Of a stretch of DNA of 64,000 nucleotides, positions 1 to 64,000 are shown one piece after another (positions within the stretch are counted from its first letter, which is position 1; every line of letters starts with the position of its first letter). Made by a program: the position numbers and the translations under genes. The stretch is from Macrostomum lignano. Lineage: Eukaryota. Below the pieces are notes generated by a model. It did no database searches. It was not told the DNA's origin and was given only the letters and a program-made list of their open reading frames with translations. The stretch covers positions 1 to 64,000 of the forward strand of contig NIVC01000179.1 of NCBI GenBank assembly GCA_002269645.1. The letters are read 5' to 3'.

Positions 1-860
1 CCTGATCTCTGGCTTCTCTCCCTTGATCTCTGGCTTCTCTTCTCCCTGATTCCTGGCTTCTCTCCCGACCCCTGGCTTCCCTCCCCTGACCCTGGCTTCT
101 CCCTCCTGACCCTGGCTTCCCTCCCTGACCCTGGCTTCTCCTTCTTGACCCTGGCTTCCCTCCCCTTGACCCCTGGCTTCCCTCCCCTGACCCTGGCTTC
201 TCCCTCTTGACCCCTGGCTTCCCTCCCTAACCCTGGCTTCTCCCTCCTGACCCCTGGCTTCTCCCTCCTGACCCCTGGCGTCCCTCCTTCCTAACCCCTG
301 GCTTTACTCCTAACCGCTGGCTTACCTCCCCTGACCCTGGCTTCCATCCCTGACCCTGGCTTCCCTCCCCTGACCCTGGCTTCCCTCCCCTGACCCTGGC
401 TTCCCTCCCCGACCCTGGCTTCCCTCCCCTGACCCCTGGCTTCTCTCTCCTGACCCCTGGCTTCTCCTCTTGACCCTGGCTTCCCTCCCCTGACCCTGGC
501 TTCCCTCCCCTGACCCCTGGCTTCCCTCCCCTGACCCTGGCTTCCCTCCCCTGACCCTGGCTTCTCTCCCGACCCCTGGCTTCCCTCCCCTTGACACCTG
601 GCTTCCCTCCCCTAACCCTGGCTTCTCCCTCCTGACCCCTGGCTACTCCCTCCTGACCCCTGGCTTCCCTCTCCCTTGACCCCTGGCGTCCCTCCTTCCT
701 AACCCCTGGCTTTACTCCTAACCGCTGGCTTACCTCCCCTGACCCTGGCTTCCCTCCCCCGACCCCTGGCTTCCCTCCCCTGACCCTGGCTTCTCTCCCC
801 CTGGCCCTGGCCTTTCTCCTTACTAACCCCTGGCTTCCCTCCTTCCTAACCCCTCCCAGG
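1..860. repeat. Minisatellite, about 20-bp unit CCTGGCTTCCCTCCCCTGAC (degenerate)
   Basis: Directly visible tandem units. Confidence 0.95.
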
Positions 861-1360
861 CTAACCCTCCTACTCTACCCCTCCCAGCTACGCTCTCTAG
901 GCTACCCCTCCCAGGCTACCCCTGCCATTGTACCCTCCTAGGCATCCCTCCCAGACAGCCCCTCAGGCTCCCCTCCTACTTTACCCCTCAGGCTCCCCTC
1001 TTACTTTACCCCTCCCAGGCAGCCCTTCCAGGCTACTCCTCCCAGGCTACCCCTTCCATGGCAACCACTTCCAGGCTATCTCCCACTGTACCCCTGTGTA
1101 CTGTCTCTATTTATGTTCGAAACTGAGAAGATTGTTTCGTTTCGGTATTATTTAAAAAGATAATGCATCATTTTTTACTTCAGACGCTTCACTCTCATCA
1201 TTTCAGGTGCGTACATGCGAGTCAGCTAACGCTGACGCCGCACTTTGTATTCGGCTTTCCAACGGGGAACTGTGCGTTTATGAAAGCCATTTGGGATTTG
1301 GGATGCCAGAAAAGATATTCTATTTTGCAAGGATCCGATAAAAGCTGCCGCTTCGGCTGC

Positions 1361-2355
1361 ACTGCAGTGACCGCCGGCTCAAGCGGAGACGATCGCAGGA
1401 CTGTTTGCTGCCTGCCGCTTGCTGCAGTGACCGCCGGCTCAAGCGGAGACGATCGCAGGACTGTTTGCTGCCTGCCGCTTGCTGCAGTGACCGCCGGCTC
1501 AAGCGGAGACGATCGCAGGACTGTTTGCTGCCTGCCGCTTGCTGCAGTGACCGCCGGCTCAAGCGGAGACGATCGCAGGACTGTTTGCCGCCTGCCGCTT
1601 GCTGCAGTGACCGCCGGCTCAAGCGGAGACGATCGCAGGACTGTTTGCTGCCTGCCGCTTGCTGCAGTGACCGCCGGCTCAAGCGGAGACGATCGCAGGA
1701 CTGTTTGCTGCCTGCCGCTTGCTGCAGTGACCGCCGGCTCAAGCGGAGACGATCGCAGGACTGTTTGCTGCCTGCCGCTTGCTGCAGTGACCGCCGGCTC
1801 AAGCGGAGACGATCGCAGGACTGTTTGCGCCTGCCGCTTGCTGCAGTGACCGCCGGCTCAAGCGGAGACGATCGCAGGACTGTTTGCTGCCTGCCGCTTG
1901 CTGCAGTGACCGCCGGCTCAAGCGGAGACGATCGCAGGACTGTTTGCTGCCTGCCGCTTGCTGCAGTGACCGCCGGCTCAAGCGGAGACGATCGCAGGAC
2001 TGTTTGCTGCCTGCCGCTTGCTGCAGTGACCGCCGGCTCAAGCGGAGACGATCGCAGGACTGTTTGCTGCCTGCCGCTTGCTGCAGTGACCGCCGGCTCA
2101 AGCGGAGACGATCGCAGGACTGTTTGCTGCCTGCCGCTTGCTGCAGTGACCGCCGGCTCAAGCGGAGACGATCGCAGGACTGTTTGCTGCCTGCCGCTTG
2201 CTGCAGTGACCGCCGGCTCAAGCGGAGACGATCGCAGGACTGTTTGCTGCCTGCCGCTTGCTGCAGTGACCGCCGGCTCAAGCGGAGGACGATCGCAGGA
2301 CTGTTTGCTGCCTGCCGCTTGCTGCAGTGACCGCCGGCTCAAGCGGAGGACGATC
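1361..2355. repeat. Minisatellite, 60-bp unit GCTGCAGTGACCGCCGGCTCAAGCGGAGACGATCGCAGGACTGTTTGCTGCCTGCCGCTT, about 16-17 copies
   Basis: Near-identical units, with one 1-bp deletion near 1828 and 1-bp insertions near 2288 and 2349. Explains the ORFs at 1320-2463. Confidence 0.97.
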
Positions 2356-4135
2356 GCTGCTCCGCGTGCTATCATCCGGTTCCGCGACGACCTTAACGAA
2401 CAGTGGCAAAGTGAGGGCTATTTAATAAACCATAGTTATGACCTGAACGATTTTCTGAAGTGATGCGTGTTTGTGTGACTCACATCCTGGTGATGCGCAG
2501 TTCTGTACCAGCTGTTTGTAGTTGCTGTGTAGCTGAAGTTTCTGCGGGTAGCTTTATGTTGCGAGCATTACTTCAGTTGGTTTTGCGTAGCTGCATAAAG
2601 TTATTCTATCCAAGCAGCACATTACCTTTGCGTTTATTGAGAGCTTTAATATTTTTTTTGTCCGAATAACAAAAAAATGCATTTTGCTCAATCGATGTTA
2701 CCCGGTAATTTGGCTGTTGCGCCACGCATTTTCGCGCAGAAGTGACCGAAATTGTCCAAGTATTTTTCTATTTTGTGTTACACTTATTTGAGAAATTTCG
2801 CTTGCTCAAAAGAATTGACCAGACTGCAAGTCGCAGAGTTTGAATTTCGGATCGCGGCGGCCTGAAAAATCTTTCATTCTGCTCAAAATGTTAAACATCC
2901 TTAGCTAATGGCAAACTATCTACATAGTCTGGCTAATTTGCTACCTCAAGTAAGCTTGACTTAGATGCAGAGGGCATTATCCGGCGGATGCAGCGATCAG
3001 GAGGCGGAGGAGACCGCCCATTCCGCTAGCCTCTGGCGTGGCGACCATGAATGACTTCCATCGAAGTGATGTCGCTCAGGGGGGCCGTCGTCGGTCTCGC
3101 TTGCAGCACGGTCCTCCTCACCGGCGGTGGGTAAAACTCAGCTGAGGTACCGGGTGAGCATCAATATGCTCTCGGGCCTGCAATTAGCGTTGGAGGGTTT
3201 GGGCCGGGGTGAGTGAGTGGTGAAGACCGGGTAGTGGCAGATAAATTGTTCTGCGTTTTTACTGCCTGTTGAGCGGCAGAAGAGCTTGGGGCACCGCGCG
3301 CCGCTCCTCAAGTACCTGGCCCTGAAGGAAGCGGTGGCGAGAGAAGCAGCCATGCATGCCCGGAAAAGGCCCATGTACTCGTACATGTAAATGCTCTTAA
3401 GATCTTAGGCTTGAGCCTAAGGAAGGGGAGGAGACAGACAGCAAGAACAGCAAGAGCAAGAAGGGGACAGCAGCACGGGATTTCCTGCAATTTCGAGTGT
3501 CGATCGTGCCACCTGCGGAGATGCTCAGAGTCAGCCCAGTGCTTGACTCGGTAGTTGATCACCGAGGCGCATGGGTGGGGGCCCCTGGGCCCGGTCCAGA
3601 AGCCCGCTGGCGGAGCCAGCCTTGCCGGAATGGAAACCATGACATCGTGGACCGGGATCCATTAGAGCTCCACCGGTTGCCCAGCGCAAGCCCGTGGAGC
3701 CGGGCGTTGCAGTCCAGGACAGATCTGGAGTTGGTGGTGCTGCAGCAGACGGCCAGAAGGACTGCTTGACTGTCGGAGTGAAAAATAAATTTTTGACATC
3801 AAGCTAAGCTGCTATTAGGTAGTTAATAATACCTTTGCAAGCTGAACATTTAAATTTATCTCTACTTTTGCCACTTTTACTGATCGCAAGTGGATCCACA
3901 CGCAGCCGTGGAGTGGATTGAGCTACATGTAGACTAGTCCAGCGGCCCCGTGGACTGGACTAAAAAACGTATTTTACGCTTATTTAAAGAGCACTGGAAA
4001 TTCACCGAAATTGAAGCATCGATATCTCAGCAACTGCTCAATATTTTGACAAGTGGTAAAGTATATAGCTGGTGCAAAATTACTCTACCTATTATCCAGT
4101 AAAATTCTATGCGCCAAATCCATCATTTTGGGGTA

Positions 4136-4893
4136 CAAGTATGGCTCGGAAAGAAGTAAATTTTGGCGTAACTCCAGTAGTGGAAACTCCAATCGAAACT
4201 CCAACTCCAAAATCGAAACTCCAATACTGGCTGATATAAATCCAGCATCGGAGCATAAGATTGTCGCATTGTCGCACTAAACTGCACGCTAAAATCGACC
4301 ATCAATCTAAGTATTGGAGTCTGCAAGGCTCCAATGCTGAAGTTATATCAGCTCCAGTACTCGTTTCAATGCTAGAGTTTTCTTATGTTCCAATGCTGGA
4401 GTTTTCTTATGCTCCAATGCTGGATTTTTATCAGCTCCAATGCTGGAGTTATATCAGCCAGTACTGGAGTTTCGATTTTGGCACCGGAAAAGTGCAAATA
4501 ACTCTATTGGATGACCTTCTGGCGCTCTGGGACCGGCGCCAATCGACTCAGGGGCCGAAATCTATCAGAAAATGTTGGGCGCATAGGCGCGAAAGCCACT
4601 CTGCAAAATGCCAAAGATTTGTATCCCCCCAGCCTAGGTGCACTTGTCAAATTTACACCTTATCAACCTGCTGCCAGTAAAGATTCTGCAAGTAAACCGG
4701 CTGTCCTGCAACTTGCAACTAATCAAAACTACGCAAGCCGCTGAGCAGTGTCGCACCAGACTGCACGCTAAAATCGACCGTCAATCTATAAAGTATTGGA
4801 GTCTGCATATTGCAAGGCTCCAATGCTGGAGTTTCCTTTATTCCACTACACTGGAGTTATGCCAAAATGCACACTTATTTCCGAGCCATACTG
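4136..4893. mobile_element. Tc1/mariner(pogo)-type MITE, non-autonomous
   Basis: TA|CAAGTATGGCTCGGAAA... at 4134 and ...TTTCCGAGCCATACTG|TA at 4895. Imperfect TIR of about 55 bp, TA target duplication, internal degenerate CCAATGCTGGAGTT repeats and a ~90-bp internal direct repeat (about 4255 and 4745). Confidence 0.75.
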
Positions 4894-5181
4894 TACTGTA
4901 GTCCAGCTCAATCCACTCTACTCCAGTTGAACATAGAAATTTTTTTCAAGGATCTTCTCAAACGCGAGAACGGAACTGTTAGCACAACGCTGCCCAGAAT
5001 CAGGAGAATGGGCATGACAGAAGCAGCTGCAAAGAACTCATATAGTAGTGAATTCTCATGCAAGTATGAGCTCATGGAAGTATTAGCAGGAAAGTTTGTT
5101 TCAATGGTTCGACCGATCTGACAAATTTTATTTGTGTGAACCTATAGCCACTAATGTACTCGTAGTGAATAGAAGCTTTTC

Positions 5182-6095
5182 AGACCGTAAAGACGGTCTC
5201 TGACTGTTTTTACCCTGGCTGTCCTTCGTACCCGCCCTGCAGGAAAGAATGACCATTCACGAAGGTGTACGGTAGAGCCTAGTTGATGCCAGCCCTGAGG
5301 CTGTGCCCCGGGAAGCAGGGTCTCCCAACTGCTAGTAGGGTTCAGGTGCTCCTCCGTCCTGTTTTTATCCCCATTACTTGTATTGGTTTTATTAATGTAA
5401 GGCCTTTGACTGCCGCTCCAATTTTCCGGAGTAATGAGCTCTGCCCTCCCTGCCCGGTCCATCCTGCGCTGTCCTTGGTCCATCTGCTGGCTCCTCTGGT
5501 TGTCTCCCTGACTAAGTGTCTCTGGCTCTCATCCTGATAGTAGATTCGTGTCCTGGGGAATGAGTTCGTCCCGAATCGGGGATACCGGCTGAGTCCGGGT
5601 CCTCTTGCTCCTTGTGCCCCTTCCCGACCCCTTGGCCTGGCCCCCAATATTGAGCTGGATAGGCGATACCCTTGGGTTTGTAGCCGGTAGATGGGCTTCC
5701 TGCCTGGAGTCTCGCCCTCGGATACAAGCCTTCCAGACTCGCTCCAATAGTTAAGGCTTCCAAGACTTCTGGGTTTCCCCGCTCTTGGACCGGTTTCAGT
5801 AGTAACCCAAGCTAATTTTTCGTATTTTCAATTTTTTCTGCGCACTCCGAGGACTCGGTCTTAGCACCGTCGCTGATTCCACTTTTGGGTTGGCGGTGCC
5901 TTGTACCGTAGGTTTGAGTTAGTAGCACCAATGCTCCTGCTCTCACCAGAGTCCTGAGCTCTGGTCCCAATCCCAATCGTGGCCTCTCGGGCTACATGCC
6001 CCTGGTAGTATGGCCCACAGTCAGATCCCTGCGGTAGAGCCCCCTTAAGGCTGATCCGCGGTAAGCCCCTGGCTTTCTACCCCCGTTCAACAACA
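5182..6095 (+). mobile_element. Non-coding retroposon-like insertion (SINE-like) with a spliced-leader-like 5' hairpin and CAA tail
   Basis: Flanked by AATAGAAGCTTTTC (5168-5181) and AATAGAGGCTTTTTC (6096-6110), an imperfect TSD. Starts AGACCGT-AAAG-ACGGTCT (hairpin) and ends ...CCCCGTTCAACAACA. No convincing ORF. Confidence 0.62.
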
Positions 6096-7951
6096 AATAG
6101 AGGCTTTTTCCTCGGTAGAAATTCGAGCAACGGATAAAACTTACATGTAGCTCGTCAAAACTGACATTCTCTTCAATTCATCGGTGACATCATGCTGACA
6201 ACATGCGGATGGCGAGTGATCTGGTGGCGAAGCTTGAAGTTGCAGTCGTGAAGTTGAAGAGGCAACGCCTCCTCGCTGCGTCCGGATGCCCGGAACCCCT
6301 GCAGCTAAGTCAAGTAACCCTCTAACACTGTACACAACTCTCAAATCTGCGCAATAACTACATGTACATGTAGCTAGTGCATGTGCACTTGCCAAGCACA
6401 GAGAAGGCGAAACTTCTCCCCGATATTGTGCTTCTCAATTCAAATACGTATTTAAGAAATTAATAACATGCATCCCGTGTTTCCCGTTCGTTATTTTCAG
6501 CAGTACATCAGTTAGCGCCCCTCATAACTGGTGCCCCTCATACTCATGTTGGCCTCCCAAACTTGGACCGCCCCTCCCAAAAAGAAATCCTAGATCCGCC
6601 ACTGCTCGTACATGATAAGACTGACTGAATTTATTTCTACTAATATCCACCTATACTAATTATAGATCATTTGTCTTAATCGGATGGAAACAACTTACAT
6701 ATGTAAGTGTCCATGTACCAGGAAAGTCATGGCTATTTAAAAAGTGACAGGATGTCACGCTATGGGAGCACGAGACTTTTACACAGAGGCTTTTCTCGCC
6801 GAGCTTTCCTCTCATTTTTAACCAACAGGTGCTGCAGCGACAGAGGGCGAGAAGGAGAAAGGGAGGCCAAGAGGGGCAGGCAAACCATTGAGACTACTGT
6901 AATGTAAATTCATATACTTTATACATCTCGCCCTATGGCTCTACCTCCCACTATTCTTTGTGACCGTCATGTGACCATATTTGTGTCATCATCAAAAGAG
7001 AATTCGATAAAACAGGAATGTTTCAGGACAGGACAGAGTGAATTATCGTAAAAAGCATAGGTAAAAGCAATTAAGTCTGTTTTATTTTAGAGGCACATCT
7101 TCATAATATACAGTCAAGTATACACTCGTAAAACTGTACATTGACAAAAGACAATGAAAAAATATAAACAGCCAACGCTTGTCGAAAAACGCGCTGCTTA
7201 GTTCTCTCAAAGTTTGGTTAGCAAAACTCGACAGGGAGGACAAAACTGATCACAGCATTACAGAGCGGGAGAGAGAGCGTCAGCATTTGATGGTAGTGCA
7301 ATATTGCAGAGGTCATGGATTAAATGTTGTATACGCCACGGGCACAGAGAAGTGTGACTAAACATATTTATACGGCTAACAGCTAATTTCTGTGCAATGT
7401 GGCTGAATAGTCATACATGTCGTAGTCGTCACTGTCGTCTTCTTTCACCTCACGAGGATCCTGATTGCACTCTGCGTCCTGTGCATCGGCAGCAGCATAA
7501 TGCACATTGCTTAGTCTCATCTCGACACCTGCCAATGAACGAGAGAAAAAGTCCTTTTATTTAAAATGCAAATGCATGATGCAAAGTATTCCAATACAGT
7601 TCATAGCTAATTTGCATTGTTAGCACTTGATGCTGGAGTGACTATGAGCGGAGAAGCTGAATAGGTTATGTACGCGACCAAAACAATTCACTGATTTCAC
7701 TAGGAAGAAGCTAAATACGCGTAACGTGCAGAAAATCTACGCACTATTTTGTTTTAAACGACCTCATTTTTCGTATTCTGCTGATGATATTGTAGAGTGT
7801 ATAAGCGGCAGCATAAAATACACATATTTTTTTACTCACTGCTAATTCCACGCGAAGATAAATAAATGCCAAAGATCTCCTCTGAAGGAAATCGGATAAT
7901 ATGCTCCTTAATTAGTCCTTCGTTCGCCCTTAGCACTCGCAACACTCGTAG

Positions 7952-10140
7952 ATGACAGCACGCGAAGCAGCGAGCCGGCGGTCACTGCAGCAAGCGGCAG
8001 GCAGCAAACAGTCCTGCGATCGTCTCCGCTTGAGCCGGCGGTCACTGCAGCAAGCGACAGGCGGCAAACAGTCCTGCGATCGTCTCCGCTTGAGCCGGCG
8101 GTCACTGCAGCAAGCGGCAGGCAGCAAACAGTCCTGCGATCGTCTCCGCTTGAGCCGGCGGTCACTGCAGCAAGCGGCAGGCAGCAAACAGTCCTGCGAT
8201 CGTCTCCGCTTGAGCCGGCGGTCACTGCAGCAAGCGGCAGGCAGCAAACAGTCCTGCGATCGTCTCCGCTTGAGCCGGCGGTCACTGCAGTGCAGCCGAA
8301 GCGGCAGCTTTTATCGGATCCTTGCAAAATAGAATATCTTTTCTGGCATCCCAAATCCCAAATGGCTTTCATAAACGCACAGTTCCCCGTTGGAAAGCCG
8401 AATACAAAGTGCGGCGTCAGCGTTAGCTGACTCGCATGTACGCACCTGAAATGATGAGAGTGAAGCGTCTGAAGTAAAAAATGATGCATTATCTTTTTAA
8501 ATAATACCGAAACGAAACAATCTTCTCAGTTTCGAACATAAATAGAGACAGTACACAGGGGTACAGTGGGAGATAGCCTGGAAGTGGTTGCCATGGAAGG
8601 GGTAGCCTGGGAGGAGTAGCCTGGAAGGGCTGCCTGGGAGGGGTAAAGTAAGAGGGGAGCCTGAGGGGTAAAGTAGGAGGGGAGCCTGAGGGGCTGTCTG
8701 GGAGGGATGCCTAGGAGGGGTACAATGGCAGGGGTAGCCTGGGAGGGGTAGCCTAGAGAGCGTAGCTGGGAGGGGTAGAGTAGGAGGGTTAGCCTGGGAG
8801 GGGTTAGGAAGGAGGGAAGCCAGGGGTTAGTAAGGAGAAAGGCCAGGGCCAGGGGGAGAGAAGCCAGGGTCAGGGGAGGGAAGCCAGGGGTCGGGGGAGG
8901 GAAGCCAGGGGTCGGGGGAGGGAAGCCAGGGTCAGGGGAGGGAAGCCAGGGTCAGGGGAGGGAAGCCAGTGGTCAAGAGGGAGAAGCCACGCCAAGGTCA
9001 GGGGAGGGAAGCCAGAAGTCGGGGGAGAAGCCAGCGGTTAGGAGTAAAGCCAGGGGTTAGGAAGGAGGGAAGCCAGGGGTCGGGGGAGGGAAGCCAGGGT
9101 CAGGAAAGGGAAGCCAGGGTCAGGGGAGGGAAGCCAGGGTCAGGGGAGGGAAGCCAGGGTCAGGGGAGGGAAGCCAGGGTCAGGGGAGGGAAGCCAGCGG
9201 TTAGGAGTAAAGCCAGGGGTTAGGAAGGAGGGAAGCCAGGGTCAGGGGAGGGAAGCCAGGGGTCGGGAGAGAAGCCGGGGTCAGGGGAGGGAAGCCAGGG
9301 GTCAGGAGGGAAAAGCCAGGGTCAGGGGAGGGAAGCCAGGGTCAGGGGAGGGAAGCCAGGGGTCGGGAGGGAAGCCAGGGGTCGGGAGGGAAGCCAGGGT
9401 CAGGGGAGGGAAGCCAGGGGTCGGGAGGGAAGCCAGGGTCAGGGGAGGGAAGCCAGAAGTTGGGGGAGAAGCCAGCGGTTAGAAGTAAAGCCAGGGGTTA
9501 GGAAAAAGGGAAGCAAGGGGTCGGGGGAGGGAAGCCAGGGTCAGGGGAGGAAAGCCAGGGTCAGGGGAGGGAAGCCAGGGGTCGGGAGAGAAGCCAGGGT
9601 CAGGGGAGGGAAGCCAGGGGTCGGGAGAGAAACCAGGGTCAGGGGAGGGAAGCCAGGGGTCAGGAGGGAGAAGCCAGGGTCAGGGGAGGGAAGCCAGGGG
9701 TCGGGAGAGAAGCCAGGGTCAGGGGAGGGAAGCCAGGGGTTAGGAGTAAAGCCAGGGGTTAGGAAGGAGGGAAGCCAGGGGTCACGGGAGAGGGAAGCCA
9801 GGGGCCAGGAAGGAGAAGCCAAGGTCAGGGGAGGGAAGCCAGAGTCAGGGGAGGGAAGCCAGAGTCAAGGGAGGGAAGCCAGGGGTCAAGGGGAGAGAAG
9901 CCAGGGTCAGAGGAGGGAAGCCAGGGGTTAAGCGTGCAGCCAGGGGTTCGAAAGAAGGGAAGCCAGGGGTCAGGGGGAGAAGCCAAGATTAGGGGAAGGA
10001 AGTCAGGGGTCAAAGAAGGGAAGCTAGGGGTTAGGATTGAAGCCAGGGGTTAGGAGGGAGGGAAGCCAGGGTCAGGGGGGAGAGAAGCTAGGGTAGAGGG
10101 AGGAAATCCAAGGTTAGGGGAGAGAGGAACTAAAGAAAGG
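7952..10140 (-). repeat. Right arm of the long inverted repeat (about 5 copies of the 60-bp unit + unique core + about 1.3 kb of the 20-bp array)
   Basis: Reverse complement of the left-arm modules in mirrored order. The 20-bp array decays at about 10100-10140. Confidence 0.92.
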
Positions 10141-10584
10141 AAAATAAGTCAAGGATCAGGTATTTTATATAAAATATATTGTAGGCTTAGTTTTATAGTT
10201 TGTTATTTACTCTAGGCCTAATGCCCATGGTATACATAAAGTAGATACATAGATAAAACTAAAATTTTAAGGCTCGTATCTAGTAAGTTAGCTAAATCTA
10301 TTCATTAAGTCAATAAGCTAGGCTTAGTGCTCAATAAGGCTTTCCTACATACATATGGCTGTAGCTAAATCATACATGCGCAACTGCTGGCCGACCTGGC
10401 CGATCCGGCCACCGTAAATCGTGGCTGACCAGGGGTAAGTCGCAAAATTGAGTCAACCAAAAACAGAAAAACACAAGAACCAAGAAAGGCAAGAGGAAAG
10501 CGAAAGAAAGAGCAGTTCAGGGAAAATAATGAAGCAAAAGAAAAACAATTCGCAAAAGAAGCAAACTAAGTTGTAAAAATATTC

Positions 10585-11705
10585 AGGTAAGTCGCAAAAA
10601 GGATCAGGTAAGTCGCAACAGGAATCAGGTAAGTCGCAAAAGGGTTAGGTAAGTCGCAAAAAGGATTAGGTAAGTCCCAAAAAGGATTAGGTAAGTCGCA
10701 AAAAGGATTAGGTAAGTCGCAAAAAGGATTAGGTAAGTCGCAAAAAGGATTAAGTAAGTCGCAAAAAGGATTAGGTAAGTCGCAACAGGAATCAGGTAAG
10801 TCGCAAAAGGGTTAGGTAAGTCGCAAAAAGGATTAGGTAAGTCCCAAAAAGGATTAGGTAAGTCGCAAAAAGGATTAGGTAAGTCACAAAAAGGATCAGC
10901 TAAGTCGCAAAAGGATTAGGTAAGTCGCAAAAAGGATTAGGTAAGTCGCAAAAAGGATTAGGTAAGTCACAAAGGGTTAGGTAAGTCGCAAAAGGATTAA
11001 GTAAGTCGCAAAAAGGATTAGGTAAGTCGCAAAAAGGATTAGGTAAGTCGCAAAAAGGATTAGGTAAGTCACAAAGGGTTAGGTAAGTCGCAAAAAGGAT
11101 TAGCTAAGTCACAAAGGGTTAGGTAAGTCGCAAAAAGGATTAGGTAAGTCGCAAAAAGGATTAGGTAAGTCGCAAAAAGGATTAGGTAAGTCGCAAAAAG
11201 GATTAGGTAAGTCGCAAAAAGGATTAAGTAAGTCGCAAAAAGAATTAGGTAAGTCGCAAAAGGGTTAGGTAAGTCGCAAAAGGATTAGGTAAGTCGCAAA
11301 AAGGATTAAGTAAGTCGCAAAAAGGATTAGGTAAGTCGCAAAAAGGATTAGGTAAGTCACAAAGGGTTAGGTAAGTCGCAAAGGGTTAGGTAAGTCGCAA
11401 AAGGGTTAGGTAAGTCGCAAAAGGATTAGGTAAGTCGCAAAAAGGATTAAGTAAGTCGCAAAAAGGATTAGGTAAGTCGCAAAAAGGATTAGGTAAGTCA
11501 CAAAGGGTTAGGTAAGTCGCAAAGGGTTAGGTAAGTCGCAAAAGGATTAAGTAAGTCGCAAAAAGGATTAAGTAAGTCGCAAAAAGGATTAGGTAAGTCG
11601 CAAAAGGGTTAGGTAAGTCGCAAAAGGATTAGGTAAGTCGCAAAAAGGATTAAGTAAGTCGCAAAAAGGATTAGGTAAGTCGCAAAAAGAAGCAACTAAG
11701 TCGCA
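10585..11705. repeat. Minisatellite, about 21-bp unit GGTAAGTCGCAAAAAGGATTA, about 50 copies, inside the 10371-13210 element
   Basis: Directly visible; 19-21-bp unit variants. Confidence 0.96.
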
Positions 11706-11944
11706 ATAAGAGGGAAGTAAGTCACAATCAGAGGCAATCAGGGGGTAGTAGGTGCAAGTGTGGCAGGAGAGCAAAAACAGAATAGAAGCCTTCAACCACA
11801 GACAAGATCTTTGAAATCAGAAGCCCGCGTCATTTCTTAAACTCTGGAGCAGGGGTTGGCAAACTCCGGCTCGCGAAGCCCCTCTATCTGGCCCTCGCCC
11901 CTCGGGTTCTTTGAAACTTCCTAACTACGAGTAGCAAGGTTGGT

Positions 11945-12625
11945 GTCTCTTCAACTCTCATCTCTCTCTTCTTCTCTACCTTGCCTCCCCTCTTCTCTCT
12001 CTCCCCCTTTTCCCTCTTCTCTCTCCTCTCATTTTTACTCTCCTCTCTTCTCCCCCTTTCTCTCTACCCTTTCTCCTCAATGCCCTCTTCTCTCCTCTTA
12101 TCTTCAGCAAAAATATGTGCATATTTTCTTACTTCAAAGTAGAGGGAATAGAAGATTAGAGATAAGCAAACAGAGGAGAGGCGAGCGATGCGATGGGAGA
12201 AAAGATAGAAGAGGAGAGAAAAGCTGAGGGAGGAAAAAGAGATGAGAGAGAAGAGGAGATGAGAGAAAAGAGGAAAGAAAAGATGATGGATAAGATCAGA
12301 AGAGAGGAAAGAGGAAAGAGGAGAGAGTAGATGAGAGAAGAGAGGATAAAGAGGAGATGAGAGGAGAGTGAAGAGAGGAGAGATGAGAGAGTAGAAAAGA
12401 GAGGAGAGATAAGATGAGAGAGTAGAGTGGAGAGAGACGAGAGGGAAGATAAGATGAGAGAGTAGAGTGGAATGGAGAGAGACAAGAGGAGAGATAAGAA
12501 TGTAGAGAGGAGACAGAAGAGATAGGAGAGGAGAGGAAAGAGAGGAGAGAGGAGAGGAAAGAGAGAAGGGATAAGGGATGAGAGAGAAAAGAAAAAGAGG
12601 ATGAGAAGATTGAGGAATGGAGAGA
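11945..12625. repeat. Low-complexity CT-rich then GA-rich tract
   Basis: Polypyrimidine 11945-12100 followed by polypurine 12140-12625; source of the Ser/Leu-rich spurious ORFs. Confidence 0.85.
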
Positions 12626-14904
12626 ATTTGCAAAGGCCTCAAATCTTAGTTTAACATGCATTACTCCCATCTTTGCCTTTTTCCTAACTGTTAACAAGTT
12701 TTTGTTTGAGCATGACTTCAAATTTAGAATCTATGCAAAAATAGTTCCGGGAATTAGAATTCAGTGGTTTAAAAATCTGTGGGTTTTCACAGCTTGTATC
12801 TCTACTGGATTCGTATTCTGCATCTGATGAGCCATCTGAATCAGGGCTCTCATCTTCCATGCCAAATCGTCTAGCAAATCGTTCTTGAGCTATAGGTCAC
12901 ACTGTATTCACTTCACTTACTTCTGGACATTTATGAATCATGACTTTTGTAGTATGCTCACTACACTGTACTGACAATTTACCAATTGCTTCATGCCGCC
13001 ACTAGATGACATACTGATTAGCTGTTATAAAAACGCGGAATCTGCACGCAGCACTAATTAGCTGGCGAGGCATTTAGCTTTAAAAATATGGTCATAGTTA
13101 CTCCTGCCGTTTACCTAAAGTTTTAGCTTGGCTCTTTCATAGGTAAGTCGCATTTTTTATCGAAAACTAAGTCGCACGGCCAGCGTAATTTCAGAAGTTG
13201 CGCATGTATGAGCTAAATAATAGAATTTCATTGAATTGAAGCCTTTTTATAATTGAATAAAAGCAGCTTATAAGTTACTTCTCATAATATTAGACCTACA
13301 TTTACATTTCAAATGCCTGTATTATTAATTAACTGACAACGACAAGTCAAGTGACAGGCTTTAAACTATAGAACAAAATTACTTAAGCAATCACATAATA
13401 ATGCACAAGGAATTTAAGAAAAGCTCCTTTCATTTATCTTGTACACGGAGCCTTCACTTATTTAGTCTAGGCCTAGTGCATAGGCCAGCACAGCAATGCA
13501 CAGTAGCCTAGCACAACAAATATGCCTTAGAAGCTTTTGTTGAACGTTGAACACAGGAACCCTCATTCCTGTAAATTTAGTTTTTAAATTACACATGCAA
13601 GCGAATTAATATTAACAAACGTCGATTTTTCTAATGCAAATTGTTATTAATAACACCCGTGAAAGCTTTCAATTAATAGTTGATACACTCCCATTTGATT
13701 GTATGGGAGCGCGCTTTGGGCCCGTCTAGCCGGGAGAAGCGAGAGCTCGAGAGCGCGCTTTCCTGCCGGTTAGCCCGATGATTTTGTAAGCTTTTGGCCC
13801 GGCTAGCCGGTTGTCGTCGGGTGCTATTTGTCGAATGCTGCTTACTGCATGCAACGAGCGTTAAATAGCTGAAAAACGCAGTTACTCCATTGGCTGTCAG
13901 CAGGGAGCATGCTCCACGATTAACTAGCTACACTTTGCTGGGAGCACGGGAGCATGCTCCAACCCCTAGCGGACTACCCAAGTTAGAGCGTGCTCCAAGC
14001 TAGCTAGCTATCTGAGCCTAGGTGGAGCCGACGCAGAGAGAAATTTTATCATTTCGTTGCTATATGTGCAAACACGGTGGCATCTCCTAGAAACTTTGCT
14101 AGCCTATGGGTGTAGTGTCTGTCTATCTGTTACTCGCACTCCTCAGTCCCACCAGGCACATGTCTTTGTCTAGCCGTTAGTCATCACTGTACGGCCAATG
14201 CACGCCCAAGTCCTATGCACAAGTCTGTCTGTCTGCACCCCGCACCCCCAACAAGGGGGGGGGGGTTTCACTAGGCCGAAACATAAAAAACATACAAACA
14301 CTCTATAACTTAAAAGTCCATCCGACTGAGACAGAAAATGCAATGAAAATAATAAGCAATCAGAGTTCACCCCCAAATGAAGTCAGAAATGTCGAAAATA
14401 TTCCATACAAAAAACTAAGCGACCATATCGTGCTGGCCCACTTTGGTAGCAGAGTAACACTTAGGTCAAAATAAAGAAACTGTTGCAGAGAAATCGTCAC
14501 TGCTTGCGGTTACATTTTGGAGGCTTAAGTTCACATCCCCTTTCGACCATAGTAAGGACGCAGCTAAAATAATTTTTAGGCTATGTGAAGTTTCGGCAAA
14601 GTGAAGTTTCAGCCTAGTGAAGTTTCGGCCAAGTGAAAGAGAGTGCTTTTCGGCGAAGTGAAATTTCGGCCTAATGAAAGCGCCCCCCAACAAGCATAGG
14701 CCTGCCGGTTGCATTCCCCCAAGCTGGGAAGCAGAGAAATAAATAAAGAACCCCGGGGCTTGGCGCCTCAGCAAGAAGCTACGAACCAAGATCGAGCTGG
14801 CCTGCGAGGCTCACACACACTCGTGCATAAGCTCGTAATCTTATTCTCATTCATTTGAAGCTAGACTCCACAATGGGCCTTCATGACTGACGAGAAAACA
14901 ACAG

Positions 14905-15190
14905 CCTCTATGACTGGGGAGAGGACAGTCTATGACTGGGTAGAGGACAGTCTATGACTGGGTAGAGGACAGTCTATGACTGGGGAGAGGACAGTCTATG
15001 ACTGGGTAGAGGACAGTCTATGACTGGGTAGAGGACAGTCTATGACTGGGTAGAGGACAGTCTATGACTGGGTAGAGGACAGTCTATGACTGGGTAGAGG
15101 ACAGTCTATGACTGGGTAGAGGACAGTCTATGACTGGGTAGAGGACAGTCTATGACTGGGGAGAGAACAGTCTATGACTGGGGAGAGGAC
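14905..15190. repeat. Minisatellite, 22-bp unit TAGAGGACAGTCTATGACTGGG, about 12 copies
   Basis: Directly visible; the unit contains the hairpin CAGTC-TAT-GACTG. Confidence 0.95.
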
Positions 15191-16639
15191 ATACGGGTAC
15201 TAGCCTTCAGGGAGCTTTGGTCAGGCCCAATTTTTTCTATGCAAGCCAGTGTAAGCAGGTGCAGATTAAGCTTACCCTTAATTAGCAGTTTGAGCTGATT
15301 TCTTCTTGATTATTGGTTCTGTTGACGCAAATTAGAAGCAATGCGACTGTATGCGATATCCGTATAAACAGTACGCAATTCATTTAACACTAAAATCCAT
15401 TAAACGTTAAACTGCGAGAATAGTTTTTAAAGTAAAAACGTTCTTCCAATAGCATAGTGTGCTAGGGAGGCAGTCATCGAAAAGCAAAACCAGGTCAGTG
15501 CACGAGCTATGTACGCTAGTACATGTACAAGGGGGGAGGCGGGGCAGGAGGTTTGAAATAGCAGATCTGTAAGAGCTAGAGCTGGGAAGGCGGCGGTGTA
15601 CACCGCGACTTATCAATCTCATCTATTTCAGCTACTGCAGCTTATCAGCTAACATTAACACAACAGCAGCTGCATATGCAGCGTTGCAATTTGTGCTGTT
15701 GTCATGCACAATATTGTGCCCTTATGCAAATTTTAGTCTGGACAAATCTATTTAATGGCATCCAGCGTAATCTTCTAAATATACTAAATCTCTAAGGTTT
15801 GTTTGTATGCTTGCTTGAATGTGGCAATAAGCTTTGCGCGTGCGTAGTAAGTTGCGTGACTCGCAATAAGTTTAAAAAATTCAGCTTGCTTGGAGGGTGG
15901 AACTTTTGACTGTTGCTGAGTCTAAATATACTAAATCTCTAAGGTTTGTATGTTTGAATGAATGAATGTCCATAACGCTCTAGAGCTCGCAATTCTTGAC
16001 CATAAAATCCTAAACTGCATGTGCATGTAAAGAGGATCACAAGGCTAAATCTTACTGTTAATAACACTCAGGCTTTCTTCAATAAGGAGCTTCCTCGTCT
16101 GCGCGACAGTTCAACAGTGCAACTCCAAGAGAGTCAACGTACAGCGTTCAAGTATCGACGTTGTACACCAGGACGGTCTCGACTACCGCCTGGGAGCAAC
16201 GCCGCGACCTCTGTCAGTCAGGTTGGGCCTCAGACTGAGGGACTTCCCTCACAGAAGGAACGCGAACGAAGGGCAGCTCAAGCAGATCTTTGCGTATTGA
16301 ATCAGAATTAATTGGGCCCATTAGCTACTGCCCCCATCTGCAACTGCGCAACCCGGTGTTGTATTCATAAAATAAGACAAACAGATCAGAGCAGTTTAGA
16401 GGGTTGATAAATTTCAGGCCAGCTTTTTAACCTCCCATGCACCCACTCTTTCATCAATCGTCTATCAGACTGGTTGGTAAACCACAATAAAGTTCAACCA
16501 ACTCCACAATTTGCCAGCCCGGCGCGCCAAGGGTGTCATAAAACTCCTAAACTTTATTGTGAATGTACATTCGATTCTACACTGTACATTGGCCAAGGAG
16601 AGGCCTACATGGTTGAACTGAGCAATTTTTAGAAACGGA

Positions 16640-16799
16640 GCGCCCATTGAAAGCATTAAAAAATCGCTTTTCGAATATTTGACCCAACTTCCAATTCGAT
16701 TTTTTCACCAAGAAAAGTTATGCATGATAGCCGAAAAATTACAATTTTTTTAAAGCTAATTAAAAAAAAATCGGCCAGACGGTTCTCGAGAAAATCAAC

Positions 16800-16831
<32 letters not shown>

Positions 16832-16860
16832 GGCAGACAGACAGACAGACAGACAGACTG

Positions 16861-16937
<77 letters not shown>

Positions 16938-17000
16938 GACAGACAGACAGACAGACAGTCACCATCACCAGACCGCACAAAATTTGTGCTCAAAAAAGAG
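16640..17000 (+). mobile_element. Probable Helentron/DINE-like non-autonomous element carrying a (GACA)n microsatellite (16800-16958)
   Basis: AAAATCGGCCAGACGGTTCTCGAGAAAATC motif directly before (GACA)n, followed by the hairpin GCACAAA-A-TTTGTGC (16975-16989) and an A run. This layout is known from DINE-1/Lep1-type elements. The 5' boundary is uncertain. Confidence 0.5.
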
Positions 17001-17919
17001 AAACTCCATGTAAAAGTAAAGTAAAACCAAGTAAAACCTGCCTCGTAAAAATTTCCAAGAACCGCAGTTTCCCATCCTACTTGAGTACTCCTTGCTTCGA
17101 AGACAAACAAAAATGTCGACAAGTATTGTATAGAATATTCTCATTTTGGGCTTGAAGCAATAGTATTACAAGAGACTGTTGCGTTTGAAAACAACGCTAC
17201 GCTGCAGGCAGAACCGTTAAAAGTACGCCAGTGAATGATTTGATTGCTGCAGCGGAGCCTTAAGTGACGCGTGGGATAGAGTGTGGGGTGGAGCATACGG
17301 GGTGGGGTGACTATCTCATTTGAATCAAGTTTGGGGGTTCTTTCATTTTTTGCGCATTTGCGCAGAATTTGAAAAATTACGTAGCAACACTGCACGACGC
17401 CTGGACGTTTGATCGCAGAGACAGCCATGCAAAGAGCGGCTTCGAAGCCCAGTAAGAACTGTTGGTGCCTAATGATTCATGATAATAATTTATGGACTCT
17501 TTTTTAGGTACAATTAAAAGCTAAGAGTATATTGGCATTCTCGGGGATCGTTATGCATCATTAGGGCCTGTATAAAAATTGTGAAGAGTTGCTCAAAATG
17601 GCGACACGATCCTTGAATGTCCCGTCTATAACCAAGCAATGTCTGCGCCAAAATGTTTGCAGCTGTGCACCAGTCGCAAAAATAATGTGCTACCCATTTC
17701 CATGATCTCTTGCTTAAATGTACACGATCTATCACAAATTGTTAACTAATATTTTCTTGGAATGAAATCGAAACCACCCCAATTTCAGGTCGAACTTCGA
17801 AGGTCTCCTTGCTGTACCGGGGCAGCACTCATGCATATACTTCAAAGTAGGAGGTGCTCACCAGAATCTAGGTTTTCGAGCTCCACGACCATTGGGAATC
17901 AGAGAGTTGCTGATCCAAT

Positions 17920-18215
17920 ATAATGATAATAATTGATTACACCTGCCCAATGGCCAACAGCCAACCGACCGCACAGCCGCAGCTATTGCGCGGCGCATCT
18001 GAAGGCTGCGTACGGCTGTTCAGTCCAAGGACTGGGGGGTCGCCACACACCCTCAATTACGCCAGCTAATGCTGGCACCCATTTTACAGCTGGATGAACT
18101 GAAGCACTGCAGAGTTAAGGTTTTGCTCAATGACACAAATTGTTCTGAGTGGGTTGAGAATTGAACCCCCGACCTTCAAGTCGTGAGTCTGACGCTCCAA
18201 CTACTAGGCACCAGT
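17920..18215 (-). mobile_element. tRNA-derived SINE (copy 1; same family as 40680-40940)
   Basis: On the minus strand: A-box-like TGCCTAGTAG, B-box-like GGTTCAATTC, central TGTGTCATTGAGCAAAAC...CAGCTGTAAAATGGGTGCCAGC domain; clear match to the copy at 40680. Confidence 0.85.
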
Positions 18216-18730
18216 AACGGGTGTCCAGTACCAGAGGCGCCATCCAAAAGGACGCCTACTTAAGGGACGCCATCATTTTTGCCAACCTTTAGAGGATGGG
18301 CCCTGGACGCGCCTGGACTAGGGGATTTCTGATGCATTTGTCGCGTCCGCCGTCCAACAACACCATACTGACACAGTAAAGACAACACGACTACGCTCTT
18401 ATATATTTTTATTGTTCCAAAAATGCCAGGCTAGAAGGGCCACGCGGAGCCCTCAAGACCAATTTAACTGTCAAATTCAAATGGCTGTTGAATATGTATT
18501 TCAAGCGCAGTGTAATAGCACAGTGTACTATTTATTCCCCTAATTCCTGTGCAAACAACAGAACTGATCGCTTGATAGACCAAATGATAGCCACAGAGAG
18601 CTCTGCATGGTCTAAATATATTATACCGTAGATAGAAATACTATGTACACACTTGGAGAGTTTGCGGGTCAGCTATCAATCCAAGCCAAGTTCACCTGTG
18701 CCAATTAATCAAAATGGTCTCAAAGTCTAA

Positions 18731-21569
18731 CTACACGATCGCAACTCCATCGCTCTGCCGGCTCTTCTTGTTTTTCTTCTTCTTTTTGGCTGGCGGAGCC
18801 TCGCCGTCGACGTCGGCAGCGTCGACATCGACGGTGGCATCGCCGTTGCCCTCAGCTGTCAGCTCAGATGAGACGCTCTTCGATCGCTTCTTTGCTTTCT
18901 TATTTTTCTTCTGCTTTTGCAGCTGGTCATCAGCGGCGTCGTCAGCGTCCGCATCGCCGTTGTCGACATCGACGCCGGGCTGGGCTAGCTGGGCCAGCTG
19001 GCTGTCCCGTTCGCGCTTCTTCTTTTTCTCCTTGCGTTTCAGCTTGCGCAACAGGCGGGTGCTGGCGGCCGCGGCTTCAACAACAGCGGCGGCCATCACC
19101 TCGGCATTCTTTGGCGGATTCTCGCCGCTGGCCAGGAAGGTCAGGCGGTTTTCCACCTGCCGGCGGAGGTGCTCGCCGAATACGCCCGTTGGCACCTCGC
19201 TGAATGCGTCGATGCGGGTAGCGATGGACGCCTGACGGTGGGCAATGGCGGGCGGGGGCGGTGATAGCTGTCCAATGTACCCCCCTGGTTTACGAAAGTG
19301 CAAAGCCCACTGGATGCTGGGACTGGCATTTGGGATGATGGAGCTGTGATTGGGGATGATGGAGCTGTGATTGGGGATGATGGAGCTGTGATTGGGGATG
19401 CTGGAGCTGTGATTGGGGATGATGGAGTTGTGATTGGGGATGATGGAGCTGTGATTGAGGATGATGGAGTTGTGATTGGGGATGCTGGAGCTGTGATTCG
19501 GGATGATAGAGCTGTGATTGGGGATGCTGGAGCTGTGATTGGGGGTGATGGAGCTGTGATTGAGGATGATGGAGTTGTGATTGAGGATGATGGAGTTGTG
19601 ATTGGGGATGCTGGAGTTGTGATTGGGGATGCTGGAGCAGTGATTGGGGATGATAGAGCTGTAATTTGGGATGCTGGAGCTGTAATTGGGGATGATGGAG
19701 CTGTCTTTAAAGGGCGGGCGGCGTTGCGGCTATTGCGGTGGCAACTACACAGAGAACCGATGGCTAAACGACGAATGCATGCGCAGAAACCCGTATACTG
19801 TACTGACTGTAGCAGAGCAAACACACTAAAGCAGATTAATCAAATCCGAACCTTGCTAGCCAGATAGCGAGACACCCGACCCTTGTGCTCGCGAGCCGCT
19901 TTGCCAATAAAGGTGGAATGAAAGATCAGGCCGTACTTTGGCGTATTGCCGCGAGTTTTAAGTGCCCGGAACAGGGCCTTCTCGGCGCCAAGGATTTGCA
20001 CAGTAGAGGCGGGAAATTTGGCCAGATTGACCAGAGAGCCGGCGTGGGCAATCAGCCTGGCAGCGACCTGATCGCCAATCAGAGTTGACAGATTAGGCGC
20101 CACCTGGGTCATCTTGTCAATCAGATAGGTGTGCAGCTCGCGCCTGCGCCCGATCATAGCCGAAATCCGGCTGGCAAAGTGCCGAATCTGGGCCAGATCT
20201 ATCTCGGAGATGTCCATGCCCATTGAGGAACGCATAGCGTCGTGAATAGCCTCGGCCTTGGCTGTGTCCTGCACAATGGCCTCGAGTTCGTCAGGCTTGG
20301 GCTCGGCTAAGTACTGCTTGCGATCGCCTACGTACGAGGCCACGGCCACGTAGGTTGGATTGTCCGTCACCAGGCGGACCAGTTCTGGAAAATGGTAGCC
20401 GTACCTGCACAGAGGGTGAGTGAGTGAGTATTACTGCTCATTTGATTGACAGCTTGCAGTGGCTTTTAAATAACCCATTGTGATGGGCTAGGTACACGGG
20501 ATAGGAATAGGATAAATTCATTGGGATTTGGCAGCGGCTGATCAAAGGGAATCTATTAGGATAACAGTGGCAGATCAAAGGGGATCTATTAGGATTTGGC
20601 AGTGGCTGATCAAAGGGGATCTATTAGGATAACAGTGGCAGATCAAAGGGGATCTATTAGGATTTGGCAGTGGCTGATCAAAGGGGATCTACTAGGATTT
20701 GGCAGTGGCTGATCAAAGGGGATCTACTTGTATTGGGATAGGGCAGTGGCTGATCAAAGGGGATCTACTTGTATTGGGATGGGGTAGCGGCTGATCAAAG
20801 GGGATCTATTGGGATTTGGCAGTGGCTGATCAAAGGGAATCTACTTGTATTGGGATTTGGCAGTGGCTGATCAAAGGGGATTTATTGGGATTTGGCAGTG
20901 GCTGATCAAAGGGGATCTATTGGGATTTGGCAGTGGCTGATCAAAGGGAATCTACTTGTATTGGGATGGGGCAGTCTGAATAGAAACGAACCATTCTCGA
21001 ACGCGCATAGCAAAGGTATTGATGTCCTTATCCAGCTGGTCCAGCAGGTTAATGGCCTGTATAATCATGTTATCGGCTCGGTTCACATTGAACTTGAGCT
21101 TGGCTCGGCTGTAGCCGTGGGCCAGGCCAATCTGGGCTTTGTTCTCAGCCACTAGCGACAGGCCGCGCACCAGCTTAGGGAAGTGCTGACGGCAGCAGCG
21201 GGTCAGCTCGGGAAATGAGCCGGCGGCGCTGCAGCGGACGCCCAGCTCCTCCTTGATGGAGTCGGCCAGCTTAGAGTGGCCAACCCCAAGCAGCGGCTTG
21301 CCAGTTTTGGGCAGATTGTTCTGCAGAAATGCGCGCAATTCCTCGTGCAACACGCCCTCGGAGATGGCGTTGCCGTTCTCTAGCGCGGACAGGGAGCTCT
21401 TGAACGGCGAGTAGGCGACCAGCTTGACTAGCGAATTGAATTTGCCAACATCCGAGCCGGCGGCCTCGGCCTGGGCTGAGATTAAGCCCAGCTCTTCTGT
21501 CTCTTTCACCTGGAGCAGCGCGTAACCGCTGGCGTGCTCGAATAGCAGGTAGACCGGCTCTGCCGACAT
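18731..21569 (-). CDS. NOP56: Nucleolar protein 56 (box C/D snoRNP core), 3 exons, 543 aa
   Basis: Exons 21569-20992, 20404-19852, 19231-18731; GT-AG introns with consistent phases. Motifs [87 protein letters not shown] and a Lys-rich tail. YGYHFPEL and [21 protein letters not shown] favour NOP56 over NOP58. Confidence 0.95.
19320..19705. repeat. 21-bp minisatellite (GTGATTGGGGATGATGGAGCT) in NOP56 intron 2
   Basis: Lies between the donor at 19851 and the acceptor at 19232. Confidence 0.93.
20520..20975. repeat. About 35-40-bp minisatellite (GGCAGTGGCTGATCAAAGGGGATCTATTAGGATTT) in NOP56 intron 1
   Basis: Fills most of intron 20405-20991. Confidence 0.93.
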
Positions 21570-22901
21570 TGCTGCTCTGCGGGGGTTGTTGCATAATTGC
21601 TGACTGATAGCTATTGACCTATTGTGCATGCCTGGGAATACTAATAATTAAAAATAGAGGACTTGATGTACTTTAGACGAATGAAATAACAGGCTGTACT
21701 TTTGACTGTCGGGGGGGGGGATAACAGGGCAAACTCTAAACTGTCTCAGATAACAGGGTGAACTCTAAACTGTCTCAGATAACAGGGTGAACTCTAAGCC
21801 CTAAATTTCGGTACTAGCTGATAATAAGCATATAATAAAAATGGCAAACAATATTTGAGCCAACGTCTGAAAAAATCAAAAGCTCACAAACGCCACTAGC
21901 CGACACCCGTTCAGTCCAGATGCGCTCAAGCCATCTGCTGGTCAGTAGTCAGTAGCGAAACTTTCAAACCTTTTTTATATTTCACTTGCTCTTAATTTCA
22001 ACAACAGTAATATATGTATAATATACGGATCGAACACATGAAACAGTAGGGTGAACATAAAAATTGGTTTAGTGCAAGGTACCGATTACAGTGGCAGTCA
22101 ACCAGGCACCGCCACAGCATCTAGCAGGAGAGCGGGGAATAGCATTTAAAGAATCGAAAAAAACACACAAGCTTTTATTGTCAGACTCCATCCGGACTGG
22201 GAAAGCGGCATGATAACTCCATTATTAGCTTCCAGTCCAAGTGGTTCAGGAAGGAAGTTTCCATGAAGTACATCGGGACAAGGTGAGCACAAGGCAATGC
22301 CATAGTAAAACGTGTCTGCGTTCGCGTGTGGACTGTGAGCGGATCGTACTAGATCTTATTATAGAAGTGGCTTACCCGCTGCAAACGGTACCTAGGCCAA
22401 GACTCCTACGATTCTACAACTCACGCGATGAACTCGTGATTCAACAATCGACTCTCCGTCGCATTACAGTCGATTGGGTCATTAAAAGGTCACAAGAGGT
22501 CGCCCCAGAGTTGTTTTTAAAGCCGTTTGCAACGTTATCAATGGGTTAATAGTAGTAGTTTGATGAAACAATATTTTTTTGCAATTCTTAAACTTTTGCA
22601 ACGTGCTTTGAAGATCAATTTAGGCGAGAAAATAGGTCAGCTACTAGCATCGATGGGTACAAACAGAGTCAACCAAGAAACTCAGAGACAATTTCGATAG
22701 AAGCTGAGTAAAGCGTGCTACCTGCTGATTTAGCGTAGAATTTTTCCCACCAAAAAATAAACAAGCGAAAAATGTATGAATGACTTTTGCTATGTCTGCA
22801 GACACGCACACAGTTTCAACAAGCGCAAACAATTTAACACGGAAGTTAATTTGAATTAGTGCCAACAACAAACTGACAAATTGAGCCGGGCGCGCTCAAG
22901 C

Positions 22902-25900
22902 TTAATCTGTTGACACGCTAGAAGTTGGCGGCAGGATTTTCACCACGTTGCCAATAGCAACGGTGCGACCCTCGTCGCGCAGGGTGACGCGGCCCATCTG
23001 GGGAAATTCCGAATAGCATTCTACGCAGATGTTGCCGCCTTTCACCTGGAGCCGAACAACTGCCAGCTGGTCCTGCTTGAGAAACTTGGGCCGCACCTGA
23101 ATGAAATAAGGAATGAAATAGGAAACAGGATGAAAGCTGAAAATCGAAAAGATAATTCTTGTGGATCAAGGGGAATATATAAGCAAGCCATTTGACTGCC
23201 TTATATTGGGGTTTAGGTTGAAATCACATACTAGAATAACTAGATGGGCCACTCAGCACATTTGCATGTAAACTACTTTCAGTTCAGTAGTAAGTTAAAC
23301 AGAAGCACTTTTGTACTTTTAAAGCCAAGACTCTATTGGCTCTTACCCCCCAGCTTAAACCCTCCAACCGCACCTTTTCACACTACATTATTGCTGAACC
23401 AATTAGCAAGTTGTTTACGCCTGCTTGGGCTTCTAAACTTATCAAAGTCATTTCAGCTGCCTTGTTTTTATAAAATAGCTTATGTATTCTTCTTTGCTAC
23501 TGAACTGAAAATAGAAAGTTTTTTTACTAAGTATATGTGCCTGAGTGGCCCATCTAGTTATTTTAGTGTATGTGGTTAGGATCGGTATTGTAAATTTAGT
23601 GAACTTGTCTATAGTTTATTACAAAGAAATTTATATCGCCAACACGCTACTAACAGTAGGGAAGTAGTGGAAATTGTAGATAAAAGCTACTTAAATTATA
23701 AAATTCATTACCTGTTGCTTCTCGCCAGTCTTCTTATCCAGAATGCAAATCAACAGCTTAATGCTGACCTCCTCAACGCAGGTGTGCAGATGCAGAACAG
23801 CCGAATATCCGGCGCATATGATCGACTTGTGCTCCAAAATCATTATCTTGGCGTCGAATATGTCTGTCACGTGACACGGAGTCGGCTGGTGGCACAGAAC
23901 GAATCCGGGCGAGACCTCTTCTTCTTCTACGCCTCGAAGCTTCAGCTTGACAGAGTCGCCGCTCTCAGCCTGAGATTAATCGGGTTAATGGTTTCTAGGT
24001 AGGAGTAGGCATGCAACTATTTCCGCAGCCTTAATTATCTATCAGTACACTGGCCCTGCCCTTCACTAGCACATCAGTTATGTACAGCACACCTCTACAG
24101 TCATGTACAGGTTTTTATTAGCAGCAGGGGGCTGCGTACACCATGGCGCACTTTAAGCGACATTGTCACACAACCGGCGAGAGGCATTACTGCCCATTCC
24201 GCCGACTCGATTCGAATAGGCCGCGCAGGATTCGAACCACGGGTCATGGCGTGATCGGGTCAGACGCGTTTACCACTGAGCTGCTCTGCCCCAAATCTCT
24301 CTAGTACCCAACTCACCTGAGAAACATCGAGCTCGTCCCACCAGAGACCAACAATGTCTACATTGACTCTATTGGGCATCATTAGCAGCTGGTCGCCCTG
24401 TTTCAGCCGGCCGGCCTCAATCCGGCCCATAACAATGGTGCCCATATCCCGGTACTTGTCCGCAATGGGCAGCCGCAGCGGAGCGTCGGACAGCCGGGAC
24501 AGAGTGGGCATCTGGTCCAGATAGTCTAGCAGAGTCGGGCCCCGATACCACGGACACACGTCCTCGGGCACGGAGTCCCTGAGCCAGCCGCCGGTCAGGC
24601 CGCTGCACGGCATGAAATACAGAGAGCTGGATGCGAAGCCGCACTTGCGCAGAAAGGGCGTCAGCTTAGATTTGCACTCCTCGTAGCGCTGCTCGGCCCA
24701 CTGCACAGTTGGATCGTCCATTTTGTTAATGAGTACAATTAGTTGGCGTACGCCTGCGGTTTTCACTAGCATGGCGTGCTCCCGGGTCTGGCCGCCCTTC
24801 TCAAAGCCGGTCTCGAATTCGCCTTTTCTGGCGCTGATCACCAGGATGGCCAAGTCTGCCTGCAAATCGTTCGCAGGGGGGAAATCGGGCATCAGTTAGG
24901 ATACATGTTTTGTGAAATTTGGGATTATATGTCTCACAACTGGGATTTATGTTTCAATGGATTTGAGCTTTTGAGCCTTGGCACACGGATTGCGGTTTAT
25001 AGATTAAGCCTGGGAACTGGGATACTGGATCAAGGATTCGGGATTAAGCCTGGGAACTGGGATACTAGATCAAGGATTCGGGATTAAGCCTGGGAACTGG
25101 GATACTGGATCAAGGATTCGGGATTAAGCCTGGGAACTGGGATACTAGATCAAGGATTCGGGATTAAGCCTGGGAACTGGGATACTGGATCAAGGATTCG
25201 GGATTAAGCCTGGGAACTGGGATACTAGATCAAGGATTCGGGATTAAGCCTGGGAACTGGGATACTGGATCAAGGATTCGGGATTAAGCCTGGGAACTGG
25301 GATACTGGATCAAGGATTCGGGATTAAGCATGGGAACTGGGATACTAGATCAAGGATTCGGGATTAAGCCTGGGAACTGGGATACTGGATCAAGGATTCG
25401 GGATTAAGCCTGGGAACTGGGATACTAGATCAAGGATTCGGGATTAAGCCTGGGAATTGTCGTTCAGTGATTAGGGATTTATCTTGGGCCATTTCAAGGA
25501 TAAAACAATAAAAATCAAGGATTATTGATTAGACTCAAGATCAAGAATTACCTGAGAAGCGCCGCCAATCATGTTGGGCACAAAGGATTTGTGTCCGGGA
25601 GCGTCCAACACAGTAAAGTGCTTCTTATTTGTCTCGAAGTAGGCCCGGCCAACTTCAACAGTTTTGCCTTTCTCCCGCTCTTCAGCGTTAGTGTCAAGAG
25701 CCCAGCTGAGGTACCAGGTCTCTCTGTTCTTCTCCTTGGCCTCGCGTTCGTACTTTTCCAATGTGCGCTGGTCCACCATGCCAGTAAGGTAAAGCAGGTG
25801 GCCGCCTATGGTGGATTTGCCGGCATCGACGTGGCCAACGAAGACCAGGCTGAGGTGCTCCTTGCGAGTGTCCACCTTGGCTGAGCGGCCACTTGGAGCC

Positions 25901-28900
25901 TCATCATCGCCTTAATAATAGTTATTTGCAGAGTTTATATTATATAGGCAATATAAGCTCAGATAAAACTTGATAAGATTATAAAATTGCCTAGATTCAT
26001 TGAATACCCTTACTCTTTATTGTTTGTTTAATTTTTAAAAGTTAAAAAGTTTTCAAAAATTGTCACTTTTGTGATTTATTTATTCTTGGTCTACTGCAAC
26101 TTACACTGGCTGGATAGGCTAAGTTGGTCAGCAATTGTGTACAAGTGAAGCTTAGTAGGACAGTTAATAAATTTTATCAACAACTTGTTTTAAATCAAAA
26201 TTATGAATGCAAATTTATTTCTCATTGATTTTTTTTCTAAAAAATATATTTAAATTAGGTGCTTAAAGAATGCTGGCTCAATAGCTAGAGATACCAAGCA
26301 CATGGTCAGTTAAACTTAAATGCATCTTTAATGTACGTAACATATAGTATATGCAGATATTATAATTTCAACATTATATTATAACAATTTATAACAATAT
26401 AATTTCAAATATTTGGATTTTTTGTCCATTTTCAAACAAAAATTCTATAACTTCATTAAAGTCTTTACTCTTGCTACTAATTTTGCTTGTAACATTTACT
26501 ATTGGTTCTATAAAAATTATGTATAACATAATATTTGATTTAAAAAAAATGATATGTAAAACACTAATATAATTGATATTAAATAGAAATAGGTTATAGT
26601 AAATATTACGAGGGGTGTCCCAAAAGTTCCCAGAATGTCTAACGTAACTCTTCAACAGAGCCATGAAATTTCACGCCTATGGTGTCAAATGAAAGGAAAT
26701 TTTGTCACAAAGAATACAAAGTTAAAATCATGTTGATATCTTTTTTTATTCAAGAGCTACAGCAAGAAACGTATGCAAATGTCAGGGGTAGTGTTACACA
26801 ACCTCAACAATCTATGGCAATAATTTTTTCATCTCCATTTTTGGAGTTTTTTATTTTGAATTCATTCACAGCAGACTGGCCATCTCTAAAGCGTTCGATC
26901 CATCCGTAAATTGCAGTTTTTTCAGGCTGTTCTCACAGTGGATGGAGAATAAGTGGTCAGAAATCTTGGCTCCACTCCATCCTACTGACCAAAGGGCAAA
27001 AACTTGACTTTGCTGACTTTCAAGGCTCTGAAGAGAACTCATTTTGGCAAAGAAATTTCAAGTTGAAAGCAAGCGCTTGGTACGAATTATCTGCACTTGC
27101 GCAAAAGCTCAGATTAGCTTTATGAGCATTTCTGCTTTTTTTCCATAGACACTACCACGTCTTTCTGACACGTCAGTAGCACGAATTCAAAAAGAAAAAC
27201 TCCAAAAATGGAGATGAAAAAATTTTTGCTATAGATTGTTGAGGTTGTGTAACACTACCCCTGACCTTTGCGCACGTTTCTTGCTGTAGCTCTTGAATAA
27301 AAAAAGATATCAACATGATTTTAACTTTGTATTCTTTGTGACAAAATTTCCTTTCATTTGACACCATGGGCGTGAAATTTCATGGCTCTGTTGAAGAGCT
27401 ACGTTAGACATTCCGGGAACTTTTGGGACACCCCTTGTAGTAAATAGTAAATATTAATTCTCAATTAATATTATATCTTCTTTAAGAAATCAAAGCTATG
27501 CAAGACACTAAATATTAGTTTGTTTAAATGTACCAACTATTTATTATAATATGGTGATAGTAAATATTATAATAATTCAATCTATATTCTTAGAGCTTTT
27601 GAGTTAAGACTAAGAGCAACTTATTCATTTTGAAAGGCTGAGAAATAGTTAAGAGAAATATCCAACATAAATGGATAATGGTCTCTATATTTTGTAACTT
27701 TCACTATTGATCTTATATTTATTGCAAGTTGCAATAACAATTGCCATTACTTGTTTTATATACTTTAGTAGTTGAAGATAAGTCTTTAAATTAATATATA
27801 TATATATATATAAAGTCAATTAAATATATTTAAATTGATTATATAAAGTCAATAAAACCAGAAATTATATACAAAGTAAAAATGAAAAAGAAAAGATAAT
27901 GTTGACAATTTTTATATTTGTACTAAAAATAAATTCATTGCATTTATGATTTATTGCATTTTACTATGATATTTAATTGCTTTTGTAAATCATGATCAAA
28001 TAATTTTTGCTGAAACAAAAAATTCACAATATCTCATGCTTAACTAAATATTTCATACTTGTCTAACTTATATATTGTTATGCTATAATTAAGAGCCTTT
28101 GGGCTTTTTAGCCTTTTTTATCAAAGATTTTTCTTTTTAAGAATTCTTCTATTTTAAAGTTTCTAAAATTGCAAATCTAATATTGGGCATTATTCTTAAT
28201 TAGTTTTTTATCTTAAACCCAAACTATTAAGTTTACTTTAAGGCTAATACTGCCTTTCTAGTCATCTAACTAAGTAATATATATTTACAATAAGTCTAAA
28301 TTTGTGTAATAGTGCTACTTGAATATTTTTACCTTGAATGAATGTAATAGTAATTCTTAATTAATATTATATCTTTTTTAAGAAATCAAAGCTATGCCAG
28401 ACACTAAATATTTGTTTGTTTAAATGTACAACTATTTATTATAATATGGTTATAGTAAATATTATAATTCAATCTATATTCTTAGAGCTTTCAAGTTAAG
28501 ACTAAGGGCAACTTATTCATTTTGAAAGGCTGAGAAATAGTTAAGAGAAATATACTAAAAGAGAGAGTTGGAGAGTAATTCAAAGAAATATACTAGAGTT
28601 TTACCATGACCCTCTGATCCTGATAACATCTAGACTGGAAAAGTTTATCTACTAGTAGACTGCTCAATGCTAGAAGTATACATTAGATGCTATGGTTTCA
28701 ACCTACTTCGGCGAAAGAATTTTTGGCGAAAGTCAATAATGGCAAAAAATACTTTCGCAATGACCATTTCATCTAAAGCTACCCATTTCGGCGAAAAATT
28801 TATTCCAAGCTTTGCTGAAAAGTTTTTTGTTTTAGAAGAAAGTTAAAAAGAAAAATGACGAACTTTATGAAGACTAATTTTATCGTGACATGTTTTGTTT

Positions 28901-30511
28901 TGTCGCAGTTTAATTGAGTTGTTTTATTAGATTCCCATCCATTACGGCGGAATTTCAAAGTACGATTTTAGGAGCCTGGATAATCTGAAAAATCACACTG
29001 TCATCATCCCTAATCTATCGACTGCATATTGATAAATTGCGCTCATGTACATAACATTGCTACGAGCTAAGTCATGAGTTTTAAAATTTTGTAACTGCAA
29101 ATAATTTGCAGCAATGAAAATTTATTAAAAGCTTCAATCACCAAAGTGGTATATTTGCAATATATACGTAGCCTACCTTTTCGCCGAACTAGTCACTTTC
29201 TTTTGCTGAAATGTACATCTATTAAAACTTAAAATTCACTTTCGCCAAAGCGTCTTTTGCCGAAAATTCCTTCGCCAAAATGGGCTGCACCCGATGCTAC
29301 TAGAATTATATATAAAATGGTATCTAGAAATGTACTAAAGAGAAATCATTACCTAATTCCAGTAGCGCAACCAGAAATTTTTTGAGGGGAAGGGACAGAT
29401 TCTGGAGGATAAAGTCCCAGGGGCAGAGGGGTAGCTCTGTTTTTGGCAAAAATTTGCATGGTCCCCCTTTGATTTTTTTTAGGTCTCTGGGGCAACCACC
29501 CCTGTCCCTACCTTCCTAGTTGCGCCACTGACTAATTCTAAGAAATAGTTAGACTTATTAATAGTGCTATGCCATTTAATTAATTAAGAATAAAGAGTTA
29601 ATCCCTAGTACAACTTGGTATTAGCAGCTGGAATTTTAATAGAGAGAAGTTAGCCTCTATGACATTTGCTTGAAGTTCTATTTGCTAGTCTAAACTGGCA
29701 ATGGCTAGAGTTCCGGCACCAGAACCCATTTTCTAAGGGCTAAGGATCTGGCAGTGCCATTATAATATAGATGGAACATTATATTTTTCTTTTTACATGT
29801 GGCTGATATTGAGATTTTGTTCTAGATTAAAATTTAAGACAATATGATAAGATTCGGGACAAGATGCTTCTAATATTCAGACTTTTTAAGATATGTTCTT
29901 AGCAGTCTTTATATGCTTCTAAGAGATAGATTTATAAGAGATAGATTAGCAAGTCTAAACTTCTAAAGGCAAAACTCAAAATTGACAATGTGATATTTAA
30001 AAAAATTGAAGCTAAAAAAATAGTGTGCATAAAAATTGCAATTGCTTAAGCTAACAAAGTTATATCATATCAAAATCATTGATTGACCCTAACTTAAAAG
30101 AAACAAGACAATAAAATTACCTTTATCAGCATCTGAAGACAACAATGAAGCATTTGATGCCACTTTCTGCATTTCGCTATCTTTTACACTTTTCATTAAG
30201 TGTGACTGCAATGATGGCTCACTCTGTTCAGAATCCATCTTTTGATCTTTAACCTGAGACACAGATGCTGCTGCTGCAGCAGTTGTATTATCATTTGATG
30301 ATGCAGGTTTATCCTCTTCCATCGCTTCCTCAGCATTGGATGTCCCAACAGACGGCTCCTGCTTTTGAGCTGGAGCTTGGGGTGTAAAAGTTTGTTGCCC
30401 AGGTACAAAGGCTGGAGCGTTAATATTGCGTCCAGGGACAAATACAGGTGCATCAATGTTTAGTTTTGAGACATCGTTGCCTAGCTGACTGGCTTCTTCT
30501 TCCCAACTCAT
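22902..30511 (-). CDS. GSPT1: Eukaryotic peptide chain release factor GTP-binding subunit eRF3 (GSPT1/SUP35 family), 5 exons, 581 aa
   Basis: Exons 30511-30121, 25910-25552, 24859-24317, 23969-23712, 23096-22902; GT-AG with consistent phases. Two N-terminal PAM2-like motifs (LNIDAPVFVP, NINAPAFVP), GHVDAGKST, TWYLSWALDT, DAPGHK, NKMD, GRVTLRDEGRTVAIG. Confidence 0.96.
24100..24285 (-). mobile_element. tRNA-headed SINE-like element (second family) in eRF3 intron 3
   Basis: Minus strand reads GCTCAGTGGTAACGCGTC (A box) ... GGTTCGAATCC (B box), followed by a non-tRNA body; no closing acceptor stem seen. Confidence 0.6.
25003..25455. repeat. 40-bp minisatellite (GGATTAAGCCTGGGAACTGGGATACTRGATCAAGGATTCG), about 11 copies, in eRF3 intron 2
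   Basis: Directly visible; alternating G/A variants. Confidence 0.96.
26609..27437. mobile_element. Tc1/mariner-type MITE with long (about 260 bp) TIRs
   Basis: TA|CGAGGGGTGTCCCAAAAGTTCCC ... GGGAACTTTTGGGACACCCCTTG|TA. The mirrored ORFs MVSNERKFCHKEYK at 26679 (+) and 27367 (-) are just the two TIRs. Confidence 0.9.
27445..28555. repeat. Dispersed direct duplication of about 210 bp (about 27445-27660 and 28345-28555) in eRF3 intron 1
   Basis: Both copies read ...AAGAAATCAAAGCTATGC.AGACACTAAATATT...GAAAGGCTGAGAAATAGTTAAGAGAAATAT with a few substitutions. Confidence 0.85.
28693..29293. mobile_element. Unclassified MITE with imperfect TIRs, repeated TTCGGCGAAA motifs and an apparent 6-bp TSD
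   Basis: ATGCTA at 28687-28692 and 29294-29299. Left end TGGTTTCAACCTACTTCGGCGAA versus reverse complement of the right end CGGGTGCAGCCCATTTTGGCGAA. Confidence 0.6.
29360..29530. mobile_element. hAT-type MITE (171 bp)
   Basis: TIR CAGTAGCGCAACCAG / CTAGTTGCGCCACTG; 8-bp TSD CCTAATTC / ACTAATTC (7/8 match). Confidence 0.8.
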
Positions 30512-31899
30512 CTTTCTGTTGATGACAGAATTAAAATAGCAACTTGCGTTTAAAGAAACAATGTGTGGAACTGTAAATAAATTGCTTTTTGTATAAAACT
30601 ATTTATTTATTCCTTCTCAGTCTTATATCACGTGGATTTGCATAACAATTGTGCAATCAAAATAGCGGGGTGCTTTGAGTGATTTAGGGCGGCTGAGATA
30701 AACAACAGAAACTTAATTTTAACTTTGGCATAATTACTTAACTTTATCCACCGGATTATTGCAGAATATATAAGACTACAGAAATACAGTGTTGATTTTT
30801 TAATAGCCCATTTTCTATGAAATTAAACCGCGTTAATTAGATTCTTGATAAATTGAGCCACAAGTTAATGTGATGGATGGAATTTTTTAATTTTGGACAC
30901 AAATAACATATTAGTGTAATTATCATGTGGGTATCGAGTTTTTATCGATGCAAATCAATTCGATCCGTTTAATCAAATCTCATCTGATCCGTTAAGCTGA
31001 TCTCATGCAGTAAGCTTTACAATTTACATGTATAATGTACAATATCTACTTAATTACCAAGAGAATCACCACTGGGAGGAAATTTCCTTCCTCCTTCCAG
31101 TATAAGCTGTGACACTCATTTTGGTGTTATATGTAATCTGCAAATTACTATTTCGTAGCAGTAGATTAATCATGTAGAAACCCAGATTTGCTTTCCCGTC
31201 GTTACTAATAATTGAAGTGCATGTGGGGGCAAAAAAGTGCTTCTGGCGTCAAAAAGTGTCTGCTCTGCAGTCTGCTATATACTATACACATATTAAGTTG
31301 TAGATTCTGTAGCCTGCGCCAAATAAAATATATATCGATCAATACATGCACATACATGTACATGCAGGCTTTTACATGCACCAAACAAGCCAAATGTTTT
31401 GTTCTTTAATTTGGATCTTGGCTTTGCACTATGAAATCATGGTGACTCCATGCACCTGTTACTTACAATAAATATGATTGTGTAGTGACTGACCTCACAT
31501 GTACAGTATATTGTAGATTTGATTTGTGAATTCCCAAGCATCTGAAGTACAAGAAGTACAGAATGTGCTATGTGTACATATATGTGATGTACGATTGGTA
31601 AAATATTCTGAAGTTGCTTCAGTTAACTTGTGAGTTCGAATTGAAATGCGTGTAAAAGCGTGCATCTAGCGCTGCTTAAACAGTAATTGCATGTGACACA
31701 CATGTAGGAGATTTAGATATTTTCCCGTTGACTTACATAATGTAGATGCAAGGGTCGTTAAAATGACGTGTCCAATCGGCGTTTGCTGATTGGTTGTAAA
31801 CACCCACCCCAAGTTAACCCCCCTCTGCACTGCACCCTCCGCCGTGAGGTTTATATCACCTAGCTTTTACTCAGCCTGCCTCACCTTTCTCGCGCTGCA

Positions 31900-32559
31900 T
31901 GAAATTTTCTCGCGCAGGGCACCGACGATCTGGACAAGAGGATCGCCCGTCAGGAGAAGCTGCTTCGGCTGAAGACTCTTCAACGCCAGACTGCTGAGAT
32001 CGAGGCTGAGCTGGAGAACAAGCCTTGCCAACAGAGCCGTAAGTTGCGGAGCCCCTTGCCGATTGACCGGTCCCCTGCTGCCTATGAGCCGGAGCTGGGA
32101 CTACCAGAACTGGGCCTTCAAGGCCTCTACAGCACTTCCGCCAGGCCGTCGGGACCGTCAAAGCCCCTTCTGGTAAAGGACTTTATCAACCGTGATGGCG
32201 AGGAGCCTGCCTCTGGCGAGAGGTCCAGATTCCGGACTGAGCAGATCTCGGCGGGTCAGTGGGTAGCAGGCAGCAACCGAATCCTGCTGAAAATCCTCGA
32301 CGAGGGGTCCTTGGTCACCGCTAAGGATGGCGCGGTGGATCTTGAACAGCTGAAGGCCTACGTTCGCTACTGTGTGCAGTTCGGCGAGTTTATGCACCAG
32401 GGTTTCAGTCAGGCCGCCCTCAACTGTTACGATGAAGACTTCAGGATTCTGCAACATCAGTCGAGCGGCAGCTGGGAGCGGGAGTCGCTGCAGCTGCTAT
32501 CCAAGCACATTCTGGCACCAAAGTCAAATCAGGGCGGCAACGCGATCTTCAAAAACTAG
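31900..32559 (+). pseudogene. gag-like ORF1 of the DIRS/Ngaro element
   Basis: Frame open from about 31900 (GTDDLDKRIARQEKLLRLK...) to the stop at 32559; QWVAGSNRIL...YDEDFRILQ...W pattern; no ATG found at the 5' end. Confidence 0.7.
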
Positions 32560-32669
32560 ATCGCGGCCGGCCGGGGGGCTCAACTGGCAGCGCAGCTGCC
32601 CTGGCGGAAGCCAAAGTCGAACCCCTGCTGCCCCCCGGCTGGCCCTGTCCCAAGCCCCTCGAGTCCGTC

Positions 32670-33605
32670 GCTTTCTCATCCGACCTCGCCACAGCCGCCT
32701 GGGAAACTGAGCTGACTGACGATCCTGACCGCGAATTCCTGCTGAATGGCATCCGCAACGGCTTCCAACTCACCTGCCCTGACCCGTCAGAAAGAGCCTC
32801 AACTATGTCAGAAATCCAGAACTAGCTATCAGTCAACAGTTACCGGCAGCTGGTCGAGCAGCAGGTGCAAGAGGAAATCCTTAATGGCCGCTACGTTCAA
32901 GTCAGTGACAAACCGGAGGTCATCAGCGCCCTTGGCACCATTCCGAAGGGCAACAACAAGATTCGACTCATCCACGACTGCTCTAACCCTCCGGGTCTCT
33001 CCCTAAACAGGCGATTTTCTTCCGACTACAGAATCAAGTTCGAGACCGTCAGTCACTTCACCGCCAAGCTGCAACCCGGTTGGTTCATAGCCAAAGTCGA
33101 CCTCGCCAATGCCTACCGGAGTGTCGGCATCAGCCCGCACGATTTTCGGCTCACCGGCTTGAAGTGGAAATTCAGCGACCAGCGCAGCGATTCGTACATC
33201 TGCGACACGCGGCTCCCCTTTGGCGCTGCTGCCTCCGTGGAAGTTTTCCACCGTCTGAGCCAGGCCGTCAAGCGCATGATGCAGAGACGGGGCTTCAACG
33301 ATATCGGCAGTTATCTCGACGACTTCGCCATAGCAGCCTCCAGCAAGGACGACTGCCAGCTCGCTCTCGACACCCTGCTCAATCTGCTGCGGAAGCTTGG
33401 CTTCTCCATCAACTGGAGCAAGGTGGTGGCGCCGTGCACCAGACTGGTCTACCTGGGCGTCCTCATCGACACCGTCAGCGGCCTGCTGGAGCTTCCGAAG
33501 GAAAAGCTCGACGCCACCAAGTCTCAGCTGCAGTACGCGCTCTCTCGCGAGCGCATCACCAAGCGCCAACTCCAATCGCTCTGTGGCCGCATCAACTGGG
33601 TCTGA
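32670..33605 (+). pseudogene. Reverse transcriptase of the DIRS/Ngaro element, disrupted
   Basis: In-frame TAG at 32823-32825 interrupts the N-terminus. The RT core 32865-33605 has YLDDF and stops at LCGRINWV, where RNase H should follow. Confidence 0.9.
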
Positions 33606-34425
33606 TGGTCGCGCACTACATCATCGCGCTGTCCGACCGCCTCTCCTCGCATGCCAGCGTCGGTGCGTACAATAACGCCGCAGACCTGCACTACAAGCTC
33701 AAGACCGGCCGCGGCCTTCCTCGCGACTCCCGCATCGACCTGCTCCTCCGCGGTGTGCAGCGCAAACTCGCCAAGCCACCGGCGCGCAAGGCGCCCAAGG
33801 TGACCTCCTCAAACTGCGAGGAACCCTGCGCCTGCAGCAGCCTCAAGATGCAGCCTTCTGGGCGGCGGTCCTGGTCGGATTCTGGGGCCTCCTGTGCCGC
33901 GCCAATCTGTGCTGCTCGAAACCGTTCCCACCAGCTGGCGAGGCGGTCACCTGCGGCGACCTGCAAGTATCACCGGATCTGGTCATCCTGCACATTTGGC
34001 GCTCCAAGACGAACCAGTACCGCCAGCGAGTGCAGCGCGTTGTCCTGCCGCGCCTCCGGCACGCGTCGCAGCACCCGCTCTGCCCCGTGGCAGCGCTGCT
34101 TCACCACCTGCGCATCAACCAGCCCGACCGCGCCGCTGCTGCCCACCTCTTCGCCTACCGAAGCAGCAGCGGCCTGACGCCTCTGACCGGCACCCGGTTC
34201 TGTCGCCTGTTTCAGCACGTCGTCCACCGTGCCGGCCTGGCAGACCGGTCTCTGTCTCCTCACAGCCTTCGACGCGGCGGCGCCTCGCTGGCTTTCCGCG
34301 CCGGTGTCCCGCTGCCGGTCGTCAAGGCCCTGGCCGACTGGCGGAGCTCGGCGGTTGAGGTGTACCTGGGGCTGGAAAAGGGCTTCGACCTCCAGCTGGC
34401 GGCTGTTCGCAAACTGTCTCAATGA
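33605..34425 (+). pseudogene. Tyrosine recombinase of the DIRS/Ngaro element, N-truncated and frameshifted
   Basis: The frame change near 33800 joins ...LLLRGVQRKLAKPPARKAP to DLLKLRGTL...GFWGLLCRANL...HSLRRGG...WRSSAVEVY. Confidence 0.88.
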
Positions 34426-35357
34426 CTATAATTTTTCATTTGCCTGCTCTGGGTTGAAGCTGGTGTGCTGTCTGCTTTCTTTTTCCTCTGGCTTGGACTC
34501 AAATGTTTGGATTTTTTTTCTTCTCAACTCGTGTTTTTTTCTTATTTAGTATTTTATCTTTTTCTTGCAATGATGACTGTTGTTTTATCGATTAAGTGCT
34601 GCTTTAATGACTGTTTATTTTATTTTGCTTGCAAGCGTGTCCCAGCATTCTGCGTGCCCCCCCGTTTTTCTTTCACTATTTTCCCATCATTTTTCGGATT
34701 TTGGACCGTCGTATCCACTCGCACTGTACTCGATGTACTCGCAAACATTCGCGTCCGCCTTCCCTTCCCTTGGGGTGTGCTGTTTATAGTAGTTATACTT
34801 CGAGACGTTCGAGTACTACAGTGGTCCTTGGGTGGTCCGTAGACACGTGTCGTCTATTCCGCTAGAGTTTTCTTCCTGCACCACACTACGAGCGTACAAA
34901 ACCTTAGCTTGGATAGGCCTATTAATGATTGTTTTCGTTGCTTGAATTTTATCCTTACAGTAATATTGAAGCAATATCAGCAAGTCATACCCTGTTGTTA
35001 TCATCATACATGTCAGAACAATAGAAAGGAATTAGGAACACTCTCAAATCATTGTTATGAAAAATAATGCAAAACATGATTTTTGGCCACTGCCAAATAA
35101 ACAAATAAACAAAGAAAATTACACGCTTGCAAAGTATTCTAAAACCAAGCGAAATTTCGCAGTCAGAGGGGTAATTCTTTATTAGCTCGTAACTTAAATT
35201 CCTACATGTATAGTTGAAGAATTCAGTTGCTATGGTTACATATACAATTACGAGAAGATGTTGGATACGAATAGATGAATGGCTTCGATTGATATCATTC
35301 AGATCAGATAAATTGAAAAGGAATAGAACGTAACCATGGCAATGGTTTCATGTATCT

Positions 35358-35876
35358 CTAGTGGGCTTTGCGCTTATTCGTTGCACTCGCCTGGCCAGAG
35401 TAGAACGGGCTTACGCACATTCGCCAGACCAGCAGGGCGGGCCACACAAACCACGGCAGATAGATTCCGGCCACCTTGAGCCGGTCATCAAGTGTCTCTG
35501 GTCCTTGGGGCGTCTCTCCAGTAAAGTCGTGATAGCCGATGTGAGCCAATATTGGGATGAGCGTGGTGGCCACGTGGGTGCCGTAGATGATGGCAGGTAT
35601 TCGAATCCACCTTCGGCCGCCGAGAACGAATGCATAGGTGCACAGGAAGATCAGAGGTGCCTGAAAGGTGATTTCGCACACGCAGAGGCTTTTGTACCAG
35701 GCCGGAGGCTTCAGTACCATGCTGTCTTTAATGACGCGCCCGTACTCAGCAGTCATATTGCGAAGGACGTCCGGAAATAGCCAGCTGGGCAGGACTACTT
35801 GAGCATCGAACAGTACCAGGATGGGAATATGGATTATAAAATATAAAGCAAAAAATGCGTCCCAGAGGCGCTCCAT
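35358..35876 (-). CDS. TMEM97: TMEM97 / sigma-2-receptor-like EXPERA-domain membrane protein, intronless CDS, 172 aa
   Basis: First ATG at 35876 (MERLWDAFFALYFIIHIPILVLFDAQVVLP); D..V..PPAWYKSLCVCE...QAP, IRIPAIIYGTHVATTLIPIL, YLPWFVWP; C-terminal KRKAH resembles an ER-retrieval motif. Confidence 0.85.
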   Translation of the reverse strand: MERLWDAFFALYFIIHIPILVLFDAQVVLPSWLFPDVLRNMTAEYGRVIKDSMVLKPPAWYKSLCVCEITFQAPLIFLCTYAFVLGGRRWIRIPAIIYGTHVATTLIPILAHIGYHDFTGETPQGPETLDDRLKVAGIYLPWFVWPALLVWRMCVSPFYSGQASATNKRKAH

Positions 35877-36656
35877 TGTCTTCGTTGTTGCCTGAGGGTT
35901 GAGAGAGTCGTACGATCGCAGCTTGCCTTGTTGGTGGTGGTGGTGCGACAATTACTCCAGGCCCTGCCCTGGCATTTTATACGCTTCTCGTTATCGTCTT
36001 CTTGCCCTTTAAACCCTGGGCCAGCAAAAGCTATGACTTGTACGCTCGCATAGCTAGCCCGGGTTGTAGGGACACACCACTGGAAAGAGTTTTAGTTTGG
36101 CTAAGGGCAGGCGCATGAGGGTGTGAACAGTACGAGTGAACAATTTTGTGCACAGAGAAAAATGTACAGCAAGGCTTCATACTGTATGAGAGCAGGCTGG
36201 GTAAATGCCGCTCCATTCAATTTCAAATGGTTCAATACTTCTCCCTACAACTCCTACTCAGTGTTTCTATATATGAACTCTTGCAGTCTGCGCAAATAAG
36301 TTCTGTAGTGCTTGAGTAGGGCTATAAGAGCAGAAACTAAATGCTGGATAAGTCCTGACAGCTTGCAAAAGTCAATTCTCACCACAGGAATTATTTGCAC
36401 ATTCTTCTCTTCCCTTTTGCTTCGATCTCTTATCCCTCTGGCGAATGAAAAAATATGGAGAAAGGGAGCGAGAAGCAATGCGGCTTTTGGGGCAGAAGTG
36501 GCCCAGAGGTTCAGCATGCGCAGTAGAGCGTAGAGCAGTTTGTTCCAGTTGGCAACATAAAAGTATTGGGCTGCAACTCTCTCAATCCAGGAGAGTTATT
36601 GAGCCTCTGTAAGTCTAGCAGCCAACTGAATCGATAATTTTGACAGAGTTAAATAA

Positions 36657-39460
36657 ATGGCAACGGATGACCAATTCGATCTTGAGTTGCGATTCAACAT
36701 CCGCAAGAATCGGGTTGCCAAGGTGCGCGCATGGTTCGAGACGCACACTATCACGCCTTCGCTGGGCCAAGAGGATTGCTTGAACAGTCCGCTGGTGTAC
36801 GCCGTGCTATGGAAGAAGCCCGACATCGTCGCATATCTCATTCACGAACAGTCGATGCGCATTCCCATGCCGCATCCTTCATCTTGCGTGTGCCAGCTCT
36901 GCTTGCTGCTCCAGAGCGATCGGCGATTCGCCCAGGTCTACACGCGACGAGTTCTCATGGCTCTCGTTTCGCCAATTTACATCTTCTCGCTAAATGAAGA
37001 TCCTCTTGACTACTATCTAGAGTGCTTTCGGCGAATTGCTGAGCTGCGCTACACTCTAATGCGGCACAGTCGGAGTCACTTTAGGCAAGATTTAACATAC
37101 CGCTTCAATTTCTCTAGTGGTTTTGAAACAATCATGAAATGGCATGGCTTTAATTAATTTTTTTCGAAACTTTGAGCAGGCTGCTGCGCAAATGTGTGGA
37201 GACCAGCATTAGCGCCCTGATGGACTGCTGCGAGAACTACGAGGAGGTTCAAACCGTCCTAGTTGACGAAGTCGACGAAGGCCTCCTGCAGGGTCTGGAG
37301 AACTTCGAGCCCCGACTCGGCCGGGTGCAGTTGTTTTTGGAGATGAAGCTGCGCAGTCCAGCTGTCCACAGGGCAACGCAAAGCTTAGTCACCAAAGTGT
37401 GGATGCGAGATCTGCCATGGCTGCAGCGAATCCACTCACCCATGCTGCAGTCCATAGTCCTGTACATGACGTCCCTGTTCTGTTTTGCTATCATCTCGCC
37501 TCTGGTGATTGTGTTTCCTCACCCGAAGCTAGTCAGACTAATCAAAGCCCTGCCGGTGGCATCGGTGCTGGAGCTCATCTCCACCTATGCGAACGTCGCT
37601 AGTGTCCTCGTTACTGTGCTGCAGAATCTGTCCAGTTCCAGCAACCTGTGCTCAGTGTGGAGCACGGGCAGCATGGCAGCTGTATACACATCCTACAGCA
37701 TCATGCTCTCCTTCATCCTGGGTCGAATTTGTCGCGAAGCTCACGACATGTTCTGGTTGGGGCCCGGGATGAACCACATCAACATGTTCGACCGGTGCCT
37801 GTCAATTAGCAATGCCTTCCAGCTGGCTGGAGTCGTCACGCTGCTCACTGGTGTCACTCGGGTGCGCAACAACCACCCTTCCGATTCAGTTGTGCTAAGG
37901 GCTGTGGCCCAACTGTGCAACCAGCCCAATGTCACTGCTGGTACGTTTTATTCGCAGTCTGTAGCGGTGAAAAAACTTATGAGATGTCCAGACTGTGATT
38001 CAGGCTTCAGACATGGTTCCGGATGGAGCTGCGTTGAGCTTGGTAAAATGCAGATGCTGAGTAGATATAATTCTCGTAATTGATTGTCTGGTTCATTTGA
38101 TTCGATCTTCGATTTATCACATTTCCAATGCTCAGTTGAATCGAATTGCAGGCCAGGAGATTTGCCAGTTGCACACCTGCATGACCGATAGCGAGACGCG
38201 CTACATCGCCGAGTGGACAGTTCCGGAGAGGCTGGGAAGCAGTCTGCTCTCAATTGGGCACCTCCTACTGTTCCTCAGTCTGGGCAACGCATTTGAGATG
38301 CACAAGATCACAGGAGTTCTAACGTTTACTGTGCAGAAGATGTTCAAAGATATTGGCCAGTTCTTCGTCTTCATGGCGCTAGTGCTGCTTGGGTTTGGCT
38401 CAGCACTAACAACGATGTACCAGAATTTCCGCTGCTCCACGACAGCGTTCGATAGCTTTCCAAACACCACTAATGTGCTGTATTGGGGCATCTACGCTAT
38501 GAGTGACACCACTGCGTACAACTTGTTGAACAACAAGCTGTCCAGTGATTCCGTGACGCAGTTCATTAGAAGCTTTGGTAAGGCTACTTTGTGGATCTTG
38601 ATAATTGATTAGCTATAGGAAAAATATCATTACATTAATTTAACAAAAGCGCTAATACAATTTGTACGGGATGTGGTCGTTAAATTAGAGTCCGAGCGCA
38701 ACCTCTAGAAAAAAATTCACCAGTTGATTGTGAAATTAATTCACTCATCTGACATTGGGACATCTACGAATAGTCTCTTTGAATGCACAACTTGGTGAAC
38801 ATGTTATTTCATGTTATTTGACACTGAACATTGAGCTCATTTCAATAGTGTAGTGAGTGCTACCTGATTTAACAAACTAAAAATACGTCAATCATGCCTA
38901 CAGGCCTCTTCCTATACGGCGGTTACATCCTCATAGCCAGCGTTGTTGCCGTCAACTTGCTGATCGCTCTCATGTCCGTCACGTTCGAGGACATCCAAGC
39001 CAACAAAAACGACAAGTGGCTATTCGGCCGCATGCGCCGGCAGCTCAAGCTGATACTGCTGCGGCCGTACCACAGCCTGGTGCTGCCTATCCCTCTGAAT
39101 CTGCTCACACCGCTGCCGCAGACTCTATTAGCCATCGCGTGGGCAGTTCGATGGGTCCTACGCCGCTGCCTGGCCACCTGCAGACCAGAGTCCTCCTCAA
39201 CACTGCAGCTGCAGCTGGAGCAGCAGCCAGAAAAAGAGCTGGAGGAGATGCGAGCTGCGGACCTGCAGTACATCACCAGTCACGTTCAACGGCGTACAAC
39301 AGTTGAGAAATGCCTGGTAAAACTGCGCATCAAGTACAAGCTGTGCGAATACTCCAAGGAGGCACTCAAAGCCAATCGGCTGTCCCTGTCTATGCTCGAG
39401 GACCAGGAAGAGCTCATGGAAATTGAAGAAGAGGAAGAGGAAGACGATGACGAAGATTAA
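36657..39460 (+). CDS. Divergent TRPC-like transient receptor potential cation channel, 4 exons, about 723 aa
   Basis: Exons 36657-37084, 37180-37940, 38152-38577, 38904-39460; total 2172 nt in frame. Features: one ankyrin-like repeat, HPSSCVCQLC (TRP_2 Zn motif), ALMDCCENYEEVQTVL, S4-S5 GVLTFTVQKMFKDIGQFF, pore helix LYWGIY, S6 VAVNLLIALMS, TRP-box-like KWLFGR. Intron 1 is modelled as GC-AG. Confidence 0.85.
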
Positions 39461-40679
39461 GCCATTTGTGCCAGGAGACTTCAAACTGGTGATTTACATG
39501 CCTGATGGACAATGTACAGAATGTTTGTTGAAAGCTGGATTTGCAATTGGAACAGAATCAGGGGCAATAATTAATGCTCAGTATTGATAGCAGATAGCTA
39601 CGCTTTTATGCTTGTCGCGAAGAACTCTTAATAGCAATATTGTACCGGCCACTATCGCGATATCCTCCCCGCCACTGTGCTCAGGGTTTTGGGATGGGCC
39701 TTTGCTGCAGAAGCTCCCGCGGATTTTGTGACTTTCCGTGGACTTAACTGTTGCTTCGGGAGTCTTCTCTTTTATAAAAGCAACCAGTGAAGGCACAAAA
39801 AAATCTTATTGCTTCTAAGCACTGTACGTGGCAATATCAATAATCTTTCCAGGTTTGGAAACATTTGCAATTTTGCTTTAGCAGGCGTACTTTACGCCTG
39901 CGAGCTACAGTGGAACGCTGTAGAAAACTTATTGCTCCGTGTAAATTTGTTTTATTGCACAACATTCTGTGACAGCGCGCGCATCTGCATCTCGATTGCT
40001 TTGTCCTTATACGAGCTCGCTACTTCCTAAACTTTTGTCTCTGTGCACGCTAATAATTACGGTGCAGTACTATAAAACACTTCTCTCGGCGAGTGTCTGC
40101 TTGCCAATTAACGGTATTTGAATGGAGGGCAGAACAGCTCAGCGGTAAGCGCATCTGACTTGATAACGCCACGACCTCAAGGCACAGAAAGTGTACATGC
40201 CTGATGACTCTAACGTCAGGGCCGCTGTACACTCTGTGTGAGCGTGCGTATTAGTGCGTGCCTGCTGTGTACAGTATTGGCGCGCTTGTGTGTGCAGAAT
40301 TGTCGTCAGCACTGGTTGTGGGACGATGTCGCCGAAGGCGTTGCGCCACGGTGCCCGCCCCACAGAAGCCCTCCTGAAGTCCTGAAGTCATCTGATGTTT
40401 AACTTTATTTTCTGTCCAAAAACTTGTTTACACATAGTTTATGCTCTGCTCTGATAAAAAATTAAACCATTTTTGGTGCAGGAAAAATAAATATTTGTCA
40501 TGCTTATTTAAAAAAATTATAATTGCTACAGAACATTGATATTCGTATAATCAAGTATTGATGAATAAATTTTTATCAATTGCTATGGTGTCACATCATC
40601 AAAACCGTCAATGCCATTTTTGCTATTGGCTGAATAAGGCTTTATCAAATTATACTATATTTTAACTATAAATCTAACT

Positions 40680-40940
40680 AATGTAGCCTAGGGGTTAGAG
40701 CGTCGGACTCACGACTTGTAGGTCGGGGGTTCGATTGCCGATCCCTATTGAAACAATTTGTGTCCTTGAGCAAGACACTTAACTCTGCATTGCTTCAGTT
40801 CACCCAGCTGTAAAATGGGTGCCAGCATTAGCTGGGGTAATTGAGGCTGTGTGTGGCGACCCCCAGTCCTTGGACTGAACAGCCGTACGCAGCCTTCAGA
40901 TGCGCCGCGCAATAGCTGCGGCTGAGCTGTCGGTTGCACA
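40680..40940 (+). mobile_element. tRNA-derived SINE (copy 2) with a V/Meta-type central domain
   Basis: A box TAGCCTAGGGG, B box GGTTCGATTGCC, then TGTGTCCTTGAGCAAGACACTTAACTC...CACCCAGCTGTAAAATGGGTGCC; homologous to 17920-18215. The domain assignment is from memory. Confidence 0.85.
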
Positions 40941-41769
40941 TCTGCCCATCAGGGATCCCAATGCCATTACATGCGAGGTCCACGGACTACTGAAGTAATC
41001 TTCTAGTGGTCCTTGGCGAGGTCATAACGCATTAAATTATGATGAGTCTTGTTCCCAGAGATACTGCTGTTGAGCATACATATAAAGTCAGGTTGAGTAG
41101 GCACACCTGCAAAACCACATGCACAACGAAATCGTTCGAGCAAGCATCTCAGGCATTCCCGTTGCTTTATCGAGTCCAACTGTTTGCTACCGAAACAACT
41201 CAAACACTTACAAGCTGTGCCACCAGCCTGATAAAAGCAACTAATCTGATGAAGAAAACTTCCATGGCTTATCGACAGAAGTGAAGCATACTCAGCGTAT
41301 TTCATACGCAGATCGCCTAAAAAGTGCTGATTTTTATATAATATTTGAGGCGAACTAATTAATATAGTGATAGACACGATAGAATTTTTTCGGCGAAACG
41401 GGAGTTAAAAAGGGTCCTCGTACGCTAACAGACCCATTCACTATTCAAGATTATTTTTAAAGCCAATTTGCCCAATAATGTAAGGTTTTTTAAATTTGAA
41501 ACTTTATCCGAGATCTCTTGTTCAAATTTATCACAAGAAGCACTATAATAGTTCCAACTGCACTTAAAAAGGAAGTGAACTTCACTTTCTAACCTCCCCA
41601 CGGCACTTTCATGGTCCTATTCTTGTAAGGGATCTCTGGTCTCGCAGTCCTCATTGTTTCGCAGGCCAGTTCGGATAAGTTAATACAAATGTCAGTAATT
41701 CGTCGCAAGCCTAACACCCATCCAGCCTCGGTTGTGTTGCTCCTTTGCTGTGCACTGAAGACAGACAGG

Positions 41770-41803
<34 letters not shown>

Positions 41804-41830
41804 GAGAGCGAGAGAGAGAGAGCGAGAGAG
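41770..41830. repeat. (GA)n microsatellite
   Basis: Directly visible. Further (GA)n/(CT)n tracts lie at 53926-53952 and 59805-59837. Confidence 0.95.
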
Positions 41831-42299
41831 CTGAGCGCTAAGAAGCAAGAGAGTGCGCGATTGTACGCGATTCGAAGCGGAGGGCGAGGCGGGGTACGAT
41901 AAACCGACTGGGTCTGCGCTGCGACGAAATTCTGTTGCAACTTTGGAGGTGCAGAGCGGGAGGGGGTTTAAGGGAGTGTTCAGGTCAGAGGCGTAGGGCA
42001 TATAGTGGGGACGAATATTAAGGCTGTGTTCCTTTTCGCGCAGAGCTGCGCAGTGTCTCTGTTCCCTCTGAAGCCGCCCGCCACTCTTCATCGGACTTTT
42101 TACTAAAGGCAGCGCAATTCGGCCTGTGAAAACGTAAAAAACCACGCGCTTCGCTTCTTGATCTGCGCAGCTGCCTGATCTGCTCACAATTAACGCGACT
42201 CAACTCGCAAGGTAAGTCATGCAAATTGCTGTGAAACGCTATGTTTTGTTTCAAATTATATTTCCCAACAAATGCTCTGAAACTTCCAGAGCCCAAACT

Positions 42300-42850
42300 C
42301 CCATGACCCAATGATCCATGACCCAATGCCCAATGACCCAATGATCAATATCCCGATGATCCAAGACCCAATGATCCATGACCCAATGATTCATGACCCA
42401 ATGATTCATGACCCAATGATTCATGACGCAATGATCCATGACCCAATGATTCATGACCCAATGATACATGACCCAATGATCCATGACCCAATCATCCATG
42501 ACCCTATGATCCATGACCCAATGATCCATGACCCTATGATCCATGACCCAATGATCCATGACCCTATGATCCATGACCCAATGATCCATGACCCTATGAT
42601 CCATGACCCAATGATCCATGACCCAATGATCCATGACCCAATGCCTAATGACCCAATGATCAATGACCCAATTATCCATGACCCAATGAATGATCCATGA
42701 CCCAATGATCCATGACCCAATGATCCATGACCCAATGATCCATGACCCAATGATCCATGACCAAATGATCAATGGCACAATGATCCATGACCCAATGATC
42801 CATGACCCAATGATCCATGACCCAATTATCCACGACCCAGTGATCCGTGA
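42300..42850. repeat. 15-bp minisatellite CATGACCCAATGATC
   Basis: Directly visible; gives the MIHDP / WIIGS / DHWVM repeat ORFs. Confidence 0.95.
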
Positions 42851-43384
42851 CGCAACAATAAGATGAAATTGCTAGTCTTTGTTAACAAGATCTAGGATAG
42901 GATAGGATAGATCTAGGACAAGAATAGGATTCCTATCGATCACCGGTGTAGTGACCGATTTTGCTACTCGGCCAAGCCTCGGAGCCACAACAAATCGGCA
43001 TTTGTACTTTCCCGAAGTCAATTGGTACGAAAGGCAGCGGCAGTGAAAGCTGATGTCGAACTGTTTTCCTCCACAGCCGGGTGGGATCTGTGGGACGGAG
43101 CCCCCCTCCCAGCAAACTTAGCCGTTTCGGATTCATCTGCATTTTTCGCCAGCCCCATGGGATGCGAGTCTGAGGGAAAACATTCCCAGACCTGACTGAC
43201 GGACGGACGGATCAAGAAAAGCTGTTTTGCATTTTTTGCTTTCTTAAAGGTGAGGGCTAGCTTGGTCATGGATCTCTAGACCTAAAATCAGGAGAGGAGG
43301 ATGCAGCACAAGCCGCGATAAGGGTGCACCATCACAGCAGCTTCCATTCCACTTCCAGGGGCTAAAGGTGTAGAATGGTTCTGG

Positions 43385-45300
43385 CAGTGGTTTCCATTCC
43401 AGATGAATAGGGTCATAGAACTCCATGGTTCACGTGGTGGTTTCCATTCCAGATGAATAGGGTCATAGAACTCCATGGTTCACGTGGTGATTTCCATTCC
43501 AGATGAATAGGGTCATAGAACTCCATGGTTCATGTGGTGGTTTCCATTCCAGATGAATAGGGTCATAGAACTCCATGGTTCATGTGGTGGTTTCCATTCC
43601 AGATGAATAGGGTCATAGAACTCCATGGTTCCTATGGTGATTTCCATTCCAGATGAATAGGGTCATAGAACTCCTTGGTTCCTATGGTGATTTCCATTCC
43701 AGATGAATAGGGTCATAGAACTTCATGATTCACGTGGTGATTTCCATTCCAGATGAATAGGGTCATAGAACTCTATGGTTCACGTGGTGATTTCCATTCC
43801 AGATGAATAGGGTCATAGAACTCCATGGTTCACGTGGTGATTTCCATTCCAGATGAATAGGGTCATAGAACTCCATGGTTCACGTGGTGATTTCCATTCC
43901 AGATGAATAGGGTCATAGAACTCCATGGTTCACGTGGTGATTTCCATTCCAGATGAATAGGGTCATAGAACTCCATGGTTCACGTGGTGATTTCCATTCC
44001 AGATGAATAGGGTCATAGAACTCCATGGTTCACGTGGTGATTTCCATTCCAGATGAATAGGGTCATAGAACTCCATGGTTCTGCCAGTGGTTTCCATTCC
44101 AGATGAATAGGGTCATAGAACTCCATGGTTCATGTGGTGGTTTCCATTCCAGATGAATAGGGTCATAGAACTCCATGGTTCACGTGGTGATTTCCATTCC
44201 AGATGAATAGGGTCATAGAACTCCATGGTTCATGTGGTGGTTTCCATTCCAGATGAATAGGGTCATAGAACTCCATGGTTCACGTGGTGATTTCCATTCC
44301 AGATGAATATGGTCATACAACTCCATGGTTCACGTGGTGGTTTCCATTCCAGATGAATAGGGTCATAGAACTCCATGGTTCACGTGGTGATTTCCATTCC
44401 AGATGAATAGGGTCATAGAACTCCATGGTTCATGTGGTGGTTTCCATTCCAGATGAATAGGGTCATAGAACTCCATGGTTCACGTGGTGATTTCCATTCC
44501 AGATGAATAGGGTCATAGAACTCCATGGTTCATGTGGTGGTTTCCATTCCAGATGAATAGGGTCATAGAACTCCATGGTTCACGTGGTGATTTCCATTCC
44601 AGATGAATAGGGTCATAGAACTCCATGATTCACGTGGTGATTTCCATTCCAGATGAATAGGGTCATAGAACTCCTTGGTTCCTATGGTGATTTCCATTCC
44701 AGATGAATAGGGTCATAGAACTCCATGGTTCATGTGATGGTTTCCATTCCAGATGAATAGGGTCATAGAACTCCTTGGTTCCTATGGTGATTTCCATTCC
44801 AGATGAATAGGGTCATAGAACTCCATGGTTCATGTGATGGTTTCCATTCCAGATGAATAGGGTCATAGAACTCCATGGTTCATGTGGTGGTTTCCATTCC
44901 AGATGAATAGGGTCATAGAACTCCATGATTCATGTGGTGGTTTCCATTCCAGATGAATAGGGTCATAGAACTCCATGGTTCATGTGGTGGTTTCCATTCC
45001 AGATGAATAGGGTCATAGAACTCCATGGTTCATGTGGTGATTTCCATTCCAGATGAATAGGGTCATAGAACTCCATGGTTCATGTGGTGGTTTCCATTCC
45101 AGATGAATAGGGTCATAGAACTCCATGGTTCATGTGGTGGTTTCCATTCCAGATGAATAGGGTCATAGAACTCCATGGTTCATGTGGTGGTTTCCATTCC
45201 AGATGAATAGGGTCATAGAACTCCATGGTTCATGTGGTGGTTTCCATTCCAGATGAATAGGGTCATAGAACTCTATGGTTCATGTGATGGTTTCCTTTCC
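43385..45300. repeat. 50-bp minisatellite TTTCCATTCCAGATGAATAGGGTCATAGAACTCCATGGTTCACGTGGTGA, about 38 copies
   Basis: Highly homogeneous; variation is confined to the last about 10 bp of the unit. Confidence 0.97.
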
Positions 45301-45647
45301 AGACGCAGTGTGCAAAGCTCCGTTACGCCCCTGAATTTCAATAGAAAGGTTTACATTTGCTTATCTCGCGCCAGCAATTAATAACAGTGTCTGTGGCGCT
45401 GCAAGCTGGGTGAATTAAGAACAGAAGAACAGCAGACTTGGGTACATTCTGTCCTGTGACTGAATTCTTATACTTCCAATAAGTACAAGACATCCTTTGC
45501 GTTGCAAGTGATTGCTCTCGCTGAAGTTCGCTGGGTACAGTATTGGCCGAAGGGTGCTCCTGCGAGTATGTACGAATGAATCTATAGAGCTGAAGGTTTT
45601 TTCGAACTGGATTCTCCTAACCCCAACCCTCAGCAGCCGCAGCCGAC

Positions 45648-47640
45648 ATGCCTGACTACGAAGTTTCGATCACCTGCAAAGACCTGGCCGACAAAGACCT
45701 GTTTAGCAAGTCCGATCCAGTGCTCATCCTGCTGGAGAATGTGCCCAACTCCAAACGATTCATCGAAGTTGGCAAAACCGAGCTCATCAAGGACTGCTTG
45801 AATCCGCAATTCTCCCGGAAGTTCCGATTGTCCGCCGCTCAGGATCAGAATCCCAAGCTGCGGGTTGCCGTTGTCGATATTGACAACTTTGAGGATGTGG
45901 AGAAAATTGCCGATCAGGAGTTTATCGGTGAGCAGAGTGGAGAGGTTATTGATGAGTTTATCGGTGAGTATAGAGTGGAGAGTCTATTGATGAGTTTATC
46001 GGTGAGCAGAGTGGAGAGTTTATTGATGAGTTTATCGGTGGGTAGAGTGGAGAGTTTATTGATGAGTTTATCGGTGAGCAGAGTGGAGAGTCTATTGATG
46101 AGTTTATCGGTGAGCAGAGTGGAGAGTTTATTGATGAGTTTATCGGTGAGTATAGAGTGGAGAGTTTATTGATGAGTTTATCGGTGAGCAGAGTGGAGAG
46201 TTTATTGATGAGTTTATCGGTGGGTAGAGTGGAGAGTTTATTGATGAGTTTATCGGTGAGCAGAGTGGAGAGTTTATTGATGAGATTACCGGTGAGCAGA
46301 GTGGAGAGTTTATTGATGAGTTTATCGGTGAGCAGAGTGGAGAGTTTATTGATGAGTTTATCGGTGGGTAGAGTGGAGAGTTTATTGATGAGTTTATCGG
46401 TGAGTATAGAGTGGAGAGTTTATTGATGAGTTAACCGGTGGTTAGAGTGGAGAGTTTATTGATGAGTTTATCGGTGAGCAGAGTGGAGAGTTTATTGATG
46501 AGTTTATCGGTGGGTAGAGTGGAGAGTTTATTGATGAGTTTATCGGTGGGTAGAGTGGAGAGTCTATTGATGAGTTTATCGGTGAGCAGAGTGGAGAGGT
46601 TATTGATGAGTTTATCGGTGGGTAGAGTGGAGAGTCTATTGATGAGTTTATCGGTGAGCAGAGTGGAGAGTTTATTGATGAGTTTATCGGTGGGTAGAGT
46701 GGAGAGTTTATTGATGAGTTTATCGGTGAGTATAGAGTGGAGAGTTTATTGATGAGTTTATCGGTGAGTATAGAGTGGAGAGTTTATTGATGAGTTTATC
46801 GGTGGGTAGAGTGGAGAGTTTATTGATGAGTTTATCGGTGGGTAGAGTGGAGAGTTTATTGATGAGTTTATCGGTGAGCAGAGTGGAGAGTTTATTGATG
46901 AGTTTATCGGTGGGTAGAGTGGAGGGTTTATTGATGAGTTTATCGGTGGGTAGAGTGGAGGGTTTATTATATCGCATGGTGCATTGCTGCACCATTTTGC
47001 CTGATTTTGACCTTGTCGTTTTTCGGGCGGCCACACAAATGGTTAACAATTTTCGCATGTTCTACTTGTAGTATAAATATGCCAATTTTTCTCACTCGCA
47101 GGCCGGGCAGATTTTCATCTGTCGGACCTGGTTACCAGCCCAATGTTCACCGCCAGCCTCGGCAGGGACTGCGGCCTCGTCACCCTCAAGACGTCGCCCT
47201 ACGATGCCCAACTCGACGGCCTCGTCTCCATGGAGATCGGCAGCGGCAGCGACCCCGACGGCCTACTGAAAGGTGGCTCGAATTTCCTAGAAATCCACCG
47301 GGCCGACCACGCGGCCACGCTGGCCGACGTTGGCCGGGTTTGCTCGTCGGCTTACAGCCTGGCTCACCGGACCGACCAGCTGCAGGGCGCCGACTTCCGG
47401 CTGGCCGACCTGTCGCTGTTCACCCTGTGCCGCGGCGACCCGCACCGCCTGCTCCGACTGGAGTGCTGGCGCCGTGGTAGCCGCGGCTCCCACCGCCTGC
47501 TGGCTAGCGGGCACACCAGCCTGGAGGAGCTGCGGCAGCTGGCGGAGGCCGGCGGCGACGGCGTTGAACTCGCAGATCAGCGAGGCCGCACCCTGCGCCT
47601 GACGGTCAGGGCGGTCAGCGTCAGCCCCTACAAAGGCTGA
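45648..47640 (+). CDS. Copine-like tandem C2-domain protein, 2 exons, about 272 aa, ending without a vWA domain
   Basis: Exons 45648-45927 and 47102-47640 (phase 1). C2A: SITCKDLADKDLFSKSDP...GKTELIKDCLNPQF...VVDID...EFIG. Degenerate C2B: LCRGDPHRLLRLECW...GSHRLLASGHTSLEEL. Confidence 0.78.
45928..46970. repeat. 36-bp minisatellite GTGAGCAGAGTGGAGAGTTTATTGATGAGTTTATCG, about 29 copies, beginning exactly at the copine-like splice donor
   Basis: The unit ends with the same GAGTTTATCG as the exon 1 3' end and starts with GTGAG or GTGGG. Confidence 0.95.
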
Positions 47641-47819
47641 CTCGGTTCTTGGGGCTGTTCTAGAATAACTTGATGGGCCCCTTTGGTATGTTGGCTTGGT
47701 TTAACAGTTTCAACTACTTCTGGTTCAGTAGTAAAGAAGGCATGCGTAAGCTATTTTAAAAAAATAAAGGGCAGTTGGGGGAATGACTTTTTGGTGTGGA
47801 CAGCTTGTGAACAGCTGTA

Positions 47820-48685
47820 ATGTACTGTGGCCAGTGCCACTGATAATGTACTTTGGCCAGTGTCACTGATAATGTACTTTGGCCAGTGTCACTGATAATG
47901 TACTTTGGCCAGTGCCACTGATAATGTACTTTGGCCAGTGCCACTGATAATGTACTTTGGCCAGTGTCACTGATAATGTACTTTGGCCAGTGCCACTGAT
48001 AATGTACTTTGGCCAGTGTCACTGATAATGTACTTTGGCCAGTGCCACTGATAATGTACTTCGGCCAGTGTCACTGATAATGTACTTTGGCCAGTGCCAC
48101 TGATAATGTACTTTGGCCAGTGCCACTGATAATGTACTTTGGCCAGTGCCACTGATAATGTACTTTGGCCAGTGTCACTGATAATGTACTTTGGCCAGTG
48201 CCACTGATAATGTACTTTGGCCAGTGTCACTGATAATGTACTTTGGCAAGTGCCACTGATAATGTACTTTGGCCAGTGTCACTGATAATGTACTTTGGCC
48301 AGTGTCACTGATAATGTACTTTGGCCAGTGTCACTGATAATGTACTTTGGCCAGTGCCACTGATAATGTACTTTGGCCAGTGCCACTGATAATGTACTTT
48401 GGCCAGTGTCACTGATAATGTACTTTGGCAAGTGCCACTGATAATGTACTTTGGCCAGTGTCACTGATAATGTACTTTGGCCAGTGTCACTGATAATGTA
48501 CTTTGGCCAGTGTCACTGATAATGTACTTTGGCCAGTGCCACTGATAATGTACTTTGGCCAGTGCCACTGATAATGTACTTTGGCCAGTGTCACTGATAA
48601 TGTACTTTGGCCAGTGCCACTGATAATGTACTTTGGCCAGTGCCACTGATAATGTACTTTGGCCAGTGTCACTGATAATGTACAT
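47820..48685. repeat. 26-bp minisatellite TGGCCAGTGYCACTGATAATGTACTT, about 33 copies
   Basis: Directly visible; contains the TGGCCA and CAGTG-Y-CACTG palindromes. Confidence 0.96.
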
Positions 48686-49934
48686 GCCGGCTGGACAGAG
48701 GAAGTAGTTTTTCTTAGAAATTAAACCAATTCGTATAATGCTTCGATTTCAATTTCCGCTGAACCGAAAATAGATTTTAGTTATCTTGGTATCTGTGGCC
48801 CAGAAGGATGCTGAAATGTGATGGATGCTTTGTGTCTATGTATAATAACCTACTGAAACGAGGAGAATGTCTATGCCTTTGGCAACCCCTACAACAACAA
48901 CTCGAGGGGAGGGGGTGGGTGGAGCGGGGGTGTGGGGGGCAGCAGCATTGCATAGACATTCTCCTCGTTTCAGTAGGTTATTGAAATGTATCTCACGAAT
49001 GCAAGGAGCGGAGAATATTGACTAGATTCGCGGAGATTATTAGTATTCTTAGCTCCCTGTATTCGTCGGACACGTTTTGTCTATGGTAGAAAAAAGTGTT
49101 CAATCAACCTCACTCTGGCTCACGGCGTTAATTTTATTGTCTATGGCAGCGGAGGTTACTTAGTGAGAATCTCCGCTAGCAAAGCACAAGCGACATAGAC
49201 AAGGTGTACAGGCAAAGTGGGATGCATCCTTGGAACATTGAGAATAAATTATCAGAAGGTTGGACTGTTGTAAAACATATGTAAATTTTGTGCAAATACG
49301 ACAGTAAAGATCATTGACTACTCATACAGTCGTTATAAGTAGCAAAATCAGGTCTATAATTTTTTCGCTATACATTAATTGTTTAATCCAAAGAATCGGT
49401 TCTCAAGCATGACTTTGTTACCCACTAAAACATTTTTGTTCAATCCGATTATGACAATTGTGATTTGAGAAGGCTGTTTCATAAATTGTAACTTCTCGTC
49501 GCTTTCAAATTGCTGCCTCACCGTGACACTACTGTTAGTAGCTGTTTGGCAAGTTTCTATTGTTATTTTCACACCATATAAAGTTTAACATACGCTTGAA
49601 TTTTTTTCAGTCTGAACTTTTGTTGTGTGCACAATGCGCAAAAAGTACAAGTCAATTTTATTTATTGTCTCAATCAGATAAGACCATTTTGGAGACTTTT
49701 AAGCGCCTGAGCATCAGTGCTTGTGCATTGCATTGCAAGATAGCAGGAAGAAAAATGTGCCTGTTGTTACTATTAGTACTAGTAAATGGAGCTGCTTAAT
49801 TATCCGTTTATTTTGCATCTGCCATCTCAAATGCCATGAAGCATGGGATTGTGGACTGAAAATGCATTGATCTAGTGAGGTGCTGCATGTCTGCTGCAGT
49901 TGTGGGTCGGGATTGAAGGATTATAGGTCACTAA

Positions 49935-50100
49935 ACAGTGGACAGACCGGTGGACAGGTCAGTGGACAGGTCGATAGACAGGTCGATAGACAGGTCGATA
50001 GACAGGTCGATAGACAGGTCGATAGACAGATCAGTTGACAGATCAGTGGACAGGTCAGTGGACAGGTCAGTGTACAGGTCAATGGGCAGGTCAGTAGTCA
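49935..50100. repeat. 12-bp tandem repeat GACAGGTCGATA / GACAGGTCAGTG
   Basis: Directly visible. Confidence 0.85.
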
Positions 50101-50293
50101 TAGGTTTTTGAAGGAGCCTCACAAAGACAATTTCGGCTAGAAAAAGCGACAGGAAATGTTTATCCTTTAAATTAATTAAATTGATACGCAGAAGACAAAA
50201 ATATATAGATGTTAATTTACAGCCAACACAGACTGGATATCTTTCATTCACTTTCATTATAAAAATGAATAACATACAGCATTGACATTTGAG

Positions 50294-53200
50294 TTAGAGG
50301 CCGGGTTTCAGCCTCCAGATAAACTTGATGGGGCATTTCTTCTGTGCCTTTTTGCGCTGAAATGTAAACAGCCAATCGGCAGTCATGGTGAAGTCCACCG
50401 CGTTATTGAGGCTCTGCAGATGAGGAAGAATTGGGTAGGTTCTGCAGTTTGGGTAGGGACTGCAGTTTGGGTAGGTTCTGCAGTCTGGGTAGGTTCTGCA
50501 GTCTGGGTAGGTTCTGCAGTCTGGGTAGGTTCTATAATCTGGATAGGTTCTGCAGTCTGGGTAGGTTCTGCAGTCTGGGTAGGTTCTATAATCTGGATAG
50601 GTTCTGCAATCTGGGTAGGTTCTGCAATCTGGGTAGGCTCTGCAGTTTGGGTAGGTTCTGCAGTCTGGGTAGGTTCTATAATCTGGATAGGTTCTGCAAT
50701 CTGGGTAGGTTCTGCAATCTGGGTAGGTTCTGCAGTTTGGGTAGGTTCTGCAGTTTGGGTAGGTTCTGCAGTTTGGGTAGGTTCTGCAGTTTGGGTAGGT
50801 TCTGCAGTCTAGGTAGGTTCTGAAATCTAGGTAGGTTCTATAATCTGGATAGGTTCTGCAATCTAGGTAGGTTCTGCAGTCTGGGTAGGTTCTGCAGTTT
50901 GGGTAGGTTCTGCAGTTTGGGTAGGTTCTGCAGTCTAGGTAGGTTCTGAAATCTAGGCAGGTTTTGCAGTCTGGGTAGGTTCTGCAGTCTGGGTAGGTTC
51001 TGCAATCTGGGTAGGTTCTGCAGTCTGGGTAGGTTCTGCAGTCTGGGTAGGTTCTGCAGTCTGGGTAGGTTCTGCAGTCTGGGTAGACTCAAACCTGTGC
51101 TAGAAATGCCCCAGTACGCACCGACAGCAGGGATTTCATGTCCTCTCGGCGGCAGGTGACGGCCACGCCGTCTTCAACCACGGCGGCCACATTTCCGGAC
51201 AGTCCGACCGAGCGTCCGGACAGGTGGGCAGCCACCGCGATGAAGCTGAGCCCGGTCACTGCGGGGGGATTAACGGAGCAGCTGGTCTCAAATATTATTG
51301 AACAGCTGATTATTCAACAATGTTTAGGAGCGGAAAGTGTCTGCATGGCGCCAAAATAGGTGTCTGCATGGCGCCAAAACTGATATCTGCATGGCACCAA
51401 AATAGGTGTCTGCATGGCGCCAAAATTGATGTCTGCATGGCGCCAAAACTAATGTCTGCATGGCACCAAAATAGGTGTCTGCATGGCACTAAAATAGGTG
51501 TCTGCATGGCGCCAAAATTGATGTCTGCATGGCGCCAAAACTAATGTCTGCATGGCACCAAAATAGGTGTCTGCATGGCACTAAAATAGGTGTCTGCATG
51601 GCACCAAAATAGGTGTCTGAATGCCCCAAAATAGGTGTCTGAATGGCACAAAAATAGGTGTCTGCATGGCGCCAAAATTGATGTCCACATGGCGCCAAAA
51701 TAGGTGTCCGCAAAGCGCCAAAGCTGGGTTTAGGAGGGCGCCAAAATTCGGCCATGTCACTGATTGAGAACCTATTGAGAGCCTTCCAACACTTTCACAT
51801 TAGAGTAAAGCAACGACGCTCATGGAAACCAGCAGACAGTAATAAATAATGTGCTCAATAGCTGTCAGATCTAATCTCCAGCCAGAATTGTTCTCAAGCT
51901 CACCTGTCGGCTTGCTGACAGTTTTGGCGCTAAACAGAGCGGTCTCCAGGCCCACCTGTTGCTGCCCGCTGCCGTTGCCGTTGCCCGGCGTCTCCTTGGC
52001 AACCAGGTGAGCGTCGGCAAACTGGCAGAGCTCGCCGCCGATGGCCAGGACTCCGTCGGTATCAGGCGAGTACAGCCGCAGCAGGGCGCCGAGATCCGGG
52101 TGGCGTTTGCGCGCGATGGACACAGAGATCTGGCCGGAGCCCTGCTCCAGGGTGATGGTGCACTCGCGGAGTCTGGGGATCATGCCCTGGCGGGGACCGA
52201 GCACGTCCTGCGGGGTTGCAGCGATTGCCGGGGTAGTGAGGTGGACACCAGCCTGACCTGCGGATCCTCGCACACTGACAATTCTTTGGGACAAGAGTGA
52301 ATAGATGAGGAATGCGAAAAGACGGAGAGAGGGAGAGAAGCGAGAGGGAGAGAGGAGGAGAGTGAGAGGGGGGAGTAAGGGGGACAGAGAGGAGGAGAGT
52401 GAGAGAGAGAGAGAGAGGGAGAGGGGGAGGCTGAGAATGGGAGAGTAAGAGGGGGAGAGAGGGGGAGAGTGAAAGGGGGAGAATGAGAGAGGGAGAAGGG
52501 AAGAGTGAGAGTGAGGGAGGGAGAGGGGGAGAGCGAGAGGGGAAGAGTAAGAGGGGGAGAGAGGGGGAGAGTGAGAAGTGGAGAGAGGGGGAGAGTAAAA
52601 GGGGGAGAATGAGAGAGGGAGAGGGGGAGAGTGAGAGAGGGAGAGTGAGAGGGAGAGCGGAGAGCTGATGACAAGCGAAGGTGGAGATGGCTATGGGGAG
52701 ACGGCACAGACAGCAATTCATTTTGAGTCGCAGCTGTATTGGGCAGTGAGATGGAAGTCACCAGCCCGGCTACAGACCGACTTATCGCGTGCCGGACACC
52801 CGGCGCGCAGAACCCATTTAGCGAACGAGGCCGAGATCCCCAGACGGGATAAAAATCCCCCCTTCCCAACAAGGATAAAGTCGCAGGCCCTGCCAGGCCG
52901 CAGCCTCAGAAACCAATTAAGGCAGCATCCTGGCGGGACTTAGTTGACTATTTGATGGGGGAAACTGCGCCGCGTGCAGGCTGGGATGCAGTCCCCCGGG
53001 AAGGGGGGGAGTTCTCACCCTCCCCAGCCCGGCCCCATGATGAATCTTCCCATAGCAGGCTGTCCCCCCCCTTTGTCAGGAGGCTGATGGATGGCGGGAA
53101 CGGCACTGCAGCAGGTCTCACCACTGCTTCTTTTCTGCGGGAGAAAACTCAATTGAGTTTAGAAACTTTTTCGCTCCAGCCGGGATTAAGCAAATTAAAA

Positions 53201-53921
53201 GGTATGGCTAGAGAGGATCAGACTGAAAAATCCTCAATCCCCAGCGACAGAGTCTCCGAGTCTATTGTACTTGGGGAGTGAACAAGGTGAATTCCTCTAA
53301 TTGCTTACTGGCCCAGCTATGCTGGCTCTAAAAGCGTTTTAATTAGAAAGGCACTGGGAAGGGACTACACAACTAACAATTCAGGCTTGGGGAGAAAGCC
53401 AAGAGAGATAGAAAATAGGGTTAGATGGGTGCTATTCAGGGAGAAAAGGGGAGGGCGAGTAAGGGGGAGAAGGGGAGGAAGAGATTAAGGGGGAGATGGG
53501 GAGGGAGATTAAGGGAGAGATAGGGAGGAAGATTAAGGGGGAGATGGGGAGGGAGATTAAGGGGGAGATGGGGAGGAAGATTCAGGGGGAGATGGGGAGG
53601 GAGATTAAGGGGGAGATGGGGAGGAAGATTAAGGGGGGATGGGGAGGAAGATTAAGGGGGAGATGGGGAGGAAGATTAAGGGGGAGATGGGGAGGAAGAT
53701 GAAGGGGGAGATGGGGAGGAAGATTAAGAGGGAGATGGGGAGGAAGATTAAGGGGGATGGGGAGGAAGATCAAGGGGGAGATGGGAGGGTGAGAACAAGG
53801 GGAGAAGGGAAGGGAGAGAGAAAGGAGAGAGATTATAACATCCTAAACCTAAAATTTTTCTAGCAGATTAATCTAGACTACAAAATATCAGTGTTCGTTA
53901 AATCTAATGGCTTATTTTTTT

Positions 53922-53953
<32 letters not shown>

Positions 53954-56900
53954 CACAGTGGCAGCAGTCCCATACTCACCTTGAACATGGAGTACACGGA
54001 GCGGCTGGGGTCGTGGAACAGGGCAGGCCGGTACCTGTGGCTGATCAGTGAGCACGGGTACACGCCCTCCTCCTCGCCGAGCCTGAGCAGCAGCCTCAGC
54101 GGGGCGTGCATGAGATAGGGCACCTCTCTGGTGTGCACCAGCCGGCACACCAGCAGGCTGCCGAAGTCGGCCGGATTAACCAGGCCGTGGAAGCACTGGC
54201 CGCTTTCCATGAAGTACAGCACTCCGCCGATGAAGGCGCTGCCTAGGAATGCGCTGCCCGGCTGGAACACCGTGTGGTCCAGGTCGCCAACCACCTCGCC
54301 TGCGGTATCACCCGGTTTAGTGACTGGCGAATTGTCTGACTCATTGACTTACTAATATACTGACTCATTTTCTGACTCATTGACTGACTAATTTTATGAC
54401 TCATTGACTGACTCATTGACTGACTCATTGACTGACTCATTGACTTACTAATATACTGACTCATTTTCTGACTTATTGACTGACTCATTGACTGAGTCAT
54501 TGACTCACTAATATACTGATTCATTTTCTGACTCATTGACGACTCATTGACTGACTCATTGATTTACTAATATACTGACTCATTTTCTGACTCATTGAGG
54601 ACTCATTGAGGACTCATTGATTTACTAATATACTGACTCATTTTCTGACTCATTGACGACTAATATACTGACTCATTGACTTACTAATACAATGACTCAT
54701 TTTTTCGTTCATTTGTTTTTTAATGATAGATTTTCCTACAAGCTCTGACTCACTATCATAGCACAATATCCTATTGTCTCACGATTCACTATCTAACAGT
54801 TTATGATAGTTTATCAGAGTCTATCACGAATTTTCTCACCCTCCTTGGCCTTTTTGAGCACTCCGGTGAACAGCTGGACAATGTCAGGCGGCACCCCGCT
54901 GTCCATTGCCAGGTGCTCCAGCACCATCAGCAGGTCCGTCTGGCCTAGCTTGCGGAGACCTTCGCTGCGGAACACCCATACAGTCTTCTGGGAGCAGCAG
55001 ACCACTGGAGCAGTGGAGCAGGTATGTGAGGTAGTGAGAGTTGATACGGGTTAAGAGGGGCAAGTCAGGGGTAATCCAACAGGGGAAATCCAACAGGGGA
55101 ATCCAACAGGCGAAATCCAACAGGGGAATTCCAACAGGGGAAATCCAACAAGGGAAACCCAACAGGGGAAATCTAACAGGCGAAATCCAACAGGAGAAAT
55201 CCAACAGGAAATCCAACAGAGGAAAACCAACAGGGGAAATCCAACAGGAGAAACCCAACAGGAGAAATCTAACAGGCGAAATCCAACAGGAGAAATCGAA
55301 CAGGAAATCCAACAGGGGAAATCCAACAGGAGAAACCCAACAGGGGAAATCCAACAGGGGAAATCCAACAGGGGAAATCCAACAGGGGAACCCAACAGGG
55401 GAACCCAACAGGGGAAATCCAACAGGGGAAATCTAACAGGCGAAATCCAAAAGGAGAAATCCAACAGGAAATCCAACAGAGGAAAACCAAAAGGGGAAAT
55501 CCAACAGGAGAAACTCAACAGGGGAAATCTAACAGGCGAAATCCAACAGGAGAAATCGAACAGGAAATCCAACAGGGGAAATCCGACAGGGGAAATCCAA
55601 CAGGGGAAATCCAACAGGAAAAACCCAACAGGGGAAATCCAACAGGGGAAATCCAACAGGGGAAATCCAACAGGGGAACCCAACAGGGGAACCCAACAGG
55701 GGAAATCCAACAGGAGAAATCCAACAGGCGAAATCCTACAGGGGAAATCCAACAGGGAAAATCCAACAGGGGAAATCCAACAGGAAAAATCCAACAGGGG
55801 AAATCCAACAAAAGAAATCCTACAGGGGAACCCAACAGGGGAACCCAACAGGGGAAATCCAACAGGGGGAATCCAACAGGAAAAATCCTACAGGGGAAAT
55901 CCAACAGGGGAAATCCAACAAGGGAAACCCAACAGGGGAAATCTAACAGGCGAAATCCAACAGGAGAAATCCAACAGGAAATCCAACAGGAGAAATCCAA
56001 CAGGAAATCCAACAGAGGAAAACCAACAGGGGAAATCCAACAGGAGAAACCCAACAGGGGAAATCTAACAGGCGAAATCCAACAGGAGAAATCCAACAGG
56101 AAATCCAACAGGGGAAATCCAACAGGGGAAATCCAACAAGGGAAACCCAACAGGGGAAATCTAACAGGAGAAATCCTACAGGGGAACCCAACAGGAAAAA
56201 TCCACACAGGGGAAATCCAACAAGAGAAATCCTACAGGGGAACCCAACAGGGAACCCAACAGGGGAAATCCAACAGGGGAAATCCAACAGGCGAAATCCT
56301 ACAGGGGAAGTCCAACAGGGGAAATCCAACAGGAGAAATCCAACAGGGGAAATCCAACAGGAGAAATCCAACAGGGGAAATCCAACAGGGGAAATCCAAC
56401 AGGGGAAATCCAATAGGAGAAATCCCACAGGGGAACCCAACAAGGGAACCCAACAGGGGAAATCCAACAGGGGAAATCCAACAGGGGAAATCCAACAGGC
56501 GAAATCCAACAGGGAAAATCCAACAGGGGAAATCCAACAGGAGAAATTAAACAGGGAAATCCAACAGGGGAAATCCAACAGGGGAAATCCAACAAGGAGA
56601 ATCCGACGCGGAAAATCCAACAAGGGAAATCCGACGCGGAAAATCCAACAGGGGAATCCAGCAGGAATAATGCAGCAGGGATAATCCAGCAAGGATAATC
56701 CAGTAGAGATAATCCGCTCAGCGTCCCAGTGACTCACGCGTGATGAGACGCACTTTGACGGTGACCCGGTTCGGCGCCTCCTGCAGCACGAACTCCCAGT
56801 CCATGGCGTCAGTGGCGTCCTCCTGTTGCTGCCTGACCAGAGTTTTCAACTTCTCTGTCTGCTGCGGCGAGGTGGTCTCTGACGTCGGATCGGTGATGCA

Positions 56901-57095
56901 GCGACGCTGCTGTCGCTGCTGCTGCAGAGGAGACGCCGTCCCAGTTGTGAGGGTGTGGCTCTTCTCGACCTGGTCTGAAAGGCGGCCAGTTGGATAGCGC
57001 TTGGAGAACAGCGCGGGCTGCTGGTCCTGCACTTCCTTCTGTCTGACCAGGCGGGCCTTCGCCAGCTTAAGCGGCGATCTGGCGGCCTTGCTCAT
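50294..57095 (-). CDS. SARA/endofin (ZFYVE9/ZFYVE16)-like C-terminal-domain protein, at least 6 exons, at least 467 aa; 5' end uncertain
   Basis: Exons 57095-56738, 55004-54840, 54299-53980, 52207-51904, 51258-51122, 50413-50294; all GT-AG and phase-consistent. Segments align by eye to the SARA C-terminal region: WVFRSEGLRKLGQTDLLMVL, GGVLY, PLRLLLRLGEE.GVYPCSL, ADAHLV, VTGLSF, VVEDGVAV, DFTMT. Confidence 0.8.
50431..51085. repeat. 18-bp minisatellite GGGTAGGTTCTGCAGTCT filling the last intron of the SARA-like gene
   Basis: Occupies nearly all of intron 50414-51121. Confidence 0.96.
51335..51735. repeat. 23-bp minisatellite ATGGCGCCAAAATAGGTGTCTGC in an intron of the SARA-like gene
   Basis: Directly visible. 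Confidence 0.93.
52320..52670. repeat. GA-rich low-complexity tract (intronic)
   Basis: Polypurine tract; source of the Pro/Ser/Leu-rich spurious ORFs. Confidence 0.85.
53460..53800. repeat. 24-bp purine-rich minisatellite ATGGGGAGGAAGATTAAGGGGGAG (intronic)
   Basis: Directly visible. Confidence 0.9.
54335..54700. repeat. Intronic compound repeat built from TGACTCAT / TGAC units
   Basis: About 19 TGASTCA heptamers by manual count. Confidence 0.9.
55060..56710. repeat. About 14-bp minisatellite GGGGAAATCCAACA filling intron 55005-56737
   Basis: More than 100 degenerate units; source of the FPCWISPVG repeat ORFs. Confidence 0.95.
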
Positions 57096-59802
57096 GGCTG
57101 AGCTGGGGGGGGGCTCCCCGCCGCCTTGCTATCCTCCTCTCTGTCTGCCCGGCTGAGCAGAGACAGATAGAGAGTGGCAAGGGACTGGACAGCGGACAGG
57201 CCAAGCGCTAGGCAATCGTTGAAGCGTGGAGCGTCTTCCTAAGTCGCTTGAATTGACCGACTGTCTGCTTCTTTTTCTGTTGCCGCTGCTTTCGCTTTTC
57301 CTGTCTCTTTTTCTTCTTTTACTTATCCGCGCGCTTCTGCCCTGTTCCGATGGGCTCCTGAGCGATATGAGACTGGGGTCTCTGTGAGCACAGACTCTGC
57401 TCCTTGCTTCCTTCTTCTTCTCTTTCCTCCCAGCGGTGGCGGGAGAGGCTGAGAAGCTATTTGACTCAGGCCAATCCTGGAGCACTCAAACTATTGGCTT
57501 GGCCACTGTGGGAGATGAGGCTGATGAAGGACTGCTCTGGACTCTAAGCCGGGCTCTCTCTTGACTGGGAATTCATTTTTGCCGAGGAGACGAGGCGAGA
57601 GAGAGGGGAGCGCAGAAGCCGATTAAATGGAAATTTATATTCGACCGCAAATATAGGCTGTCGGACTTATCGGTGCCGGTCGATAACGACCGCTCGTCCA
57701 ATTTTTCTGGGGAAGAACCGGACGGATTTGGGAATGAAATAACTGCAGCGGGAGCCGCCACCTGTGCTGGATTTTTGCCCCTGTCCGCCCTCTGCCCCAA
57801 CTTTTTCGATACTCAACTGAAGTCTAGCTATTGGGGTCGCTCTGTAGTGACTGCGGAACAGTAAATAGAGATTGCCAGTCTATGCAATGGGATTAAACCT
57901 TTTTCGTAAGAAAACTATTTATTGAACACTTGGAATGGCGCGCTGCGTGTTAGCTAATCCTCATACTAAGGCAGTAAGAATACAAACAATAGCATTTTGA
58001 GTATTTCTTTTTTGCCTATGGTTAGATAAAGTTGATAGTTGGACAGATCAAGTGGATGATCTTCATTCGCTGCGGCAGCTACCATAGACAATGAAGCTAC
58101 AATAGTTCAGTTGGCACTTCCTAGCCCGATGAGATGTCTATGGTCAAAAGACCATTATCCCACCGAGACTGTCTATGGTAAATCCTCGCTTGGCGCTGCG
58201 CAATCTTAGAAACTGAATCGAACTACTTTGATTAGCCGGCTCAGTCTTGCTTGTCAGCACTTGCTCGAACCGCTGGAGGTTTTTCTATTTCTTCTGCTGG
58301 CAGAAAAAGCTGAAGAAGCCACTGCCCCCCCCCCAAAAGCAGTGCCGTCTCTGATCGAAGCAAACGAGTCCGCCACTCCCGCTTGCCTCCCGCGGCCATG
58401 AATAATGATTGATGACGAGTCGAGTCGCTTCCAGCATGCAGCCTCCTCTCCCTCCCGCTCCATCATTCTTAGGTCAGCTCACGCTCTGCATAGCCTGAGG
58501 CCGCAGTGTTTACCCCATCGACTTTTGTTGCCCTCTGGCTCTGGCTAAGTGAGCCACTCCGCTACTCTCCTCAACCGCTCCTTCCTCCTTCGTTCTCTCT
58601 CTCTCTCTATTCCTGCTCCCCTCTCTTACAAGACAAGAGGCCGGAGGCAATCCATTTCCTTCACCAGAAACCTGCTAGGCTCACTATACTGCAGATTTAC
58701 AAATCTGTGCATCTCGACAGGACTTTAACAAAAACAGCCGGCGTGTTCGGTGTTGGAAATTGAGTAAACTGCTGCCGGGTCAGGGCGATCAAGTCGGCCC
58801 CATTAGCTAAGAGGAACACTACGGTTGCTTGGAGCTTTCATGTATAATCCAGTCTCGTGTTACACGATTGATATAAAGCGGTTTCACAACAGACTGACGA
58901 CGGCAAAAAAGCGGCTCCACATTTTGAGGAAAAAATTCTACTTTGAATGCTGTGACTCCTGAGCACTGTACGCAGGCACGCACTCATATACACGCTCACA
59001 CGGGGTGTACAGCAGCCCTTTGACTTTCTAATCGTCAGGCAAGTACACTCCATGTGACTCGAGGGTTGGCCCTCAAGGCTGTGAATGTGACAGCGCACGG
59101 AATCGAACCAGGGGGTCCTGCCTGAATTGCTCTCTCCCTGTTGACTCAACTTTGCAGGATTCTGTCATCGACTCAGGAAGACAGCCCTGACAGCCGCCGT
59201 CACGAATCCAATCTTATCTCTGCTCGATCTGAGGAAGCAGCCGCCGCGGCTACGAATTTCTGCAAGCAATGCTCTGCGTCGCTCTTCTCTTCTTATTTTG
59301 CACTTTTTAGCGAGAAAAGCAGCGAAAAGCTGCCCTGATTTCCTGCGCTTGCTTCTTCTTTTCTGGAGCGGAGCTGCCGAGCGGCGCGATGAGGCTAGGG
59401 AAGCCCCTCGACAGCTCAAAAGCTTTGATTCCGGCAACTGAGGGGGCAGGGTTGGCTGGCGATAAGCATGTCGCACTAGCCGCAGATACAGAGGAATGTA
59501 TAATGTATGTAATGTGTGGCGAAATTGCTTTGGAAAATGCACCCGTTTCGCTAGTACGCTTGTAAGCAACATTATTTTCGGCTTAGTTGTGAGACAAATT
59601 TCAGACGGCTACAATTTCGCTATTAAGTAACTATCGGTAGCGCCAAACTGCATACTACTTACTTACTAAGTAGTTTAAATATGTAACTCTTTGATCTCGG
59701 AAATTTTCGGAACAGTTTAAAGGGATCGATTTGAAATGGCGGGCAATGATTTATTGAGCCGTAAACCGATCAACAAAGGCTTTTTAAAACTGCCTCAACT
59801 AT

Positions 59803-59839
<37 letters not shown>

Positions 59840-60324
59840 TAAAGATATGCATGAATGAGCCTGTTTAATATACACGGTATATCCGGGTAACTCTGTACTC
59901 TATAAGATACACTGAGTCGCTTTTTAAAAAATCTATTTTTTGCCACAGTCCAAAATTTAGAAACATTTATGCGAAGAAATTTGCACGCTAAACTCTTTAC
60001 TGTCAGTAGACAGCGATGCAACTTACCCTTTTGCTGTTGCTGTTGCGGGTCAAAGTCCAGCTGGCTAGTCAGGGTGGACGAGTTCGGTAGCTGCTGTCTG
60101 CCCGTCTCCCTGGCCGCCTTTGACAGCTGGCTCAGCACCGACTGGCTCTCGGCCAGCCGCTGGTAGTACTCGGCCGCGTGAGGCTGCGAGTTCGAGCGGG
60201 ACCTCCGGCCTGGACTGCCTCTGCGGAATTTGGGAGAAGCCAAGCCTGCACCGCTGCACTGCCCGCTGCTCTGACGAAAGAAAACCGCTGAACCGCTCTA
60301 CTCAAACTCAATAACCAATTGAGT

Positions 60325-60655
60325 TCAGCACATCGAGTCCGATCTATCGAGTCCAACCCATCAAGTCCAATCTATCAAGTCCAATCTATCAAGTCCAATC
60401 TATCAAGTCCAATCTATCGAGTCCAATCTATCGGGTTCAACCCATCGAGTCCAACCCATCGAGTCCAACCCATCGAGTCCAACCTATCGAGTCCAACCCA
60501 TCGAGTCCAACCTATCGAGTCCAACCCATCGAGTCCAACCTATCGAGTCCAACCCATCGAGTCCAACCCATCGAGCCCAATCTATCGATTCCAACCCATC
60601 GAATCCAACCTATCGAGCCCAACCCATCCAGTCCAACCCATCGAGTCCAACAAAC
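60325..60655. repeat. 14-bp minisatellite ATCGAGTCCAACCY
   Basis: Directly visible. Confidence 0.92.
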
Positions 60656-61229
60656 TCAGCCCAGAGCTTTTCTAGTCAAGCAAATACTAGTCGCAGATAT
60701 TAGTAAAATGAATAAATTTCCCCATAGCAGACTCAAAACAAAATTCTAATTGACTTATCATTGACTGTTAGTTAACACGAGCGGGCTCTGTGCTCTCCCG
60801 CCAGGAATCGCCCGGCCAGATGAGCGTGACTGAGACTCGGAAACCGTTTCGGTTGTTTCAGCTCCGACCCGCGCAGATGGCCAGCCCATTGCTTGTTCAG
60901 TGCGACTCTACCTTCGATCTAACCCAAAATTAGATTTATATCTAGCATCTATATATCTATGCTGGTAGGATCTAACGCATTGAGTGCGTGAGCACATTAG
61001 TGCTATGCTCAAGCTCTATAGTAACCCCCGGCACGCTATGAACTCAAGAGAGTCCCGACTCTGAGCACTTCCGATTTAGTTGTTCACGGGTCTCAGGTGT
61101 GGGGGCTAAGCGAATCTTTGCTGGTTAATGACTGGCAGGCCTGTTACAATGGTTTCTTTACCGACAGTGGCTCTCTGGCTGGCTCCAGTGAAAACCGAAT
61201 TATTTCTAATAGAATCCATGCATTCCGGT

Positions 61230-61865
61230 TTGCATGGCTGATGTTGTGACTGGAGATGGGATCGAGACTATTGAGATGTGCATTGCTGATGTTGTGACTG
61301 GAGATGCAATCGGGACTATTGAGATGTGCATGGCTGATGTTGTGTCTGGAGATGGGATCGGGACTATTGAGATGTGCATTGCTGGTGTTGTGACTGGAGA
61401 TGCAATCGGGACTATTGAGATGTGCATTGCTGGTGTTGTGACTGGAGATGCAATCGGGACTATTGAGATGTGCATTGCTGGTGTTGTGACTGGAGATGCA
61501 ATCGGGACTATTGAGATGTGCATTGCTGATGTTGTGACTGGAGATGCAATCGGGACTATTGAGATGTGCATTGCTGATGTTGTGACTGGAGATGCAATCG
61601 GGACTATTGAGATGTGCATTGCTGATGTTGTGACTGGAGATGCAATCGGGACTATTGAGATGTGCATTGCTGATGTTGTGACTGGAGATGGGATCGGGAC
61701 TATTGAGATGTGCATTGCTGATGTTGTGACTGGAGATGAGATCGGGACTATTGAGATGTGCATTGCTGGTGTTGTGACTGGAAATGGGATCGGGACTATT
61801 GAGATGTGCATTGCTGATGTTGTGACTGGAGATGCAATCGGGACTATTGAGATGTGCATTGCTGA
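61230..61865. repeat. 48-bp minisatellite GCTGATGTTGTGACTGGAGATGCAATCGGGACTATTGAGATGTGCATT, about 13 copies
   Basis: Directly visible. Confidence 0.96.
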
Positions 61866-62261
61866 TATTCTGACTATTGAGTTGCAAAACTTAAGAACTC
61901 CTCGGCAGACAGCTCAAGCTGATGCAGCTATAGACTCACATGTTGTTGCCCATTGCGACTTGAAATTTCTATTAAACTGGGTGGCTGCCTGACAGCAGAG
62001 AGGAGTTCGTGTGTACGAGTAGTGTATGCACTCGAAGACGGTGCATGGTGCCAGCTGGAGTCGCCTGCTAAGGGACTAAAAAAGTTGAGCTTTTTCTTTG
62101 GCAGATTTATCTCGAAAATCCCAAATGGGCGGAGGAGCCAGCCAGTGAGCAGTTGCTCCCAATATCTCATCCCAGGTCTCCCCTCATCCCAGTGAATCGC
62201 AGCAAATCCTCCAATAATTTTGCAACTTTCTCAGGCTCACAGGCCTTTTCTAACTGGCTGG

Positions 62262-63045
62262 ATGCATAGCAACTGGGATGTACCATAAACACTGACTGCA
62301 TAGCAACTGGGATGCACCATAGATACTGACTGCATAGCAACTGAGATGTACCATAGACACTGACTGCATAGCAACTGGATGCACCATAGATACTGACTGC
62401 ATAGCAACTGGGATGCACCATAGACACTGACTGCATAGCAACTGGGATATACCATAGACACTGACGGCATAGCAACTGGGATGTACTATAGATAATGACT
62501 GCATAGCAACTGGGATGCACCAGAGATACTGACTGCATAGCAACTGGGATGTACCATAGACACTAACTGCATAGCAACTGGGATGTACCATAAACACTGA
62601 CTGCATAGCAACTGGGATGCACCATAGACACTGACTGCATAGCAACTGGGATGCACCATAGACACTGACTGCATAGCAACTGGGATGCACCATAGACACT
62701 GACTGCATAGCAACTGGAAAGTACCATAGACACAAACTGCACAGCACCTGGGATGCACCATAGACACTGACTGCATAGCAACTGGGATGCACCATAGACA
62801 CTGACTGCATAGCAACTGGGATGTACCATAGATACTGACTGCACAGCAACTGGGATGCACCATAGACACTGACTACATAGCAACTGGGATGCACCATAGA
62901 CACTGACTGCATAGCAACTGGGAAGTACCATAGACACTGACTGCATAGCAACAGGCGAAATACCATAGACACTGACTGCATAGCAACAGGGATGCACCAT
63001 AGACACTAACTGCATAGCAACAGGCGAAATACCATAGAGATGCAG
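62262..63045. repeat. 34-bp minisatellite ACTGACTGCATAGCAACTGGGATGCACCATAGAC, about 23 copies
   Basis: Directly visible. Confidence 0.96.
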
Positions 63046-63584
63046 ACTGCATTTCTCCTTCCTCCCTAGAGTCCCATAGATAGCAAAGTGCATGCACACC
63101 CTAATTCTCTTAGCACAGCGCAGCCCAATCTCCAGGCCACATTAACACTAGATGACTCTGCATACGGACGTGATTCTTCCGCTCGGTCACTCCGCCCCCC
63201 CCCCCGATCTTCTACCGAATCGCGGCCCAGATTCCGAAGTTCGAATTCTGAAGCGCGCAACCTGCCAAGTCCATTCTGCCTCGCCGTCACCCCTTAGGCG
63301 CCAGTCTGGGGTTTCCCACCATGGGTCTGCGGGGCTCCCTGCCACTCCACTGGCTCAATCGATTCCCGCAGATTCATCGATTAGACGTCTTCTTCCCGTC
63401 TTGCCAAGCGGGTTAGGGCGATTTCTGCCTGGGAGGCCCAGTTGCATTGGGGAAGAATATGTTGCAAAGTTTTCATAGGAAGATTGCTGAGAAACAGCTG
63501 TGCTGCATAGCGATTCTGCCAAATGTTGAACACTTGCGAGTCTTTCTGTGGCTTGTCGTTTTCTGTAGATCTTGTTCTCTCACT

Positions 63585-64000
63585 CCTCCTGCCATTCTCT
63601 CGCTTCTCCTGCCATTCTCTCGCTTTTCCTGCCATTCTCTCGCTTCTCCTGCCATTCTCTCGCTTCTCCTGTCATTCTCTCCCTTCTCCTGCCATTCTCT
63701 CGCTTCTCCTGTCATTCTCTCCCTTCTCCTGTCATTCTCTCCCTTCTCCTGTCATTCTCTCCCTTCTCCTGTCATTCTCTCCCTTCTCCTGTCATTCTCT
63801 CCCTTCTCCTGTCATTCTCTCCCTTCTCCTGTCATTCTCTCCCTTCTCCTGTCATTCTCTCCCTTCTCCTGCCATTCTCTCGCTTCTCCTGCCATTCTCT
63901 CGCTTCTCCTGCCATTCTCTCGCTTCTCCTGCCATTCTCTCGCTTCTCCTGCCATTCTCTCGCTTCTCCTGTCATTCTCTCCCTTCTCCTGCCATTCTCT
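63585..64000. repeat. 20-bp minisatellite CGCTTCTCCTGCCATTCTCT, runs off the window end
   Basis: Directly visible. Confidence 0.96.

Follow-up and report, generated by a model that had tools for sequence, protein, structure and literature searches.

U6-L1 and other bipartite chimeric retrocopies of a small RNA and a LINE arise by template switching of the reverse transcriptase, in mammals and, as MINE, in Magnaporthe, and switching of the U6-L1 type could also found SINEs with snRNA heads. Multi-copy status has been demonstrated for the families SINEU, headed by U1 or U2, and SINE3, headed by 5S; most of the source RNA is represented in their heads, and the SINE3 head carries an internal promoter. 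Transcripts of SLACS, CZAR, CRE1 and NeSL-1 can begin with the first nucleotides of the spliced leader (SL). These elements, the first three from trypanosomatids and the last from nematodes, are non-LTR elements tied to the SL exon (PMC4640811). Partial leaders adjoin LINE or LTR elements at 597 loci in parasitic flatworms (PMC12582326), SL-bearing TE transcripts occur in Hydra (PMC12220107), and relict leaders in dinoflagellate retrogenes are mentioned in work cited in PMC12582326.

The locus described here lies in an intergenic, repeat-rich part of the window, the whole stretch of 64,000 nucleotides of Macrostomum lignano DNA that was analysed. It is a retroposon-like insert headed by part of a spliced leader, and it looks like a chimeric retroposon of a rare sort, not like proof of a new SINE class. 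As to the species, Nop56 aligns with its UniRef model in blocks of 100% identity, interrupted by frameshifted sequence in that model; an origin of the window in a species other than M. lignano, to which an erroneous 83% identity had pointed, was rejected.

The insert and its boundaries

The insert occupies 5182-6095 (914 nt), is non-coding and compositionally foreign, and has an imperfect 14/15-nt direct repeat at both sides. Its features are as follows.

5168..5181, + strand: target-site duplication, left copy, AATAGAAGCTTTTC
5182..5184, + strand: AGA, three additional bases separating the target duplication from the SL-derived head
5185..5206, + strand: head taken from the SL, matching nt 2-23 of the Macrostomum leader at 21/22 positions, with a T to G change at 5202
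5207..6087, + strand: non-coding body, C+T-rich, unrelated to the rest of the SL RNA
5231..5333, - strand: stretch with a second copy elsewhere in M. lignano; the antisense translation corresponds to residues 299-336 of UniRef A0A1I8FPY2 (P0122)
6088..6095, + strand: short 3' tail, CAACAACA; (CAA)3 when counted together with the AA that opens the target duplication
6096..6110, + strand: target-site duplication, right copy, AATAGAGGCTTTTTC

A sequence-only reading of this DNA had proposed the insert, its repeats, the tail, the hairpin at the 5' end and the CCTTCGT pairing that follows it, and all of these were recovered at the same positions. The left and right copies of the repeat differ by one substitution and one extra T. 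In a free search the direct repeat is weak: a 14-mer with ≤2 edits is found ≤3 kb from the anchor in 14% of shuffles. The boundaries can be set independently by the start of the SL head and the end of the tail, and with the comparison anchored on both in this way the abutting 20-mers outscore 99.95% of random pairs (P ~ 5e-4). The length of the repeat falls within the ~7-20 nt of target-site duplication expected of LINE-dependent insertion through target-primed reverse transcription (TPRT). The tail is a simple-repeat 3' end abutting the right target duplication, but is 8 nt only; as an estimate of its rarity, an 8-mer of period 3 precedes just 0.2% of window positions. According to the sequence-only reading, CAA tails occur in RTE-clade LINEs. 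Composition shifts at both boundaries, the GC content being 0.55 in the insert vs 0.44 in the flanks, and an AT skew of -0.3 to -0.47 is confined to the insert interior. A retroposon-like, target-duplicated, non-coding insertion is supported by these observations.

The predicted pre-insertion (empty) site is GTAGTGAATAGAAGCTTTTCCTCGGTAG. The flanks are unique within the window and no paralogous empty site was found there. No other copy of the insert was detected within the 64 kb by blastn at word size 7, nothing else in the window resembles its 3' end, and no partner LINE was found there. Any relation of the 3' end to the 20-mer satellite of a flanking inverted repeat is at chance level (p ~ 0.35-0.4).

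The leader-derived head and the body

The insert starts with AGA followed by CCGTAAAGACGGTCTCTGACTG. The leaders used as references were that of M. cliftonense, GCCGTAAAGACGGTCTCTTACTGCGAAGACTCAATTTATTGCATG (PMC10468722 supplement), and the 35-mer of M. lignano (PMC8629364); the beginning of the Macrostomum leader, as given in the sequence-only reading, is correct by both. Alignment of 5185-5206 to the published leader gave 21 of 22 identities with the leader 3' half missing, and this half is missing from the entire window. The 22-mer is equally close to a genuine SL RNA gene on the metagenome contig L001, in which the leader is accompanied by a GTAAG donor as well as three hairpins and an Sm-like site rich in U (fold z = -3.0). 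An SL match at ≤3 mismatches was seen in 0/100 shuffles, and its analytic expectation is ~5e-7 per window. When the 17-mer core was scanned in prokaryotic genomes and viral contigs only chance matches were obtained, the 43 matches in 596 Gb of prokaryotic DNA (~69 expected) representing chance frequency. These comparisons support an origin of the insert's 5' terminus from the beginning of the Macrostomum leader.

The similarity ends sharply. The first 22 nt are 95% identical to the leader and the next 22 nt are without any similarity, and local alignment of the insert to the L001 SL RNA gene is restricted to the same 22 nt (SL nt 2-23). Comparison of the remaining L001 SL RNA with the insert body gave a 10-mer as the best alignment, which is at chance level (p = 0.13). 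The downstream SL RNA hairpins are absent from the insert. The fusion point lies in the middle of the leader, with no leader 3' half, AUG, splice donor or Sm site following it, and the segment is therefore neither a trans-splicing product nor an SL RNA gene. An SL RNA gene or pseudogene had also been tried as a candidate in its own right and was rejected, SL nt 2-23 being the only part present and a complete leader, GU donor, Sm-like site and hairpins all lacking.

The three bases AGA pair with TCT at 5197-5199, so that the stem of the SL hairpin grows from 4 to 7 bp and the hairpin AGACCGT-AAAG-ACGGTCT is formed at 5182-5199. In the L001 SL RNA gene ctttG, not AGA, stands ahead of CCGT. At the 3' end of the cDNA a 4-bp hairpin forms on folding, its 3' end recessed, and a 3-nt self-primed extension of this hairpin would yield exactly AGA; by simple arithmetic the probability that three random bases lengthen the stem is 1/64. 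Further pairing, CCTTCGT...ACGAAGG around GAATG-AC-CATTC, is present in the minimum-energy fold; over the first 149 nt, though, folding does no better than in shuffles (z = -1.44).

Directly after the SL piece, at 5207-5243, there is a pyrimidine tract ending CTGCAG/G, which resembles an unspliced acceptor when compared with the acceptor motif taken from PMC8629364. No Pfam domain was found in any of the six frames of the insert, in agreement with the earlier statement that it holds no credible ORF, and none in the six frames of the joined flanks (2400-7900). A six-frame protein search of the whole insert found nothing among 8000 candidates, a result that is uninformative as a negative. A repetitive protein of 14 repeats, P0121 (ENA), with 30% identity to an insert ORF, was judged compositional or spurious. 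Nothing in the whole window reached the Rfam gathering score; at E up to 10 the best hit in 5100-6200 was SNORD23, with 15.8 bits vs a gathering score of 64, and ARAGORN found no tRNA. With no Rfam or tRNA match, the insert is therefore without a hammerhead or HDV-like ribozyme and without a 5S, 7SL or snRNA module.

The body has a counterpart elsewhere. On the minus strand 5231-5333 is flanked by an acceptor-like acag/G and a donor-like GG/gtacga, and its translation matches part of P0122; outside this part P0122 matches nothing in the window, and the gene model is unrelated. The second copy, inferred from this M. lignano protein model, is thus dispersed, partial and exonised antisense, with its 5' end out of view. 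Counting all frames, the first 219 nt of the insert are overlapped by a single M. lignano gene model. The existence of the second copy argues that the body is a repeat, and the protein match supports the presence of at least one further dispersed copy in this species.

Candidate origins of the insert

The favoured explanation, of moderate confidence, is that the segment is an old and inactive copy of a dispersed M. lignano retroposon which was mobilised by a LINE and acquired the SL RNA 5' end by template switching. It starts from what was observed: the marks of insertion, a head whose match to SL and whose length are established, a segment with neither coding nor known RNA modules, and a body that is a repeat. 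Mobility of the non-coding retroposon would be supplied by a LINE, and entry into the site would be by target-primed reverse transcription, giving the 14-15-nt target duplication and the short CAA-repeat 3' end. The RNA copied would have begun with SL RNA nt 2-23, fused directly to unrelated sequence; most economically, the reverse transcriptase would have reached the 5' end of the retroposon RNA and jumped from there to SL RNA or to an SL-capped RNA. After the jump the enzyme would copy the SL-type RNA up to its capped end, and a 3-nt snap-back at the hairpin of the cDNA 3' end could add AGA. The jump may have taken place either in the present insertion event or once in a master copy, and in the latter case the head would be carried by all full-length copies.

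Some counterpoints belong beside this explanation. U6-L1-type chimeras usually jump onto the 3' end of the small RNA, whereas here the landing would be internal, at nt 23. The 5' terminus of the element is defined by the one copy in the window. The tail has 8 nt, the target duplication has two differences and no partner LINE was found in the window. A template switch leaves no diagnostic trace apart from comparison with the sequence of the parental element. Full-length copies beginning TTTTTACC without the SL piece would mean a one-off chimera, and many copies with their own target duplications beginning AGACCGTAAAG would mean a family-wide head and an ancestral jump.

A true SL-derived SINE-like family, in which selection would have kept the SL 5' stem-loop as the head throughout the family and full-length copies would begin AGACCGTAAAGACGG, is somewhat unlikely and can be entertained tentatively. 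The body is a dispersed repeat in M. lignano, the head lies exactly at the 5' boundary set by the target duplication and, reasoning from expected counts, a family member is likelier to be met in a window than a sporadic chimera; however, no second head-bearing copy was seen, and the single gene model over the first 219 nt gives no sign of very high copy number. SINEs with snRNA heads (SINEU) do exist, but classical SINEs measure ~80-600 nt, for which 914 nt is long, and there is no polymerase III module here (no tRNA, 7SL, 5S or Rfam match). One possible role for the head is that of an intragenic element within a polymerase II promoter of the SL/snRNA type; another is that of a signal for recognition or stability. 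The 22-nt SL sequence of Ascaris is reportedly such an intragenic promoter element of the SL RNA gene, whereas the 22-nt piece here is without donor and Sm sites, and the promoter is upstream and would not be carried along. The full form of this idea, a M. lignano family of non-autonomous retroposons with the cap-proximal hairpin of SL RNA as consensus 5' end, constituting a new SINE head class in which the 22-nt piece would be a promoter element or a mimic of SL-capped RNA, is doubtful. The sequence-only reading had proposed an SL-headed family of non-autonomous retroposons. The retroposon-like insertion, the SL-derived 5' end and the repeated body bear this out in part, while the length of the insert and the want of a tRNA, 7SL or 5S module do not fit a classical SINE.

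An element resident in SL genes is improbable; its master would have been inserted after SL exon nt 23, and the window copy would be an off-target, non-autonomous derivative. The SL gene promoter would then drive an RNA beginning with SL nt 1-23 and continuing with TTTTTACCCTGG. Transcription of SLACS begins at +1 of the SL gene that it interrupts, and the sharp junction inside the leader with the cap-proximal part kept would be explained in this way. Site-specific non-LTR elements are known to target SL exons (PMC4640811). However, the flanks and target duplication are unlike SL sequence around nt 23, the element encodes nothing and no SL gene lies in the window. The published ~8 SL RNA genes in the deduplicated M. 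lignano assembly were required to have intact leaders and are neutral on interrupted genes (PMC8629364). The sequence-only reading had offered, as its own alternative, a relic of an SL-gene-targeting element analogous to NeSL; given flanks that are not SL-gene sequence and a non-coding element, this copy is without the defining features.

It is very improbable that the insert is a retrocopy of an SL trans-spliced TE or long non-coding RNA in which the leader 3' half was later lost or was skipped by the reverse transcriptase. Trans-splicing of TE transcripts is known from Hydra (PMC12220107), and partial leaders near TEs are read in this manner by the authors of PMC12582326, but it is the 5' half that is kept here, whereas 5' truncation would keep the 3' half. 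After 95% identity over 22 nt the next 22 nt are dissimilar, and this abrupt loss of similarity means that decay cannot explain the missing half. Furthermore, the acceptor-like tract at 5207-5243 stands unspliced after SL nt 23, and there is no leader 3' end (…UUGCAUG) at the former acceptor.

That the 22-mer is a chance or convergent hairpin in a larger repeat and the direct repeat fortuitous is scarcely credible, for while a 14-mer repeat with ≤2 edits is common in free search (14% of shuffles) and the window holds one copy only, the SL match occurred in 0/100 shuffles, the anchored target-duplication test gave P ~ 5e-4, composition steps at both boundaries, and the 17-mer core was at chance frequency only in 596 Gb of prokaryotic DNA (43 vs ~69 expected).

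The consequences depend on whether the head is a one-off or belongs to a family. A one-off head would be a natural record of reverse-transcriptase template switching onto SL RNA and would mean that retrotransposition in a free-living flatworm takes up SL RNA, as it does U6 in mammals. A family-wide head would give the first SINE-like family built on spliced-leader RNA and would link SL trans-splicing biology directly to retroposon amplification. Testable points would then be the transcription of the element, the intragenic promoter activity of flatworm leader sequences, and the share of flatworm 'partial leader' loci that came by this route rather than by retro-integration of trans-spliced transcripts. 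Leader-like 22-mers inside repeats can also be a source of error when SL-RNA genes are sought or SL-read mapping is annotated.

Comparison with known systems

SLACS, CZAR, CRE1 and NeSL-1 are autonomous elements which encode a restriction-like endonuclease and a reverse transcriptase and reside inside SL genes, whereas the insert is non-coding and lies at an unrelated site. Like SINEU and SINE3, the insert is a retroposon that does not code for protein, and its head likewise comes from a small structured RNA that is neither tRNA nor 7SL; unlike them it has a head of 22 nt only, one headed copy is known and there is no internal polymerase III promoter.

The loci in parasitic flatworms resemble it in having leader-derived sequence beside retroelements in an animal with SL trans-splicing, with no other SL RNA feature. 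The published explanation for those loci is retro-integration of trans-spliced transcripts, from which a whole leader, or the 3' part of one, would be expected. The insert differs from them in having the 5' half alone, fused in mid-leader to unspliced-looking sequence, and in coming from a free-living macrostomid. The head had been put forward by the sequence-only reading as a type without a described precedent; partial leaders beside LINE or LTR elements at 597 flatworm loci (PMC12582326) make it less unprecedented than that.

The U6-L1 chimeras differ in their source RNA, which here would be SL RNA, contributing its first 22-23 nt only, whereas U6 chimeras usually contain the whole of U6. 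They also end in poly(A) and not in a CAA-repeat tail. In its architecture the insert is like them. The 5' part comes from an abundant small nuclear RNA at its capped 5' end, begins within 1-2 nt of the SL RNA +1 position (the match runs from nt 2, with three bases before it) and has the same orientation as the 3' part. The 3' part is unrelated retroelement sequence. In the U6-L1 type this part copies an independently existing retroelement or mRNA and is often 5'-truncated; of the body here, at least one other dispersed copy is present in M. lignano. As in the U6-L1 chimeras, one target duplication surrounds the whole and nothing lies between the two parts.

Boundaries and setting of the insert

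The insert is bounded on both sides by an imperfect direct repeat.

5168-5181, left direct repeat AATAGAAGCTTTTC
5182-6095, insert, 914 nt, starting with the palindrome AGACCGT-AAAG-ACGGTCT and ending with CAACAACA
6096-6110, right direct repeat AATAGAGGCTTTTTC

The direct repeats, the insert ends, the hairpin and the nested pairings described in the sequence-only reading were all found where it had placed them, and the nested pairings are present in the minimum-energy fold of the insert. As the first 149 nt of the insert fold no better than shuffled sequence (z = -1.44), these pairings were given zero weight. In a free search, direct repeats of 14 nt with two edits are not uncommon, 14% of shuffles containing one. 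For an anchored test the boundaries were set independently, by the start of the spliced-leader (SL) head and the end of the CAA repeat, and the alignment of the abutting 20-mers then beat 99.95% of random pairs drawn from that same region (P ~ 5e-4). A period-3 8-mer precedes only 0.2% of positions, GC content rises from 0.44 outside to 0.55 within the insert, and a strong T-over-A skew is confined to the insert. Together these results leave a target-duplicated insertion as the only reasonable reading of the segment. The two differences per 15 nt of target duplication and the one per 22 nt of head indicate that the insertion event is old.

The window is rich in minisatellites (76 TRF rows) and carries ordinary animal genes for Nop56, an EF-Tu-type GTPase, an EXPERA/TMEM97-like protein and a C2-domain protein.

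1-2400 and 7970-10120, long inverted repeat on either side of the 5.6-kb unique region in which the insert lies
18731-21629, minus strand, Nop56 gene
32044-34400, ORF for a reverse transcriptase (Pfam RVT_1, E = 2e-16; YLDD motif) situated in a GC-rich (0.60) block

The inverted repeat is 100% complementary over 748 nt (933-1680 against 7972-8719), and each of its arms is made up of a 20-mer satellite (CCTGACCCCTGGCTTCCCTCC) together with a 14/27-mer repeat and a 60-mer minisatellite. Possible explanations are a foldback-type element, a large palindromic duplication and an assembly artefact. In Nop56, the first exon has its best match in UniRef A0A1I8IY79 (Macrostomum lignano), for which the overall identity of 83% is misleading, the match consisting of blocks that are 100% identical and split by frameshift garbage in A0A1I8IY79. 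The window is thus M. lignano sequence itself, and the older assembly from which the UniRef entry derives seems to contain indel errors. Judged by eye, the reverse transcriptase belongs to a DIRS/Ngaro or LTR type and not to the LINE type; it is unrelated to the insert, which is single-copy in the window.

The spliced-leader head

The M. lignano leader is CGGTCTCTTACTGCGAAGACTCAATTTATTGCATG (PMC8629364), and leaders assembled from two congeners extend the 5' end to GCCGTAAAGACGG... (PMC10468722 supplement). The head, 5185-5206, is identical to nt 2-23 of the published leader at 21/22 positions, in agreement with the sequence-only reading, and none of 100 shuffles reached the SL match even with three mismatches allowed. 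Exact-pattern scanning of metagenome contigs yielded a single contig, L001 (Ga0302322_100095745), which carries a complete SL RNA gene.

L001 615-722, SL RNA gene, complete, Macrostomum-type, ctttGCCGTAAAGACGGTCTCTTACTGCGAAGACTCAATTTATTGCATG|GTAAGACACC...

The leader does not differ from the published one and is accompanied by a GTAAG donor, three hairpins and a U-rich Sm-like site, with a fold z of -3.0. The gene adjoins an unannotated ORF, and its presence shows that a JGI environmental metagenome holds Macrostomum-like flatworm DNA. When the whole L001 SL RNA was aligned to the insert only the 22 nt were recovered, the remainder aligning at chance level (p = 0.13), and the 3' half of the leader, already noted as missing from the insert, is absent throughout the window. 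Thus the head comprises the cap-proximal half of the leader only, without the AUG, the splice donor or the Sm site.

The body and a second copy

No tRNA was found in the insert, no Rfam family was found, whether at gathering score or with E allowed up to 10, which also excludes hammerhead and HDV-like ribozymes, and a six-frame Pfam search returned no domain, in keeping with the earlier view that there is no credible ORF. The surrounding 5.5 kb are likewise without domains. The element is therefore non-coding and its insertion site is intergenic or otherwise non-coding.

No further copy of the insert was found in the 64-kb window. When the 110-aa antisense ORF of the insert was used in an exhaustive HMMER search, an M. 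lignano protein model was found, P0122 (UniRef A0A1I8FPY2, annotated 'Troponin T'). Its residues 299-336 represent insert nt ~5333-5231 translated in antisense, with one stretch 15/15 identical, and the shift of frame between the two stretches is fully accounted for by the tandem duplication of 11 nt, CCGTACACCTT, in the P0122 copy. Within 5231-5350 the minus strand carries an acceptor-like site, aaaaacag|G, and a donor-like one, GG|gtacga, which bound this stretch, so that in P0122 it looks like an exonised antisense repeat fragment or a mis-annotated exon. The other ~390 residues of P0122 have no match in the window; P0122 is thus a different locus and the element body a dispersed repeat. 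P0122 alone among gene models overlaps the first 219 nt of the insert in any frame, which hints weakly at a modest rather than a huge copy number. An ENA metagenome protein of 1432 aa with 14 tandem ~88-aa repeats (P0121) was rejected as a relative, since its summed E of 4e-14 against the antisense ORF comes with only 30% identity and is probably an artefact of the composition of its GC-rich tandem repeat.

Origin of the fusion and known systems

The insert is thus a non-coding, target-duplicated element whose 5' end is that of the SL RNA and whose junction lies in mid-leader. We propose that a LINE reverse transcriptase, primed at the nicked target, produced it as a cDNA. At the 5' end of the retroposon RNA the enzyme may have switched to SL RNA or an SL-capped RNA and continued to the capped end, which would give an RNA-level fusion. 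U6-L1 chimeras form by such reverse-transcriptase template switching. The leader sequence is preceded by three additional bases, AGA, where the SL RNA gene of L001 has T and G. If the cDNA 3' end folded back on the leader CCGT/ACGG hairpin, a 3-nt extension would give exactly AGA; three random bases would extend the stem with a chance of 1/64. This fit supports a template that ended at the leader's genuine 5' end. The switch could either have accompanied this insertion event or have happened a single time in a master copy.

That the SL head is selected and family-wide, and so defines a new SINE class, is a real but rather unlikely prospect; interest in the element would rise substantially if the head were family-wide. 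Less likely is a master element residing in an SL gene after nt 23, as in the SLACS/NeSL model; such a master would likewise produce the observed 5' end, but the flanks and coding capacity of this copy show no defining feature of that family, contrary to the NeSL-like relic offered earlier as an alternative. A retrocopy of a trans-spliced transcript should contain the leader 3' half, precisely the part that is missing, whereas here the 22-mer is followed directly (5207-5243) by a pyrimidine-rich tract ending CTGCAG|G, which fits the M. lignano trans-splice acceptor motif [T/C]TNCAG (PMC8629364) and appears unspliced. Coincidence is very unlikely, being opposed by the SL-match shuffles and the anchored-repeat statistics.

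The insert shares the anatomy of bipartite small-RNA/retroelement chimeras. Site-specific LINEs target SL exons (PMC4640811) and in Hydra leaders are carried on TE transcripts (PMC12220107). A parasitic-flatworm survey from 2025 set aside 597 loci with 'partial leader sequences' adjoining LINE/LTR elements (PMC12582326); retroelement-attached leader fragments are therefore already known in flatworms, and the head type is not as unprecedented as the sequence-only reading had supposed. Particular to the present insert are that it carries the 5' half of the leader, that this half lies right at the 5' terminus of a non-coding element with a target duplication, and that trans-splicing does not account for the fusion.
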